From positions 12,028,001-12,092,000 of the forward strand of contig OX597825.1 of the NCBI GenBank assembly GCA_951406725.2: a DNA stretch of 64,000 nucleotides, in the 5' to 3' direction. The DNA comes from Octopus vulgaris (taxonomy: Eukaryota). Below are positions 1 to 64,000 of the stretch, piece after piece (positions within the stretch are counted from its first letter, which is position 1; each line of letters opens with the position of its first letter). The notes under the pieces are model-generated. The model worked only from the letters and a program-made list of their open reading frames with translations, was not told where the DNA came from and made no database searches. The translations under genes and the position numbers were made by a program.

Positions 1-1060
1 AAAATGATTTCTTGATCATTTTAGAATATACTGTAAACACAAATGGGGGAAAAAAAAAATGAACGAAATTGGAGAACAGCAGCAACGTAGAGCAGCCATT
101 TCGTGATAACGTGACATGCAACGACTTTGTTAACGTACCCCTTTCACTTTTGTAATCAGTCTTAGATTGTGCTTGCACTAAACACAACCAGCTACTTTTG
201 ACTGTGACAAGTCATAAAAATGATTTTAAAGCTCAGGGCATATTTTTTTCATTCTTTTTTTTATATTTTATTTTCTTATTTTATTTCATCCCGTCGATTT
301 CGTCGAATAACTTAACTCCATTCAGTACCTTTTATTCACACAGCTCAGGTGGATGTTGTGTTGCGGCAGTGTTCGGAGCAGCAACATGAAATTTTATGTT
401 ATTGTGTATTCATAGATTGATGCAGTGTTCCTCATCCAATTAGAGAACTTCTCTTTAATTGCCTCGAGCCGTACTATTGTGAGGATTTTGATCTTTTATT
501 CGGATTTACCCAAAATACTTTTTCAATGGCCTTTTTTATAGCTAGCTTCTTGTTTCTTCAATTCTCCAACATAACAATTTAGTTACGTGCACAAATGTAG
601 GTTGTACTTATAGCTATACGAGAACAGACGGATATAATAAACCGCACAAACTGTCACAGGTATAAGCTACAAGTTCAAACCACACACACTTTTATCTATT
701 TGCCTTTCTCTCTCTTTACTGAAGCTGATCTCTTTCTATATCCATCTAACTCTGATAATTTATATCTGTACGGTTTATCTGGAAATTTCTATATGTGTAC
801 AGCAAGTCATTTATATAAGGCAATTGTAGATTTTGTGTAACTATACATAGTCATGTATGCATTAATCAAGTACATTTCAAGAAGCTATGTATATTTCCTC
901 GAACCATGGTTCATAAAATTGCCAACCGTGCATCCTACACAAAACACATGTACATATACCTGCACACATACAAGCGCACGCATACAAATTCACACACACA
1001 GATATAAGCGTACGTGTAGATGGTCCGTATGATATCAAAAGAACATATTCTTTTCTACTG

Positions 1061-1447
1061 AAGGTACAAGCCCCAACATTTTTGGAAAGGGGACCAGTCA
1101 ATTTGATCGACCCCAGTACGCAACTAGTATTTAATTTATCGACCCAGAAAGGATGAAAAGCAAAGTCGACCTCGGCGGAATTTGAACTCCGAACATAACG
1201 GCAGAGGAAATAGCTATTTCTTTACTACCCATAAGGGGCTAAACAGAGAGAAGACAGACAAGAACAGACAAACGGATTAAGTCGATTATATCGACCCTAT
1301 TGCTTAACTGATACTTAATTTATCGACCCCAAAAGGATGAAAGGCAAAGTCGACCTCGCCGGAATTTGAACTCAGAACGTAGCGGCAGACGAAATATGGC
1401 TAAGCATTTCGTCCGGCGTGCTAACGATTCTGCCAGCTCGCCGCCTT
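1061..1447 (-). mobile_element. SINE family A (tRNA-headed), tandem dimer
   Basis: Minus strand reads GGCGGCGAGCTGGCAGAATCGTTAGCACG (A-box-like), GAGTTCAAATTCC (B-box-like), then GTCGACTTTGCCTTTCATCCTTTTGGGGTCGATAAATTAAG. The body repeats after a junction at 1207-1220. More than 10 related copies occur in the window. The central block resembles the Meta/MESC-type SINE domain from memory (unverified). Confidence 0.9.
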
Positions 1448-1747
1448 TCAAACGAAGATTTTAACGTTAAGAAGGTGGTTGTGTTAAATCTTCCGACAAA
1501 TTGAAAGTTGAGCATCAGAAACTTGTGATTTTAGGCTTGCTTGTGCAAAATCCATTATACTGAGCAGACCTATGGTAAAAGACTTTCCAGACATAATTAT
1601 CCCATCATTCTCCTGTTGTTATTCTATTTTCGGTTTTTGTTCATCCTTCGATTAATATCGATCTATGATAGTTTTGATACCTATGTTCATGGAACGGTCA
1701 TCCTCTTTTGCTTCTTTTCTTGTACAAATAAATGTTATACGAAGAAC

Positions 1748-1945
1748 AGGCAAAATTTCTAGCACATCGGAAAGAAATTCTTAGTGGTATTTCTCCCGGC
1801 TTTTTACGTTCTGAGTTCAAATCCTGGCGAAGGTGAATTCTATCTCTTCGCTATAGATAAAAAAAAAAAAATAATAAAGTACTAGTCAAATACGGGCGCC
1901 AATGTAATCAACTTATTCGTCCCCTAAAAAATCACTGGCTTTGAA
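1748..1945 (+). mobile_element. Degenerate SINE family A copy
   Basis: TACGTTCTGAGTTCAAATCC B-box region plus decayed AAGTACTAGTCAAATAC...ATGTAATCAACTTA body; boundaries approximate. Confidence 0.65.
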
Positions 1946-2548
1946 TCTTACACCAGAGCGGCGTCCTATTCTATAGCACGTCGTCATCTCGGTAATTTGT
2001 ACGCTTGAGAAACCACGTGACATATCTCAAGGGCGAAAGATAACTTACGTAATAATAATTCATATAATCTTTCATTTGCTTCAAAAGGATATAATGAATT
2101 TAATGAAATTTTGGCTGCGATAACGTTTCTGTAGAAATACTTCATTTAATTGGATGGCTTTTCATATTCACTTCAGAAGATTGTCATATCGTAAAAATCT
2201 TTTGTTTAATATTACTGTTTTTTGTAGCTCGTATTTGTCACGAAATGTTATATGAGTTAATCTTGTAGAATGAAATTATTCTTCTAGTTTATGAATAAAT
2301 AAATATATAGTCGTTTTTTTTTTATTTCTTTAGTGCTCTTGTAGGTGTGGGTACCTACCATGAAAGCGCTGGATGTCTGGCGCTTTTACACCAACGCACG
2401 AATGCACGCGCGCACACACTGACGCAGATACAGAATTTTACTGGATTCAGTCGCTGCAGATCGGACATGATAAGATTTATATGCGTGGGAGTTTGTGTTT
2501 GTACATTCGTATGTGTATCTCTGACAATCTTTTTCTCTGTGGGAGTGC

Positions 2549-2550
<2 letters not shown>

Positions 2551-2611
<61 letters not shown>

Positions 2612-2695
2612 TTATTTATTTATACACATATGTATACATATCCATATATAAATATATGTGTGTATGTGTATACATATATATACATATATGTATAT

Positions 2696-2778
<83 letters not shown>

Positions 2779-2880
2779 TGTATGTATCTATGTAATCTGT
2801 TTGTGCACATATGAGTATTTCTGAACTTATATAATAACAATAATACTTCCTGTATATATGTATATATATATATATATATT
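2551..2880. repeat. (TA)n-rich compound microsatellite
   Basis: Long pure TA runs (e.g. about 2703-2775); source of the YIYIYI ORFs. Confidence 0.97.
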
Positions 2881-4253
2881 GCAACAGTGTGTACATAAAT
2901 TGATTTCTATGTTAGGGAAATATATTATATTATTACTATATTTGCTGAGCACGTTAAGTTTGTCAGTCGATGTCCGAGCAAGTCGATAGACTTCTGCTTA
3001 GAAAGTAATATAAGCAAAATGATGATATTAACAACTGTCATTTGCGCAATAAAAATGTCCAAATTGCATTGCCAAATATCTGCCAAACACTGCCTACTTC
3101 AATTTGGTTACTTAACGTCGCATAATAAATGTTCATGATGTATTATTAGGCAGAATCTATTTCCTTAGTCTAACATTATTTTGTATTATTTCATAGATAT
3201 TTCAAGAACTGATTCCATAGTGATGCCTTTCAGATAATCCTGTATTTAATATTGTATATCGAATCAGCTAATGCTTTAGATGAATGCTTTCCTGAAATTC
3301 CATTGATTAGAAACCGTTTGATCTTTGTTATCTCTGTGTTTATTATACGATAAGTGATAAACAAACTTTTTGATTGGTGCGATTGTCGCATTTTCTAAAT
3401 GATAATTTCGCTATTATCTATATTGCATAACAGAACGAGCGTTTTACATTCTCTAGAGTTACAATTACGTTTATTACAAGTAATGTCAGTTGAATGTAGG
3501 ATACTTGAAAACGTTGGCGTCTAATGGTTTACACGCGTACCTGTTATTAGTATTACTTATGTTGCTTGAAATGTATACACAAGTTACGCTTTTAACTATA
3601 GTTAGTATATTTTTCTACACATGCAAATTTTTTTTTGCCATTAATAGAGATAATACGACCGTGTTTATCATTTGCGATATATACTAAAGTTGGTTCCACA
3701 AACTCTATATTTAGTTATAATATACTTTATTTGAATAAGTATTTCAAAAGTGGGATCAGTTTTATATATTCTGCTAAAGACGATAATGCGCGCTGTTATA
3801 TTTTATCCATTCAACTTACAGAGAGGACTATCAGAGAAAAAAAATGATATCATCAATATTATTGGCAGGACATACACAATAGCTTCGCATTCTCCTCTGA
3901 TATCGTAAGCAAATATTTCTTTTGCAAAACTAGCAAAAAGAGAAAACAAAGGATATGGATTAAAGCATAAGTATTAGCGGTAGAAATGCACGTTAATATA
4001 AGCCTCATATATATTTAAATAAATATAAATTACTCATTAAAATATGCTTCATATGATAATGAGCACGGAATATACCTCATCTGCATTATCAATTAATTCT
4101 AAAACATTCTCAACACTTTTAATTAATGAAATACACGATATGTTCTGAAATGGTTGATCAATATATTTGACATAGATTTACTGTAGCGTTTTGGCCAGTT
4201 CTCTAAACACATACAAGGACGAAATACGTCGCTGGGTCTCTTGAATAAACGAA

Positions 4254-4523
4254 ATAATAAAAAAATAAAGGCACCCCTTTCCAAGCCTAGCCAGGGTCAT
4301 GGGCCCGGTTTCCCGGTTTCAATGGCGTATGTGTTCCCCAGCTGGATGGGACGCCAGTCCATCGCAGCGTTACTCATTTTTGCCAGCTGAGTGGACTGGA
4401 GCAATGTGAAATGAAGTGTTTTGCTCAAGAACACAACGCGTCGGCCGGTCCAGGAATCGAAACACAAACACAATCTTACGATCATGATGCTATCATCCTA
4501 ACCACTAAGCCACGCGCCTCCAT
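4254..4523 (-). mobile_element. SINE family C (tRNA head plus V-domain-like core) with TSD
   Basis: Minus strand TGGAGGCGCGTGGCTTAGTGGTTAGG head, GTTTCGATTCC B-box, CTGCGATGGACTGGCGTCCCATCCAG...GAAACCGGGAAACCGGGCCC core resembling the V-SINE domain. Flanked by TTGAATAA(A/G)CGAA at 4241-4253 and 4524-4536. Near-identical copy at 38439-38694. Confidence 0.9.
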
Positions 4524-4599
4524 TTGAATAAGCGAACTTAATCTATATTTGTAGATGATCGGAGAAAATTCCCCCCAATGTGGTAAATATGCTTTGTTA

Positions 4600-4803
4600 C
4601 CTTTTAAAGTCTAGCCAGGCTCATGGACCCGGTTTGCCGGTTTCTGTGGCGCATGTGCCCTCACCCAGCTGGACGGGCCGCCAGTCCATCGCAGCATTAC
4701 TCAAGAAACAAGAAGAAAGAGTGAGAGAAAGTTGGGGCGAAAGGGTACAACAGGGATGGCCACTAACCTCTGCCAGAGCCCCATGGAGCTTTAGGTGCTT
4801 TCG
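4600..4803 (-). mobile_element. 5'-truncated hybrid SINE (family D body plus family C V-like tail)
   Basis: AGAGTGAGAGAAAGTTG and GGAGCTTTAGGTG blocks match family D; CCAGTCCATCGCAG and CTAGCCAGGCTCATGG blocks match family C. Confidence 0.75.
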
Positions 4804-4808
4804 ATGCC

Positions 4809-5062
<254 letters not shown>

Positions 5063-6264
5063 TTTGTATGCGTGTTTGACTGTTTATATAACAATCCTTC
5101 TGTCTGTCTATATGCACACACACATACACATAGACATACGCACACGCATAAACACGCATACATTTATATATATAGGCAAACGATTACGTACGTCCACTCA
5201 CACTCACATCTTTTATGGAAGATACACACACACACACACACAAATATAAACGCAGACAAACACATACACAATCATGTATCGGTGGTTGTAGATGGTGTTG
5301 ATGATGTTCATAAGTCTCTACCCGTCGTTGAATTACGGACAGCGCTCATTCGCTGGCGGTCTGCGCTGTTTCCGTCTTGCAGCTGACCCCTCATAAGACA
5401 CGGGTCCATCCATTATGGCAGAAAGCAGATGTTCAGGATTCTACGGTAGCTGAGCCCAGGAGGCCAGAATTACGAAGGTGAAGATTATACGACCCCGGTG
5501 AACAAACATATATATACATACACAGGCATACATACACATACACAAATACATATACATTTACACATATACAATATACATTTTATACTATGCACACACACAC
5601 ACACACACAGACACATACCCGCACACACACACATATATGTATTTGTGTGTGCATATACATACAGATATATATGTATAGACAGGAAGTACGCTAAGAACTA
5701 GCCAAGATTCACGCATGTCGTTATATACAGCAACGCATACAAACAGTCTATCACTAAAACGTAAAGCAGATATATCTATAGGAAACAGCAGCACCGTGGA
5801 TCAATGTTTCCAATGAGAAAGAATGGTGGATTGACCGTCTCTGTGTGTCGGTGTGTCTATGCCATCAAAAGACACTCGAAAAAAAAGTCAATAAGCACTT
5901 TAGACAGACACGCTCCTTGGCGCCTTCTTCTGCATTCGTAAGTACCTAAGCGGCTTTTCATTCTCTCTTTCAATGAGGAACACTGAGATATCCGGTGCCC
6001 AGTTAAACTCTAACGACAATAATATTATTGATTCCTTTCACTGTGTGCTTTCAAAAGCCACAGAAATCTGTTTATGGCGAAGGTTACAGCGGGTCAATTC
6101 CTCGCTAAGCACTTGATTCTTCGTATAATATCTCATGTTAGTCTTCCTGGAATTGCGTGTTCTTCAATATGATTATATATCGTGAGATTTCACAAACAAT
6201 GTGTTTACTGTGTGATTTTCTCATATTCCAGCTGATAATGCCATAATTTTCTGCTAACAAATCC

Positions 6265-6321
6265 ATATATATGTGTATATATATATATATATTAGTATAT
6301 ATATATATATATATATATATA

Positions 6322-6373
<52 letters not shown>

Positions 6374-6693
6374 TGTGTGTGCATGCGTGTGTGTGCGAAT
6401 GCTTGTGCGTTGGATTTGTATCTGAACGTGTAGGGTGTGTGTACATATATATATATATGTTTGTGTGTGTGTGTATGTGTGTGTGTGTGCATATATATAT
6501 GTTTGTGTGTGTTTGTGTGTGTGTGTTTGTGTGTGCGTTTGTGTGTATGTGTGTGTGCGAATGCTTGTGCTTTGAATTTGTATCTGAACGTGTAATGTAC
6601 CGCATGTCTACGTATTTCTCTATCACTAAACATACACAGGTAGAATGGACGGAACAGACGCACATATACATGTAGACAGGCACGCACTCATTC

Positions 6694-6724
<31 letters not shown>

Positions 6725-6877
6725 GCCTCACACACACATATACACACGCATGCGCTTTAGTAGAAATACGTTGTTGGTGATTTCACTTCGCAGTCAACCA
6801 CTTCCTGATTCAATTCCACTTTACCTCACTCAAGAATCTTCAAGTATTGCAATTGCAATCATGTCTTTTAAGAACTG

Positions 6878-6939
<62 letters not shown>

Positions 6940-7448
6940 AAGATAGTGAGAGTGAGAAGGTGGATAGGTACAAGAACGCAATACTGCATTTCGCTTCAGG
7001 TTCAAATTCATCTTGAATACATGTAATTCCGAGCAAATAAGTTGAGCGTTTCATTTGTTCATTCACTCGTCTATATATACTTAGGCATACATACACACGC
7101 ATACATACAGAATCGCATGTATATATGCATGATATATATATATATATGCGTGTACACTCTCTCATACACACACACACACATATATATATTATTATATATG
7201 TGTGTGTGTGTCTATGTGTGTTCATTTACATAATTTACATAAATGCATATGTGTTTGTGTGTGTATGTATATATGTATATATATGTTTACGTGTATATAT
7301 TTATGTGTGCATGTATTTATGTATACGTTTAGCGTTCGGTTATTCGTATCTAAATGTGATTTTCAGCCCGAAATATACATGCGGATACTTAGAGAATTTA
7401 TGTGCTTCGAGAACTGAATCCCAAAATGAATCAATACATACGTATCCA

Positions 7449-7535
<87 letters not shown>

Positions 7536-7542
7536 GTATATG

Positions 7543-7589
<47 letters not shown>

Positions 7590-7608
7590 ATATATATATA
7601 TATATATA

Positions 7609-7644
<36 letters not shown>

Positions 7645-7652
7645 TATATATG

Positions 7653-7698
<46 letters not shown>

Positions 7699-7790
7699 CA
7701 TACATACATACATACATAGATACATATATGCGTACATACATAGATACACACGCCGGCACACACATACATACACACATATATTTATATAGA
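6265..7790. repeat. Cluster of (TA)n, (TG)n, (GA)n and (TACA)n microsatellites
   Basis: (TG)n about 6325-6372, (GA)n about 6879-6936, (TA)/(TACA)n about 7450-7720, interspersed with short unique sequence. Confidence 0.9.
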
Positions 7791-9257
7791 TGTCATTATC
7801 ACCATTCTGAACAACATCATCAACACTATCTGCAACCACTGATACATGATTGTGTATGTGTTTGTCTGCGTTTATGTTTCTGTGTTGTGTGTGTGTGCAT
7901 GTGTGTGTATCTTCCATAAAACCTTTTCAATCTTTTTGTATCTTCCAGGGCCCTTACTAATTGTGTGATGTTCAATCTTCTTATTTTCCTGTTATCATGC
8001 TTGTCGTTCATCTTAACTCGTTACATCCTCTTGGACTTTCTGCAGTGGTTTCCTCATATCTTCGCTAATTGCGTTCCTAAATATATATATACCATCTTAT
8101 TCGCTACCTTCTTTTATAAGGATCCTCCCGTTTGTAATTTGGCTTAGCACTTTGAAATTTTCTGACCATTTAAATTTCTTCTATTAACTGCAGGTTAACA
8201 ATCTTATTTTTTATGTATTACGTTTTTAATCAAGTAATATCCCGATCCTCACATTTGTGACTTTAGATATAAATGTGTGCATTAATTTATCTTATATTTG
8301 GTAATCTTATATTTAATGACTTATCTTACGAAATTCTGTTTAATGTGATAGCAGTTTATTGTGATATTGAGATTCTCCTTATCATTATGTCGTTTTTATC
8401 AAAAAATTTTCTTAATATTATTTCCAAGGCAACAAAACTCATACGGTATTTTGACGGTCTGATTATCAGGTATTATCGGATTATCTTGTTCATATATTCC
8501 AGTGATTACACTGATTAAATTTTATCAAATTTAATGAGTAAACCATATTTTTCTTTTTCATCACCCTGTCCGCATAAATTCGTTTACTACCAGCAATAAC
8601 AACTGTACAGTTATTCTTCCATCGATTTCAAATGTACAAACAAAACCAGATTGAACTTCACTCGTTGATCTTTATGAATATATCAGTCCAATCTCAACTC
8701 ACTCACTGATACACAAATTAGTCGTGACAATTAACCATTGATTGAGAATAAACTGATTTAAGCGACTCTCCATGCTACGTCTCGCCTCTTGTCTCGTTCA
8801 GTCCAAACACGAGACAAGGATACGCGTGGCATCGAGAGTCGCTGAAGACGTTAGAGGATGTGCAAGAAAAGATTTCAGACAAAGGTCATTAAAACTGATT
8901 AAAATATTTCTATAGAAATGTAACTTAAACTTTATTCTCGACAATACTGGCAATACTGACCATAATTGAGCATGAATAAGCCAAAAGCAATTTGATACCC
9001 ACCCCCAAAAAATTTTTAATTCGTCCTCGTGTTCTTTAAACTTCCAACTAAATGTATTTATGTTAAAAATAATAACCCATATTCTCATTCCACCCGTAAA
9101 ACGGATTACTTCGTCAAGTTCGATTTCATTTTTATTTTAAACTATCTCAGCAATTACATTTTGGTAATAAAATGAGAATTAAAGTAGTCTAGTTATCGAT
9201 GATAAATTTGGAGGCTATAATTTGTTTAGAGCACATACATTGTTGTAATATTCTTTC

Positions 9258-9570
9258 AAATTTTAGGACAATGCCAGCAATCTTAGGGTGGGTGGTGGGC
9301 GGTTACATCGACCTCAGAATAGATGAGAGGCAAAGTAGACGTCAGCAGAATTTAAACTCAGAACGTCAAGGGTCAGAAAAAATACCACGAAGCATGGGGA
9401 TATGGGTTATTATTTTTAACATAAATATATTTAGTTGGACTTTTAAAGAACACGAGGACGAATAAAAAAAAATTTGGGGTGGGTATCAAATTGCTTTTGG
9501 CTTATTCATGCTCAATTATGGTCAGTATTGCCAGCCTTGTGGTAGCGATGCTGCCACTTCGCCGCCTTAA
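9258..9570 (-). mobile_element. Old SINE family A copy interrupted by an inverted local duplication
   Basis: GGCAAAGTAGAC...AATTTAAACTCAGAACG...AATACCACGAAGCAT, then a 141-bp insert, then ...CTGCCACTTCGCCGCCTTAA, colinear with the family A head. Confidence 0.75.
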
Positions 9571-10234
9571 ATATTTCTATAATATAAACACGCGTACGCA
9601 CACGCACGCATACACACACATACACGCAAACACTCACACACAAACGCATGAGCAAACACTCAGACACAAACGCATGAGCATATAAGGATACGCATCATAT
9701 AAGAACAGAATGAACTAAGCGGAGCCAGAGCACACACGAGGACAGAAAGTGTTGCTGAAGTGGTCGGTGAAGTGTGACGAAGATTTCCGGACAATGGACA
9801 TGAGTTAAATTAAGAACAGTTATAAACGAGTGAAGAACGAATATGTTTATTTGGCAAGAAGGAAAAGGAACAAAAATGACCAACCCCAAATATAACAATG
9901 ATTGATGCTTTTTCGCCATATTTTCTAAACTTTTGCAGCTATGAAATATATTCCTTAATATCGAAATATTTCTTGGGATTTATAGCTTTGTGTTTTTAAA
10001 CATCAGACTTTAATAGTAGAATTTGACGTCCACTAATTTAATTTTGATTTTAATAATGATGATTAATATCTGTTTCATTACCATTAACAGATTTCTTTAA
10101 GCCGTACTTATAAAATTCCCATTTCCATTATATATTTCATTCGGCAATATTATTTCCTTGTGTGAAATTTCTTGGTATTAGTAATTCAATGAAAAATAAA
10201 TGTGAGAATTTTCTTATATTGTAACATATTATAG

Positions 10235-11055
10235 TGGTGCAGTTGATGCTGCGGCCATGCTGATGCACCGCTGTTTTGCTACACTGTTATTACTGAGAAC
10301 CTCCTCTAATATGTGGCATTTGGTGAAGAATGGAGTTTGATGTTGCTATCCTCATTTGTACCTCTTGCCGTGAGATAGGTTCATCTGGGACTCTCGACAG
10401 GAAGAAGTCCAGCTTTGGGAGTATATTAAAAAGCTGTCGGCCTCTGAAACCGAGGATGTTGCAGTAACTGGTCCTGAAGCACGATGGCGGTGCTGGGATC
10501 TTAAATGCCGTCCCGTTCTGGCATTGGTGTAGCTTTCAATGTCAAAAATTGGCACTTCCTTCCAGGATCTTCCAGATGTATATTACTGCACACCTCTCCC
10601 GCCTTCTCTTCAGGGAGTACAGTCTTAGCTGTTTCAGCCTTTCCCAGTAGCTGAGCTGTTGCAAAGAGACGATCTTCTTTGTGAATCTTCTCTGGATTGC
10701 TTCAAGGTCCGCTGTAAACTTCCACACTGGTGGATGACCATAACTGTGAGTAGTAATCCAGGCGGCTGAGGACGAATGGCCTCCAGAGGACAATCATGGT
10801 GTCCTTATCCCTAGTTCTGAAAGTTTTCAGGATCTATCCAGGCAGTGGTCTGCACTTTGTCGCCATCCTCTTGGAAAGAGGTATCATTACTCATGTCGAT
10901 ACCCAGGTCCCTTACTGATTTAAGCTCTGGGATCGAAATTCCCTGTGGACCAGTGTACCCTGTAAGTTTCATATGTAGTTTTGGACGCTGGTAGCGCAGA
11001 GCTCGGAATTTTTCAGCATTAAACTGCATATTATTATCCCGAGTCCAAGACAAAA
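10235..11055 (-). mobile_element. Decayed 5'-truncated LINE 3' end (CR1-group RT C-terminus plus 3' UTR)
   Basis: Frameshifted peptides WTRDNNMQFNAEKFRAL, KSVRDLGIDMSND and LEAIQRRFTKKI..LSYWERLKQLRLYSLKRRRER..IYIWKILEG are typical of the CR1/L2-group RT end and downstream region; the exact clade cannot be set by eye. Confidence 0.9.
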
Positions 11056-11241
11056 CAATTAGGAAACTATTCCTATAATATTTTCCATTACGTTCCCTCG
11101 TATGCTACTATATTCATTGTGCCTCCATTTCGGCCTGGAGAAACGTCCAGAAACATTAACGTACGCAGAAGCCATATAAATATAAATATGTGTGGATACA
11201 CACTCCCACCCACACAAGTTTTCACAGGCATACACGCCCCT

Positions 11242-11273
11242 CACACACACACACACACGCACACACACGCACA

Positions 11274-11370
<97 letters not shown>

Positions 11371-11616
11371 TTATATAAGTGTGTATATGTGGGGGTTTGT
11401 TCAAAATAATCATAAAGATATTTCAATATAGAAATGCTATTTACAGTCTTTCTAATTCGTAAACTACCTACTTTGGGCATTGGCTGAAATCCCGTGTGTA
11501 TACTTTTCTGTTTGGTTTACCCAAATCGCATGACAAATGAAATGAGAAGAAATTAGATCGATACAGCCTTGTACATCTATAAATTCATATTGATACATAA
11601 TACATACATACAATAC

Positions 11617-11660
<44 letters not shown>

Positions 11661-11737
11661 ATATATATATATATATATACATACATATATATAATATATA
11701 TGTATATATATCATATATATATATATATAAATATATG

Positions 11738-11779
<42 letters not shown>

Positions 11780-11794
11780 TACATATATACATAT

Positions 11795-11870
<76 letters not shown>
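11242..11870. repeat. (CA)n and (TA)n microsatellites
   Basis: (CA)n about 11242-11352; TA-rich tract about 11595-11866. Confidence 0.93.
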
Positions 11871-11871
<1 letters not shown>

Positions 11872-12334
11872 TGCAGATGCACACATACACAAGCGTATGA
11901 GAGTATAAAATCGATCGATGATCGATGCTCTATGCTATGGCGGTCATGCAAACTCAACATGATATATCAGTGATGAGATAGACGTAGCCATTGTTGCCAC
12001 AGAGCGGAAATTGAAACCGACTTGCATTTTCTTCTTTCTAATGATAAGAAGAAAAGAAATCTATATTTCACTTATAAAATAATCCGGGATAGTTCGGATC
12101 TTTAGGATCTTACTTTGATAGCGATCTTTACATTTCTATGGTTTTGGATAGGACTAATTGAAAAAGTGAGAAAGAAATGAATTCTTGCAGTCCTAGCAAA
12201 TGTCATTTAGAATTACTTGCGTTGGTCGGAAATAAATGTATAGTCTGTCATGTGAGGCATAAGAAATAAAACTGTTGATCAACTCAGAAATGCAATGATT
12301 ACATTAATTCAATCGGACATATGTACATACATAC

Positions 12335-12427
<93 letters not shown>

Positions 12428-15400
12428 ATATAAATGAAAAGAGAAAAAATACTGAACGTAGGAAATTGGAGGTGCTCTGAGTCGCAAAAAGTTTACAATG
12501 ATGTTTTTAAACATAGATTGTTTAGTGTGCCTATGAGAATAAGATTCTTATGTTTTGTCACTGTTCAACCATCTCACACAATATATATTTCTAACTGAGG
12601 GTTCAAATTCTTTCTCTCTAACTCTACATAATCTTACCCATATGTGCGAAAATATTTATGGTAGAATATTCTGTTTGCTTTAATGCAGATATGACGATTC
12701 CAAACAATGCCCTTTCGAGAGGGTGGGCCGTTAAATGATATTGCGAGGATAGTTTAAGAGACATGATGCTGAAATAAATACTGTCGATGTAAAGGTTGTT
12801 TCGGATAGAAACATATTTGGAGCTCATTTGGATCGGTAATTAAAAGGGATAATCCAAACGTCCTTGTTAAGGTTAAACTTCGCAGACTTGTTAGCTGGGT
12901 GTGTCAAATTTAGCTCGGACTTCTGTTTTTATCCGACGGAAGCAAGCATTATATTTGTTTTGTAGTTATCTTTGCTGTTCCTCTTTTACAGTCCCAGCTA
13001 AACCTTCATAAAAATGGCCTGTGACCAAATGAATGTCATATAAAATTCATATTAAAAAATTCAGTAACCAGAAAGGCCACAGATTTTAGAATAGCACAAT
13101 ATATCATGTCGGGATTTTGATTGCCTTTTCTGCCAGCTTGAATGAGCGAGTGTACTTGTGTTCGGATAATTAGGCATCAGGATGAATGTGAATGCAAGGA
13201 AGTGACATTTCTGGCGACAAAGAATTTTTTAAAATATAATATCCTTACGAATCTCTTTGCAAGCTACACAAACGAAACTCAACCAACAGACTGTCAGTCA
13301 GATAATTTTGCATTTTACCCTGCTACTACAATTTTATCTTCTATATAGAACTCTCTGGTCCCATGCCATATCCATCCTCGGTGCTCAAATATCACTCCTC
13401 GCCCGTTCTGTTTCCCCACCAGAAATCTACCACGTACAAACCACTACATACATTCCTACCTGCCAACAACTTTAGCACTGTTGGGCTCCCTTCATATTTC
13501 ATATTTCTCTTCAGCCATATCATCCCGATTATTCTCACTTCATAAATACTGAAAATGCGCAGCTGCAGTCCTTTTGGCTGAGCAAATGTTAAAAAAAATC
13601 TCACAAACAAGCAAATCTCAAACTGTAATGAAGGATCCAGTATCTGAAGATTTTGACAGATTTTATCACTATGAAACGGTTGTGTGAGGTGTTGTCATGA
13701 ATGTGCCAAGATTTTCATTCTCGACTGGCGATAAAATGAGAAAACATTTGCTCTGCCTGAAAGAAATATTAACTCAATATTTTAAAAAGGAGATGCATTT
13801 CTTGGTTCCTCATTATATTCGTACGTTTTAAAACTTCATAATTATTTATATTAAATTGAGGATTATTTTCAAGGGATATTTGTGTCAACCTTCTTTTACG
13901 TTTGTATATATTTATTGCGTGTGTTGTCATGTATGTTTGAGATGTTTAATTACATTGATATTGATATCTAGTGGTGAGGGTATTCGCTGTTTGTTGCTAT
14001 GATTTAATTTGTAGCAATGGAAATTTCCCCAAGTGTATTTATCAAGACAAGTTTATCTTTACAATTGCAAAGTGATTCCTCCGCCAAGGTCACCACACTA
14101 CAATTCTCAAAACCTGTCCTCAATTTGCTCAGCAAAATTGCGCTTTAAATTTTTATATGAAACGCAATCATAAAAGCAACCACGAAACAGGCGCTGATGT
14201 CAATATGCTTAGATATTCCAACATATAAATATACAAATTTAATTTCGACTCTAATAGTCTGACTTCAAAATATTTTCTTCTCAATAATATAAATATGAAT
14301 ACGTTTTAGCATTTGGAATTAAAGAACTTTTCAACGATGCAAAGAACATAGTTTCCGTTTTTTAAATTTACTGCGTTAACGCCTCTTCCTTGAGAAATAA
14401 CCCTTCATTCATAAACAACTGTTTTTTTCTGAAATATTCATGTGTTGCCCTCCGTTAAGTATATTAAAACAAAACGGGCAAGATGGCAACAACCTAATCA
14501 ACGATAATTTTAACATATTCATCTCCGAATGAAATATATGTAGTCTGTTGTAAATGGCATGCTGTTTCAAACACACACACACACACACACAAACACTAAA
14601 CACACACATATGTACTTTACCCGGTGCAATTGAAGTGTTAGGCAAGAGATGTAATCTGATAAATTAAGAGAAAGGTAAGATACTGTTTCACCTCAAGTCG
14701 GTTGTTTAATATTTCTATTATAATTCGGGAAAGCTTCCCCTTATCAAATATAAGCTGTTAAGTAATGCAACTTCTCAGATAAAAAGCGTTTTGATCGTCA
14801 GTTTATTCTGGCGTGTTTTCACGCTACTCATAGACACCATATTACTCCACAGTTTCATTTCAAACTAGAGAATACATATAATATTTCAGCCGCTGCAATC
14901 GCTTCTTTCTACTCAGAAAATTCTGTATTTTTTGGTTTACTTGCAGACAAAACACAAATGTTTTGTTCGTATAATTTTATAGATATATGAATTGGGTTAA
15001 TCCTTTACTTTACAAGATACCACTTAATATATTTCGAAATGTATATGGGTCCTATATGCCAGTATTTGTGGCAAATATTACCTGTCAGATTTTAGCTAGA
15101 GTATTGTAAATTAGTAATTGTCTTTCCTTTTTCCATTGTCTTCTTCATTTACTTTCGAAATATCAAACTTATATCTAATTAATTATTAATGAGATAGAGA
15201 TTACTTTTGTCATACAGCTCTGTTTTAAGTATTAATCTAATACCTCTACAACATTACTTCCTAATATTCTTTTTCATTTGTGTGTGTTTCGCATTATTTG
15301 TGCCATTAAATCCTCCTAAGTATAAGCAACTCTGTTGAATCTCGCACGATATTAGTGTTAATAATATTTCTACCTTCAAGGTTTGTTTAAGGCATTTGTT

Positions 15401-15667
15401 TCTAAAACGAATCACATTTCACTTTCTAAAGTAAATCTGTGAGGTGCTTCTAGCAATAATTCTAGCTGTAAATACATGAATCGAGGCCGACCATGAACAG
15501 ATGAAGCCTAATGTGTTACCATAGAAACTGTCTCCGTGATCGGTTCTGTTTAATATGTTGGTTAAATCGTAGCATCATCAAACAATAAAATATTCGGGAG
15601 AGGGAGTTACGTTGAAATATTTCTCTGAAAATCAAGAATGAGTTGGAATTTTCACTCACAATTCCTT

Positions 15668-16047
15668 CACGCCGGGCGAAATGCTTCGCAGTATTTCGTC
15701 TGCCGTTACGTTCTGTGTTCAAATTCCGCCGAGGTCGACTTTGCCTTTCATCCTTTCGGTTAAATAAGTACCAGTTACGCACTGGGGTCGATATAATCGA
15801 CTTAATCCGTTTGTCTGTCCTTGTTTGTCCTCTCTGTGCTTAGCCCCTTGTGGGTAACAAAGAAATAGTTATTTCGTCTGCCGTTACGTTCTGAGTTCAA
15901 ATTCCGCCGAGGTCGACTTTGCCTTTCATCCTTTCGGAGTCGATAAATTAAGTGCCAGTTACGCACTGGGGTCAATGTAATCGACTTAATCCATTTGTCT
16001 GTCCTTGTGTGTCCCCTTTATGTGTAGTCCCTTATGGGCAATAAATA
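15668..16047 (+). mobile_element. SINE family A tandem dimer, 5' end clipped
   Basis: Two units 178 bp apart (TATTTCGTCTGCCG at 15692 and 15870). Confidence 0.92.
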
Positions 16048-16242
16048 ATTAAAGAATTAAATATAATTCCTTCAATTATATATCCAAATGTTTGGCGTGC
16101 AATGACATATCTGTTTATTACTGGTGCTATCGCATTCATAATTTTTCCATGTAAGGGACACTGTCACAAACCATTTGGTTTTCAAATCCATGCGACAAGT
16201 AAACCCATTTGTCCTCATTTTACAGTCTTCAATATGGATCGA

Positions 16243-16422
16243 TTCAAATTTTGGCACAAGACCAGAAATCTTCAGTTACTTTGCCGATTCTTATTTTATC
16301 GACCATGAAAGAATGAAAGGTAAAGTCGCCTCAGCGGTATTTGAACTCAGAACGGAACGTAAACATAGGCGAAACGCCGATAACCATTTTCCCGGTGCAC
16401 TACCGATTCCACCTGCTCGCAG
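16243..16422 (-). mobile_element. Degenerate SINE family A copy
   Basis: TTTTATCGACC..GAAAGAATGAAAGGTAAAGTCGCCTCAGCGGTATTTGAACTCAGAACG on the plus strand. Confidence 0.8.
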
Positions 16423-16599
16423 CTTGATCTATCAGTAATATTGATATTTACTTTCATAAGAACACTCAAAATACCAGTTTTATTCGTTTCTAAACAAACT
16501 TCTTTTTGCCTCCAGTAGTTTATGCTCAGCAAAATTATTTCAGTTGAGGCATTTGTGTGCGGTTCAAATGCGGGTCATAGATCAGTTGGTGTTATAGTT

Positions 16600-16790
16600 T
16601 GCTGTTTCTTGAATGTTGGAAATTAAGATATCTTTCTTCCCAATAAACCATTCAAGTATTGCACTCTGCTTATTCTCTTTATTCTGCTCTGTTGGTATCA
16701 GAATAAATACCTTTGCCAAAAACGTGTGTGTCCTACCTACATATTACCTCCACTAGAAATTTTATACCCCACTTTGTCTTTCTGACCTCT
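16600..16790 (-). mobile_element. Penelope-like element GIY-YIG endonuclease relic
   Basis: Hand translation DKVGYKISSGGNM*VGHTRFWQRY, then NKQSAILEW after a frameshift, resembling the PLE pattern VVYKIxCxCGxxYIGQT...SAIxEH. Heavily decayed. Confidence 0.5.
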
Positions 16791-17454
16791 TGCCGTTTGA
16801 TTTATGTATCACTCATTTTCAACTTATTCTGTTGCGGTGGCCACAACACTGTGTGTATTACTGTTAGATTGCACTCATGCTGATTATTCTATCATCCATT
16901 GTCGTTCCTAAAATGCTTTCTACTTTGATTTCTTGTTGTGAATGATGTCATGATAACTATTTTATTTTTCACCAAGTTCTTGATAAAATCGCTTCGGTCT
17001 GGAGTCTGTAATATTTTATTTGTTCAAAGAACTGTTTTTGCTCTTTATTTTCGTTAGATTTTTATTTGTTATATAATATTTCTGTTGTATTTGATTCTTC
17101 CTTTTTTCTCATCTGCATAAGTTTGTTATTGAGTTCAATAAGAATCTAAATATATTGCTATTTACTATTTTATCAGTATAATTGATTTCCATCTTGTTTG
17201 CCGCTGTTTTGGTATGCCTACATGACCAAGTCAGAGAGCTACTAGTCGCGGCATGTATAATTTACTTTAGACTTGCAATATTAATGTTTGTGTATTTCAA
17301 CTGTATTGTGGGCTGCGTTTACGATCGTATTTTATTGTTAATGCTAATTCATTATAGAACGATGTACATGGAATATATTATCATTTGTCCATAGGAAAAA
17401 AGCTCGAATGTTTAACACTTCTATAATTATTACCAAAGTTAGAATGTCATGACA

Positions 17455-17691
17455 TAAGGTGGCGAGCTGGCAGTATCGTTAGCACTCCGGGCGAAATGCT
17501 TAGCAGTATTTCGTCTGTCGCTATGTTCTGAGTTCAAATTCCGCCGAGGTTGACTTTGCCTTTTATCCTTTCGGGGTCGATTAAATAAGTACCAGTTAGG
17601 CACTGGGGTCGATATAATCGACTTAATCCGTTTGTCTGTCCTTGTTTGTCCTCTCTGTGTTTAGCCCCTTGTGGGTAGTAAAAGAATAGAT
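17455..17691 (+). mobile_element. Full-length SINE family A monomer with TSD
   Basis: Complete head to ...GTGGGTAGTAAAAGAATAG tail; flanked by TGTCATGACA at 17445-17454 and 17692-17701. Confidence 0.95.
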
Positions 17692-18359
17692 TGTCATGAC
17701 ACTCTTCTCGAAGTGAAGCAAACAGATAGGGAGTCGTTAAAGGGGAAAAAGAAGAGATCTTCCTCCAGATCCAGCCGAAAGAAGTGGAACCGATCCCTAA
17801 TTTTATTCATCTCCTCTATGGTGTGGGGTTGCACTTGAGGGCAGAAGGCACGATGCCAATTGCGTGGCACGTATGGCCACTTCAAAGTTTCCCTTCTCGA
17901 ACAAAATGAAGTGCATTAACGCAGCTAAATGGAAGATTGAAATGGAAGATTGAGATGAGCCCTATCGTCAACATAATCCATTATATCATTAGCCCAAAAT
18001 TTCAGGTCCGTTGCTTAAAAGTAGAAAGAATCACTATAAATAACCTAAAGGCAACAAACTGGGAGACACATTAATAAGTCGGACAACATCCTTACAGGTA
18101 GAAATCTTTTACTTCTTTAAGTTCAGGCTTTAAAGTTTGTCAAGGTAGTCTTAGTCTTTCCTGCTTCGTGGTTGATAAAATAGTAACATTTGAACACTGG
18201 TGTCGATGTTACGGATTTCTCACTCATGTAAAAATTGTTGCTCTTGTCCCAAATTTCAAACAATGATTATGAATATTATCGCAAATGGTAGTTCAAACAG
18301 TTGCAGTGATGGTGATGGTAAGCATTGTTGTTGTTGCTGGAATAGTTATTCGTTAGTCG

Positions 18360-18500
18360 TTTCTTTATATGCTTTTTTGAAAGTTCTGTGCTCGTGAAAG
18401 ATTTCATTTCAATAGCGAAAAAAACTGAATTCAGAAGTTCTGTTTCTGTTTTGATTAACTTAATCTTACACCAAGTTTCCACCCTGTTTTGTTTAAATAA
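18360..18500 (-). mobile_element. Possible Penelope-like endonuclease relic
   Basis: ORF track peptide KTETELLN...MKSFTSTELSKKHI resembles the PLE motif TETEFKxRxxNHxKSF...STELSKHIW. Confidence 0.4.
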
Positions 18501-19239
18501 TATTTACTTCTTGTAGAGTTGGCATGTAGCCTGCAGTATGGCGGGATTTGACAAAGAAAAATTTGGTAGCAATGAAATCGTGATCGCAATAGTTTAATTA
18601 TAGCACAGAACTGCGACAATAATTGGCACTAAGTCTGCTGTTAACAGTAACAATAGGAAAAGTATCTGCCATAAAGCGTAAAGTGTAAGAAAATATGTTG
18701 CTGAAGTTAAAATAAATCATTACCAAGAAAACAGAATTACTTGTAACAACAGCTGCGCTTACAAGAAAAAAGAAACTAGACAATCTTCTAAATTATTGAA
18801 GAACAGGAACGAGAATGTTGGAACCAAAATCAGTGTGTATAATGTATCAGTCGACGAGAAAGATATGGCAACGAAAAATCCCTCATTCTAACAAAAACAA
18901 AGATAATAAATTCGCATAATGTTTCGATATTAATAATTATATTGTTGGTGGATATTTTCCGTGTAAATTGCTTCGCTTGTTCAATTCTGCCTTCAAAAAT
19001 CACCTTCACTTTTTGTCTCGCATGTATTATCTCGACACGCCCTGGAACACTCTTGCTACCACAAGACTGGGGAAACATATTCACTGATCTTAAGTGACAA
19101 GAACGATATCCCAGTCATTCTCATAGATATTACTACATTGTTATATTGGTTTCAGGTTTTGGCAAAAGTCCAGCAGATTAGGAGTGGTGGTAAGCCAGTT
19201 ACATCGACATCGACCTCGATGTGCGTGTTCGTATGTATA

Positions 19240-19275
<36 letters not shown>

Positions 19276-19713
19276 TGTATGTATGTATGTATGTGTGTGT
19301 GTATGTGTGTATGCATGTATGTATGTGTGTAAGTAAGTATTTATCAGTAGGACAATTTAAATGTACTTTGGTGTATATATGTATATTATAGAAGGTCTAG
19401 CATGCGTATATACTGCTGAAAAAATATTTATGTAATATAGCGTGAACATTTTAATTTTAATTTTAATGTATTAATTAATTTAAATTTCTTATATGATTAT
19501 TTACCATATGTATTTGGAATCTGTCCTTCGATTTATGGTTTTCTTCGATGTTACAATACGATGAATTTATACTAAATTTATTTTGTTCTCTGCATGCTTA
19601 AGACCGTTAGTTGAAAGGCCCAATGAAACAAAACCATTTTCGAAGGTGTGTCCTTTAAACTAATTTTATTTTATTTTTGTTTGATTATATTGCCATTTCT
19701 GTTCCATTCTAAC

Positions 19714-19759
19714 AAAACTGTTCGACGAACGGGAACATGAAACTCTGAGTAACAGTTTT
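19714..19759 (+). ncRNA. Degenerate type I hammerhead ribozyme motif
   Basis: AAAACUGU-UCGACGA-ACGGGAACAU-GAAA-CUCUGAG-UA-ACAGUUUU: perfect 8-bp stem I, near-palindromic stem III, GUA triplet. The core reads UCGACGA instead of CUGANGA and stem II is broken. Confidence 0.6.
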
Positions 19760-19974
19760 TGTGATGTTTCTGCTGCTTTTAAATAAAGCATATTACTCTA
19801 CCTCCTGGTATTTGAGTACTCTTTTTTCCACCTTGTTTCACATTTATGCGCTTACTGCGATATATATATATAAAAGTTAATCCAAACATGAAAGCAAAAA
19901 AAAAACACAACAACGCGAGGACGTGGAACAAATATAGTATTATTGGGTGCTCAGGAAAGAAGGAAAGAACGAGG

Positions 19975-20009
19975 GTTTAACGTTTCGAGCTGAGCTCTTC
20001 GCCGGAAAC
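19975..20009 (-). ncRNA. Degenerate minimal (PLE-type) hammerhead
   Basis: GUUU-CCGGCGA-A-GAGC UCA GCUC-GAAA-CG-UU-AAAC: stems I and II pair, stem III is the palindrome ACGU; two core substitutions (U4C, A6G). Confidence 0.7.
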
Positions 20010-20084
20010 ATAGGGGAAGGAAAGATCCAGAGAAGGGAAGACAGGAAAAAGAATCGCCAACGGTACACACGCGGTCTCATTTTG

Positions 20085-20126
<42 letters not shown>

Positions 20127-20129
20127 CAA

Positions 20130-20251
20130 TGGGTTCCTTTCAATTTCTCTCTACCAAATTCACTCACTCAGCTTAGTTTGGTCAGGGGCTATAGTACGAG
20201 ACACTTAACTAAACTTCCACATTTCCACGCAGTGTGACTCAACCTGGCGCC
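20130..20251 (-). mobile_element. SINE family B 5' fragment
   Basis: CTACCAAATTCACTCAC...GGCTATAGTA...CCACGCAGTGTGACTCAACC matches family B; an isolated family B 3' tail lies at about 20949-21030. Confidence 0.7.
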
Positions 20252-20895
20252 TAAAACGATTGTGTTCCCATCCCGGCCACTCGGGTGAAAACCAAGAACC
20301 ACTAAACCGCATTAAAATAATGAAATTGCTATTACATGCCAATGGTTACAAGCTGTTAATACAAATTTCTATTAATGATGTTTCTCATATCGCATCGAGT
20401 TTTAAGTTTATAGCTTGTGACTCATAGAGTTATAAGCCATAAGATACTTTCGAGTTGATAAAAGAAAGGCCAAAAAGCTATCTGCGAATCTTGAGCCATC
20501 AGTATGCCATATCACAGACAGCCGTTTAGAAATAATTTCAGAACAAATAATTCTTGTTTTAGTAACTTTTACTGTTGCTGTTTTCCTTTCTTTTTTTTCT
20601 GGTTATTGCGGTTCGACTTAGCTCATCCCTAATAAAAGCAACCGATGATAAAATAAAATTAACGACGACCATCTCATCATTTGATAGTTTACTTTGGACT
20701 ATAAAATCTAATATGTTTTTCCCGTATTTCTGTAGCTTCTGTGGTGTGATTAAAGCGAGATTTTCTCCAGACTTCTAGCGACAGAACACGAAGAAACGCC
20801 CACCTGTCATTGGCTGGTTTTCATTTTAAGTTGTGTTCTACTGATACATGCATAAGTACACACACACTCACACACACACATACATACATATAAAC

Positions 20896-20950
<55 letters not shown>

Positions 20951-21796
20951 CTTTTATTCTTTTACTTCTTTCAGTCATTTGACTGCGGCCATGCTGGAGC
21001 ACTGCCTTTATATACGTCGACCACAGGAATTAACTGATACTTTGTTGTGTCAATTCCAAAATAAAAATAAAAATATTAAAGATTGAACTCAGAACTTTGA
21101 GACGGGAGAAATAGAAAAAGAAAAACAAAAAAAAAAAACACACGAAAATCAAAAAGCATTTTCTACGCCGTCACAATTCCACCAACTTGCCAATTTGGTT
21201 ACAAATCAAATCGGAATAAAGATAGGATAACCATAATTCTTGATAATATATATTGACATGTGGCTTCAGACAAATGAGCTCGTAAACTATACATGTCTGC
21301 ACAATGGAACACATATTTCAATTCATGAGTTTTTATTCTATCCTTCTGAATGAAACAACGAAACGACTGCTTCATGGGGAGCGGAGACTGAATTTCTGAA
21401 ACAAAGTATGTCTCTTTAAACAGAGTGTGTCTATTTAAATGAAATTTTCCATATATCCCGCGAGAAATAATTTTTCAATTGAATAAACCAGTCATAAATG
21501 AGAATTAACCGTTTACCGAGATTTATGTCTCAACTGTAAGACATAGCGCAATCGGTTTGCACATTTGGCTGTTAACCGAAAGGATGGTAGTTCGAGCACA
21601 CCCAAACAACAGTTGGTATTTAAACACTGATTCCGGGTACAGTCCCTCTGCGTGTCACATTGGTTCAGTGTCGGGAAGAACAAAGCCTTGTGAGTCGATT
21701 TGGTAGACAGAAACTGAAAGTAGTTTGTCTGTCACCTTTTACGATTTTCTTCCATTTTGGGGTTTTATATATATATATATATATACATACATATAC

Positions 21797-21835
<39 letters not shown>

Positions 21836-21862
21836 CGTATACCTTCGGTCTCCTGTTTGTAA

Positions 21863-21910
<48 letters not shown>

Positions 21911-22064
21911 ATTTTAAATTTATATCTAATGTAGGATAACATTTTTTCGAAAAAAGAAATTTTATCAATAGTCAGCATATCAAAAACATGGTTACAAATG
22001 GACAATATGCCCAATTTTCGGCATATTTGGCATTATAAATGTTTTCGTTTGCCCTTATTTATAA

Positions 22065-22127
<63 letters not shown>

Positions 22128-23214
22128 ATATATACATATTTCCAAATGTTGTACGACTCTTTTACTCTTTCCTTTACCCCCCCCCACTTCTTCGTTCCTT
22201 CTGCTTTTCTTTTTCTCGCTCCCACCCTCTCTCACATTTCTTAGCCTTCCCTTCATTCTCATCACTTTCCCTACTCCTTTACCTCACTCTGTCCCTTTCC
22301 TTTTTTTTCTCTCTTCCTCGTCCCTCCCTATTTCTTCAATCCCTCTACCTCCTACCTCTCTCCTCTCCTTCCACGTGACCGGTGTCTGACCGATGTCTGA
22401 CCTTTCTTTCTCGGTTCGACTACCATCCGTGTAGCATCTCTTATATTTCTTCCCATGATCTAAATTGTTCTTCTACTGTAATCCCAAGGCCTGAAACTTT
22501 TCAAGTGGGTGGTCAATAACACCAAACCTAATGCTTAGTTGGTACTTTCGTAGCCCCCGTCCCCCAAAGGATAAAAGTCAAAATATAATTTTGGCGATTG
22601 AAATACCGCTAGGGATTAGACCCGGTGTACTAAAAATTCTGTCAGATCGCCACCTTTCAACTCAATTATAATGCAGAGACAATTTAAAGAAGATAACCGA
22701 TTTCGGCTGCAGCACTTTGAGCATTACTTTACTTCATCAAGATTGACTTGGAGGTAAGTAACAACGCGACGCAGATAAACATTCTATACAATCACATTTA
22801 CGTATAAAAATATATTTAGTAACAACCAAGGGCGATATCAAAATCAGCAGCCTAATCATAAAATATATGCTACTGCACACTTCTCATTTCAGCAAATTTG
22901 TTGTAAGACACCTGCAACAATAGCAACATAACGCACGCTACCTCAAAATGATGCAGTATGATAAACATAGTAGAATATTTGTTCTATTAAAATGACTAAA
23001 CATAATAAAGTGATACAATATACATACATAGATGTATATAGATGTATATATGTGTGTATATATGTAGGCTGAAAGAAGATTAGAGATGTATACAAATCAT
23101 ATTTTTTATATATAAAGGATATATATATATATATATATATACATATTTATAAATATGGGTTGAAAAAACGATTAGAGATGTATACAAATCAATATTTTAT
23201 ATATGAAGGATACG

Positions 23215-23249
<35 letters not shown>

Positions 23250-23373
23250 GTTTGTGTGCGTGTGTACATATATACATATATATATTTGCATATATAATTA
23301 TTGGTATATGTATATTTACACATTTTACACATACATAACTATGTATATATGTATGTATATATACATTTATATA

Positions 23374-23479
<106 letters not shown>

Positions 23480-25819
23480 ATATACATACACACAAGCATA
23501 CACACACATATACATAGAGATAGTGAGAGAAAGAGAGAGAGAGAGAGAGATAAAGGGGGAGGTGGGGTGAGTGAGAGAAAGAAAAAAGGAAATGAGGTAA
23601 CAATGTTGACTCTGTAGAGAATGAATATACTGTTAGAAAGAAATAATAAATCTCATTAATAGATAATTATCTCGAAGTCTGAATACAGATGTACTGATAT
23701 GAAATATTACTGCCATTATCTTTCTTCACCCTATTTACACAATGTCTGCCGATCTATATATGTATATTTGCGTATGTACATATATATGAAGATATAAGTG
23801 TATATGTATGTGTGTGCGTGTCTGTGTGTGTTGTATGTATCAGGAGAACACGGCTTAAAATGAAAACCAACTTATGACAGGTGGCGTTTATACGTGTTCT
23901 GTCGCTAGAAGTCTGTAGCAAATCTCACTTTAATCACACCGCACAACCTATAGAAATATGGTAACAATCTATTAAGATGTTAGAGTCTGAAACAAACTAG
24001 CAAAAGATGAGATGGTCATCATTTGAATTATTTTATCGTTGTTTTGTGTTATTTGGGATGACCGATGTCACGATAGCAAGCATTACAGCGGCGATGAGAT
24101 TGTCTAGAAGGAAAACGCGTTGAGTGAAACGTATAAGCAAATATAACCGATATGGCATATTTAACCGTATTTTCTTAAACAATGAAATGCGCAACATGTG
24201 AATATTGTTACGATGCTTTTGTACATGCAACAGAGTTGGATACGGATTCGTATGTACTAAGTAACTGTGACCTAATGCAGAGTGTTGTACATACTATAAG
24301 CTAACTGTTTTGGTAATCATTCAAAACCTACTTTCTGATTGGTCACAAGTAAGCATAAATAGAACTTCCAATTGCGCAGAACGTTCAAAAGGCAATATCA
24401 GCCACGTCGTTTTGTAGCAATATAAAATGCAATTGGAGATGGAGAGAGCATGCGCACAACTTTGTATTCGTTGAATATAGGAAGTGGAGCAGACACACGT
24501 TTGCCATCTCAAAGACTACATTCCTTAATACGGCAACAGCACAATAGACAATATAAATTTACATAGCTAAGAAGATGGTTAGTTTGTGACAGGAAGTTTT
24601 CGACCATTCATCTACTTGAACTATTTTGGCTGGTAGCCAACAAATAACAATTATAAAACAATGAATTAAGCGATTTTTTTGTGTTTAAACCAAGGCCAGC
24701 CTTAAAGAAAGCGACAACGTATAATAAAAATTACTTTCGTCTGTGATCGCTCTCTCGTAATCTTTTCAAACTATCGATTCAGTACAATACTGTTTAACAC
24801 CTTTTCCGTTTAAATAAGCAGTACTGAGTCGATTGACGGAGATTCAGCTGGTTTTTCTAGTAAATATATTGACAATATAGAAGGATCCCTAGCTGGTTCT
24901 TTGAAGAGTGGATATTTCATCAATATGTTACTAAGTAGGTTCAAGAAATAAAGGTTTGAAGCTATCTATGTAGAAAGTAACCATGTAGCCATCTGTTTAC
25001 AACTGGCTTAATTTTGAAATCTGTTTAACAATTTACTGAGACAAATATTGATTTAATGAAGTGATTTTAAATTCTCAAACGCAGGATAATGCTAATAATA
25101 TAGAATGAACAGTATAAGCTACCACTAATTTGCAGAAAAAAGTGATGTTTCTCTCTCCCCCTCTCTCCCTCTCTCTCTCTCTTCCCCCTCTCTCTCCTTC
25201 TCCCTCTGTTCTACTCCATATATTTATTCATCTATCAACGAAGTCATCTACTTGTTCTCTTCATCCTTTAATATCCTCACTGTAAATGCTGTACATACTC
25301 TCAATTTCCATTTCATTATGAAATCAATATAATTTAAACCAGTCTCGATATGGCTGAAATTTATTTTGAAACGTAACAGAACGTCAGTAATTACAAAGCA
25401 TTCTACGCCTCAGGATATCATACTTTATGCAATACGCCATTTTGAATAGCAGTGAATACCAACAAGAACAATATCTTGGTACGTAAAAGTTAGTACAAAT
25501 ATATGGAACATGTGTGTCTCTAGTACTGTACCTAACCATAAATTTTAAATCTGAGATAAACAGAAATTAATATTGACTTCGAACTTATACACATTAGTAT
25601 TAATGAAGGAATTTATAATGGCACCAACCTCAATAATTCACATAGCTTCGCATCATTGCAGAAAGACTTCTAAAATCTGAAATATAGCGTAATTTGGCGC
25701 AATTTATATCAGGGAATTTTAAATATTGTATGAGTTTCTCCGTTCAAGGAATTGACGCGGTGAGCTCATAAATAGGTAACCATGGATATAACTGGTGGTT
25801 CTTAGTGACGTTGTACTTA

Positions 25820-26199
25820 GTGGAGGCACCAAGGCCTTGTGGTTAGAGAAGCTGACTCGCGGTTTATAGGATCGGGGTTTCGATTCCCAGACCGGGCGAT
25901 GTGAGTGTTTATTGAGCAAAAATATTTAAGCTCCATGAGGCTCCGGCAGCGAGTGGTGGCGAACCCTGCAGTACTCTTTCACCACAACTTTCTCTCACTC
26001 TCTCTTCCTGTTTCTATTGTACCTATCTTTCGAAGGGCCAGCCTTGTCACAATCTCTGTCAAACTGAATCTCTCCGAGAAGTACGTTAGGGTACACGTGT
26101 CTGTGGAGTACTCAGCCACTTGGACGTTCATTTCCCGAGCAGGCTGTTCCGTTGATTGGATGAACTAGAACCCTGGTCGTCGTAACCGACGGAGTGCCG
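25820..26199 (+). mobile_element. SINE family D, full length
   Basis: GTGGAGGCACCAAGGCCTTGTGGTTAG head, GTTTCGATTCCC B-box, 3' end CGTCGTAACCGACGGAGTGCC; homologous along its length to 36656-37035. Confidence 0.9.
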
Positions 26200-26877
26200 T
26201 AGCACTAAGTTAGTCAAGAAAATACTGCGGACCACCACAAGCATTACGGAATTATTTAATGAACGAATTTATAATTGTGTTCATATAGAAGTAGTCCAAA
26301 CTATTGCTCTACCAGTTATATGTATATATTTGCTCTTTATATTATTTCTGTCTTAAGTAACGCTCTTATTGTTATAATAACTGTATCTCTACCGAAAGAT
26401 CACTCTTGGACATAGAATCATATGCAGAGAGATTGGCTTCTACAAATACTAGTAATTGTTCTGATCTGTGCTAATATTCTAATGACTACACTTTCACCGC
26501 CTGCAGGCATCAAAAGACAAGACGTGATCAATAAAAGCTGAGAGCATTTTTTAATTCGAGTTTCTACTGCATTAAAATTTGCTCTAATTATTTAGCAAAA
26601 TTATCATTACAAACTTCCAGATGGTTTCACATTTGATTCTTCACAGACAATGGGTTGATTAGTGACTATTTGCAGAACTGCGAAATAAACATGAACTTCA
26701 ACTTTGCAAATTTGGTGCAACAAATATCGATGTTTTGTTGATAAATCTGGGAATATAAAGCCGTTAAATCAAAATCCAAGGCAGTTAAAAATCATATGCG
26801 TTTTGCTAATACATATGTGTATATAGATACATACATACATACATAGATACATACATATATACATATATACATACATG

Positions 26878-27005
<128 letters not shown>

Positions 27006-27075
27006 TACATACATACATACATATATTTATATAGATAGATAGATTAATAGATAGATATGTATGTGTGTGTGTATG

Positions 27076-27273
27076 TGTTTTCTGCACCTCTTAATTGCCA
27101 ATGCTCTAAGAGAATCTCAGCACTATTAACCTGACGACCGTCAGAGATTCCATAGAATACACGGTTGTAGCATCTTTCCTCAGGTAAAAAGTAATATGAA
27201 TGTGTGTGTAGACAAAAAACAAAAAAAATTGAAGAATATGTGCGTTTAAGAACTAAATTCATATATCTATATA

Positions 27274-27336
<63 letters not shown>

Positions 27337-27346
27337 TTAAGTATAA

Positions 27347-27381
<35 letters not shown>

Positions 27382-27535
27382 CAATATTTATGTTTTATGA
27401 ATACACACACATGCGTATGATTTTGACCTGAGGAAAGATGCCACGACTGTGTATCCTATGGACTCTCTGACGTTCGTGAAGTTAATAGCGCTGAGATTTT
27501 CTTGGACCACTGGCAATTAAGAGGTACAGAAAACA
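27076..27535. repeat. 115-bp inverted repeat with microsatellite spacer
   Basis: 27076-27190 versus the reverse complement of 27421-27535: 15 mismatches in 115 nt, no indels (counted by hand). Confidence 0.93.
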
Positions 27536-27571
27536 TGCATACATACGTAGGTACGTATCTACATACATACA

Positions 27572-27672
<101 letters not shown>

Positions 27673-27829
27673 GAAACACACACTCACACACATACACACA
27701 CACATACATATATATATACTTATTCATACATGCGTTCCTGCTCACACACAAGTACACACTTAATAGCACACATGTATGTTATATTTTGTGCTGTAGGAAT
27801 GAATCATGTGATGATCCTAAAATAGTCTT

Positions 27830-28661
27830 CACCCTCTTACACCATCTGCAGGACCACGTGATGGAAGATCCGAGCAAGGAATTACGGGCTTTGGGGAGAA
27901 AGATGGGTGTTGGAATCGTCAATGTGCAGCTGGCTGGATCTGAATGAAAACCTTCGATGCAACTAGTTCTAGGTGCAAAGGACACATTCTGACAGCCCAG
28001 GCCTAGGAGACCCGCAAAACGAAGGCAAAGAAGCTCCTGAAGAAGCTGAAGCATCCCATAGCCCCCCGGGACCATCTGGTTCTTCTCCGATGAATAGAAC
28101 TCCTGCCAGAACCAGTCGCACTACGTCCAGAGCAAGATGCAGACTGCCTATAATTACCATCCATGTAATGTCCCTCGCAACACGAAAACCAAGTTCCTCC
28201 AAAGTGTGATAGCCGTTGGGTATTTCTTCAGTTAGTGTGAAGTCATGCTGCACAACATTTTTGAACCTAGATTTTGGCTCAATTCAGGTGCTCATGTTTA
28301 GACGCAGGACCCTGTGGTCGGAGAGGATTGCTGTTTAAACGCCACTTGTATAGCACCAGGTTTCTGCTCCCTGGTATACAACTGGAAAGTGTCAGACGTG
28401 GTTGTCGAAGAATTTCTGAGACTTCAACCAAACCCTATTTCTGGGCTTCTAACTCCTTCCTATGATAATCGCAAGTGTTACTATATTGGGGTGCAGTTGA
28501 AAGGTACCAACCGCTTTGTCTGCAACAACATGACTGAGTTGATGGCCAAAATCAAGGATACGTTTAAGGACCATCCCGGGAATACAAACAGGAACGCAAG
28601 CGCCAGGTTGCGGAGCCGTCTTGAAGCATTGGTGAAAGTTGAGTGTGACTACATTGAGTAA
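27830..28661 (+). pseudogene. Decayed Tc1/mariner transposase, maT (DD37D)-like
   Basis: Across stops and frameshifts: KGHILT..KAKKLLKKLKHP / GTIWFFSDE*N / VPRNTKTKF.QSV / HQVSAPWYTT.KCQTWLSKNF (QQDSAPCHT equivalent) / FWASNS (WPPNSPD equivalent) / WGAVE / RLRSRLEALVKVECDYIE*. TIRs not found. Confidence 0.88.
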
Positions 28662-28739
28662 ACTCTCTTCTTCCAGCTATAATGTAGTCGATACCTTTCG
28701 GTTTCTAATGATAGTATGAGGCTCAGGAATAGAAAAAGT

Positions 28740-28775
28740 CTATTACGTTTCGAGCGTACGCTCTTCTTCAGAAAG
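28740..28775 (-). ncRNA. Minimal (PLE-type) type I hammerhead, intact core, weak stem I
   Basis: CUUU-CUGAAGA-A-GAGC GUAC GCUC-GAAA-CG-UA-AUAG: core intact, stem III palindrome ACGU, GUA triplet, one U-U mismatch in stem I. The flank GCTCAGGAA...ACGTTTCGAGC is shared with the 19975 copy. Confidence 0.75.
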
Positions 28776-29914
28776 GAACACAGAAAGAAACAAGGAAAGA
28801 AAAAAATGTGTGTAGTATATATATATGTATATATACATATTTACACATGCAAAAGGAGGGAGAGACAGAGGCAGAGAAAGAAAGTGTGTGTGAGAGAGAG
28901 AGGGGGGAGGGTGTGTGTGGAAAAGAAGGAAGCCGAAAACCATGTTTCTGCATACTCAATTAATATTCAATTCTCCTTTTTGTAAACAATCATTTTTGTT
29001 TTTGTTTTTTTGCTATAGAAAGACGGAATTATAACATTACACTGACTGCTGCTAGTTTTTCTTTTATTTTTATTATATTCTGTTTATTTGCCAACACTAA
29101 GATAATGCTAAACACCGATATATATATATATATATATATACAAAACACCACTTACTACAATTTCAACAGTGATAAACGTACAAATAAATTGCGCTGTCAG
29201 CAAATTCATTAGCTTGATATCTTCATATACGGTCGTTTTAAAAACACATCTAAAATGCAAGAAAACCGTTAAGAAACACTGATGTTGAAAGCTGCGAAGA
29301 AGATAAGTCAAAAATAACTTCTGTTTTATGGCTGGTATAAAATACCTTTCATGTGGGTGTTTGATGAGTCGGAGATAAAAATGACAGATAGATGGCTTAA
29401 TTGTTAAATATGTCTTGTAATATAATTTAACTGACTGTTGTCTTTAAAACTTTCAGACGGAAGGAGTGTTTTATTCTGAAGAAATTGCCCTGTTTATTCT
29501 CTTATCGCAGCGGAGTTTATCGGAAATTTCAAAAACAGTAGACCAATGTTTTATGTATGAACACTGTTTACGATTAAAATTTGAGTAGTCTTATCATATG
29601 AGGGTCAACATATACTAATATGCCTACAAATTGGTCTCCCTCCTTTTCACTATTCTTCTTTGGGCTTATATGTGTCTTTATGTAGATGGTCATACATATG
29701 TGTGTGTGTGTTTGTGTGTTTGTGTGTGTGTATGTGTGTGTTATGCGTGTGTATGTACTTGTATATATATGTGTGTTTGTGTATATGTGTATGTAAATAT
29801 ATGAATGTTTACACGTACGTATATGTATAGATGCACACAGACCCACACTCTCACATACGCACAAGCTTATACATGTGTGTGTGTGAATATATATATTATA
29901 TATATATTATATAT

Positions 29915-29952
<38 letters not shown>

Positions 29953-29982
29953 CACATATATGAATATACACATATATACATT

Positions 29983-30030
<48 letters not shown>

Positions 30031-30320
30031 CACACACAAACACATATACACATATATATATATATATACATGACTCGGGCCCTCACATATTTAATATATC
30101 TTCTCTTGTAATATAACTTTTTTTCTTCAACAATTTCTTTATACGTGCCCTGCTTGATATATTTTATACACGTTTTGTTAAGCTGGCTGTCTTCTCTTAT
30201 CACTGCACTGAAGGCATAATCTATTATGAGCGTACGCGCATGTAATTACACAATATATGCATATATATATATATAAATATGTCATTGTATATATATATAT
30301 ATTTGTATCTCTCTCTCTCA

Positions 30321-30426
<106 letters not shown>

Positions 30427-30953
30427 ATATACACATATAAAACTTATGAGTGTGTATACGTATGTATTCTTAAAACCGAGTTAATCTAATGTGGTTGTAA
30501 CTTCATTGATATATCAGTTGTCGCCAAAAGTGTTATCGTACTATAATAAATGTTGTGGATAACAACGAATACATTTAAATTTGATAGGTTTTATGGTTAC
30601 AAAATTTTAATTTAAAAAAATAAAGGAAAAGAAAAATTGAAAACACTTCAGGTTAGAAAATATTCAGATTTGATATATGACGATTCTTAGATTTTGTAGA
30701 TTCCTCCTCAATGTAAATTGTTAATTGATCGGATACAATACAATATACAACGAAAATACTACGCTTCTAATATCTATACCGCTAACGGAATTCATTAGTA
30801 CAAGCCAATTTCTATGAACGTATTCCCGATGGATATTACCATATCTGCTATTGGAAATAATTTCTAAATAATATCGTAAACTATGGTTTTATAAATAATG
30901 AAGACACGTTAAATATTCTAAGAATAAGATATCAATATAGTCCATTCTGTTAG

Positions 30954-31328
30954 AGGCACAGGGCCTGAAATTTGTTGGGTAGGGACTAGTCGATTACATC
31001 GACCCCAGTGTTTCACTGGTACTTAATTTATCGATCCTGAAAAGATGAAAGGCAAAGTCCACCTCAGCGCAATTTGAAACAAGAACAAAATACCTATTTC
31101 CTTACTACCCACAAGGGGCTAAACACAGAGAGAACAAACAAGGACAGACAAACGGATTAAGTCGATTATATCAACCCCGGTGAGTAACTGGTACTTATTT
31201 AATCGACCCCGAAAGGATAAAAGGCAAAGTCGACCTCGGCAGAATTTGAACTCAGAACGTAGCGGCAGACGAAATACTGCTAAGGATTTCACCCGGCGTG
31301 CTAATGTTCCTACCAACTCGCCGCCTTC
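30954..31328 (-). mobile_element. SINE family A tandem dimer
   Basis: Head ends near 31326; junction AAAATACCTATTTC at 31087-31100; second unit ends in the GGCACAGGGCCTGAAATTT-type tail. Confidence 0.9.
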
Positions 31329-31930
31329 TTATACAATTAATATTGATGGGCAATGTAAGCTGAACACTGCACAAAAGAATATTTAACTAAGCCCTCACCA
31401 GCGCTTGACTGGTTCTCATTTTGTTGCCTCTCAACGGATGCATATCGAAGTTCACGGTTCAGAATGACTCAATGATATGCAAAATATTTGTAAAACTGCA
31501 ACGTGACCTTATAATTTGCATGAGAAAATAATCGATTCAATCATCTCTCTATTTGACTGCCTCATTTTCGCATCAAATCGAGAAGGATAAAAGACATTGA
31601 TGAATCATTGTACGGCAAGGACCTCGAATCTAAAGAATTTGAAATAAATTCTGGAAAATCTAGCGTAAAGCGAATTTTGTTATTTAATTCCTCTCCGATC
31701 TTCATCATATTAACCTAACATGTTTTCTGTTAAGTAGATTTCATTGGGTTAATGGGGGATGTTATACGTTCAACTATGCATTTATTGGAGTATATACCGA
31801 CAGGGCACACTGACATTGAAACAATAAGTATTTGGAAATTCAATCGAATATAACCGAGTTTGGCGGAATGAAAGTTTATCTTGAAATCCTTCAGTGAAAT
31901 ATTCTCCGTTAAGTCTTATTATATTTATAA

Positions 31931-31977
<47 letters not shown>

Positions 31978-32119
31978 ATATAGGATAAAATTTTTCGAAA
32001 AAAATATATCAATGGCTAGCATATTAAAAAATACCTTTAAAGGTTAAATTTATAAACAATTTATAAACAATTTGTATATATATATAAGTTGTATATACAT
32101 ACATAAATACATACATACA

Positions 32120-32202
<83 letters not shown>

Positions 32203-32532
32203 TTTTTCTTTCACCTTGTTTTCGTTTAAAAAGCACAATATGTTAACTAACGAAATTGCAAAATATTTACCATCAAATCTCGTTTACATGTTTTCGCTTT
32301 AAGGAATTCTCGATGATCTACAACACTCTAATGCTTGTGTATACCAAACACATCGTTTATCTGATTACAAGGCAATGAATAAAGCAAGCACTAATGTATC
32401 CTTTCTGCATACTATATTGGAAGATATTCTTCATAATGCATACTAATTATTTTCAGCAAGTGCAAAATATACTTCACTATATTTTTCCCTACGTTTTAGC
32501 AGTTGTGTGTGTGTGTGTGTACGTGTGGGTAT

Positions 32533-32599
<67 letters not shown>

Positions 32600-32691
32600 T
32601 ACATACACATATATTTATATAAGTACATACACAAACACACATATATATACATATGTGTGTGTATGTACTTATATATATATATATATAAATA

Positions 32692-32749
<58 letters not shown>

Positions 32750-33077
32750 TACTTAACATATACTGGTATACATTTAAACACAAGAGAAATTACCTTCCAC
32801 AGGTAATTTTACACGCTAGAAGAAGCAGCCAAAATAGTTCACATTTCGTTGATTAAAAATGTAATAGCAAGTATTTATTGACCTTTTTCTTTCCTTTAAA
32901 AATCGGCACGAACTTTCCGGTCATCCCATTATATTTTAATAGTTATGTAATTGATACAAATATATGAAGAGTGTCTTGAGAGTTTGGGTTTAACTTAACA
33001 CGTTATTTTATCACTGACATGTTGCAATAGAACAGCCATTTTGAGTTTAATTTTAATTAAGGAAATAAAAAAATATT

Positions 33078-33228
33078 GCAGTGGCTGAGTGGTGAAAAGC
33101 TTGATTCCCAACGACTTGGTTCTTGGTTCCAGATTTAGTGGCACCTTGGGCAAGTATCTTCTACTATATTCTCGGGCCGATCAAATCCTTGTGAGTGGAT
33201 TTGGTAGACGGAAACTGAAAGAAGCCCA

Positions 33229-33274
<46 letters not shown>

Positions 33275-33450
33275 GTATGTGTTTGTGTATATGTGTTCGT
33301 CCCCAATTCATCGCTTGACAACCGATGTTCGGCAAAAGACACTTGTAGAATAAGTACTAGGCTTACAAAAAATAAGTCCTTGGTTTTGTCGCCACTAAAG
33401 ACAGTGTCCCAGCATGGCCGCAGTTAAACAACTGAAACAAGTAAAATAAA
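33078..33450 (+). mobile_element. SINE family B
   Basis: GTGGCTGAGTGGTGAAAAGCTTG head, GGCACCTTGGGCAAG block, internal (TA)n, CCAGCATGGCCGCAG...ACTGAAACAAGTAAAA tail. Confidence 0.88.
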
Positions 33451-33864
33451 ATTTCTCCAATTTGCAATACCATATATGGATAATTTCCCGCAATATATTT
33501 TGCTATACATCTTTTTTGTTTGTTTTTGGCGTTGTTCCTCTCTTGACCCAGTCAGACGCTGTCGAACTGAAGTGAATAAGTTAATAATATATAACACTTG
33601 ATCGATGGTCAATTTGTACCTAAATTGAACAAAGGTTATGTGAACCAATTCGTCACTTTTGTATTATAGAGGGTTAATAATAAGATGAGTGTGATTTTAG
33701 TTAAAATTAAGCGATATATTTAAATGTAGATTGTGCATAACACATTTAGATAGGAGCCTCAATTTACCGCTATATGAATTAAAGAAATATAAAAAGTGGT
33801 CCACAGATATACTTAGACGAAATATGGAATATTTACAACGTAAATTTTATATTTTATCGTTTGT

Positions 33865-34244
33865 TTCTTTCGATCATTAGACTTCAGCCAGGCTGAGACA
33901 TACCATGCACAACTTTAATCAAGCCAATCGACTCCAGTAAAATTGTTTTCGCGTGGTACTTATTCTATCGGTCTCTTGTTACGGGAACGTAAACTCACCA
34001 GCACTGGTTGCCAACCTATGGCGGGGGTACAGACTCAAAGACATGCAAACGTGCACACACACACATAGACAGTCATATACGACTGGTTTCCTTAAGTTAC
34101 CGTTTACCAAATACACTCACATTGCCTTTAGTCGACCCGAGTTTATGATAGAACATACTTGCCCAATTTGCCTCGTAGTGGGACTGAACCCAGATCAGTG
34201 TCGCTGAGAAGCTAACGTCTTACCACACTGCCATGCGTGCGCCT
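33865..34244 (-). mobile_element. Degenerate SINE family B
   Basis: GTACTTATTCTATCGGTCTC, GTGGGACTGAACCC and TTACCACAC.GCCA blocks. Confidence 0.8.
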
Positions 34245-34601
34245 ATATCAAATGTATATTAAACTTATTAAAATAACCATTCAATTCTCCAGCCGCCGTT
34301 ACAATAATAGACATTTCCACATGCCGTAACAAGCTTTATATTGTGAATAAAACTTAATAATATCTGTGGTAGTTCTATGAACCAAACAATGAGTCTAAGA
34401 GGATGGGGTTGTTGGCAATATGCGTAGCGACCAATTCGTGGTTAAGTACAATCCTCAATTTTAAATTCTTGGAGCCAGCCCTTCTCGTATGCATATACTA
34501 ACCAATTCATACATACTCACATATGTATATGTACGAGTGTACTAATTTTACGTGTACAAATTTATGTATATACCTAAATGCAGTTATATGTATATTTGTG
34601 A

Positions 34602-34723
<122 letters not shown>

Positions 34724-34748
34724 AAAAAGCAACAAGAATGGATCAATA

Positions 34749-34837
34749 TTTCGGTACAATTGTTTCGTACGAAGACAGCTTTATTAAGGCTGCAAATATT
34801 GCAGTAAATATAAGTGACCCGTAATCATCAGCCGAAA
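34749..34837 (-). ncRNA. Type I hammerhead ribozyme, long stem II variant (one mismatch at 10.1-11.1)
   Basis: UUUCGG-CUGAUGA-U UACG...CGUA C-GAAA-CAAUUG-UA-CCGAAA: 6-bp stem I, canonical core, stem III palindrome ACAAUUGU, GUA triplet. Confidence 0.85.
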
Positions 34838-34973
34838 AAACAGCATATAGATTTCTGGTGCATCTAAGTTAAGTACCGCATTCATGTGAATTCAACAGAA
34901 CTCATTTGAATCTTAATTGCTTCTACTATATATATATATGTATATATACATATATATACATATATATGTAGAA

Positions 34974-35042
<69 letters not shown>

Positions 35043-35210
35043 TAATTATATCTAAAATATATAATTCTAATGCAAGTTAGTTGGAAAAAGTACCAACATG
35101 TTAGAAATAGAAGTCGAAAACATACTAAACCAACTATATAACTCTGTTCCACAAATGCGTGGAAACGAGCAAAATAATTTAGAGTACCTTAAACAGATAA
35201 ATAGATAATC

Positions 35211-35266
35211 TCTCATATCGATCGATTTCAGGATCTGTAATTAATACTTAACCCTCATCAGTGAGA
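35211..35266 (-). ncRNA. Type I hammerhead ribozyme
   Basis: UCUCA-CUGAUGA-GGGUU AA GUA UUAAU UAC AG AUCCU-GAAA-UCGAUCGA-UA-UGAGA: 5-bp stem I, canonical core, G-U at 10.1-11.1, stem III palindrome AUCGAUCGAU, AUA triplet. Confidence 0.85.
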
Positions 35267-36655
35267 TTCACCATAATTAGTGAAGGGTACTTGGAAAAAA
35301 CTACTAACATGCTACTTAGCCGTTAAAGTATGGCCAAAGATTATTTTGCCCGTTCCTGGCAGTCACCTTGCGCAATAGAGTGAAATAGGTGGTTTAGAGT
35401 TTTTTGAGTCCTGTTTCTGGCAAGGTGGTACTTTTGTCCCATGTACCCTCCATTGTAATTATATATTTTATATGCAATTATAAATCTATATTAATTTTTA
35501 GCTCTATGTATTTTTAAAAATGTTATTCTGGCCACTGATATTATTATTTTATAATGATAACTTTACCCTTTCATATATATGGATATTTATGTGTGTGTCT
35601 GTATTTATGGCGGAAACTGAAAGAAGTCCATCGTATATATATATATATATATATATAGTTCAGCAAAATTTAGATTCAGATGAATATGTTACTTAAGGCA
35701 AATGCACCACAATGAAATCAACCTCTCTGTCTGTATATCTACCATCTTTGTAATGTTGGCAAACGAAATAGAGATAAGAATGCGCATTGTCCGTTTAATT
35801 GAAGAATTTCTATAAGTGGTTGAAGATTGCTCGACATTTTAAAACTGGTGTAATACTTACAGTGTTTAATAAAATGAAGTGGCATGAAACGCTCGTACTA
35901 CATTACCTCGGATATACTTGTTGCTTATTTTGATTATATATATATCCTCTGCGTTACTCATTCTACAAATTTATCCCTCTGTCTATCTACCTATACATAT
36001 ATAGACATATTTAGATATATTTTGTTATAAACATATGGAAACTGATTCCCATACAAATATACATAAACAATATACGTTTGTATATATGTTTGTATGTGTA
36101 TATGCATACCAGCAAACATACACAAATGTATGTGTGGGTCCATCTGAAAGCATATTGTATTTTTATTCTTTATATTTTGCATTGTAATCCAGGCTCCTAT
36201 GATATTTGTTTAGTTTGTTTTCACTTAACGCTAGGAATTTCAGGACGCACTAAATGAGATCTATTGATCCAAGCACGAAGATTCCATTACAAATGAGAAA
36301 CATGTTTTTAGTAATAAGTTCAATGTATTTCTATATTAATAAATCATAATTGAGTCAGTGTTGATTTCAAGAATAAAAAAGTATCTTCATCTTTCATATT
36401 TTATTCATGTATTATTCCGTATGAGGTTTGGCTCGATCTGGCATTATCGTACGTTCAAAAAATATTTCAATTTAGCTAATGGATATTTTCATATAAACTA
36501 TTTGATGATTTATATGGCCTATATACTGTTTTTACATTTTGTCAATATCTTGTGGTGAGTATAAGCGTTTCCCGGGAATATGACACTCTGAGTTGGTTTC
36601 GATTCCTGTATCATTCTAATATATTTCATTTACTCCAATAATGTTTTTGTAAAAT

Positions 36656-37035
36656 GTGGCACTCCGTCGGTTGCGATGACGAGGGTTACAGTTGATCCGA
36701 TCAATGGAACAGCCAGCTCCTGAAATTAACGTCGAAGTAGCTGAGAGCTCTACATACACGTGTACCCTTAACGTAGCTCTTGGGGCGATTCGGCATGATA
36801 CAGTGTGACAAGGCTGGCCATTTGAAATACAGGTACATCAGAAAGTGGAAGAAAGAGTGAGAGAAAGTTGTGGTGAATGTGTACAGCAAGGTTTGCTACC
36901 ACCCCCTGCCGGAGCCTCGTGGAACTTTAGGTGTTTTCGCTCAATAAACATTCACAACGCTCGGTATGGGACTCGAAATCGTGATCCTACGACCACGAGT
37001 CCGCTGCCCTAACCACTGGGCCATTGCACATCCAC
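36656..37035 (-). mobile_element. SINE family D, full length with TSD
   Basis: Homologous to 25820-26199; flanked by TTGTAAAAT at 36647-36655 and 37036-37044. Confidence 0.92.
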
Positions 37036-38438
37036 TTGTAAAATTTAGATCGCACTATTCTGATTTCTGCTTTCATACTGTTTTGATAATCTACAAATAG
37101 TACAAATTTCTGATTAGTATTTTATAGACAAAACATAATAACTGCGTCGCGTGAGGTGAAATTCCCAAATTTCTTTTCGATCGTTGTCTTCATAATTGCA
37201 TGTTGTTCTGTAAATAGTTACATATATATCTGTATATCAAATTACATTCTTTCACTTCTTTTATCAACGACTCCCAGAACAAAATGTCTAGAAATATATA
37301 TGTATTGACCGATCGGCGACTCTGTTTGCGATAGACACATTCTGATTGTACATAACTAGATTTATATTTAATAACACTATTGCTTTTTACTTCCTACAAT
37401 ATCGGTATGGATTTTAGGCAATATATTATCAAATCAAAAATACATTTGGGGACTGTGTACAATTCAACCTTCTGTCACGTGAAGCTATTGAGAAAGAAAC
37501 CCAACAATGTATTAAGTATGCTGATGTTCCCCTACACACAATACACGAGAATTTTAATCATATTTTAACATTCTATTTCAACAAACACGGTGCCGAATTC
37601 TATAATACTACATTTGCATTAAGTGGTGAACTATATTGCCAGTAAACATATATCAATGGAAACATGAATACATCTTTGATTTTCAGACGCAGAAATCTAC
37701 TTGAAATAAGATCTAAACTATTATAGTCTTAGAGGGCTCCACTACTGTTTCAAGTCGCGGTTATATAATATTCTTATTGATTATAAACATTCTCTTAATT
37801 CTAAATTAAGAAGTAGTTTTCGAGTAACTGATATGTGTAAATTATGATAATAAATGCATTTGCTAATGGATTCTTGCGTGCTTCATGAATACTGCAAAAT
37901 GAAAGTTAAAGGCTTCCTAAATTTCTGAGGTGTTTAGCTCATATATTCTCTTTTCACTGAATTTTATGACTGGTTCAATTTTAGAAAAAGTTTCGCTTAA
38001 TCCAGCTCTCTTTTCGATTTCTGTTTATGAGCGAAGATATATAAAATATACATGTTTTAAAAATAGCATATTGAAATGAATCCAGGAAAATATTTATTAT
38101 CGATTAATCGGGCTTCCTGGTGTGTAAGCTAAAAGAATATGATATTTTGTATATTTACTAGTGAATATATGTCGAATAATTCCAAACAACTTATTGTTTA
38201 TTCCTTGACCGTCTGAAAATACCTGCCAATGAAGTAAATTAAATCAAGAGATATAGGAATAGAGCTCGATAAGGGATCAAGCGAAAACTTCAGTATATGA
38301 TTGAAAGATATAAAAAATAAAGAGCTTAAGCTCATGTAGGATCAGATGTATTCTAATCCAGCCCTAAAAAGATAAGAATAATCCCTAACCTGGAATGGGG
38401 AAAGATGATTAAATATATTTAGTACCCAGAATTGTGTA

Positions 38439-38694
38439 ATATGATAAGTAAATGAGCCCTTCCAAAGCCTAGCCAGGCTTATGGGCCCAGTTTCCCGGTT
38501 TCAATGGCGTATGCGTTCCCCAACTGGACGGGACGCCACTCCATCGCAGCGTTACTCATTTTTGCCAGCAGAGTGGACTGAGTGAAATGAAGTGTTTTGC
38601 TCAAGAACACAACGCGTCGCCCGGTCCAGGAATCGAAAACAAAATCTTACGATCATGTCGCTGACACCCTAACCCCTAAGTCACGCGCCTCCAC
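38439..38694 (-). mobile_element. SINE family C with TSD
   Basis: Homologous to 4254-4523; flanks ACCCAGAATTGTGTA (38424-38438) and ACTCAGAACTGTGTA (38695-38709). Confidence 0.92.
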
Positions 38695-39176
38695 ACTCAG
38701 AACTGTGTACATATATTAAATTAGTAGTCTACAACATGTTTACTGTATCAGTACTCTGTCCGACATTTAGCCAATTCTGTTACACTCTAAATGAAATCCG
38801 GTTTTTATTGATGCTTAATCGCGCAGGCCTTTAATCCATACCAGAAATTTCCAGAAGATGTTGTATATGAATTAAAGGTTGTGTCCATCCGAAAAAATAT
38901 AGTTTTGTAATTCCTTGCTTAACAGCCTGCACAGATGATTTGTTCATAGTGACCAAATCTGTGTGCGGCACATAAGCACATCCATCAACTCGACTTTACT
39001 TGTATAGTTGCACAATGTACCACACATCAGAAGTTGAATGTATTGCAGAGCAACGCAAAATGGTGTGTTGTACTTGAGAACACTGTGCAGTACCCTGTCC
39101 AGAGATCGACCCCACGATCTGTCGATCCTTAGTGCAATACCCTAACAATTAGACGACGCGTCATCACTTATAGATT

Positions 39177-39478
39177 GTTTGTTCCTTCTCGAGCCACGCC
39201 TTGCTTATAAGGGCCGGTTTCCCAGTTTCCTTGGCGTATAGGTTCCCCACCTGGACGGGACGCCGGTCCGGCGCAGGTGAGCTGCTAGATGCAGGAGGAA
39301 AGACTGAGAGAAAGTTGTGGCGAAAGAGTTAGCAGAAGTTCGCCAATACCTTCTGCCGGAGCCGCGTGGAGCTTAAGTGTTTCGCTCATAAACACACACA
39401 TTGCCCAGTCTAAGATTCGAACCCGCGATCCATCGAACGCGAGTCCGCTGCTCTAACCACTAGGCCATGTGCCTCCAC
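39177..39478 (-). mobile_element. Full-length hybrid SINE (D-type head/body plus V-like tail) with TSD
   Basis: Perfect 12-bp TSD CACTTATAGATT at 39165-39176 and 39479-39490; abuts an older decayed C-like SINE at about 38930-39165. Confidence 0.9.
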
Positions 39479-39976
39479 CACTTATAGATTAGTTGAAGCT
39501 AATGCTGGAAAGCAGGGCTAAACACGGATTCAATGTTGCATCATATGACTGCTGTATGACATGGTTCGAGCATTGTATCATTTTGCTTTGTATATTTTAC
39601 TCCTTCAGCGAATATCCTCCAAAACGTTCATGGATCAAGATACATAATATGAGTGTTTAAATAGATGCACTCCCTACGTGAATGACTCCCTTGACTGATA
39701 TACATCAGATACACAGCTCTAGGGGTTGCTTAACACTACCACAAAAAGGTCTTCTGGTTAAAAGATATATGCATATGAGCAGATGAACAGGAACGGTTTG
39801 GTTATGAGGCAGCTTCAACATGGTACAGACACACATAACCAAAAGGAGTCTGTAATTGGATCAACATTTTCGATATTGACTCTCGCTTGCATGTGTAAGC
39901 TTCAGCAATGGAAGAATAAGAAATAACTTGGAAATACTTAAAGCACGAAAGAAATACCGATGCCAGTAAACTGACT

Positions 39977-40197
39977 GGCGGCGAGCTGGCAGAAACGTTA
40001 GCACGCCGGGCGAAATGCGTAGCCGTATTTCATCTATCGTTACGTTCTGAGTTCAAATTCCACCGAGGTCGACTTTGCCTTTCATCCTTTCGGGGTCAAT
40101 AAATTAAGTACCAGTGACGCACTGGGGTCGATCTAATCGACGTAATCCCTTTGTTTGTCCCCTCTGTGTTTAGCCCCTTGTAGGTAGTAAAGAAATA
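39977..40197 (+). mobile_element. SINE family A monomer
   Basis: GGCGGCGAGCTGGCAGAAACGTTAGCACG to GTAGTAAAGAAATA. Confidence 0.93.
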
Positions 40198-41027
40198 TAT
40201 ATTGATGCGACAATCAACAGCAGAATCAATGCCGTTAACACTGATGATGTCAACCATATATACAGAGTAACAATGCAAGAATGCCAATTCATACACAGTA
40301 TACGCAGTACAGTTCCCTGAAATTTCCACAAATAGAATAATAAAATTGAGTCAGTGTCGATTTCAAGAAAAAAGAAAAAGTATGTTTATCTTTCCTATTT
40401 TACTCATATATTATTCCATATGAAGTTTGGCTTGATCTGGCATTATCGGGTGTTCCAAAAATATTTCAATGTTAACCTGTGCACCATACTTCAAAATGTT
40501 TTGTAGAAAATACTCGTTTCTAAAATAAGAATTCAATAAAAAGTTAACAACTCGATTTTGTGGATTGGCACAGTTTGAAATAAATTGCCGCGATTGTTGA
40601 GTTGCTGGCACCAAAGGAAGATAATAAACGTTGGATGATAAAACTAAAAGTCTAAAATATTATGTATTTTAGAATAATGTGAGTCATGGAGGTAGTTACT
40701 AGAATTTCTTTGAGTAGGCAGCGTGTCTCACGGGGTTGTTTGTAGCCTCCAATTGGCTATGTGGTCGCCATTTAGGTCTCCTTTATAATATTTTGCAGAG
40801 ACGAGAATGAAGTGGCAAAAGAAAGCATTATAAATACAGATGTATGTGCGAGAAAGAATAAATCTGAGTGTAAAGAATAAATTCCTAGAGTTTAGAAGAA
40901 AAGAAATATGCATATAATAGCAAGAACTACGGTCAAATTAGCTTCCGACTAAAACGATATGCACGGAGCAGAGTAAGAACATTCGTATATATAGTATATG
41001 AATACACACGCACACACACACACACAC

Positions 41028-41084
<57 letters not shown>

Positions 41085-41182
41085 TACACACACATACATT
41101 AATACATTAGATAGATACACACACAAACATATATCCTTTACTAAATATATACGGTTTATATATATATATATATTTATATATA

Positions 41183-41218
<36 letters not shown>

Positions 41219-41284
41219 TATATACATATATAAATATATATATATATATATAAATATATACATATATACATATACATATATATA

Positions 41285-41348
<64 letters not shown>

Positions 41349-42256
41349 GACATATATATATATATGTATATATATATGTGTATATATGTATATGACTGTG
41401 TGTGTATATAAGTGTGTATGTATATGTAAGCATACATATCATGTATTCTACACAAAGGAATGCACTAACTACACTTTCTTCTTTTATACCATCCTTGTTC
41501 GAACTTAATTTGAACATACATCTCGCTATTGAAAAGAAAAGAGTAAAACGTAAATATTCGCTGCACATAACATAGTACACGTCCATTGAGTTCGGAAAAT
41601 GCGACTTAACTATTTTCGTGTCTTTTTGCATGTTTCCTTGGGGCAGATCATTGAAACTTCTCTTAAATGACCTGTTTGTACTCTGATACAAAATAATTTG
41701 GAATAATTGGTCAATCAAACAAGGGATGTTCAGGTTAAAGTCTAGAAATCTATATGGAAACGTAGTTTTTGAAAATTCCTGCTTGTTTGGAATAGAAATC
41801 GAGACAAATGCTGACGAATCTAAATTATAAACAACTATGGGGAAAATTAAGATTACTTGTTTGACAGTAACTTTAGGGCTTTCGGTTGTTTTGATGAAAA
41901 TGTCACCTCCATTACGAAAGACAACTTTTCGAAAAGTTCAGAATAAACAGATATATGTATTCAGAAGTCATGTTTAAGAAGAAAGTTCTCTGGCTTAAAG
42001 AAGCTATGGAGTTTGTGATTTTTCTTATCATGATGCTATTTTTTCTTTTTTCTTTTTTCTTTTTTTTCTTCTTTTTTTTTCTTTTTCGATGTATGTTACA
42101 TTATTTAACTATTTCTCCCCAAGAAAAAAAACCGTTGCATCAACGAAAAGATATATATATATATATATATAAATAATAACATTTCGAATTCCAAATAATA
42201 GTCATGATATATATATGTTTATGTAGAATATAGTATGTACGAGGGCGTTTTGTGTG

Positions 42257-42309
<53 letters not shown>

Positions 42310-42393
42310 ATGTATATATGCATAAATATATATAAATATACATATGTATATAAGCATGGATACATACACACACGCGCGCACACACACACACAA

Positions 42394-42426
<33 letters not shown>

Positions 42427-44205
42427 CATATAAACACATATATAGAGAGTTATGTATGTCTATACGTGTGCATGCGTGTATATATATTCTTTCTTCTTTG
42501 AGTGGTTCCATTCGATGGACTGTGGCCTTAGTGGAACATGCGTCTGATTTTTTTTTTTACCACCAGATTTTTTTCAGTTTTGTTAAGGTTTTGGAGCACG
42601 GTGTTCAAGTATAAGTGAGCTTGTAGCAACTGATCTTCCACGTGCGTGAGCTTGTATAGTTTGTTGTTAGGTCTAGTCTGAGGTGTTCCCAGTCGGCATG
42701 AGGCGGTTGCATCCTCCGTCAGCAAATTTGCATCTGCACTATTCCTACAGTATTGAGAGTATTTAACTCTCATTTTTAGGAATCTAGATGCGTTGGCACA
42801 CTTAGTATATATACATATATATATATATTGACCGGTGTTGTTCAAACGATGAATAGCTTTGCGTAAACTATTGGTTCGCTTTCTTCTCTTACTTTATCAT
42901 CATCTTATAATCATCTCATAATAATGACTTTTATGACTCGTATTACAACCACAGTTAATCTAAATGTATATATTTGTCGTTACCTGTCTGTCATAAATAG
43001 CCTTTTTCTATTTGCAATATGCATTTTTGTTGATTTTTCATATTTTACCCTTACATTTCCACGTGTATTTTATATATATATGTATACGTATATATATATA
43101 TATATATATACCACCCACCATTCTTAAAGATGTGCATCATTGCGTGTTCTTTAACCTGGTGCGGTTCGGCGGATTATCGAGTAAACTTACATGTGTCATA
43201 CTATGTTGCCCGATCTCTTATTTATCTTATTCTGTTTTATGAAATGTGAGTTCTGCTCAATTTAGCAGGGTTGTAGAGTACATTTTGTGTAGGTGCTGTC
43301 TCACTTTATTAAATTTTTACGTTCCGAGAACACTTAAAAAAAGTCTTTATTGGGTTCTCATAACATAGGGCGTGTATTCTGAATCAAAATTGCCCTATTT
43401 AGGCTATCCTATTTGTTAGGCAGAATTTGGGCTGCTCCAAGTAGAACTATAATTTTTGGACATTGTGTAGTGTTTTAAGTCCTGGTTTTCGGTTATATAA
43501 TTTTATCATTGCTAGTGTGCCAAATATTTTTGGCAAAATTTTCACTTCCTATTTTGCCCGATCATGCAATTTTCAGTCCCAGGATCCTTGTGTTTGGACA
43601 ATTTCAATACTGATGTATAGGTTGTTAGTCTACAATCGTGGCTAACGTGCACATTGGTCCGTTTCTTCAAAAAGAATCCCTATGCCCTGCGCCGTGATGA
43701 AGAATTTCTAGTGTTGATTCTTGGAAAAACTGTGCGAAGAAGGAATTCGCAGGCCGCGGCTGAAGCTCTCATGGACGAAGACCGCACAAAAATACAGATA
43801 CAGATAGAAAATATGTTTGTGGTTGTGGCTAATAAACACACGCACGGTATGAAAATTACAAAGGTTCGTATAGAGGAGTAAATATCAGTGTTGCAACATG
43901 TTTTTGGTCTAAAGAATAATTAGACAACGTAATGAAGAACACACTCGCGCGCAAACATACCCACAAACGCATACACAAACACACACAAGCACATTGACAG
44001 ATAAATATGCACATATGGGCGTATGAAAGTTGCGGTGTGTGAGTGCGCGAGTGTATAAGCCAAATGTATTTATCCATATATATGTGTGTATGTGTGTTGT
44101 GTGTGTGTATGTATATATATATATATATGAAAATGGATATGTATGTATGTATATACATATATGAGTATATATGTATGTACATGTGTATATTTATATCTCT
44201 CTCTA

Positions 44206-44260
<55 letters not shown>

Positions 44261-44316
44261 ATGTATATGTATATATGTATATATATATGTATATGTATAT
44301 ATGTATTTATATATAA

Positions 44317-44389
<73 letters not shown>

Positions 44390-44603
44390 AAGAGTAAGAG
44401 AGAAGAAGGTAGAGAGAGAACGAGATCCATTTTCTATATAATGTAACGTATAACTAGAGACCTTTCAACACTTGATCGTTAATTTATTAATCCCATTAAT
44501 GTTGAAATGTGTAAATGTCTTTCCAACAAAAGCAGAACCAGAATAACAACATCAATGAAAACGATGATGTATTCTTAATATATCACTTTACAAACTCGCG
44601 AAG

Positions 44604-44641
<38 letters not shown>

Positions 44642-45240
44642 AAAAAAATGTAGAAGAAACATTAATACGCGGTAGTTAGAGACTTGTGGTAAAGTTACTA
44701 ATATTAGGGGAAATATTCTTGAAATACAGCTGGAATAACAGAAACCTTATTAAATGAGGAAAATAAATGGGATTTCTTTATAATTCTTCAGTAACATCTT
44801 AGGCGCGTATAATACATTACTTTTCAAAGATGAAAATATTGTAATATATTACAAGGTCTATTCGAAGCAATTAAGGACATTATAAAATCTGTTTCAGGAA
44901 AATATTGTATTGAATGATTGATGAGGAATATGTTCATTATAGAACGCATTTCATTATGTTGCGACTTGTTAATATCATGTAATTATATTCCGCGTGAACG
45001 GGGAGCGCTCAGACATAAATGTACAGCATAGAAAAATATAAGCAGAGTCTGCAATGCGTTTTAAACCATTCAGTTATGTTGATATACACATAGATGTAGA
45101 AACTGCTGTATCGTCGGATATATATACATACATGCATACATCATACATACGTACATTCATACATACATACCTATATATACATACATATATATATATTTGT
45201 ATGTATATGTATATATGTATATATATATACACACACACAC

Positions 45241-45297
<57 letters not shown>

Positions 45298-45768
45298 TAT
45301 GTGCGTGTGTGTATACACAGACACATGCTCACATATATATGCATAGATATATGCTCGTACCTATATAAATATATGGATATCTGTATATATGTGTCTATGT
45401 ATGTATATATGTGTGTGTGTGTGTACATACACAGACACACGCACACATATATATGCATAAATATATACACGTGTCTATATAAAAATATGTATATCTCTAT
45501 ATATATGTATATGTGTGTATACACACGCACATACACATACACACGCGCACACACACACACACACATATATAAACAAAGACAAATACAACAAAATGAATAT
45601 GAGAGATTCAAGAAAACTGAACTATGTACATTTGTGAGCAGATGTTTTAGGTGTTGTTAGATAATGTCTGTTATATCAGCGTGGTTATTGATTAAATTCT
45701 GTCATGTTTCCCGCGTTTTGACATTAACATTCATACATAAATTCTGTTTTTTTTTTTTTTTTTCACAG

Positions 45769-45849
45769 ATTTGAAATTAAAAATTAAAACGATGCTGAAA
45801 AGACTGTGCTTCACAATATTATTTCGCGAATCAAAATCGGTATTCCAAG
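45769..45849 (+). other. Putative 81-nt spliced exon of an unidentified host gene
   Basis: Acceptor T17-CACAG|A and donor AAG|GTATGT. Only one frame is open (LKLKIKTMLKRLCFTILFRESKSVFQ, phase 1 at both ends), with ATG at 45792 and A at -3. Product not recognised. Confidence 0.7.
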
Positions 45850-46025
45850 GTATGTTTTAATATTATTTTGAATTTCTTATGGAACTTCTTGGAATTTCTT
45901 ATGTTTTAATATTGCTTTGAATTTCTTACGGAAATTTATTAAAACGTATGAAAAAATATGAAAAAACATATTATCTCATGCGAAGCTCCGAATGTTAATC
46001 CTATATTAATGTCTGCTAATGATGC

Positions 46026-46060
<35 letters not shown>

Positions 46061-46062
<2 letters not shown>

Positions 46063-46446
46063 CGTAGGAGTGGATGCGTGGTAAGTAGCTTGCTTACCAA
46101 CCACATGGTTCCGGGTTCAGTGCCACTGCGTGGCACCTTGGCAAAGCATCTTCTACTATAACCTCGAGTCGACCAAAGCCTTGTGAGTGGAATTGGTAGA
46201 CAGAAACTGAAAGAAGCCTGTCGTATATATGTATATATGTATGTGTGTATATGTTTGTCCCCCCCCCAACATTGCTTGAGAAACGATGCTGGTGTGTTTA
46301 CGTCCCCGTAACCTAGCGGTTCAGTCACCGATAAAATACGTACTAGGCTTACAAAGGATAAGTCCTGGAGTCGGTTTGCTCGGCTAAAGGCGGTGCTCCA
46401 GCATGTCCACAGTCAAGTGACTGAAACAATTAAAAGGGTAAAAGAG
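46061..46446 (+). mobile_element. SINE family B, full length
   Basis: GGCGTAGGAGTGGATGCGTGGTAAGTAGC head, GGGTTCAGTGCC B-box-like, AAAGGCGGTGCTCCAGCATG tail; starts directly after a (TA)n tract. Confidence 0.93.
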
Positions 46447-46804
46447 TTTATATGTATATATTTGTATGCATATCTATCTATCTGTCTTTCTTTCTTTCTT
46501 TCTATCCATCCATCCAGCCGTCCGTCCGTCTCACCCTCTCTCTCTTTAGGAATACGACCCCCACCAACTGCTCAGCCTATATATCTGTGCAGACCTTTAA
46601 ATGCCGTGTATGCAATAATGGTCTGCAAATTTAATGGAGGTATTTTCAAAAGGTATTTTCAGATCCACAATGATCAGAACTTAACTGCAGCTCTCGGTGA
46701 TCCAAATTAGATATGCAATCTATGTGGGTGTCTCTTCAATATATTATATTGTCTGCTTTGAAAAGGCACATCAAACGCCGTGATCTAATGTGTAAGTTGT
46801 TGTT

Positions 46805-46929
46805 TGTTCTTTCTCGTGCTATTCCTGGTTTCCCGGTTTCTTGGCGTATAGGTTCCCTACCTGGACAGGACGCCGGTCCATCGCAGGTGAGCTGCAAGAT
46901 GCAGGAGGAAAGAGTGAGAGAAAGTTGTA
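46805..46929 (-). mobile_element. 3' fragment of D/C hybrid SINE
   Basis: Matches about 39177-39320 (GGTTTCCCGGTTTC, CGCAGGTGAGCTGC, GCAGGAGGAAAGA.TGAGAGAAAGTTG). Confidence 0.85.
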
Positions 46930-46980
46930 CCAGTTGATCTAGCAAGAGGGACCTCATATCAGTGCGGGAGGCTCTTAATG

Positions 46981-47180
46981 TACAGGGCCTGGAATTTCGG
47001 GGGAGGGAACCAGTCGATTACATCAACACCAGTGCATAACTGGTATTTATTTTATCGACCCCGAAAGTATGAAAGGCAAAGTCGACCTCGGGTGGCATTT
47101 GAATTTGGAATATTAACACGGATGAAATGCCGCTAAGAATTTTGTCCGGTATGCTAACAATTCTGCCTGCTCACCGCCTA
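46981..47180 (-). mobile_element. SINE family A copy
   Basis: TTTTATCGACCCCGAAAG.ATGAAAGGCAAAGTCGACCTCG...CTGCC.GCTCACCGCC. Confidence 0.85.
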
Positions 47181-47489
47181 TAATAATATAAATCTAAAGA
47201 GGTGGAAAGTGCATACACACACACGCATAGTTATATATAAGCACAAAGTCAGAGAATCGACGTTGTTGTGAAAATGTCGTCTGAAAGTAGTTCGCTAGGG
47301 ACACATTGAAAATGCTCATTAATTCTCGATGTTCTTCGTGCACGCACTTAATTATGTACGTATGTGTGCTGAAGAGGTTTGTTGGTAAGAAGTTTGCTTA
47401 CCAAACAGATTCTTCTGCGTGTCACTCACCACAGTCTTGTGAGTGAATTTGGTAGATGGAAACTGAAAGAAGCCCTTCGTACATATATA

Positions 47490-47873
47490 CTCTTTTACTC
47501 ATTTACTTGTTTCAGCTATTTGTCTGAGGCCATGGTGGAACACCACTATCAGTCGAAGAAATCAGCTCCAGGACTTATTCTTTGTAAGTACTTAAGTTAT
47601 CGGTTACTTTTACCGAACCGCTAAGTTACAGGGACGTAAACACTTAAACATCGTCTGTCATGAGATGGCGGGAGGACAACACAGACACAAAAATAAATAC
47701 ATTTATATATACAAGGGGCTTCTTTCAGTTTCCGTCAACCAAATCTACTCACAAGGCTTTGGTGGGCCTGAGGCTATAGTAGAAGTCACCTAACCAAGTT
47801 GCCATTCAGTGGGACTGACCCCGGAACCATGTGTTGGGAAGCAGGGTTCTTACCACACAGCCACTACTGTACC
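47490..47873 (-). mobile_element. SINE family B, flanked by fragments of an older plus-strand copy
   Basis: Full colinear match to family B. A plus-strand 5' half at about 47370-47485 and 3' half at about 47890-48125 surround it, consistent with nested insertion into the internal TA tract. Confidence 0.8.
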
Positions 47874-48243
47874 TATATATATATATATATATATATTCAC
47901 TTGGGTGTGTGCGGAGAGGGGGCTGTTTATTTGTTCCTGTCATCACTTGACAGCCAATGTGCCAGTGTTGCTGTGTTGTGCACGCGCAACTTAGTGGTTG
48001 GGTAAAAGGGACCAGTAAAATGCATCAGGCATAAAAAATAATTACTGGAGTCAATTCCCTGGACTAAAATTCATGATGGCGGTTCCCCAGGATGATTGCA
48101 GCCTCTTGACTGAGAGAAATAAAAGACAAAAGATACATACATACATATACATACATATGTACATATACATACATACATATATATATATATACATACATAC
48201 GTACATACAAACACCCATACACACACACATATATATATATATG

Positions 48244-48290
<47 letters not shown>

Positions 48291-48409
48291 CACACATATA
48301 CATATATATGTATTTATATGCGTGTATATATATATATGAGTATGTATACATATATGTATACACACACACACACAGACACACAATCTCACACACACGCACA
48401 CACACACAC

Positions 48410-48452
<43 letters not shown>

Positions 48453-49902
48453 CGGGTATATGTATATACGAGCTGTAAGTGTCATTGTTCATGTATATTT
48501 ACTTATACACATATGATCCTGATTAGATAGAATTTGACATCTGTGATATTTAGACAGAGGATCAAACACCAAACATAATAACATTATCAGAGATTACTTA
48601 AACAAACGCATTGTAATGACAGAATTATCATCACTAATAATTATATTCGTTTCTTGATAGAAATCATCTTGTTAATATTTTATTCTTTAATGCTCTTTTG
48701 ATGTTGCGCAACGTAAGTTATACACCACTACAGACTGTCAACCATTTGATAACGTCACTAATACGTTTACGCACGACATAAGTGTCACACATTCTTCTTT
48801 ATATTCCTCTGCTGTGCAAAGAACTCTGCTTTCTACCAATTTGATATTAGATATTTGATATATTGTGTATAATAATTGCATGTTTTAAATGAAAAAGTAA
48901 TGTGTTCGAAAGTTTTGCAAACTACAGGAAAAATTAAGTAAATACAAGCAAATAATCTCATCCAGACATTTTCTTCTTTTTTTTTTCAAAATGAAATATA
49001 ACATGTATAGAAATATAATATTTGTGCTTGCGTATTGTTTTTCAAACAAATCACTAAAGATCTCTGGGAATATATAATTTCATATTTTCTTTATGATATA
49101 TATTGAGTATTGCATTTTTCTATCGGCCATATTTCAACAAAGTTTTATATAATTATAGTCATCGCTTTTATCTCTCTCTCTCTCTCTCTCTCTCTCGATC
49201 ACGCGTTTTTTCAGTCACTCGCTCACTCAAGCACCCACTCAATATCCGTGTATATGCGATTATGTGTACATGTGTATACGTGGCTGCGTGATTATATGTG
49301 TCTACACACGTATATACATTGAAGATATCAACGTATGTTACGTACGTACAGTTATGTATGAATGTATATGCATACATGTCTACACACACACACACATATG
49401 TTGCATGTTATAAAACGTTTGCACTTCGGTGCCACTGGTATATATCTTATCGATATTCAATATTTTCATATGGGCACTGTTACTTTACTTGACATACATC
49501 ATTGGAACATTTCGTATTTCAGATATTCATGTTTGTCTACTATCAAGAGATTTTACATTTCATAGGCAACCGACCTCTGTCAACGGGAAAAAATATATTT
49601 CATGGAACTTCATATTTCATGACACGAACTCTCGAATGAGTTTTTTTGTACTAACTAACCGAGACAAAGCATTATTAAACGAAAGCAACTAGATATACTT
49701 GTATATTGATAAAAAGATGTAAAGATATATTTATTTCCAGGAACAAAGCAGTGTAGAATGTATACGAATCGTTTGACACTTAGACCTACCTTAATGTCCA
49801 AAATACAAAATGTTTGAAAATGATGATCAAAATATTTATAGGAATGACTCGCATCGGGTTTGTGGATGAGTTTTCCACGTTCCCGATTAAAGTACATAAC
49901 TC

Positions 49903-50322
49903 TCTTTACTCTTTACTCTTTTACTTGTTTCAGTCATTTGACTGCGGCCATGCTGGAGCACCGCCTTTAGTCGAGCAACTCGAACCCGCGACTTATTCGT
50001 TTGTAAGCCCAGTACTTATTCCATCGGTCTCTTTTGCCGAACTGCTAAGTAACGGGGACATAAACACACCAGCATCGGTTGTCAAGCAATGCTAGGGGGA
50101 CAAACACAGACACACAGACACGCAAACATACACGCACATACATATATATACACATATACGACGGGCTTCTTTCAGTTTCCGTCTACCAAATCCACTCACA
50201 AGGCTTTGGTCGGCCCGAGGCTATAGTAGAAGACACTTCCCCAAAGTGCCACGCAGTGGGACTGAACCCGGAACCATGTGGTTGGTAAACAAGCTACTTA
50301 CCACACAGCCACTCCTACGCCT
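49903..50322 (-). mobile_element. SINE family B, young full-length copy
   Basis: Head AGGCGTAGGAGTGGCTGTGTGGTAAG; tail GCATGGCCGCAGTCAAATGACTGAAACAAGTAAAAGAGTAAAGAG. Confidence 0.95.
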
Positions 50323-50830
50323 ACACATTTTATTATAAAGTAAGTGTGTGAATATTCGATGGGTATTTGTACTCAAACCTCTCAGTTACCCAGGATGTCG
50401 CTGTTTCTGATTTGTGTGACTCTTTCGTTTGCAAGTCCAGTCTATTTCACAGTCTTTCTGTTTCCACGAAACAACTTTTGTTCACATACTTGTCGAACGA
50501 AAGAAGTCGATGTTAAAACAATATTTTCCGAACTACGACACCATTATATCGTCTCGTACCAAGTTAAAGCCGTCATGATTGCTGTTTTCACGTCTGGTGG
50601 ATTACGCCTGATTTCCATGTCCTTCGACTCTCTCAGCATCATAACCATTCGTATCTTCCGTAGTTTATAAATAAATTTCGACAATTGGCGCTAGTGGTAA
50701 CTGCAATGAGCCTCTTTTATGATAAAGATCTGAACTGTTCACAATCTGAGGTTGGCCTAGGCACGTTCTAATGAACACCGAATAATATCTACCCATATTA
50801 TTCAAATCAAAGTAATCATATAATTACTAT

Positions 50831-51203
50831 AGGCTTAGGAGTGGCTGTGTGGTAAGTAGCTTGCTTACCAACCACATGGTTCTCGGTTCAGTGTCACTGC
50901 GTGGCACCTTGGGCAAGTGTCTTCTACTATAGCCTCGGGCCGACCAAGGCCTTTTGAGTGAATATATGTATATATGTATGTGTGTATATATCTTTGTCTG
51001 TCTGTGTTTGTCCCCCCAACGTCACTTGACAACCGATGCTGGTGTGTTTACGCCCCCGTGACTTAGTGGTTCGGTAAAAGTACACGATAGCATGAGTACT
51101 AGGCTTACAAAGAATAAGTCCTGGGGTCGATTTGCTCGATTAAAGGCGGTGCTCCAGCATGGCCTCACACAAATGACTGAAACAAGTAAAAGAGAGTAAA
51201 GAG
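50831..51203 (+). mobile_element. SINE family B with internal deletion
   Basis: Colinear with 46061-46446 but lacks the TTTGGTAGAC..GAAACTGAAAGAAGC block. Confidence 0.93.
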
Positions 51204-52059
51204 ATATTTTCTATGTAGCCATGTGTGCAATGATTCTGTATGTAAGCGCCATTCATACGTAGCAAACGCAACGAAGCAAGTACAAGCGGAACGCAACTAA
51301 GCACAAGTCTTCCAATGCACAGATACATCACCATCCATCCAGACTTAAATATACACAGAAAGTCTAAGCCAAATGTAAGAATAGATAAACGGTTAACAAG
51401 TGAAAGAATTCTAGTGAAAATTAGAGCAAAATTATTACGAAATTAAAAGTAATGCTTCAAAAAATCATGAACCAATTGTATTTGCTTTCGATGAATTTCT
51501 TGTGTAATATGCAAAATTATAACGATTTAGTGAAATATGTACATTTTCAGAGAGAAGTAACCATTAACAAAAAGCAAATATGAACAAATTCTTTAGGCTG
51601 TATAGATCTCATTATTTCCAGCTTTTCTTTATGTTTTACCATAAAAATACCAGACATGTTTAAAGCATCAATTTTACTTTTGTCGATTGGCAATTAGTAT
51701 CATTTTGTAACAGAAATGGCGAAGAAATTTTCTATTCATTAAAATTTTTTGTACAGTGATTGTCATAACTTCAAGAATTGCCACAATTAGTATTGATATT
51801 ATATATTGTCTTAATTTGTCTGAAATTAGTATTGCTACTACACAAGTATTATAGCTGAAACCGTTAACTAATTGAGTAATTAACAATACTTTAGTTGCCA
51901 ATGCAGATTCCTGTCTTTTTATTCACAAAACAAAATTTTTAAAAGCTATTCAAAATATCCGGTTTGACAAACAAAATATCTCTCTTTCTATATCACTATA
52001 CGCAGACACGGATACATCACACACACACACAATCACACACAGAGAAAAGTATGCATGTA

Positions 52060-52119
<60 letters not shown>

Positions 52120-52708
52120 GTGGAGGCTTATCAGCAATATAACAACAACCAAAAGGCAAATTATGGACGTCTCTAAAGACAGAGAGGCTACAAAGTGGTA
52201 CCGACATTGCTAGAAATAAGAGTAAAAACGACTCATTAATCACAAATGCATTATCTTAGTAAGTAAGCAAATATAGCTATATTACGTGATTTCAAATTTT
52301 GATGCAGAAGCAGATTTGTCTCCCCTCGTCAGCTTACTAAGATAGTACTTTTGTGGCTAATGAGGCATTTTGGCTGTTATTCCTAGCAATGCTGGTACCA
52401 TTTTATTTTAGTGACTCCTATTAATGTTTTTGGGTTGTTAAATTGTTAATAAGCCACCCATAATATTTATAGTTTTCAAACCTACCATTTTTGAAATCAG
52501 CACTTGTGAAGGTTTTTTTTTTTTTATAAGTTGACGAGGTGAGAGGAGTGTGGTAAGAGATGATAACGGGAATTAAGAAGCTGCGACCGTATGGAGCTTT
52601 GTTTCCCTTGCCAATTTACTAAGAGAGTACTTCTGTGGCTAATGAGTTGATTTGACTCTTATTTCTAGCAAAGCCAGCACCACATCATACCCTCTTTTAC
52701 TTAGTGAT

Positions 52709-52814
52709 CTCTCTCTCTCTCGCTTTCTCTCTCTCTCGCTTTCTCTCTCTCTCGCTTTCTCTCTCTCTCGCTTTCTCTCTCTCTTTCGCTTTCTCTCTCT
52801 CTCTTTCTCTCTCT
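52709..52814. repeat. (CT)n-derived ~16-bp minisatellite (CTCTCTCTCTCGCTTT)n
   Basis: CGCTTT interruption recurs five times at regular spacing. Confidence 0.9.
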
Positions 52815-52895
52815 ATATATAATTAAGAACTAAGGGCTGTACAGATAGCACCGTTACGCTAAGAGTAGCTGTCAAATAGTGGTTAGTGAGACTCG

Positions 52896-52941
52896 CTGAT
52901 GAGAACTAATTGGGACCTTCACAAAGTTCAAAATCGTGATG
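52896..52941 (+). ncRNA. Possible dead hammerhead relic
   Basis: CUGAUGA-GAACU..UUG...CAA AGUUC-AAAA-UCGUGA-UG. Stem II pairs; G12A and stem III UCGUGA fit CpG decay of GAAA and UCGCGA; no stem I and G at the cleavage position. Confidence 0.4.
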
Positions 52942-53094
52942 ATATGGCTACGTCTGGCTTTTCAATTTTCCTTATTGGAGCGGGGGCTTAGAACTTTTGC
53001 TCATTACCCTGACTTCACTTTATGTCAATCAGTGAAAATTTGTGGTTGTAGTTGTCTTCTGACTCCTATTTTTAGAGTACCGCTGCTACAATTA

Positions 53095-53133
<39 letters not shown>

Positions 53134-53530
53134 TTTTATGATATGTATGCATTGTATACATGTCTAATCAGACACACATACATACTTATGTATGTATGTA
53201 TATATGTATGTGTGTGTGAATGTGCAAGTGTTCGTATCAGGAATACCACCACAACGAAATTAATAGCCAATAACTAATACAAAATCCTATAAGGCTAAAT
53301 TTCTAGTTACCTTTCATAACATGCAGACTCTTTGATCCTGATCCAATACCGAATTAGAGCATTAAGAAATTTAGCATAAAAATGAGCGACAATAGATAAC
53401 ATCATATGACAACAAGGTCTACATCAGATAATACAAGAATCGTAACCGGCTAAGACTATGAATAATATCAATATCGATAATTTGACAGACACAAAACCAT
53501 AACAAAAGCTGAACCAAAAGGTGAACCTCA

Positions 53531-53648
53531 CGGGGTCGATAAATTAAGTACCAGTTACGCACTGGGGTCGATCTAATCGACTTAATTTCTTTGTCTGTCC
53601 TTGTTTGTCCCCTCTATGTTTAGCCCCTTGTGGGTAATAAAGAAATAA
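53531..53648 (+). mobile_element. 5'-truncated SINE family A
   Basis: CGGGGTCGATAAATTAAGTACCAG to GTGGGTAATAAAGAAATA. Confidence 0.9.
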
Positions 53649-54287
53649 GTAACATTCAATCGAACAACGGTCTCCACAATACCCGTAACACGTGGAAAAT
53701 ATACTTGTGATAAAATATAACCCTTACAACACATAAAACAACAATTACCTTCCGGAATCAATAACACCGTTACAAAATTTAAATGTATATAGCGATTCTA
53801 GACTCATTGATATAATATCTAAAATCCATTACGATAAATGAAATAAAATTATAAACAAACGTTAATTTGTGCTTAATAAGTGTAATTTAAATAACAGGCA
53901 TAAAGTGACATAAACTTCTGCGTATTAAAATATATTAATGACTTCTAAATTAAATAAAGTAAACAGGCCATTACACTAGTGTTTTAAGCAATCAACCAAT
54001 TAAACCGACAATCAACGTAAACAGTAATACCTAATCATAATTACAAAAGCTAATGTGCTGCTTCTAACAAGTACAAAATCACAGAAGAACTACGAAAAAT
54101 ATTTCAAATCCATGAAAATGGCCAAATACTCAATTACTGAAAATAATATAAAAGTTTCCCTTCTTGCCACCAAAAAGAAAATGGTGGTTTTTATTAGTGA
54201 AAATAATGTTTTAAACGCATATTTATGGGATCACAGTTTCTCTAAAAAACCCTCTCGAGTTATAGCATGCTCTGAAAACTAGTATTC

Positions 54288-54638
54288 ATTTCAAATTTTG
54301 GAGCAAGGTCAGCTAGTTCGGACAAGGGATTAAGTCGATTACATCGACCCCAATCCTCACGTGGTTCTTATTTTATCAATCCCGAAGCATGGAAGGCAAA
54401 GTCGACGGCCGTAGAATATATTGGTTTCAAATACTGACACATAACCAGCAATGTTGGAAGAGGTGTTAAGTCGATTATTTCGATCTCAAAGCTCAACTGG
54501 TACTCATTATTTTGTCGACCCCGAAAAGATGAAAGGCAAAGTTGACCACGATGTAACTTGAAGTCAGAATGTAAAGACGGACGGAATGCGGCCAAACTTT
54601 TTGCCCGGCGGACTAACGATTCTGTCAGCTCATCGCCT
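54288..54638 (-). mobile_element. Older SINE family A pair (one full, one truncated)
   Basis: Two TTTCAAA.....AAGTCGATTA..TCGA...GAAGGCAAAGT.GAC units; head ends near 54638. Confidence 0.8.
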
Positions 54639-55611
54639 CAAACCTTATAAATATTAAGAACATACGTCATAATACATACCCGTTTACGTCTGTAGTTTTC
54701 AGACGGCTTGCCCTAATTAAATCACTGTCACAAAAATTTGGCTTAATTCTTCGCTTCCACGCATTTCCTAAAATTATTTTTTGAGTAGTTACGCAGTGGG
54801 AGTAAAACCGGAGCAATCCCGAAGGGGGTCACAACAACCCCTCACCACCGCTTGACAAATGGTTTTGGTGTATCTACATCCCTGTAGATTCGTGGTTCCG
54901 TAAAGAACACCGATAGAATAAGGTATCAAGATTAGAAACTAAATGTAATTACTGGTGTTGATTCGTTTGCAATAAATTCTTCAAGGCGACGCCCCAGCAT
55001 GGCCGCAGTGTACAATTGAAACAAAGGAAAAGATAAAAGATAGAATGTGTATATTATAAATAGCGAAGCAATGATGGCTAATTAATAGTTTAGTTAGTCA
55101 GCAAATTCAGTGTTTCGAGAATATTCGCCAGAGATTCGTACATGAGAAACATCAAACTAGTCACCTAAGGGAAGAGAGATAAATAGTTAGATTGTGAAAA
55201 AAATATGAAGAAAAAAGCTATTTCTAATAAAATTAAGACACAGCTTTTGGGAGAAAAATAAATTGAAAAGAGTTCAAAAATATAATTATCAAATTTTTAT
55301 TAAATACTTCGATGCTTATTTTTAAAAAGAATATTTCACAAAATTTTTAATGAGATTGACCTGACAGTCTCGAATAATTAGCAATTTAATCAATGATATA
55401 AAATAGAGTTGTCAGTAAGAAGAGGATCTTCTTGATTCTAGTGTTAATATTGTAATGTATAAAAGCAAACAAAGTAATCGCGGTTTAGAGGAAATTAGAA
55501 ACGCAGCGTGAAACAAGAGACCAAGGAATTGTCGTCAATGTAGCGGTGTCTATTATAGGAATATGACGTCTGGGTGTCTGTCTGTGTGTCTGTTTCAGTG
55601 GCTTTCCGCCA

Positions 55612-55629
55612 ATCTATCTATCTATCTAC

Positions 55630-55682
<53 letters not shown>

Positions 55683-55723
55683 CATCCATCTATCTATCTA
55701 TCTATCTATCAATTCTATCTATA

Positions 55724-55787
<64 letters not shown>

Positions 55788-55832
55788 CATCCATCTATCT
55801 ATCTATCTATCTATCTATCAATTCTATCTATA

Positions 55833-55864
<32 letters not shown>

Positions 55865-55873
55865 CATCCCTCC

Positions 55874-55944
<71 letters not shown>

Positions 55945-55979
55945 CATCCATCTATCTATCTATCTATCTATCTATCTAT

Positions 55980-56013
<34 letters not shown>

Positions 56014-56022
56014 CATCCCTCC

Positions 56023-56086
<64 letters not shown>

Positions 56087-56091
56087 GTCTG

Positions 56092-56134
<43 letters not shown>

Positions 56135-56172
56135 GTGTATGTATGTATGTATGTATGTATGTATCTATCTAT
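55612..56172. repeat. (TATC)n tetranucleotide array with higher-order structure
   Basis: About 520 bp; variant marks (TCCATCCA, CAATTC, ATCCCTCC) each recur, indicating block duplications. Confidence 0.96.
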
Positions 56173-56203
56173 CAATCAGTATGCCTATAGATATATAATA
56201 TAT

Positions 56204-56249
<46 letters not shown>

Positions 56250-56821
56250 CATACATACACACGTATGTGCGAATATGTATCTTCTAGTGCATCTGAAGCT
56301 ATACCACAAGAACAAGACAGAAGCAAGCTTTATCGATTTTAATATGTAAGCTGCCTGAAGCTAGCAACATGAGATAAAATAAGAGATCGATTAATGCTAA
56401 TAATTTTAGATTTTCTTATTGAATTACATTATTTTAAAACTTGCCTGTAGTATTCTGTTAAAGAATACCATTGGTAGTATAGAGGCATATTTATTACAAC
56501 ATGCCGAGATATGGAAAATGTCAGAGAAAATATGCTTGCATGTATCAACATGTAATATACTTTGAAGAGGCACTTGTAATTTTTTTTTTCCTTTCCCTCT
56601 TTTTTTTTTTTTTTGAAAATGTGACTGAAAAAATATTTCTTAGCAAATATGAGGCAGACATTTAGGAAATATATCTGTATTTTGTTATCACATATCTAAC
56701 ATTTCTCTTATAATTTACATATATGGTTGTATACATGAGACAGAAAACCTATGTGCAGGCATTTATGGAAACGTGTGACTGTATACATATATATATATAT
56801 ATATAAGAATATACATATACA

Positions 56822-56874
<53 letters not shown>

Positions 56875-57017
56875 CCTGCTCGCTTAGCCAGAGGTGTGGC
56901 GTCATTCGAAGGCTAAAACAATGCGAAGCGCATTGTGATCAATGATGTGTAGCAACATCTGATGGTCTGGTCGATCAAGCGATCATGTGATGTATATATA
57001 TATATATATTGTTATAT

Positions 57018-57375
57018 TATTTTACTTGTTTCAGTCATTTGACTGCGGCCATGCCAGAGTACCGCCTTTAATAGAACAAATGGACCGCAGGACTTATTCT
57101 TTGTACTCATTCTATCGAGTACTTTGGCCAAAACGCTAGGTTATGGGGACGTGAATACACCAACATCGGTTGACAAGCGATGCTGAGGGACAAAACAGAA
57201 ACACAAACGCAAACATAGACAGACACTCTACGGGTTTCTTTCAGTTTCCGTCTACCACATCAATACACAAGTCTAGTCTTCGGTCCGCCCGAAGCTAAAT
57301 CAGAAGACACTTACCCACAGTACCGTGCAGTGGGACTGAAACCTGAACCGTGTGGTTGGGAAGCGAGCTCCTTAA
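57018..57375 (-). mobile_element. SINE family B
   Basis: TTTTACTTGTTTCAGTCATTTGACTGCGGCCATGC tail; GCAGTGGGACTGAA head region. Confidence 0.87.
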
Positions 57376-58020
57376 TACACATACATACACACATACATAC
57401 ATACATACATACATACATACATACATACATACATACATACATACATACATACATACATGCATACATACATACATACATATATAAATATATATATATATAT
57501 ATTATGTATATGTTGACATAAATGTATATATGTCTATGTGTATGTATCTGAATATGTGTGGATGCATACTCCATGCTTTGGTATGTATATACTTTACGAG
57601 ATGCACATTTATTTGGGTATAAAATATATGTTATAAATGGAAGATTCTCAATACATGTGCGCTTAAACGCGCACACACATACGCACATCTATATATATTG
57701 GCATATATTTATGGCCGAATACACACACACAGAAATATATATATATATATATATGTAAATATTGGCATATATTTATGCACGCATACACACGCACACACAT
57801 ATCTCTTTAAATATATATATTTGTGTCTGTATTTATGTGTATGTGTATCCAGAATGTTACAAATAAAATTCGTTCTACTAAAGAAGATATATACACAATT
57901 AGGAAGAGACATTATAATGAACACACCTGTAACTTCGTAATTATTTCAGTTGATATCGAATCTTCTAGAAACGGGTCTACTTGCTTCGTGTGAGAGATTG
58001 GAAGGTATTATATGTTATTC

Positions 58021-58242
58021 GAAATACCGCTAAGCATTACGCCGGGCGAAATGCTTAGCGGTATTTCGTCAGCCGTTACGTTCTGAGTTCAAATTCCGCC
58101 GAGGTCGACTTTGCCATTCATCCTTTCTGGGTCTATAAATTAAGTACCAGTTACGCACTGGAGTCGATGTAATCGACTTAATACCTATGTCTGAGCTTGT
58201 TTGTTGCCTCTGTGTTTAGTCCCTTGTGGATAATAAAGAAAT
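58021..58242 (+). mobile_element. SINE family A with 5' fold-back inversion and 18-bp TSD
   Basis: TSD AGGTA(T/A)TATATGTTATTC at 58003-58020 and 58243-58260; 58021-58038 is the reverse complement of 58050-58067. Confidence 0.92.
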
Positions 58243-58789
58243 AGGTAATATATGTTATTCATTAATAGATTTGCAAAATTTCTAAGAAACTCTATTACGA
58301 TTCGAAAACTTATTCAAGGAAGCTGGTAGTTTATAAAAATATGTGCCACATTTGGGGAATTACGACCCGGAAACCTAATAATTTCGTGTCATACATTCAT
58401 AATTGTTTCCAAATCCATAGAAGAGTCAACATGAAAATTAAGCAAAAATCTTATTTACATCCGAATCTAAATATGATACATAGACACTATTAAACACGGT
58501 AGATAACAATTAACAATACACAAAGTTGACATATAGTTGAAGCTAAATATGCAGATTTTCTTCAACAAACAAAGACATTTTCGTAAATTAACGGATTCAC
58601 AGGGCAGATATGAATATTATACATCTTTCACTCAGACGTCAGTCACAGTATAGCGGCTTCCTGCCATTTGGGGAGATTACTAGAAACGAGATGTTATTGG
58701 ATAATATATAAGAAATGAGAACTGTAATTCACAGGAAGCTGCCAACTTATTTCAATTATTTGAGTAAATATAACCAAATAAAAATGATT

Positions 58790-58876
<87 letters not shown>

Positions 58877-58880
58877 CATG

Positions 58881-58934
<54 letters not shown>

Positions 58935-59416
58935 TATATATATAGTTATATTTTCCTTACGAAAGATACAGCCTGCATAGAATTGCTCAAGTCGAGCCTG
59001 AGACGTTAGACAATTATAACAAGTGGAATGGAGAAAGTTCAAATCAGGTAAACCCCAATGAACACATATGTATTCGGATTTCATTAGATAAAAATTGTCT
59101 CCAAAAACATATATTGATATATTAAAAATACATATAAAATATAAAGACATGAATATTAAAAATATATATGGACATATAAATATATGAATATGCAAATATA
59201 GCAAATATGATGAAATATAGGATTATATATAAAAGTGTGTTTTTACAAAATTATTCATATAGGCATCAAAAAATATTGTACATATTAGAAGAAAATATTC
59301 CTACGGCCGTTCCTACGGCCGTTCCTACGTCTCCTGCATCAAAGAAGAAGTTATGTTTACAGTAGAAATGCATTCAGTTCATTGCTAAGCTATGAGGTAA
59401 GTAGAAGCTTTTATGG

Positions 59417-59479
<63 letters not shown>

Positions 59480-59858
59480 CATATATGCAAATGGTAGAAG
59501 TCTATATGAGGGCTGATGACGGTAAAAATTACTTTACTTAGTGTCTCTATTAAAATTTATATATATATATTGGCGATGTCGTGCTATAGGTAATATAGTG
59601 TTTTATTAATGATTTCTTAGTACGTTCAATCTCTGGTTTAAATAAGCCATTTACTGCCAAGAGAGTGTCGTTCCTATGGACCCCATCAGATACGTTTGGA
59701 AAACTTTTCTTAATTTGGGAAAGGATATATAGACCCACAAAGTCTGTCACCTGGGCCGAATCTCACGAACCTATACTGATGTCGAAGTAACTAAGAAAAA
59801 ATTTCTATTTATATATTAAACGTCGTTTTTGTTTATCTTTACTTTCCTTTAAATCTCA

Positions 59859-59940
59859 CCTACTGAAGAGTACAAATTCGACCTTTATGATGTTCTCTTT
59901 ATGAAAATCTTGGTTCTTTTGTACGAAACAATTGTCTGGG
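59859..59940 (+). ncRNA. Intact type I hammerhead ribozyme, long stem II variant
   Basis: CCUA-CUGAAGA-GUACAAA..GACC...GGUU..UUUGUAC-GAAA-CAAUUG-UC-UGGG: all core residues canonical, G10.1-C11.1, 7-bp stem II, stem III palindrome ACAAUUGU, GUC triplet, 4-bp stem I with one G-U. Confidence 0.9.
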
Positions 59941-61170
59941 AATATGAAATAAAATGTTAATCCATTTTATCATCAAATCTGCTTCAGTCCATTTATTTGA
60001 TGAAATTTATTGAACTTTGTTAAATACATTAAATCTTACTTTAGTTACTTCTGTTTTAACACCTTGTTAATTAACACACTCACCGGTTCGATTTCCATTC
60101 AGTTACTTAATTATTTTTTCTAAAAATTCCGTTGCGTCTGGCAAACTTGTCAATAGTCGTCGACTGTTATCAGAGCTGCGTTCCCTTATGTTTGCTCCTT
60201 TGTGCGCATGTGTGCGCGTCAGTGTGCATGTGTATACACACATGTATGTACATATGTATGTATATGTATGTTTGTGTGTATGCATATATGCGTGTGTATG
60301 TATGCATATATATATATATATATATATGTGTGTATGTGTGTGTGTACGTTTGTATGTATATATTCTTCATATTCATATGTTCGTGTGTTCATGCGGGTGC
60401 GTGTTTCTAGTGTGTGTGTGTTTGTATTTGCTTATATTTGTCTGTGTACCTCTGTTTCCTTGAGCGTGTATAAGTGTATGCGCTTCTGTGACTATTGGTT
60501 TCTCACAGCTACAGATCTGTTTTCTACAACATGCAGCCATGTTTAACATGTAATTTGATATGTAAAATTGATATGCGGCAAGTAAACTACAACCGCAACA
60601 CGTTTCAACGTTCTTAATGTTACTCTACACTCTTAAAGATGCCCAATTACCTAACTCCAACACTATTTATCTTTTACCAAAGGAACAGCGTCATGGCACG
60701 TTCTACTTTTGTTACGAAGCCAAGATACTCACATAGCCTTAATATACCAACAATACCCTAAATATTACAAAGTGGAGGCCATTACCTTTTTAATTTTCTG
60801 CATCCTGATACCACGACTCCATATTTGTGAAGGTCTGGGTACGATATTTAAAATCAAACGTAGTACTTTTGACAATACTGTGTTGAATCAACGCGGTATA
60901 AAATACAGCTGCAACAAAATGAGTTTTGAGTAAAATTCCTTCGTTTGCTTACCTACGCAAGCACGCACACACACACACAAACACACACACACACACATAT
61001 ATATACACACACATATATATATGTATGTATGTATATAAATATATATATTCACACATATATATGCATTTGCATGTATATAAATATGTGTATGTGTTTATAT
61101 ATGCGTATGTATATAGCTATCGATATATCTGCCGTTTAATCAATTGTCCAATGTACCCATATTCATATGC

Positions 61171-61226
<56 letters not shown>

Positions 61227-61319
61227 GCATATATATACGTGTGTATATATACATACGAATATATATGTATACGTATTGAAAAATATAATCGTGCAAACAT
61301 ATATACATATACACATACA

Positions 61320-61350
<31 letters not shown>

Positions 61351-62011
61351 CCATGTATGTATGAGTGTGTGCGTGTGTGTATGTGTTCGTAAACTTTTCG
61401 GAAATCTGTTTACGTATATTTACATTTCAATATGTAGGTCTCGATACAATTATTTGTGTTTTCCAATTTTATAGTCCCTTGAATTCTCTCGAGTAGAAAC
61501 ATTCATCTTTCCTTTTGAATATTACAAATTTATGATTGTATCATCTTCTCCACCGTATGTGTCTGAATGTGTGGATTCAGGCATCGGAAAATCAATATTA
61601 AAACGAATATTTTATGTGTCATCTTCCTTTCACATGACGGATCACATAGCATAGATATAAAAAAAAGAAAACGCTACCACCATAACACCACTCTATCCAT
61701 CACAACGGCCTCTATATTGCCTGCTTTCTAACCTGTCCACCATCACCACAGATACTGAGCTCAATCCCCTCAGGATTCACAGCTACCAGAAACGCCATCA
61801 ATCAACCCCACTACTCCGATGCTCTCCAAGCCCGTTACCATTAGTAAGCTCTCCACAAGGAGCATTCTTCCACTACAGCAACCAGCCAAGATAATTGTTA
61901 ACCATTGCCACAACTACACCGCAGGCACCACTACGAAGGACTGCTGAAAATTACCTGGCTTTAAGAATATCGCGAGATGCTAGGTTGGGTGTCTAAACTT
62001 CCGAGTTCTTT

Positions 62012-62568
62012 TACCCCAGTTCGTGATTGATACTTATTTAATCGACCCCGAAAGGATGAAAGGCAAAGTCGACCTCGGCGGAATTTGAACTCAGAACGTA
62101 ACCGCAGACGAAATACGGCTACACATTTCGCCCGGGTTGCTAACGTTTCTTATTTCTTTACTGCCCACAAGGGGCTACACACAGAGTACAAACAAGGACA
62201 TACAAACCATTAAGTCGATTATATCGACTCCAGTGTGTAACTGGTACTTATTTAATCGAGCCCGAAAGGATGAAAGGCAAAGTCGACCTCGGCGGAATTT
62301 GAAATCAGAACGTAACGGCAGTAGAAATACCTATTTCGTTACTACCCACAAGGGGCTGGCTAAACACAGAGTGGACAAACAAAGACAGACAAACGGATTA
62401 AGTCGATTACATCGATCCCAGTGCGTAACTGGTACTTATTTAATCGACCCCGAAAGAATGAAAGGCAAAGTCGACCTCGGCGGAATTTGAACTGAGAACG
62501 TAACCGCAGACGAAATACGGCTACGCATTTCGCCCGGCGTGCTAACGTTTCTGCCAGCTCACCGCCTT
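62012..62568 (-). mobile_element. SINE family A tandem trimer
   Basis: Three copies of GAAAGGCAAAGTCGACCTCGGCGGAATTTGAA (about 62058, 62272, 62460); full head only at 62568. Confidence 0.95.
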
Positions 62569-63721
62569 CTGCTACTTCGACCGTTAACTCGGTGGTCTCC
62601 AAAGTTTTTCAGTATTTTCCCGCACTGCTTTCATTTGAATCAGTTCAGCTACGTTCGCCACAACCTCAATCAGTTCCACAATCTCTATCAATATTACTAG
62701 TTTTATCACCAACGTCGTATTCACCATGCCCGCAGTTACCGTCAGCGTACATAGCGACGAGAGGAAGAATATTAAAAATTAGCAGAACAGAAAGAATGAG
62801 GAAGAACTTAAAGAAATGAAAGTAAAACAGCAACATTAGGATGCGAAGAATATCAAATAAAATAAACGAAAAGAAAAGAAGTAAAAAAATGATGATGATG
62901 ATGATGATGAAATGAAAGAGGAGGACAACATGAAGATGAACCATATTTTATGTCAGTTTTTATTTGTAATAATGTGTTTCGTTCTGAATGGCACACATGA
63001 TGGTTCATTGTATATCGGTAAATGTTTCGCTTTCAATCTGTTTGCTATCTAACATTACCTGTGGGAAGCGCCAGTTTGAAGGATTAAACTGTATCTTGTT
63101 GTTTTTTTTTAAAACTCAATAGAAGTTTTTTTAATAAAATTCATGTTAAAGGTTTTATTAAGATGTGAAGGTGATTTAGTTGTTTAGTGCCACCATTGGG
63201 AATACGAAACAAATATTGAGTGTGGATAGAAGAAAAATATTCATACGGATGTAAAATAATAAATTCCTGTACATTCACATTTATTGATAGAAAAATCCAT
63301 ACTGAATTAATAATATATATGAAAACACAGTTTTATGGTATAGGAAATACTTATATTCAGAAACAGAGTAGGTTAATAATTTCCTGTTTTATATATGTAT
63401 ATTTCTTGCATATTATATTCCCATTTGTTGAAAAGTCCATAAGTGTCGTTTGTTTACAGTTCAAAAAAAGGGGAAAAAAACACACAAAGTATTTTATCCA
63501 TTTCTTTGTTACTAAGGGACCTTTCAAAGTGAAAGCAAATGCAATGAAATGTCACATTGTCAGTTTCGTTTTCATTTATACGGATTTTCGCTTCTAACTT
63601 TCAACTCATAACTGAGGTTTTGAACAAAGTTATGCCACTCATTGCTTTAGAGAGATTCATAAATATATACTATATACTTCATGCATACATACATACATAC
63701 ATACATACATACATACATACA

Positions 63722-63757
<36 letters not shown>

Positions 63758-64000
63758 TATATATGTATTCAGTGATATCAGATCTGCATGAATAAAGTAA
63801 CAAACAAATAAAGTAAGAAACAAATATAGCAGAAAGGAACAGAAAAAAAAATCTGCTTGAAGTTCCAAATCCTTTGGTAACTCCATCGAATATTATAACA
63901 GGAAACACAAGCAAAATTTCAAAAAGTAAATGTGCGGTGGCGTGTGTATAAACGTTCGTAAACGGAAGAAAGATTGCTCGTGCAAAGAATGTATACAGCC

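Follow-up and report, generated by a model that had tools for sequence, protein, structure and literature searches.

Long-armed hammerhead motifs in the pseudo-LTRs of Hydra-clade PLEs in the Octopus vulgaris genome

The window analysed here is a stretch of 64,000 nucleotides of the Octopus vulgaris genome (GCA_951406725.2, contig OX597825.1, positions 12,028,001 to 12,092,000), in which a descriptor scan identified a hammerhead motif at 34831-34755 on the reverse strand, with a domain II of 58 nt and a stem I of 6 bp whose first position is unpaired (Table 1). The CUGANGA / GAA core, the A15.1-U16.1 pair and an H17 represented by A17 (34755) are those of a type I hammerhead, and the motif is confirmed as real at these positions. 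Stem III is the palindrome ACAAUUGU (34763-34756, reverse strand), and cleavage is predicted between 34755 and 34754. The usual, if not universal, G10.1-C11.1 pair at the base of domain II is absent from the window copy, in which U10.1 is opposite C11.1, and is present as G-C in its sisters. Rfam matched no hammerhead on 34721-34900 at E up to 10, and none among the best 150 of 294 rows for the whole window; the likely reason for the missing match to the window motif is its long arm. The motif lies in an insertion of 206 bp without an ORF, composed of two inverted pieces inside a (TA)n tract. Contigs of four runs, not on record as RNA, cover both pieces and carry no end, strand or level information.

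Table 1. Features of the window copy and of the comparison motif (positions in the window).
Feature	Position	Strand	Basis and remarks
Stem I 5' arm, UUUCGG	34837-34832	-	6 bp; sequence, descriptor scan; pairs covary in the 44-copy alignment A1
Stem I 3' arm, CCGAAA	34754-34749	-	Sequence, descriptor scan; pair counts in A1
Catalytic core C3-A9, CUGAUGA	34831-34825	-	Sequence; invariant except N7 in A1, whose copies were chosen by that very core motif
Domain II, 58 nt; predicted long imperfect unbranched hairpin	34824-34767	-	Folds and pair counts
Apical hairpin of domain II, CUGCAA-UAU-UUGCAG	34804-34790	-	RNAalifold, unprompted; 2 pairs changed on both sides
GAA, 8-nt self-complementary stem III and A17	34766-34755	-	Sequence, folds
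(TA)n target tract, left flank	34605-34719	.	Tandem Repeats Finder, sequence
3' pseudo-LTR (pLTR) piece, from ~88 nt before to 34 nt after predicted cut	34721-34842	-	98% alike to ORF-linked sister L109
Junction of inverted pieces, ~4 nt common to both	34839-34842	.	Overlap of alignments to L002 and L109
Inverted 'tail' piece, ~+67 to +151 past cut; 5' UTR part of next tandem copy	34844-34926	+	Alignments
(TA)n target tract, right flank	34927-34967	.	Tandem Repeats Finder
Comparison motif, long-domain-II hammerhead, family B	59859-59940	+	In pLTR-like piece 59788-about 60040; descriptor scan, sister alignments
Inverted Hydra-type RT fragment adjoining the family-B motif	59607-59792	-	47% identity over 62 aa to a family-A protein, one stop

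A preliminary description of this DNA had noted that the motif shares an identical 15-mer with a second hammerhead of the window, which is borne out by the sequence (34770-34756 on the reverse strand and 59921-59935). We found 728 exact matches to this 15-mer in the genome (2.8 Gb, 227 contigs), as against 7 for the reversed control. CTGANGA is present 50-58 nt upstream in 466 of the 728 and in none of the control, and 29 of the first 30 matches belong to the family of the window copy, here called family A (an exact core in 20, a single core mismatch in 3, truncation ahead of the core in 6), the remaining one being unrelated. Matches to the 15-mer thus mostly do carry the upstream core, as had been anticipated. 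Genomic matches numbered 1,161 for a pattern covering other basal stems (control 0) and 12,805 for one that prescribed nothing beyond the core and an ACRATYGT stem III (control 40), copy counts that reflect a few master lineages.

Long family-A copies encode an RT, a CxCX5C linker and a GIY-YIG domain upstream of the hammerhead. The earlier question of whether the flanks reach the RT/GIY-YIG ORF of a Penelope-like element (PLE), a type of retrotransposon, is thereby answered in the affirmative for sister copies (L031-L033, L094-L113), the window copy itself being without an ORF. In a search with the GIY-YIG domain 150 of 18,730 first-look candidates were scored, and 20 long copies were taken. 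ORFs counted from ATG reach 1071 aa (L095) and 957 aa (L096), and intact units of ~4.65 kb consist of an ORF with RT and C-terminal GIY-YIG and the same hammerhead at both ends, placed ~210 nt before the next ATG. In L096 the direct pLTRs measure 373 bp, are 98.9% alike and lie 4,650 bp apart, while L109, in which the hammerhead follows a 573-aa frame ending in the endonuclease, repeats the window hammerhead letter for letter except for G10.1.

The features given for the Hydra clade are a single RT and C-terminal GIY-YIG ORF with RWK, DKG altered to DKT, CxCX5C and CxxC/CxH, and no CCHH (PMC8557442). We found RWR in L095, RWK in L096 and ADKT in both, together with CxCX5C and with CxxC and CxH beside the conserved E and N; inspection by eye indicated the absence of CCHH, and in sister copies the endonuclease is C-terminal within a single ORF. 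The family also resembles Hydra-clade PLEs in its (TA)n targets, a hammerhead near the 3' end, the frequent U10.1 mismatch and a near-palindromic stem III (PMC8557442). Identity as a Hydra-clade pLTR hammerhead is practically certain, the clade assignment resting on motifs and not on a tree with named reference sequences. A Naiad/Chlamys identity for the window copy was rejected as the GIY-YIG domain is C-terminal and not N-terminal, and a retrozyme identity as the copy is single and ORF-derived instead of consisting of head-to-tail non-coding units. Asn-rich stretches (16-17% Asn) make the ORF longer than its database relatives (601-810 aa), and the elements, at ~4.65 kb with ORFs of 957-1071 aa, differ from the Hydra elements of PMC8557442, which are described as generally <3 kb. 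Among named cephalopod proteins, the two nearest relatives come from Argonauta hians (41%) and Octopus sinensis (66%, covering 19% of the query). Pfam gave no family match for any of four element proteins, and the RT part had no match among PDB sequences. The first ~200 residues of an Octopus sinensis 'ankyrin repeat protein' (P0061) correspond to the element ORF, either a gene-model artefact or a fusion.

The preliminary description also placed the two window motifs in one family. The similarity in domain II length was confirmed by the descriptor scan (58 versus 55 nt); the common family was not. BLAST around the hammerhead found no similarity between family A and family B, the family of the 59859 motif, and the 15-mer occurs in 0 of 29 family-B sisters, on which grounds a single sequence family was rejected. 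Since the 59859 motif comes from a separate, older family, the comparison of the two copies is weak evidence, and the 15-base identity between them is in part accidental. Likewise, the statements that stem I differs and still pairs and that UACG/CGUA is compensated by UACA/UGUA are correct as descriptions of the two sequences, but fail as family evidence since the latter rests on an atypical copy: before GAAA, 17 of 28 anchored family-B sisters have GUCA and none has GUAC. On the family-A model the window copy, which is in the training set, scores 104 bits and the 59859 motif 31.6 bits.

Family B has 45 matches, 77-92% alike to its window copy, which end in (TA)n ~120 nt past the cut and are often inverted. 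Its sisters (L035-L063) mostly have GU...CA at the base of stem II, placing G-A and U-C opposite each other, and these unusual core-proximal pairs may be a variant or decay. In none of 16 longer stretches was an RT connected with a B-type pLTR (L209 contains a B-like pLTR but no ORF), and none of 25 family-B upstream-extension loci gave an ORF match. The RT fragment at 59607 has relatives with hammerheads of a third long-armed family, D, and the 59560-60040 insertion may therefore be chimeric and possibly derived from two element RNAs. Family D (L195, L196, L199, L200, L201) consists of Hydra elements with an RT 40-50% identical to that of family A, and has an arm of 59-61 nt unrelated to that of family A and stem III palindromes identical to those of family A.

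Covariation, first suggested from two copies, holds across many aligned ones. Alignment A1 comprises 44 distinct but related family-A copies, hand-picked from 103 to span subfamilies, in which the letters of the core, basal stem II and stem III are fixed by the search patterns. On the proposed structure 93.8% of its cells are paired and 100 cells show a double change, values reached by 0 of 500 shuffles, as compared to 31-49% paired for slid partners; two of the five whole-structure measures applied to A1, pairs with a double change and further pair types, were not above shuffles. The double changes are located in stem I, at 10.5-11.5, within the apical hairpin and in the middle of stem III. 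Folding predicts a single long hairpin for every family-A domain II, and the small hairpin described earlier within it is indeed present, being recovered by unconstrained RNAalifold. The same program preferred a competing hairpin over stem I and basal stem II, in which the 3' arm of stem II pairs with the cleavage site. It is pairable in nearly all 44 copies, and by hiding the cleavage site could possibly act as an off-switch. This competing hairpin is made possible by GUAC-like tetramers at both basal stem II arms and at the cut site (A1 columns 76-92, window 34770-34754 on the reverse strand).

The long-arm pattern spans at least 18 sequence clusters in a wider set of 123 distinct motifs with domain II of 44-68 nt, one singleton of which looks spurious. 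Pairing across the 18 clusters was found at I.1 (17/18), I.2 (14/18), I.3 (16/18), 10.2 (16/18) and 10.3 (16/18), values matched by 0-1 of 500 shuffles, and pairing over positions 10.2-10.5 is well in excess of that in shuffles. The pair 10.1-11.1 does not covary above shuffles, being paired in 12 of 18 clusters with 74 of 500 shuffles as high, and its states among the 123 copies include G-C (57), G-U (27) and U-U (18). Position 17, a base left free in the search pattern, is non-G (A, C or U) in 123/123 copies.

These data bear on the U-C mismatch of the window copy, regarded earlier as its only defect. The mismatch is real, but it is not necessarily a defect, because U10.1 is opposite U or C in 15 of the 25 Hydra families in File S2 of PMC8557442 (our own count) and the pair lacks covariation here. 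U10.1 is private to the window copy and the family-A state is G, carried by the sisters including L109, which agrees with the earlier designation of G as the state to which the site would revert. The change from G to U likely occurred after insertion, and the window copy is likely inert, an ordinary dead fragment.

All 29 family-A copies among the first 30 matches to the 15-mer, as well as the window copy, are inserted in (TA)n. Their ends lie 34-42 nt past the cut in 18 of the 29, 151-157 nt in 10 and 173 nt in one, and six of seven inverted pairs use one end of each distance class. In 105 alignment rows, which include some loci twice and most of whose loci were selected by hammerhead presence, no insertion piece starts within 10 nt of the predicted cut, suggesting that the cut leaves no visible mark on insertions; a truncation hotspot at the cut site was not seen in these rows. 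At intact junctions both end points sit at short TA-like stretches, to which the primer may anneal. PLEs are already known for inverted 5' copies and for a tail on one side (PMC8557442), and for Anolis Poseidon reverse transcription has been shown in vitro to start at two internal sites of an uncleaved RNA (PMC11167929). We infer that the element protein would cut (TA)n DNA, that both broken (TA)n ends would prime reverse transcription at two internal sites of a template RNA uncut, or re-ligated, at the hammerhead, and that the two cDNAs would join through short shared sequence. Poseidon PAc of Anolis carolinensis (Frangieh et al. 2024, PMC11167929) is comparable in that two internal starts explain the tail and the template is uncleaved, and its target is AT-rich and cut on both strands. 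It belongs to another clade, however, and its starts are inside the ORF and not homologous to the target, whereas here they fall in the 5' UTR at TA-like stretches.

The family-A tail is ~115 nt, as compared to 30-40 bp described for PLEs (PMC8557442). An alignment of the tail from +35 to +155 past the cut (A3) contains conserved CACC/GGUG and AUGG/CCAU helices and, ahead of the distal end, one more hairpin; as these nested helices show a double change in only 1 of 9 pairs and a covariation term of 0.07, the tail hairpins are unproven as conserved structures. Another two-ended (TA)n insertion is present at 35657-35945 of the window with a long-armed hammerhead at 35810-35907 on the forward strand, which scores 68 bits on the family model, is 88% alike to L242, and has a core decayed at C3 and in stem III.

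We examined whether the palindromic stem III would join two hammerheads. Its third, central pair, which in a monomer closes a 2-nt loop, is A-U in 31, G-C in 8 and G-U in 5 of 44 copies, and one of these three in 121/123 motifs. Among the 12,805 genomic matches the G-U form (1,985) greatly exceeds the unpairable A-C form (336), and although these counts are not independent the excess supports pairing of stem III, because CpG decay of the G-C form alone would give equal numbers. Cofolding places the double hammerhead at the predicted minimum for 11 of the 44 copies, all with G10.1-C11.1 and including the G10.1 sisters of the window copy; folded as monomers, none of the 44 has the single hammerhead as its minimum. 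A competing fold beats the double hammerhead in 33/44, including the youngest intact subfamily (G10.1-U11.1), with a median gap of 3.5 kcal/mol in dimers and 3.8 kcal/mol in monomers; the U10.1 of the window copy puts the double hammerhead 1.8 kcal/mol off the minimum. These predictions agree with the weak, dimer-dependent cleavage reported for PLE hammerheads (PMC4209133; reviewed in PMC6765202, where Lunse, Weinberg and Breaker 2017 are cited for PLE hammerheads working as dimers) and with the weak axolotl U-U variant HHR_Amex2, for which 22% monomer cleavage in 1 h is given (PMC7229834).

Covariation of stems I, II and III favours the paired hammerhead, and our preferred reading, which we consider probable, is that of a type I hammerhead in a Hydra-clade PLE pseudo-LTR whose intact tandem copies likely cleave weakly as stem III-joined pairs. 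The two hammerheads of such a copy would pair through the palindromic stem III and self-cleave weakly; dimer self-cleavage in intact copies is itself fairly likely. The long arm would represent a conserved hairpin extension which leaves the core undisturbed and would most likely serve in folding or in binding protein, and we attribute a specific function to it only tentatively. It is possible, though doubtful, that in the octopod Hydra branch stem II serves as a fixed-length module of 45-65 nt that gates cleavage, such that only paired hammerheads, likely with arm-bound element protein, would form the active core, the free RNA would adopt the competing fold, and parasites of 535 bp (described below) would recruit the enzyme by the same module. 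If so, this would be a protein-docking, dimer-gated ribozyme with >12,000 copies per genome, invisible to current models.

Alternatively, the hammerhead fold may be mainly an RNA scaffold, its core, arm and downstream hairpins forming a protein site that sets the RT starts, with cleavage rare or incidental. Such a role is consistent with insertion ends that lie 34-42 and 151-157 nt beyond the cut, never at the cut itself, with the freedom of 10.1-11.1 to mismatch, with the competing folds in 33/44 copies, and with Anolis Poseidon, whose ribozyme mutants show normal insertion in vitro and whose cleavage depends on protein (PMC11167929). Against this, the core, A15.1-U16.1 and non-G17 (123/123) are kept across the 18 clusters as catalysis would require, and the 535-bp tandem non-coding units keep one intact hammerhead each; we regard the scaffold as unlikely. 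The long arm could also enable a monomer to act with no partner, via stacking or a tertiary contact with stem I, and it is true that domain II is a stable single hairpin in 17 of 18 cluster representatives (z -1.1 to -5.7) and is narrowly confined to 55-63 nt in family A. This is very unlikely, as stem III has only 2 bp in a monomer and is self-complementary across families, the hammerhead is never the predicted minimum (0/44), and no conserved loop partner was seen.

That the arm is a small retained intron or neutral insertion in an otherwise short-armed working ribozyme is scarcely credible. PLEs do retain introns, one of which ends beside the Drosophila Penelope hammerhead (PMC4209133), and the arm in the subfamily of the window copy begins with GU and contains UUUGCAG; that AG, however, is missing from the youngest intact subfamily and others, and pairing of the arm is maintained through double changes. 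Contigs of four runs over 34721-34967 held no skipping joint, which weighs little as the runs are not on record as RNA and no contig spans the stretch. A paired, weakly cleaving hammerhead remains our preferred reading.

In length the middle arm exceeds that of most relatives examined by a factor of two to five. In the 25 Hydra families of File S2 (PMC8557442), one of them from Octopus bimaculoides, loop 2 measures 3-10 nt and domain II at most about 26 nt, as compared to 55-63 nt in family A. A metagenome sample comprised 78 Hydra-type loci; a 3' flank of 150 nt or more was available for 51, and a hammerhead is present in 30 of the latter. Domain II is 10-29 nt in the 30 elements, in a search that permitted lengths up to 110 (no match in 510 shuffles), versus 44-68 nt in the long-armed motifs of this genome. 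The minimal dimeric PLE hammerheads (Cervera and de la Pena 2014, PMC4209133) are alike in their pLTR type I topology, short palindromic helix III, many families per genome, and solitary and inverted copies 100-700 bp apart, but have a helix II of 4-8 bp with a small loop in place of the ~58 nt with a conserved apical hairpin seen here. A printed precedent for the long arm is PLE-X1 of Selaginella, with hammerhead loops of 34 and 29 nt and a domain II of ~53 nt in PLE-X1_sMoe, flagged as deviating (PMC8557442). As presented there, these are endonuclease-less, Chlamys-related plant elements at rDNA, in single families and with no palindromic 8-nt stem III.

In a query-anchored, midpoint-rooted RT tree of genomic, metagenomic and database relatives, built without named references or an outgroup and with L031 and L113 dropped as too short, 20 short-armed metagenome elements are set apart (support 100) from the long-armed families A and D and from the Argonauta protein. 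As both A and D are long-armed, the arm looks old and lineage-wide, single origin being unproven. A Hydra clade with hammerhead has already been reported in Octopus bimaculoides (Hydra-1_Obim; Craig et al. 2021, PMC8557442). Long-armed Hydra or octopus hammerheads were not described anywhere in the literature searched, and the main text of a 2026 octopus repeat annotation (PMC13282606) has no occurrence of hammerhead, ribozyme or Hydra. The preliminary description proposed a real, possibly undescribed lineage on a mobile RNA: a conserved long-domain-II lineage on a mobile element is what we found, but the carrier is a protein-coding PLE of a known clade and not an undescribed RNA. The long arm as a large radiation looks to be undescribed, and what is new is a structural variant of the known Hydra-clade ribozyme, at very high copy number.

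The role of hammerheads in PLEs has been called unclear (PMC8557442), and cleavage is reported to be dispensable in vitro (PMC11167929). This genome offers many natural variants, young intact elements bearing direct pLTRs, a palindrome whose covariation predicts pairing into dimers, and tandem parasites that share the motif, which together make this role directly testable. With >12,000 long-armed motifs, of which the one tested had no Rfam match, ribozyme censuses based on short-loop models are expected to undercount.

The parasites are tandem non-coding units of 535 bp (L236, G000:C1:16526556-16529082; L237; L238), >99% alike within an array and each having one long-armed hammerhead, an inverted 5' piece and (TA)n ends, which makes them a retrozyme-like family with a PLE insertion signature. 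Metazoan non-LTR retrozymes (PMC7229834; bioRxiv 10.64898/2026.07.22.740005) resemble the present motifs in the type I hammerhead, dimer cleavage and tolerance of U-U at the base of helix II. They are described as tandem non-coding units, a form matched by the 535-bp family, whereas the window copy is the truncated end of an autonomous element.

Short-armed Hydra elements coexist in this genome, as seen from the compact element L139:2-1290, 38-48% identical to pieces of the family-A protein, behind which lies a hammerhead-like motif whose arm measures ~31 nt (by eye). Also in the window, a repeat at 35036-35281 (-) contains a short-armed type I hammerhead (motif about 35216-35266) with a 25-nt domain II and a 10-nt palindromic stem III. 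This is an old family, with 56 matches 68-89% alike, inverted architecture and microsatellite ends, for which a link to an ORF was not found. Elsewhere in the window, broken reading frames at 10293-11104 (-) resemble what we take to be the C-terminal region of a LINE reverse transcriptase.

What the first reader, a model, noticed from the sequence alone, without database searches (positions are those of the whole stretch)
35211..35266. Third hammerhead with a 10-nt palindromic stem III and AUA cleavage site
Seen on minus: stem I UCUCA/UGAGA, CUGAUGA (35261-35255), an interrupted stem II, GAAA, AUCGAUCGAU, and predicted cleavage between 35216 and 35215. The G10.1-U11.1 wobble is explicable as CpG decay of C11.1-G12. 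Inference: the longer stem III could fold as a monomer (3 bp plus 4-nt loop) as well as a dimer. It is unrelated in sequence to the ACAAUUGU family, so it is a separate lineage.
Basis: partly seen in the sequence, partly recalled or inferred. Interest (0 to 1): 0.75.

Follow-up and report, generated by a model that had tools for sequence, protein, structure and literature searches.

The report
Decayed hammerhead in old retrozyme-like repeat
This is a real hammerhead-ribozyme motif inside one old, mutated copy of a small non-coding repeat that was likely spread by Penelope-type jumping-gene enzymes; its ancestor likely cut itself as a pair of RNAs, this copy is predicted to misfold, and the kind is already known.

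Summary
The motif is present as described: 1 hit in the window, 0 in 300 shuffles. It lies in a dispersed non-coding repeat (unit inferred about 500 nt; 47 matches). 16 of 39 loci carry an inverted 5'-truncated arm, the Penelope-type footprint; no linked ORF was found.

The CpG-decay idea fails for this family: 11.1-12 reads UG in 17 of 20 copies, CG in 1, CA in 0, while palindrome CpGs survive in 25 of 40 cells. U.U is the commonest 10.1.11.1 state, and G.U marks this copy's subfamily. Stem III favours the dimer (-12.6 versus +1.1 kcal/mol).

This copy is damaged: U.U replaces the family C-G in stem II, and an extra GA lets stem I slip. A likely orthologue breaks a stem II pair. Cleavage is untested.

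U.U at the base of stem II and 10-bp palindromic dimers are in print (PMC3088659, PMC7229834). The scan already reported younger retrozymes on other DNA of this genome. Verdict: new member of a known kind, probably a relic.

The parts
35211..35266 (-). Type I hammerhead motif: stem I UCUCA/UGAGA, core CUGAUGA, stem II, GAA, palindromic stem III, A17; predicted cut 35216/35215
   Evidence: Sequence; descriptor scan and shuffles
35230..35254 (-). Stem II: G10.1.U11.1 (inherited in the subfamily), G-C, G-C, U.U (family C-G; decayed here), U-A, 2x2 loop, distal GUA/UAC (GCA/UGC in another subfamily)
   Evidence: Alignment A2 and counts; tree
35217..35226 (-). 10-nt palindrome AUCGAUCGAU, predicted to form a 10-bp intermolecular stem III
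   Evidence: Sequence; duplex -12.6 versus hairpin +1.1 kcal/mol
35207..35215 (-). 3' strand of stem I with an extra GA seen in no other aligned copy; allows a slipped register (AAUCUC/GAGAUU) that leaves the core unclosed
   Evidence: 1 of 20 rows in A2; MFE; register energies -3.9 versus -4.3
35036..35281 (-). Direct arm: 5'-truncated copy of the repeat, carrying the hammerhead and ending at a (TC)n/(TA)n tract
35316..35590 (+). Inverted 5'-truncated arm (family positions about +60 to +330 from C3), with a longer 3' tail than the direct arm; 73.8% identical to the direct arm over 149 columns; outer end approximate
35279..35324 (-). Short direct duplicate of the repeat's 3' segment at the junction of the two arms
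   Evidence: nhmmer hit (E 9e-4); blastn
34925..35035 (.). (TC)n/(TA)n microsatellite at the 3' end of the direct arm; a (TA)n tract also lies beyond the other arm near 35635-35660
   Evidence: Sequence

Best explanation
This is a hammerhead motif in an old, decayed copy of a non-coding repeat that was likely pasted in by Penelope-like (PLE) enzymes; the source RNA likely cut itself after AUA as a double hammerhead, and this copy is predicted to be largely inactive. Steps: (1) shown: the motif is part of a dispersed family with conserved stems, fixed 3' ends and variable 5' ends; (2) inferred: the source was a tandem of roughly 500-nt units without an ORF, in which two hammerheads pair through the palindrome (and swap stem I strands) and release a monomer; (3) inferred from the footprint: a PLE reverse transcriptase/GIY-YIG endonuclease copied it into TA-rich microsatellites, leaving a direct arm and an inverted 5'-truncated arm; (4) shown: the copy has since lost a stem II pair and gained GA in stem I; (5) predicted: it misfolds and has no same-family hammerhead next to it.
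For: Family: 18, 47 and 45 matches (lower bounds; some matches are microsatellite only); the 17 other matches are 75-87% identical. Structure: 81.2% of 377 cells paired (1 of 500 shuffles as high; 25.8-50.4% when slid), U-A to C-G change in 5 of 20 copies at the distal stem II pair. Footprint: inverted upstream arm in 16 of 39 loci, as described for PLEs in PMC8557442. Unit: direct partial tandem in L195 with period about 510 nt once a 516-nt piece with terminal inverted repeats is subtracted; L173, of another family with the same stem III, holds two hammerhead units 460 nt apart with no ORF between. Dimer: cofolding two copies gives the 10-bp stem III and gains 10.6 kcal/mol. Decay: arms 73.8% identical; end branch 0.12; P(10.2-11.2) 0.09 against 1.0 for the column-majority sequence; core intact in only 9 of 20 copies; likely orthologue in organism F has G10.3 changed to A.
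Against: No cleavage data. No PLE ORF joined in sense to this family within the stretches fetched, so the mobilising enzyme is inferred. Covariation is modest: pairs with a change on both sides 5, reached by 242 of 500 shuffles. This copy keeps all 11 core bases and a perfect palindrome, and core columns are somewhat better kept than others (15 of 220 versus 101 of 900 mismatches, p 0.063; biased, because the window copy was the first query). No tandem with two complete hammerheads was seen in this family itself.
Confidence: 0.75

Rival explanations
1. The repeat is the 3' end (pLTR) of an autonomous PLE whose copies are so 5'-truncated and old that the ORF is not seen; the hammerhead worked the same way.
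For: PLEs carry type I hammerheads with small palindromic helix III in their pLTRs, mostly as single truncated motifs (PMC4209133). The genome is rich in PLE fragments (7535 first-look candidates; RVT_1 and GIY-YIG hits). One family copy abuts a PLE ORF fragment head to head (L051).
Against: Relatives of that ORF fragment continue into a different 3' region with a different hammerhead. Upstream similarity among copies stops near -200 to -230, at microsatellite or an inverted arm. The L195 tandem has no ORF between units.
Confidence: 0.15
2. This copy is still an active ribozyme, as monomer or trans dimer, possibly kept by the host.
For: All 11 core bases, A17 and the palindrome are intact. U.U or weak pairs at the base of stem II are compatible with cleavage (PMC3088659; PMC7229834). 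A contig of organism E shows no listed change in the motif.
Against: The hammerhead fold lies 11 kcal/mol above the MFE (-2.7 versus -13.8); stems I and II slip in the monomer and dimer MFE; the likely orthologue in organism F breaks a stem II pair.
Confidence: 0.08
3. Chance resemblance to a hammerhead.
For: No Rfam hit; folding z-score -0.03.
Against: 0 hits in 300 shuffles; conserved family; 32 genome hits to the core-plus-palindrome pattern against 1 for the control, most with their own complementary stem I.
Confidence: 0.02

Closest known systems
Metazoan non-LTR retrozymes (Cervera and de la Pena 2020, PMC7229834, passages read; Li et al. 2026, 10.64898/2026.07.22.740005, parts 1-3 of 5 read)
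   Same: Non-coding unit with one type I hammerhead; dispersed monomers and tandems; proposed PLE mobilisation; axolotl HHR_Amex2 (about 60,000 copies) also has U.U at the base of helix II and cleaves better as a dimer.
   Different: Unit about 500 nt against 170-400 nt for the invertebrate circles in the 2020 paper (51-972 bp in the 2026 survey); longer stem II and 10-nt palindrome; family old and decayed; no full two-hammerhead tandem seen in this family; expression, circles and cleavage not shown.
Hammerheads in PLE pseudo-LTRs (Cervera and de la Pena 2014, PMC4209133, parts 1-2 of 4 read; Craig et al. 2021, PMC8557442, passages read)
   Same: Type I topology, palindromic helix III, dimer-type action, enlarged helix II, inverted 5'-truncated arm, unequal tails, TA-microsatellite sites.
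   Different: No RT/GIY-YIG ORF linked. PLE minimal hammerheads have a conserved G10.1-C11.1 with an extra base before it; here the first position is U.U or G.U and no extra base is needed.
Repeat-type hammerheads and U10.1-U11.1 variant (Perreault et al. 2011, PMC3088659, passages and legends read; supplementary figures not seen)
   Same: Aedes hammerhead whose loop III gives a 10-bp stem in the dimer (Fig. S8 legend); stem II starting with U10.1-U11.1.
   Different: Here 10.1.11.1 varies across several families (U.U, G.U, U.C, A.A, G-C) that share one stem III.

Membership tests
Type I hammerhead ribozyme | Core C3 U4 G5 A6 N7 G8 A9, G12 A13 A14, A15.1-U16.1, H17 | tested here: met
Type I hammerhead ribozyme | Stems I, II, III closing the core, open end at stem I | tested here: met
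   5, 3 and 5 (dimer) contiguous pairs; family support; predicted to slip in this copy
Type I hammerhead ribozyme | Canonical G10.1-C11.1 pair (common, not absolute: U.U variants are published) | tested here: not met
   G.U here; U.U 10, G.U 7, U-A 2, A.C 1 of 20; precedent
Type I hammerhead ribozyme | Rfam model match at gathering score | tested here: not met
   0 matches in the window
Type I hammerhead ribozyme | Self-cleavage 3' of H17 | not testable with these tools
   No assay; no raw RNA reads offered
Non-LTR retrozyme | Non-coding unit of a few hundred bases with a type I hammerhead | tested here: met
   no complex ORF over the element
Non-LTR retrozyme | Head-to-tail tandem with a hammerhead in each unit | tested here: inconclusive
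   Partial tandem in L195 and possibly L200; full two-motif tandem only in L173 of another family
Non-LTR retrozyme | Expression as linear and circular monomer RNA | not testable with these tools
   No RNA holder listed; only contigs laid
Autonomous Penelope-like element | RT plus GIY-YIG ORF joined to the repeat | tested here: not met
   tblastn of 5-6 natural PLE frames against 44 long stretches and the window found no sense-linked ORF at the unit's 5' end; only two PLE types served as queries
Autonomous Penelope-like element | Inverted 5'-truncated arm, unequal tails, microsatellite sites | tested here: met
   16 of 39 loci; window arms

The most novel reading that the evidence does not exclude
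The copy belongs to a radiation of at least five hammerhead repeat families that keep one 10-nt stem III, AUCG(A/U)UCGAU-A, while swapping stems I and II, and in which position 10.1.11.1, normally G-C, has become free (U.U, G.U, U.C, A.A, possibly C.C). If all were active in their source elements, a long dimer-made stem III would buy release from the G10.1-C11.1 rule, and these families would be a natural series for testing it.
Probability: 0.2. Interest if true: 0.55.

Novelty: new member of a known kind. Interest (0 to 1): 0.22.

Why it matters
Little for this locus: it is a fossil of a known class. Two points have some use. A wobble at 10.1.11.1 should not be read as CpG decay without the family; here it most likely came from U.U. 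And descriptors that demand a pair next to the core (as in PMC3088659's filter) would drop most of these families, so counts of animal hammerheads are likely too low. The family series offers ready constructs to test which first pairs of stem II support cleavage in a dimer.

Tried and rejected
Rfam at gathering score: nothing. PLE ORF next to L012/L051: real (relatives hit RVT_1 and GIY-YIG) but in the opposite orientation and of a family whose relatives end in another hammerhead; rejected as the parent. Other PLE-like fragments near L183, L171, L052, L182, L056, L172 are distant, opposite or downstream, and were not linked. A composite element with the ACAAUUGU hammerhead 430 nt downstream: rejected, as only 5 of the 165 loci other than copies of the window's own place hold that word (I did not map those 5) and the two stems III are not complementary. 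Cross-family cleavage through the shared palindrome: rejected by reasoning, since the double hammerhead also exchanges stem I strands and stems I differ between families. CpG decay at 11.1 in this family: rejected. Expression: no RNA holder listed; the two RNA-guess runs laid have no cover of the motif, which is no evidence either way. A covariance model was built but the genome could not be searched with it, so copy numbers are lower bounds. Lunse et al. 2017 on dimeric PLE hammerheads is not held; I saw nothing of it, and it may already describe such variants. Rows left out of A2 (20 rows): L108 (wrong coordinates), L046 and L047 (cut within the motif) from A1; L009, L054, the second L035 copy and L114 (deletions in the motif); L109, L119 (partial); all copies truncated 3' of the core; L136 (found later). 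L013 and L113 were left out of the tree because their downstream part is not family sequence. Supplementary files of the papers were not read and may bear on precedent for the 10.1.11.1 states.

Full report
Observation. The minus strand reads UCUCA (35266-35262), CUGAUGA (35261-35255), a 25-nt stem II domain (35254-35230), GAA, AUCGAUCGAU (35226-35217), A17 (35216) and UGAGA (35215-35211). A descriptor asking for stems of 5, 3 and 5 pairs matches once in the window and never in 300 block-wise dinucleotide shuffles of the 53,717 non-microsatellite bases; a looser one (4, 3, 2) matches 3 times against 0.013 per shuffle. Rfam finds nothing at gathering score, and the stretch folds no better than shuffles (z -0.03). 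The window lies in a 2.8-Gb, microsatellite-rich genome; earlier scan notes call it an octopus, which I did not check.

It is part of a repeat. Searches of the own genome gave 18, 47 and 45 matches (lower bounds, partly overlapping, some microsatellite only). Matches share 3' ends and differ at 5' ends. Similarity runs from about 200-230 nt upstream of C3 to about 230 or 330 nt downstream. In the window the direct arm spans 35281-35036, an inverted 5'-truncated arm spans about 35316-35590, a short duplicate sits at the junction (35324-35279), and microsatellites lie at both outer ends. An inverted upstream arm is seen in 16 of 39 family loci. Craig et al. describe this layout, with unequal tails and microsatellite bias, for Penelope-like elements (PMC8557442, passages).

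No ORF is linked. One copy abuts a PLE fragment head to head (L051). Relatives of that fragment hit RVT_1 and GIY-YIG but run on into another 3' region and another hammerhead. tblastn of natural PLE frames against 44 long stretches and the window showed no ORF leading in sense into the unit; only two PLE types were used as queries, so a remote parent could be missed. In L195 a direct 3' piece precedes a full copy; subtracting a 516-nt piece with terminal inverted repeats gives a period near 510 nt. L173, from a family with the same stem III, has two hammerhead units 460 nt apart behind an inverted arm, with no ORF. I therefore read the source as a non-coding tandem unit, that is retrozyme-like (inference).

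The family structure. In 20 aligned copies with a complete motif (omitted rows are listed under Tried and rejected), 81.2% of 377 cells pair (1 of 500 shuffles as high; 25.8-50.4% when slid). The distal stem II pair is U-A in 12 and C-G in 5 copies. Other measures are weaker: cells with two-sided change 11 (8 of 500), covariation score 17 of 500, pairs with two-sided change 5 (242 of 500). The tool warns that relatedness alone can beat such shuffles, so this is support, not proof.

The wobble is not CpG decay in this family. Positions 11.1-12 read UG in 17, AG in 2, CG in 1 and CA in 0 of 20 copies, while the two CpGs of the palindrome are kept in 25 of 40 cells and decay both ways (Fisher p 1.7e-5). 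The 10.1.11.1 states are U.U 10, G.U 7, U-A 2, A.C 1. In a tree of 33 rows the window copy falls in a six-member clade (98/94) that is all G.U; the neighbouring group of six (88/75, weakly supported) is all U10.1, and three of four outer families are mostly U.U (midpoint root, trait columns not removed). U.U to G.U is the simplest path (inference). A deeper C11.1 ancestor is not excluded: one family has G-C in 3 of 4 copies and G.U in the fourth, which does look like CpG decay.

A wider group. The pattern core plus AUYGWUYRAU-A gave 32 genome hits against 1 for the reversed control. Besides this family, five sequence groups appear, each with its own stem I: GUCAUA/UAUGAC (7 copies with L020), CUCUG/CAGAG (4), UUCAA/UUGAA (2), and two looser pairs (L146/L162, L152/L158), in which one member has a 6-bp stem I and the other 1 or 3 pairs. 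Their first stem II position is U.U in 8, U.C or C.U in 3, G-C in 3, G.U in 1, A.A in 2 of 17. Six hits look like chance (L140, L142, L144, L149 and two identical to L149), three are unplaced singles (L137, L161, L164). A profile of this family hits members of three of these groups (E 7.7e-13 to 3.2e-4) but not the other two, so common origin is shown only in part.

Monomer or dimer. The 3-bp hairpin with a 4-nt loop costs +1.1 kcal/mol; the homoduplex gains 12.6; P(15.1-16.1) as monomer is 0.08; cofolding two copies forms the 10-bp stem III and gains 10.6 kcal/mol. The dimer is the likely working form. This agrees with the PLE and retrozyme literature (PMC4209133, parts 1-2 of 4; PMC7229834, passages; review PMC6765202, passages).

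This copy is decayed. It has U.U where most copies have C-G (10.4-11.4) and an extra GA in the 3' strand of stem I, seen in 1 of 20 rows. The slipped stem I register is as stable as the right one (-4.3 versus -3.9) and P(10.2-11.2) is 0.09 against 1.0 for the column-majority sequence. The two arms, which I assume were identical when inserted, are now 73.8% alike. A 499-nt contig of organism F spans both arms with 19 differences and one gap, so it is likely the orthologue; the one listed change that I could assign to it inside the motif turns G10.3 into A (five rows of that table were not shown). A contig of organism E has 2 differences, both outside the motif. Against decay: this copy keeps the whole core; 9 of 20 copies do, against 5.4 expected, and core columns vary less than others (p 0.063), but the set was seeded with this copy.

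What is known. U10.1-U11.1 at the base of stem II and a 10-bp dimeric stem III from a palindromic loop are in Perreault et al. 2011 (PMC3088659, passages and legends). About 60,000 axolotl retrozyme hammerheads have U.U there and cleave better as dimers. Li et al. 2026 argue that animal retrozymes are non-autonomous PLE derivatives, and found cleavage in only 1 of 9 dimers tested (parts 1-3 of 5). Searches for G10.1/U11.1 wording and for hammerhead plus octopus plus Penelope found no description of this family or of a free 10.1.11.1 series, but most subscription papers, Lunse et al. 2017 among them, were not searchable. Earlier scan notes report several younger retrozymes with the same footprint on other DNA of this genome; none matched this sequence. 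They are unchecked notes, not support.

Verdict. A real hammerhead motif, a new member of a known kind, most likely an inactive relic (confidence 0.75). Interest 0.22. The most novel reading, a family series freed from the G10.1-C11.1 rule by a long dimeric stem III, has probability about 0.2 and would deserve 0.55.

Noticed in passing
window 34749-34837, minus: A second hammerhead motif (stem III ACAAUUGU, A17, 6-bp stem I) 430 nt downstream on the same strand; its first stem II position is U.C, followed by four pairs. Unrelated in sequence to this family.
   Followed up: partly
window 59859-59940, plus: Third motif (CUGAAGA, long stem II starting G-C, ACAAUUGU, C17). It shares only an 18-nt match with the 34831 motif, so calling the two one family is thin.
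   Followed up: partly
L138-L163, L020: Five further repeat groups share the AUCG(A/U)UCGAU stem III with different stems I and II, mostly non-canonical 10.1.11.1, and several show inverted arms or partial tandems.
   Followed up: partly
L061, L076, L091 and other loci: Abundant decayed PLE fragments with a Cys-rich stretch before the GIY-YIG domain (a feature PMC8557442 gives for Neptune and Nematis); their 3' ends carry a hammerhead-like motif with a short GC-rich stem III.
   Followed up: partly
L006/L007 (G000:C16:38338284-38339420): Two full family copies head to head, 86.8% identical, with another repeat inserted between them.
   Followed up: partly
window 28302-28661 plus and 27969-28283 minus: Two complex open frames (119 and 104 aa) that may be exons or mobile-element remnants; no Pfam hit.
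   Followed up: partly
window 1214-1447, 17456-17689, 31094-31327: Three 234-nt dispersed repeats, 89-91% alike in inverted pairs; SINE-like by recall only.
   Followed up: no
L172 6353-6817 plus; L178 (opposite strand to the motif): A 155-aa frame resembling a PLE endonuclease end by recall, without Pfam support, lies 430 nt downstream of a hammerhead; L178 holds an 813-aa open frame that looks like a LINE reverse transcriptase by recall.
   Followed up: partly
window 52332, minus: Loose hammerhead-descriptor hit with weak stems II and III; probably chance.
   Followed up: no

Follow-up and report, generated by a model that had tools for sequence, protein, structure and literature searches.

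A long-stem-loop-II hammerhead motif in a decayed fragment of a dispersed, likely Hydra-clade Penelope-like retroelement family of Octopus vulgaris

Hydra-clade Penelope-like retroelements are defined by an endonuclease linker, CxxC, CxH, RWK and DKT motifs and (TA)n junctions, and canonical hammerheads are known from their 3' ends (PMC8557442). These hammerheads often have G.U or U.U at position 10.1-11.1 (PMC8557442 File S2). Minimal hammerheads of metazoan Penelope elements cleave weakly and only as dimers (PMC4209133). In an anole Penelope element the hammerhead requires protein, and insertion in vitro can do without this ribozyme (PMC11167929); the role of Penelope hammerheads is still unsettled (PMC11167929 and the discussion in PMC8557442). 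Conserved amniote hammerheads are mentioned in the accessible part of PMC7229834, and the stem II insertions in that of PMC2777235 are engineered ones only. In the literature searched, mostly outside subscription journals, no long-stem-II or cephalopod Penelope hammerhead was found described in the accessible texts beyond PMC8557442; the supplements of PMC4209133 may list long-arm examples.

We analysed a stretch of 64,000 nucleotides of Octopus vulgaris DNA (contig OX597825.1, forward strand), here called the window, and a hammerhead motif on its forward strand at 59859-59940. Read from the sequence, the motif consists of the stem I 5' arm CCUA (59859-59862), the catalytic core C3-A9, CUGAAGA (59863-59869), the stem II 5' arm GUACAAA (59870-59876, with G10.1 at 59870), the stem II extension GACC/GGUU (59880-59883 / 59912-59915) around a 28-nt apical region, and the stem II 3' arm UUUGUAC (59918-59924). 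These are followed by GAAA (59925-59928), which starts at G12 and ends in stem III, the palindromic stem III ACAAUUGU (59928-59935, from A15.1 onward), C17 (59936), after which cleavage is predicted, and the stem I 3' arm UGGG (59937-59940). Every nucleotide and helix listed in the original prediction was found in place. The spacer between the core halves is 55 nt, stem I includes one U.G pair, and there is no extra nucleotide between A9 and 10.1. The CUGANGA...GAAA...UH core, three helices and open stem I are those of a type I hammerhead, and its assignment to the Penelope-like hammerheads, whose palindromic stem III is of the dimer type, is supported. Helix sizes differ from those of the canonical hammerhead with loop 1-loop 2 tertiary contacts (4-bp helix II, 6-bp helix I).

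A descriptor scan of the window returned 59859-59940 as the sole strict match, together with one looser match at 47369. Since 300 block-wise dinucleotide shuffles gave 0 strict and 0.013 loose matches per window, the motif exceeds chance. The looser match (47369-47477, +) has a non-palindromic stem III, lies inside an abundant repeat that we take to be SINE-like, and is probably a chance occurrence. Rfam models at gathering score gave no family match anywhere in the window; by E-value, 59000-61000 gave no hammerhead, and the only matches were to microsatellite-driven miRNA families.

Folding of the isolated motif is unremarkable (z-score -0.68). In local folds stem II has pair probabilities of 0.85-0.99, with at most 0.16 for stem I and 0.01-0.04 for stem III in the monomer, and the minimum-energy fold has a different stem I register and lacks stem III. 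Relative to the minimum-energy structure, the hammerhead fold costs 2.3 kcal/mol in a 91-nt context, 2.9 kcal/mol in one of 121 nt and 8.1 kcal/mol in one of 265 nt. As a self-duplex the palindromic stem III is worth -6.4 kcal/mol. The alternative helices in the motif are short and chance-like only. A candidate pseudoknot helix between loop II and the 3' flank arose and proved no better than shuffles (p=0.93 for the window motif, p=0.13 for the nine long-arm types described below combined). The proposal that the long stem II supplies tertiary contacts is therefore unsupported, as this pairing test is not significant and no loop sequence is visibly common to the families.

The motif lies within a dispersed repeat. 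Similarity to the other 29 loci compared starts at or after 59788 and stops by about 60052-60061, and this homology outlines a 5'-truncated 3'-UTR fragment at 59788 to ~60052 (265 bases, +) of what is likely a Hydra-clade Penelope-like retroelement. A DNA search of the 2.8-Gb genome gave 44 matches, 40 of 140 candidates having been scored. In all we identified at least 134 distinct copies of this family, which we call F1; at least 115 have the full motif, a lower bound, and 19 are partial copies that were excluded from the alignment and tree. Counted from the core, the copies extend to widely differing 5' positions between -11 and -878. A common terminus occurs in 18 of the 115 copies, ~280-390 nt downstream and mostly followed by TA-rich sequence, and many others stop near +190 in (TA)n. 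At 16 loci there is an inverted second copy. Insertion at (TA)n, 5' truncation and inverted truncated copies are all features of the Hydra clade. A direct duplicate was identified at one locus only (L185), where two F1 motifs lie 4.2 kb apart (846-966 and 5090-5210, -). They are near-identical, have a 12-nt deletion in common and no ORF match between them, and the pair looks like a local duplication.

Other repeats were noted in the window. The end of a very high-copy repeat (60049-60137; summed contig depth in the tens of thousands) adjoins the 3' end of the F1 fragment, and a 234-nt dispersed repeat occurs at 1214-1447, 17456-17689 and 31094-31327 with 89-91% identity and in inverted orientations. 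Repeat-finder output for the window is dominated by microsatellites.

We identified the decayed end of an endonuclease ORF upstream of the F1 motif, on the same strand and at least 1.1 kb away, at four loci (L091, L093, L100 and L143). It is GIY-YIG-type and has remnants of a CxC..C linker, CxxC and CxH; one linker cysteine is lost in L093 and one in L100. A complete C-terminal GIY-YIG domain with CxCX5C linker, CxxC and CxH was found in the relatives L146 and L147 and in L260, a locus of a second family described below. In the ESM Atlas the L146 domain reaches a score of 0.96 against a GIY-YIG cluster with PF01541 on 23% of its members, and RWK and DKT motifs were identified in the relative L145, itself without an F1 motif. 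A genome search with the ORF fragment gave 9,870 first-look candidates, of which 150 were scored. Pfam did not recognise the endonuclease and reverse transcriptase (RT) fragments, six-frame translation of the F1 UTR region gave no coding signal, and no intact F1 ORF was found. At L118/L137 and L189 the motif is inverted beside ORF pieces. RT matches in L059/L094, L101 and L189 are on the strand opposite to the motif. The assignment of F1 to the Hydra clade rests on the endonuclease and the architecture, because no sense-strand RT piece was seen upstream of any F1 motif. With this basis, F1 is likely a Hydra-clade Penelope-like family with the motif in its 3' UTR. In two loci (L091 ~6417-6700 and L140 6189-6734), a Penelope ORF fragment follows the 3' end and (TAA)n tail of another non-LTR element, an arrangement that may reflect targeting of such tails.

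Comparison of F1 subfamilies points to past selection on the motif. Among subfamily majorities, 0 of 11 core columns vary as against 48 of 120 others (p=0.007), or 26 of 80 others when restricted to 59855-59945 (p=0.019), in Fisher tests that are not independent of the grouping because the subfamilies come from a tree of the 115 copies with the motif columns included and the bootstrap not settled. The sole core position within CUGAAGA that differs is N7 (C/U, G or A by subfamily majority), and H17 is A or C in every majority. Both are positions that a hammerhead leaves free. Three pairs change in a compensatory manner between subfamilies: the outer pair of stem I, 59859:59940 (G-C, A.C, C-G), 59871:59923 in stem II (U-A, U.C, G-C, the last in 6 of 7 copies of SF6b), and 59883:59912 in the stem II extension (U-A, U.G, C-G). 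In this respect the long stem II is a genuine feature that F1 has conserved. Pairing statistics were taken from 58 of the 115 copies, picked to span the subfamilies, in which 84.9% of cells pair, compared with 22-45% when the partners are slid. Covariation, which the original prediction had named as a check, is evident in these three pairs and in the cells changed on both sides (39 vs. 13.4 in shuffles), but not in the pair-level count (4 vs. 3.7; 279 of 500) or in RNAalifold, which returned no consensus pairs from the 58-copy alignment. Given core columns that are invariant across subfamilies and three compensatory pairs, it is likely that the ancestral F1 motif was a type I hammerhead under selection.

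The base of stem II is less constant. Position 10.1-11.1 is G.U in SF1-3, A-U in SF4, mostly A.A in SF5 (12 copies) and G.A in SF6a, the largest subfamily with 36 copies, in which a U.C lies beside the G.A. The R10.1-Y11.1 pair is present in the window copy (as G-C) and in the second family, and broken in SF5 and SF6a. CpG decay was considered as the source of U11.1 in SF1-3 and rejected (36 TG, 2 CG and 0 CA of 41). That subfamilies with A.A, G.A or U.C at the stem II base nevertheless amplified would be expected if the motif were a relic kept by descent only, with no catalytic role even in an active element. The spread of Naiad elements lacking canonical hammerheads (PMC8557442) and the in vitro dispensability of cleavage in the anole element (PMC11167929) are in line with this. 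We consider it improbable, however, in view of a core that is invariant across subfamilies and unrelated families despite fully changed stems, and of broken pairs that were later restored, both at the outer pair of stem I and at 10.2-11.2 (U.C to G-C in 6 of 7 SF6b copies).

The window copy belongs to the SF6 group, is ~11-14% diverged (end branch 0.11-0.14), which is ordinary for F1, and shares no more than 88% identity with its nearest relative in the set. Of the 115 copies, 52 have an intact core and 14 have core plus stems intact; the window copy alone (1 of 115) combines the core and all stems with G10.1-C11.1. The combination A59923/C59924 is private to it. When the trait columns are masked, its nearest neighbours are G.A/U.C copies; we also considered whether the window copy forms a sub-lineage with L024 in which a perfect stem II is ancestral, but masking the four trait columns took away the support for this. 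Thus the description of the motif as fully intact holds for the letters of this copy, but not as a sign of current function, because its subfamily mostly has G.A and U.C at the stem II base and the perfect closure is private to the window copy.

Contigs from other runs bear on the age of this closure. In runs X2 and X3, contigs span the same left junction with 4 and 6 differences in 383 nt; these orthologous junction contigs are present, and every contig aligned at 59923 has C. Only run X4 carries the window's letters. This is moderate evidence on A59923, as contigs can drop variants and the contig table omits at least one expected row (59915). The absence of A59923 from the X2 and X3 contigs makes the perfect pair look recent rather than conserved. 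From these alignments, we put the odds that A59923 is a recent change at about two to one, and the perfect GUAC/GUAC closure is probably in part recent chance.

Intronic hammerheads of amniotes, HH9 and HH10, are few, conserved and canonical. A comparable setting had been proposed here, in which the window copy, co-opted by a host gene, would cut a pre-mRNA intron co-transcriptionally. None of the other 114 copies combines an intact core and stems with G10.1-C11.1, runs labelled with the names of other organisms contain the junctions of this insertion, and 14 kb upstream on the same strand there is a single-copy, exon-like segment (45769-45850, +) with a long polypyrimidine tract and canonical AG/GT splice signals. 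Yet we identified no host gene and no intron across 59863: Pfam gave 0 matches in 60 tested of the window's 441 ORFs, and the best ORF has four weak, unnamed homologues (E 1e-6 to 7e-4). This ORF (28302-28658, +; 119 aa) looks coding, and has no Pfam match and no longer homologue found. No RNA dataset carrying the window motif was listed, and run X1, presumed to be RNA, yielded one family contig that differs from the window by 10 letters and a 3-nt gap and resembles another copy. A second sense F1 copy was not found in the window or the next 40 kb, so a palindrome-type dimer would have no cis partner there. The energy cost of the hammerhead fold (2.3-8.1 kcal/mol), the low stem I probability, the lack of A59923 in X2 and X3 and the ordinary divergence of the copy also speak against co-option, which we regard as very improbable. 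The intron role is unsupported: no host gene, RNA dataset with the motif or dimer partner was found, and the motif travels as part of a retroelement fragment that is dispersed and decayed. Probably the window copy is inert and of no consequence to the host.

A second hammerhead with a long stem II was identified in the window by the F1 covariance model (34745-34842, -; E=1.6e-4). The predicted parts are a core at 34831-34825, GAAA at 34766-34763 and H17 at 34755. It lies in a fragment of another family, F2, and has a private U at 10.1 (34824) where the family has G. The fragment sits between (TA)n tracts. F2 copies are 97-99% identical, and the 24-nt 3' half of the motif has 245 exact matches genome-wide (control 0). 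The F2 spacer is 58 nt; the core, GUAC/GUAC and ACAAUUGU recur, the 6-bp stem I has a sequence different from that of F1, and there is no blastn similarity between the two families. In L260 and L263, Hydra-type RT and endonuclease ORF pieces precede the motif on its own strand, with RT motifs recognised in L260, and L259 has an endonuclease piece there; ~1.15 kb separate the ORF end from the motif. In folding predictions, stems I and II form with probabilities mostly of ~0.8 and the hammerhead fold lies 1.2 kcal/mol above the minimum. F2 is a young family with a predicted intact long-arm ribozyme. Many F2 copies form inverted pairs. The F2 ORFs in L259 (1964-3682, -) and L260 (2466-4053, -) have long asparagine-rich, internally repeated insertions, which flank a thumb-like region on both sides, upstream of the endonuclease.

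A relaxed descriptor was applied to 1.2 Mb of loci and returned 34 distinct matches (0 in five shuffled passes), a tally that is not a genome-wide rate because the loci are enriched for F1, F2 and endonuclease matches. Among the 34 there are nine sequence types with spacers of 42-77 nt and three with 14-18 nt. Beyond F1 and F2, the long-arm motifs are at L079:31 (+), L096:8850 (-), L099:7038 (+), L114:2363 (-), L134:1275 (-), which is also the L153 motif, L158:2667 (-) and L027:3032 (-). These seven have a 42-77 nt stem-loop II and an 8-nt palindromic stem III, and each is of different sequence. Three of the nine types are linked to Hydra-type ORFs (F1, F2 and L134/L153); the L134/L153 motif sits right where a Hydra-type endonuclease ORF ends. 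The short-arm hammerhead-like motifs are in L099, L101 and L120.

The recurrence of nine types with 42-77 nt spacers, when shuffles gave none, raises the possibility that the long stem-loop II serves these hammerheads as a functional module, which might, for instance, dock the element's RT-endonuclease or act as a folding switch for conditional cleavage. The spacer length stays near 55 in all F1 subfamilies, the F1 extension pair covaries (U-A, U.G, C-G), and the anole Penelope hammerhead is assisted by protein (PMC11167929). The loop sequences, on the other hand, are not visibly common to the families, the pseudoknot test is not significant and the alternative helices are short and chance-like, while three short-arm motifs occur in the same genome and the scanned loci are enriched for F1 and F2. 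We consider a functional module doubtful, though less so than a relic. That the Hydra-clade elements of this lineage use a distinct class of dimer-type hammerhead, with a 40-77 nt stem-loop II as such a module on which the element's RT-endonuclease might land and turn cleavage on, is likewise a tentative suggestion. A functional long arm, with the same low expectation, would be compatible with processing of the element's own RNA.

We conclude, with a probability of roughly 80%, that a Hydra-clade element carried this type I hammerhead in its 3' UTR and cut its own RNA with it, and that the window copy is old, truncated and probably non-functional. Since it lies in an old Penelope-like fragment with more than 100 copies, an own-RNA cutting signal is likely and a host-gene switch is not. 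In an active element, the ribozyme would act as a dimer through its 8-9 nt palindromic stem III, or with the help of the element's protein. Cleavage would fall 190-325 nt short of the element's 3' end and process a tandem or read-through precursor. The stem-loop II of 55 nt is likely a tolerated, lineage-wide expansion with a selected base helix and a free tip. The subfamily of the window copy amplified with G.A/U.C at the stem II base, and selection in it was presumably relaxed; a lone inserted copy such as that in the window would cleave slowly or never.

If the long arm is functional, there would be a class of hammerheads invisible to Rfam and to short-loop descriptors, and the hundreds of near-identical copies of the young family would make that class directly testable. 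Rfam did not pick up the long-arm motifs here, so that counts of hammerheads in such genomes are likely too low. F2, with its predicted intact ribozyme, is a better experimental target than the window copy. Across the F1 subfamilies, stem II retained, lost and regained its closing pairs against an unchanging core, and this series bears on the amount of cleavage that the element requires.

The intronic setting proposed for the window motif resembles that of amniote HH9 and HH10, from which it differs in being one diverged copy of a large family. The non-LTR retrozymes of animals described in PMC7229834 are also type I, with a weak helix III and better activity as dimers, and in the axolotl Amex2 motif, as in several F1 subfamilies, the base of helix II is mismatched. 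However, retrozymes are 150-450 bp tandem repeats without an ORF, and this identity was rejected for F1, which is dispersed, 5'-truncated and endonuclease-linked and forms no tandem array at the site.

The metazoan minimal hammerheads (PMC4209133) also resemble the motif, with a helix II of 7-8 bp, a helix I of 4-5 bp and a palindromic helix III. They too occur as dispersed single copies from truncated elements with predicted dimer action, and as opposite-strand pairs 100-700 bp apart. Unlike in those, 10.1 directly follows A9 in the motif here, F1 does not conserve the G10.1-C11.1 pair, and the loop II region is ~40 nt. Long distances between core halves are found in the part of PMC8557442 available to us, in PLE-X1_sMoe of Selaginella (34-nt loop 2) and in the Naiad HHR_half_core (35-50 nt); these belong to different clades, and the text examined presents no covariation or family-wide conservation for them.

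There is also a likeness to the elements of the Hydra clade as described in PMC8557442. In common are the C-terminal GIY-YIG domain with CxCX5C, CxxC and CxH (RWK and DKT in a relative only), the (TA)n junctions and inverted 5'-truncated copies, a type I hammerhead that lies in sense orientation close to the 3' end and has a palindromic stem III, and tolerance of G.U or U.U at 10.1-11.1 (File S2). The 3' UTR before the motif exceeds 1.1 kb in F1 and F2, unlike that of the published Hydra elements, and by eye the Hydra-1_Obim hammerhead has a different sequence from the motifs found here. The original prediction had called the long stem II unusual. This holds against the 26 Hydra rows of File S2, in which by our own count at most 26 nt separate CUGANGA from GAAA and loop 2 is at most 10 nt, compared with 55 nt in F1 and 58 nt in F2, but not within this genome, where the long arm recurs in nine types.
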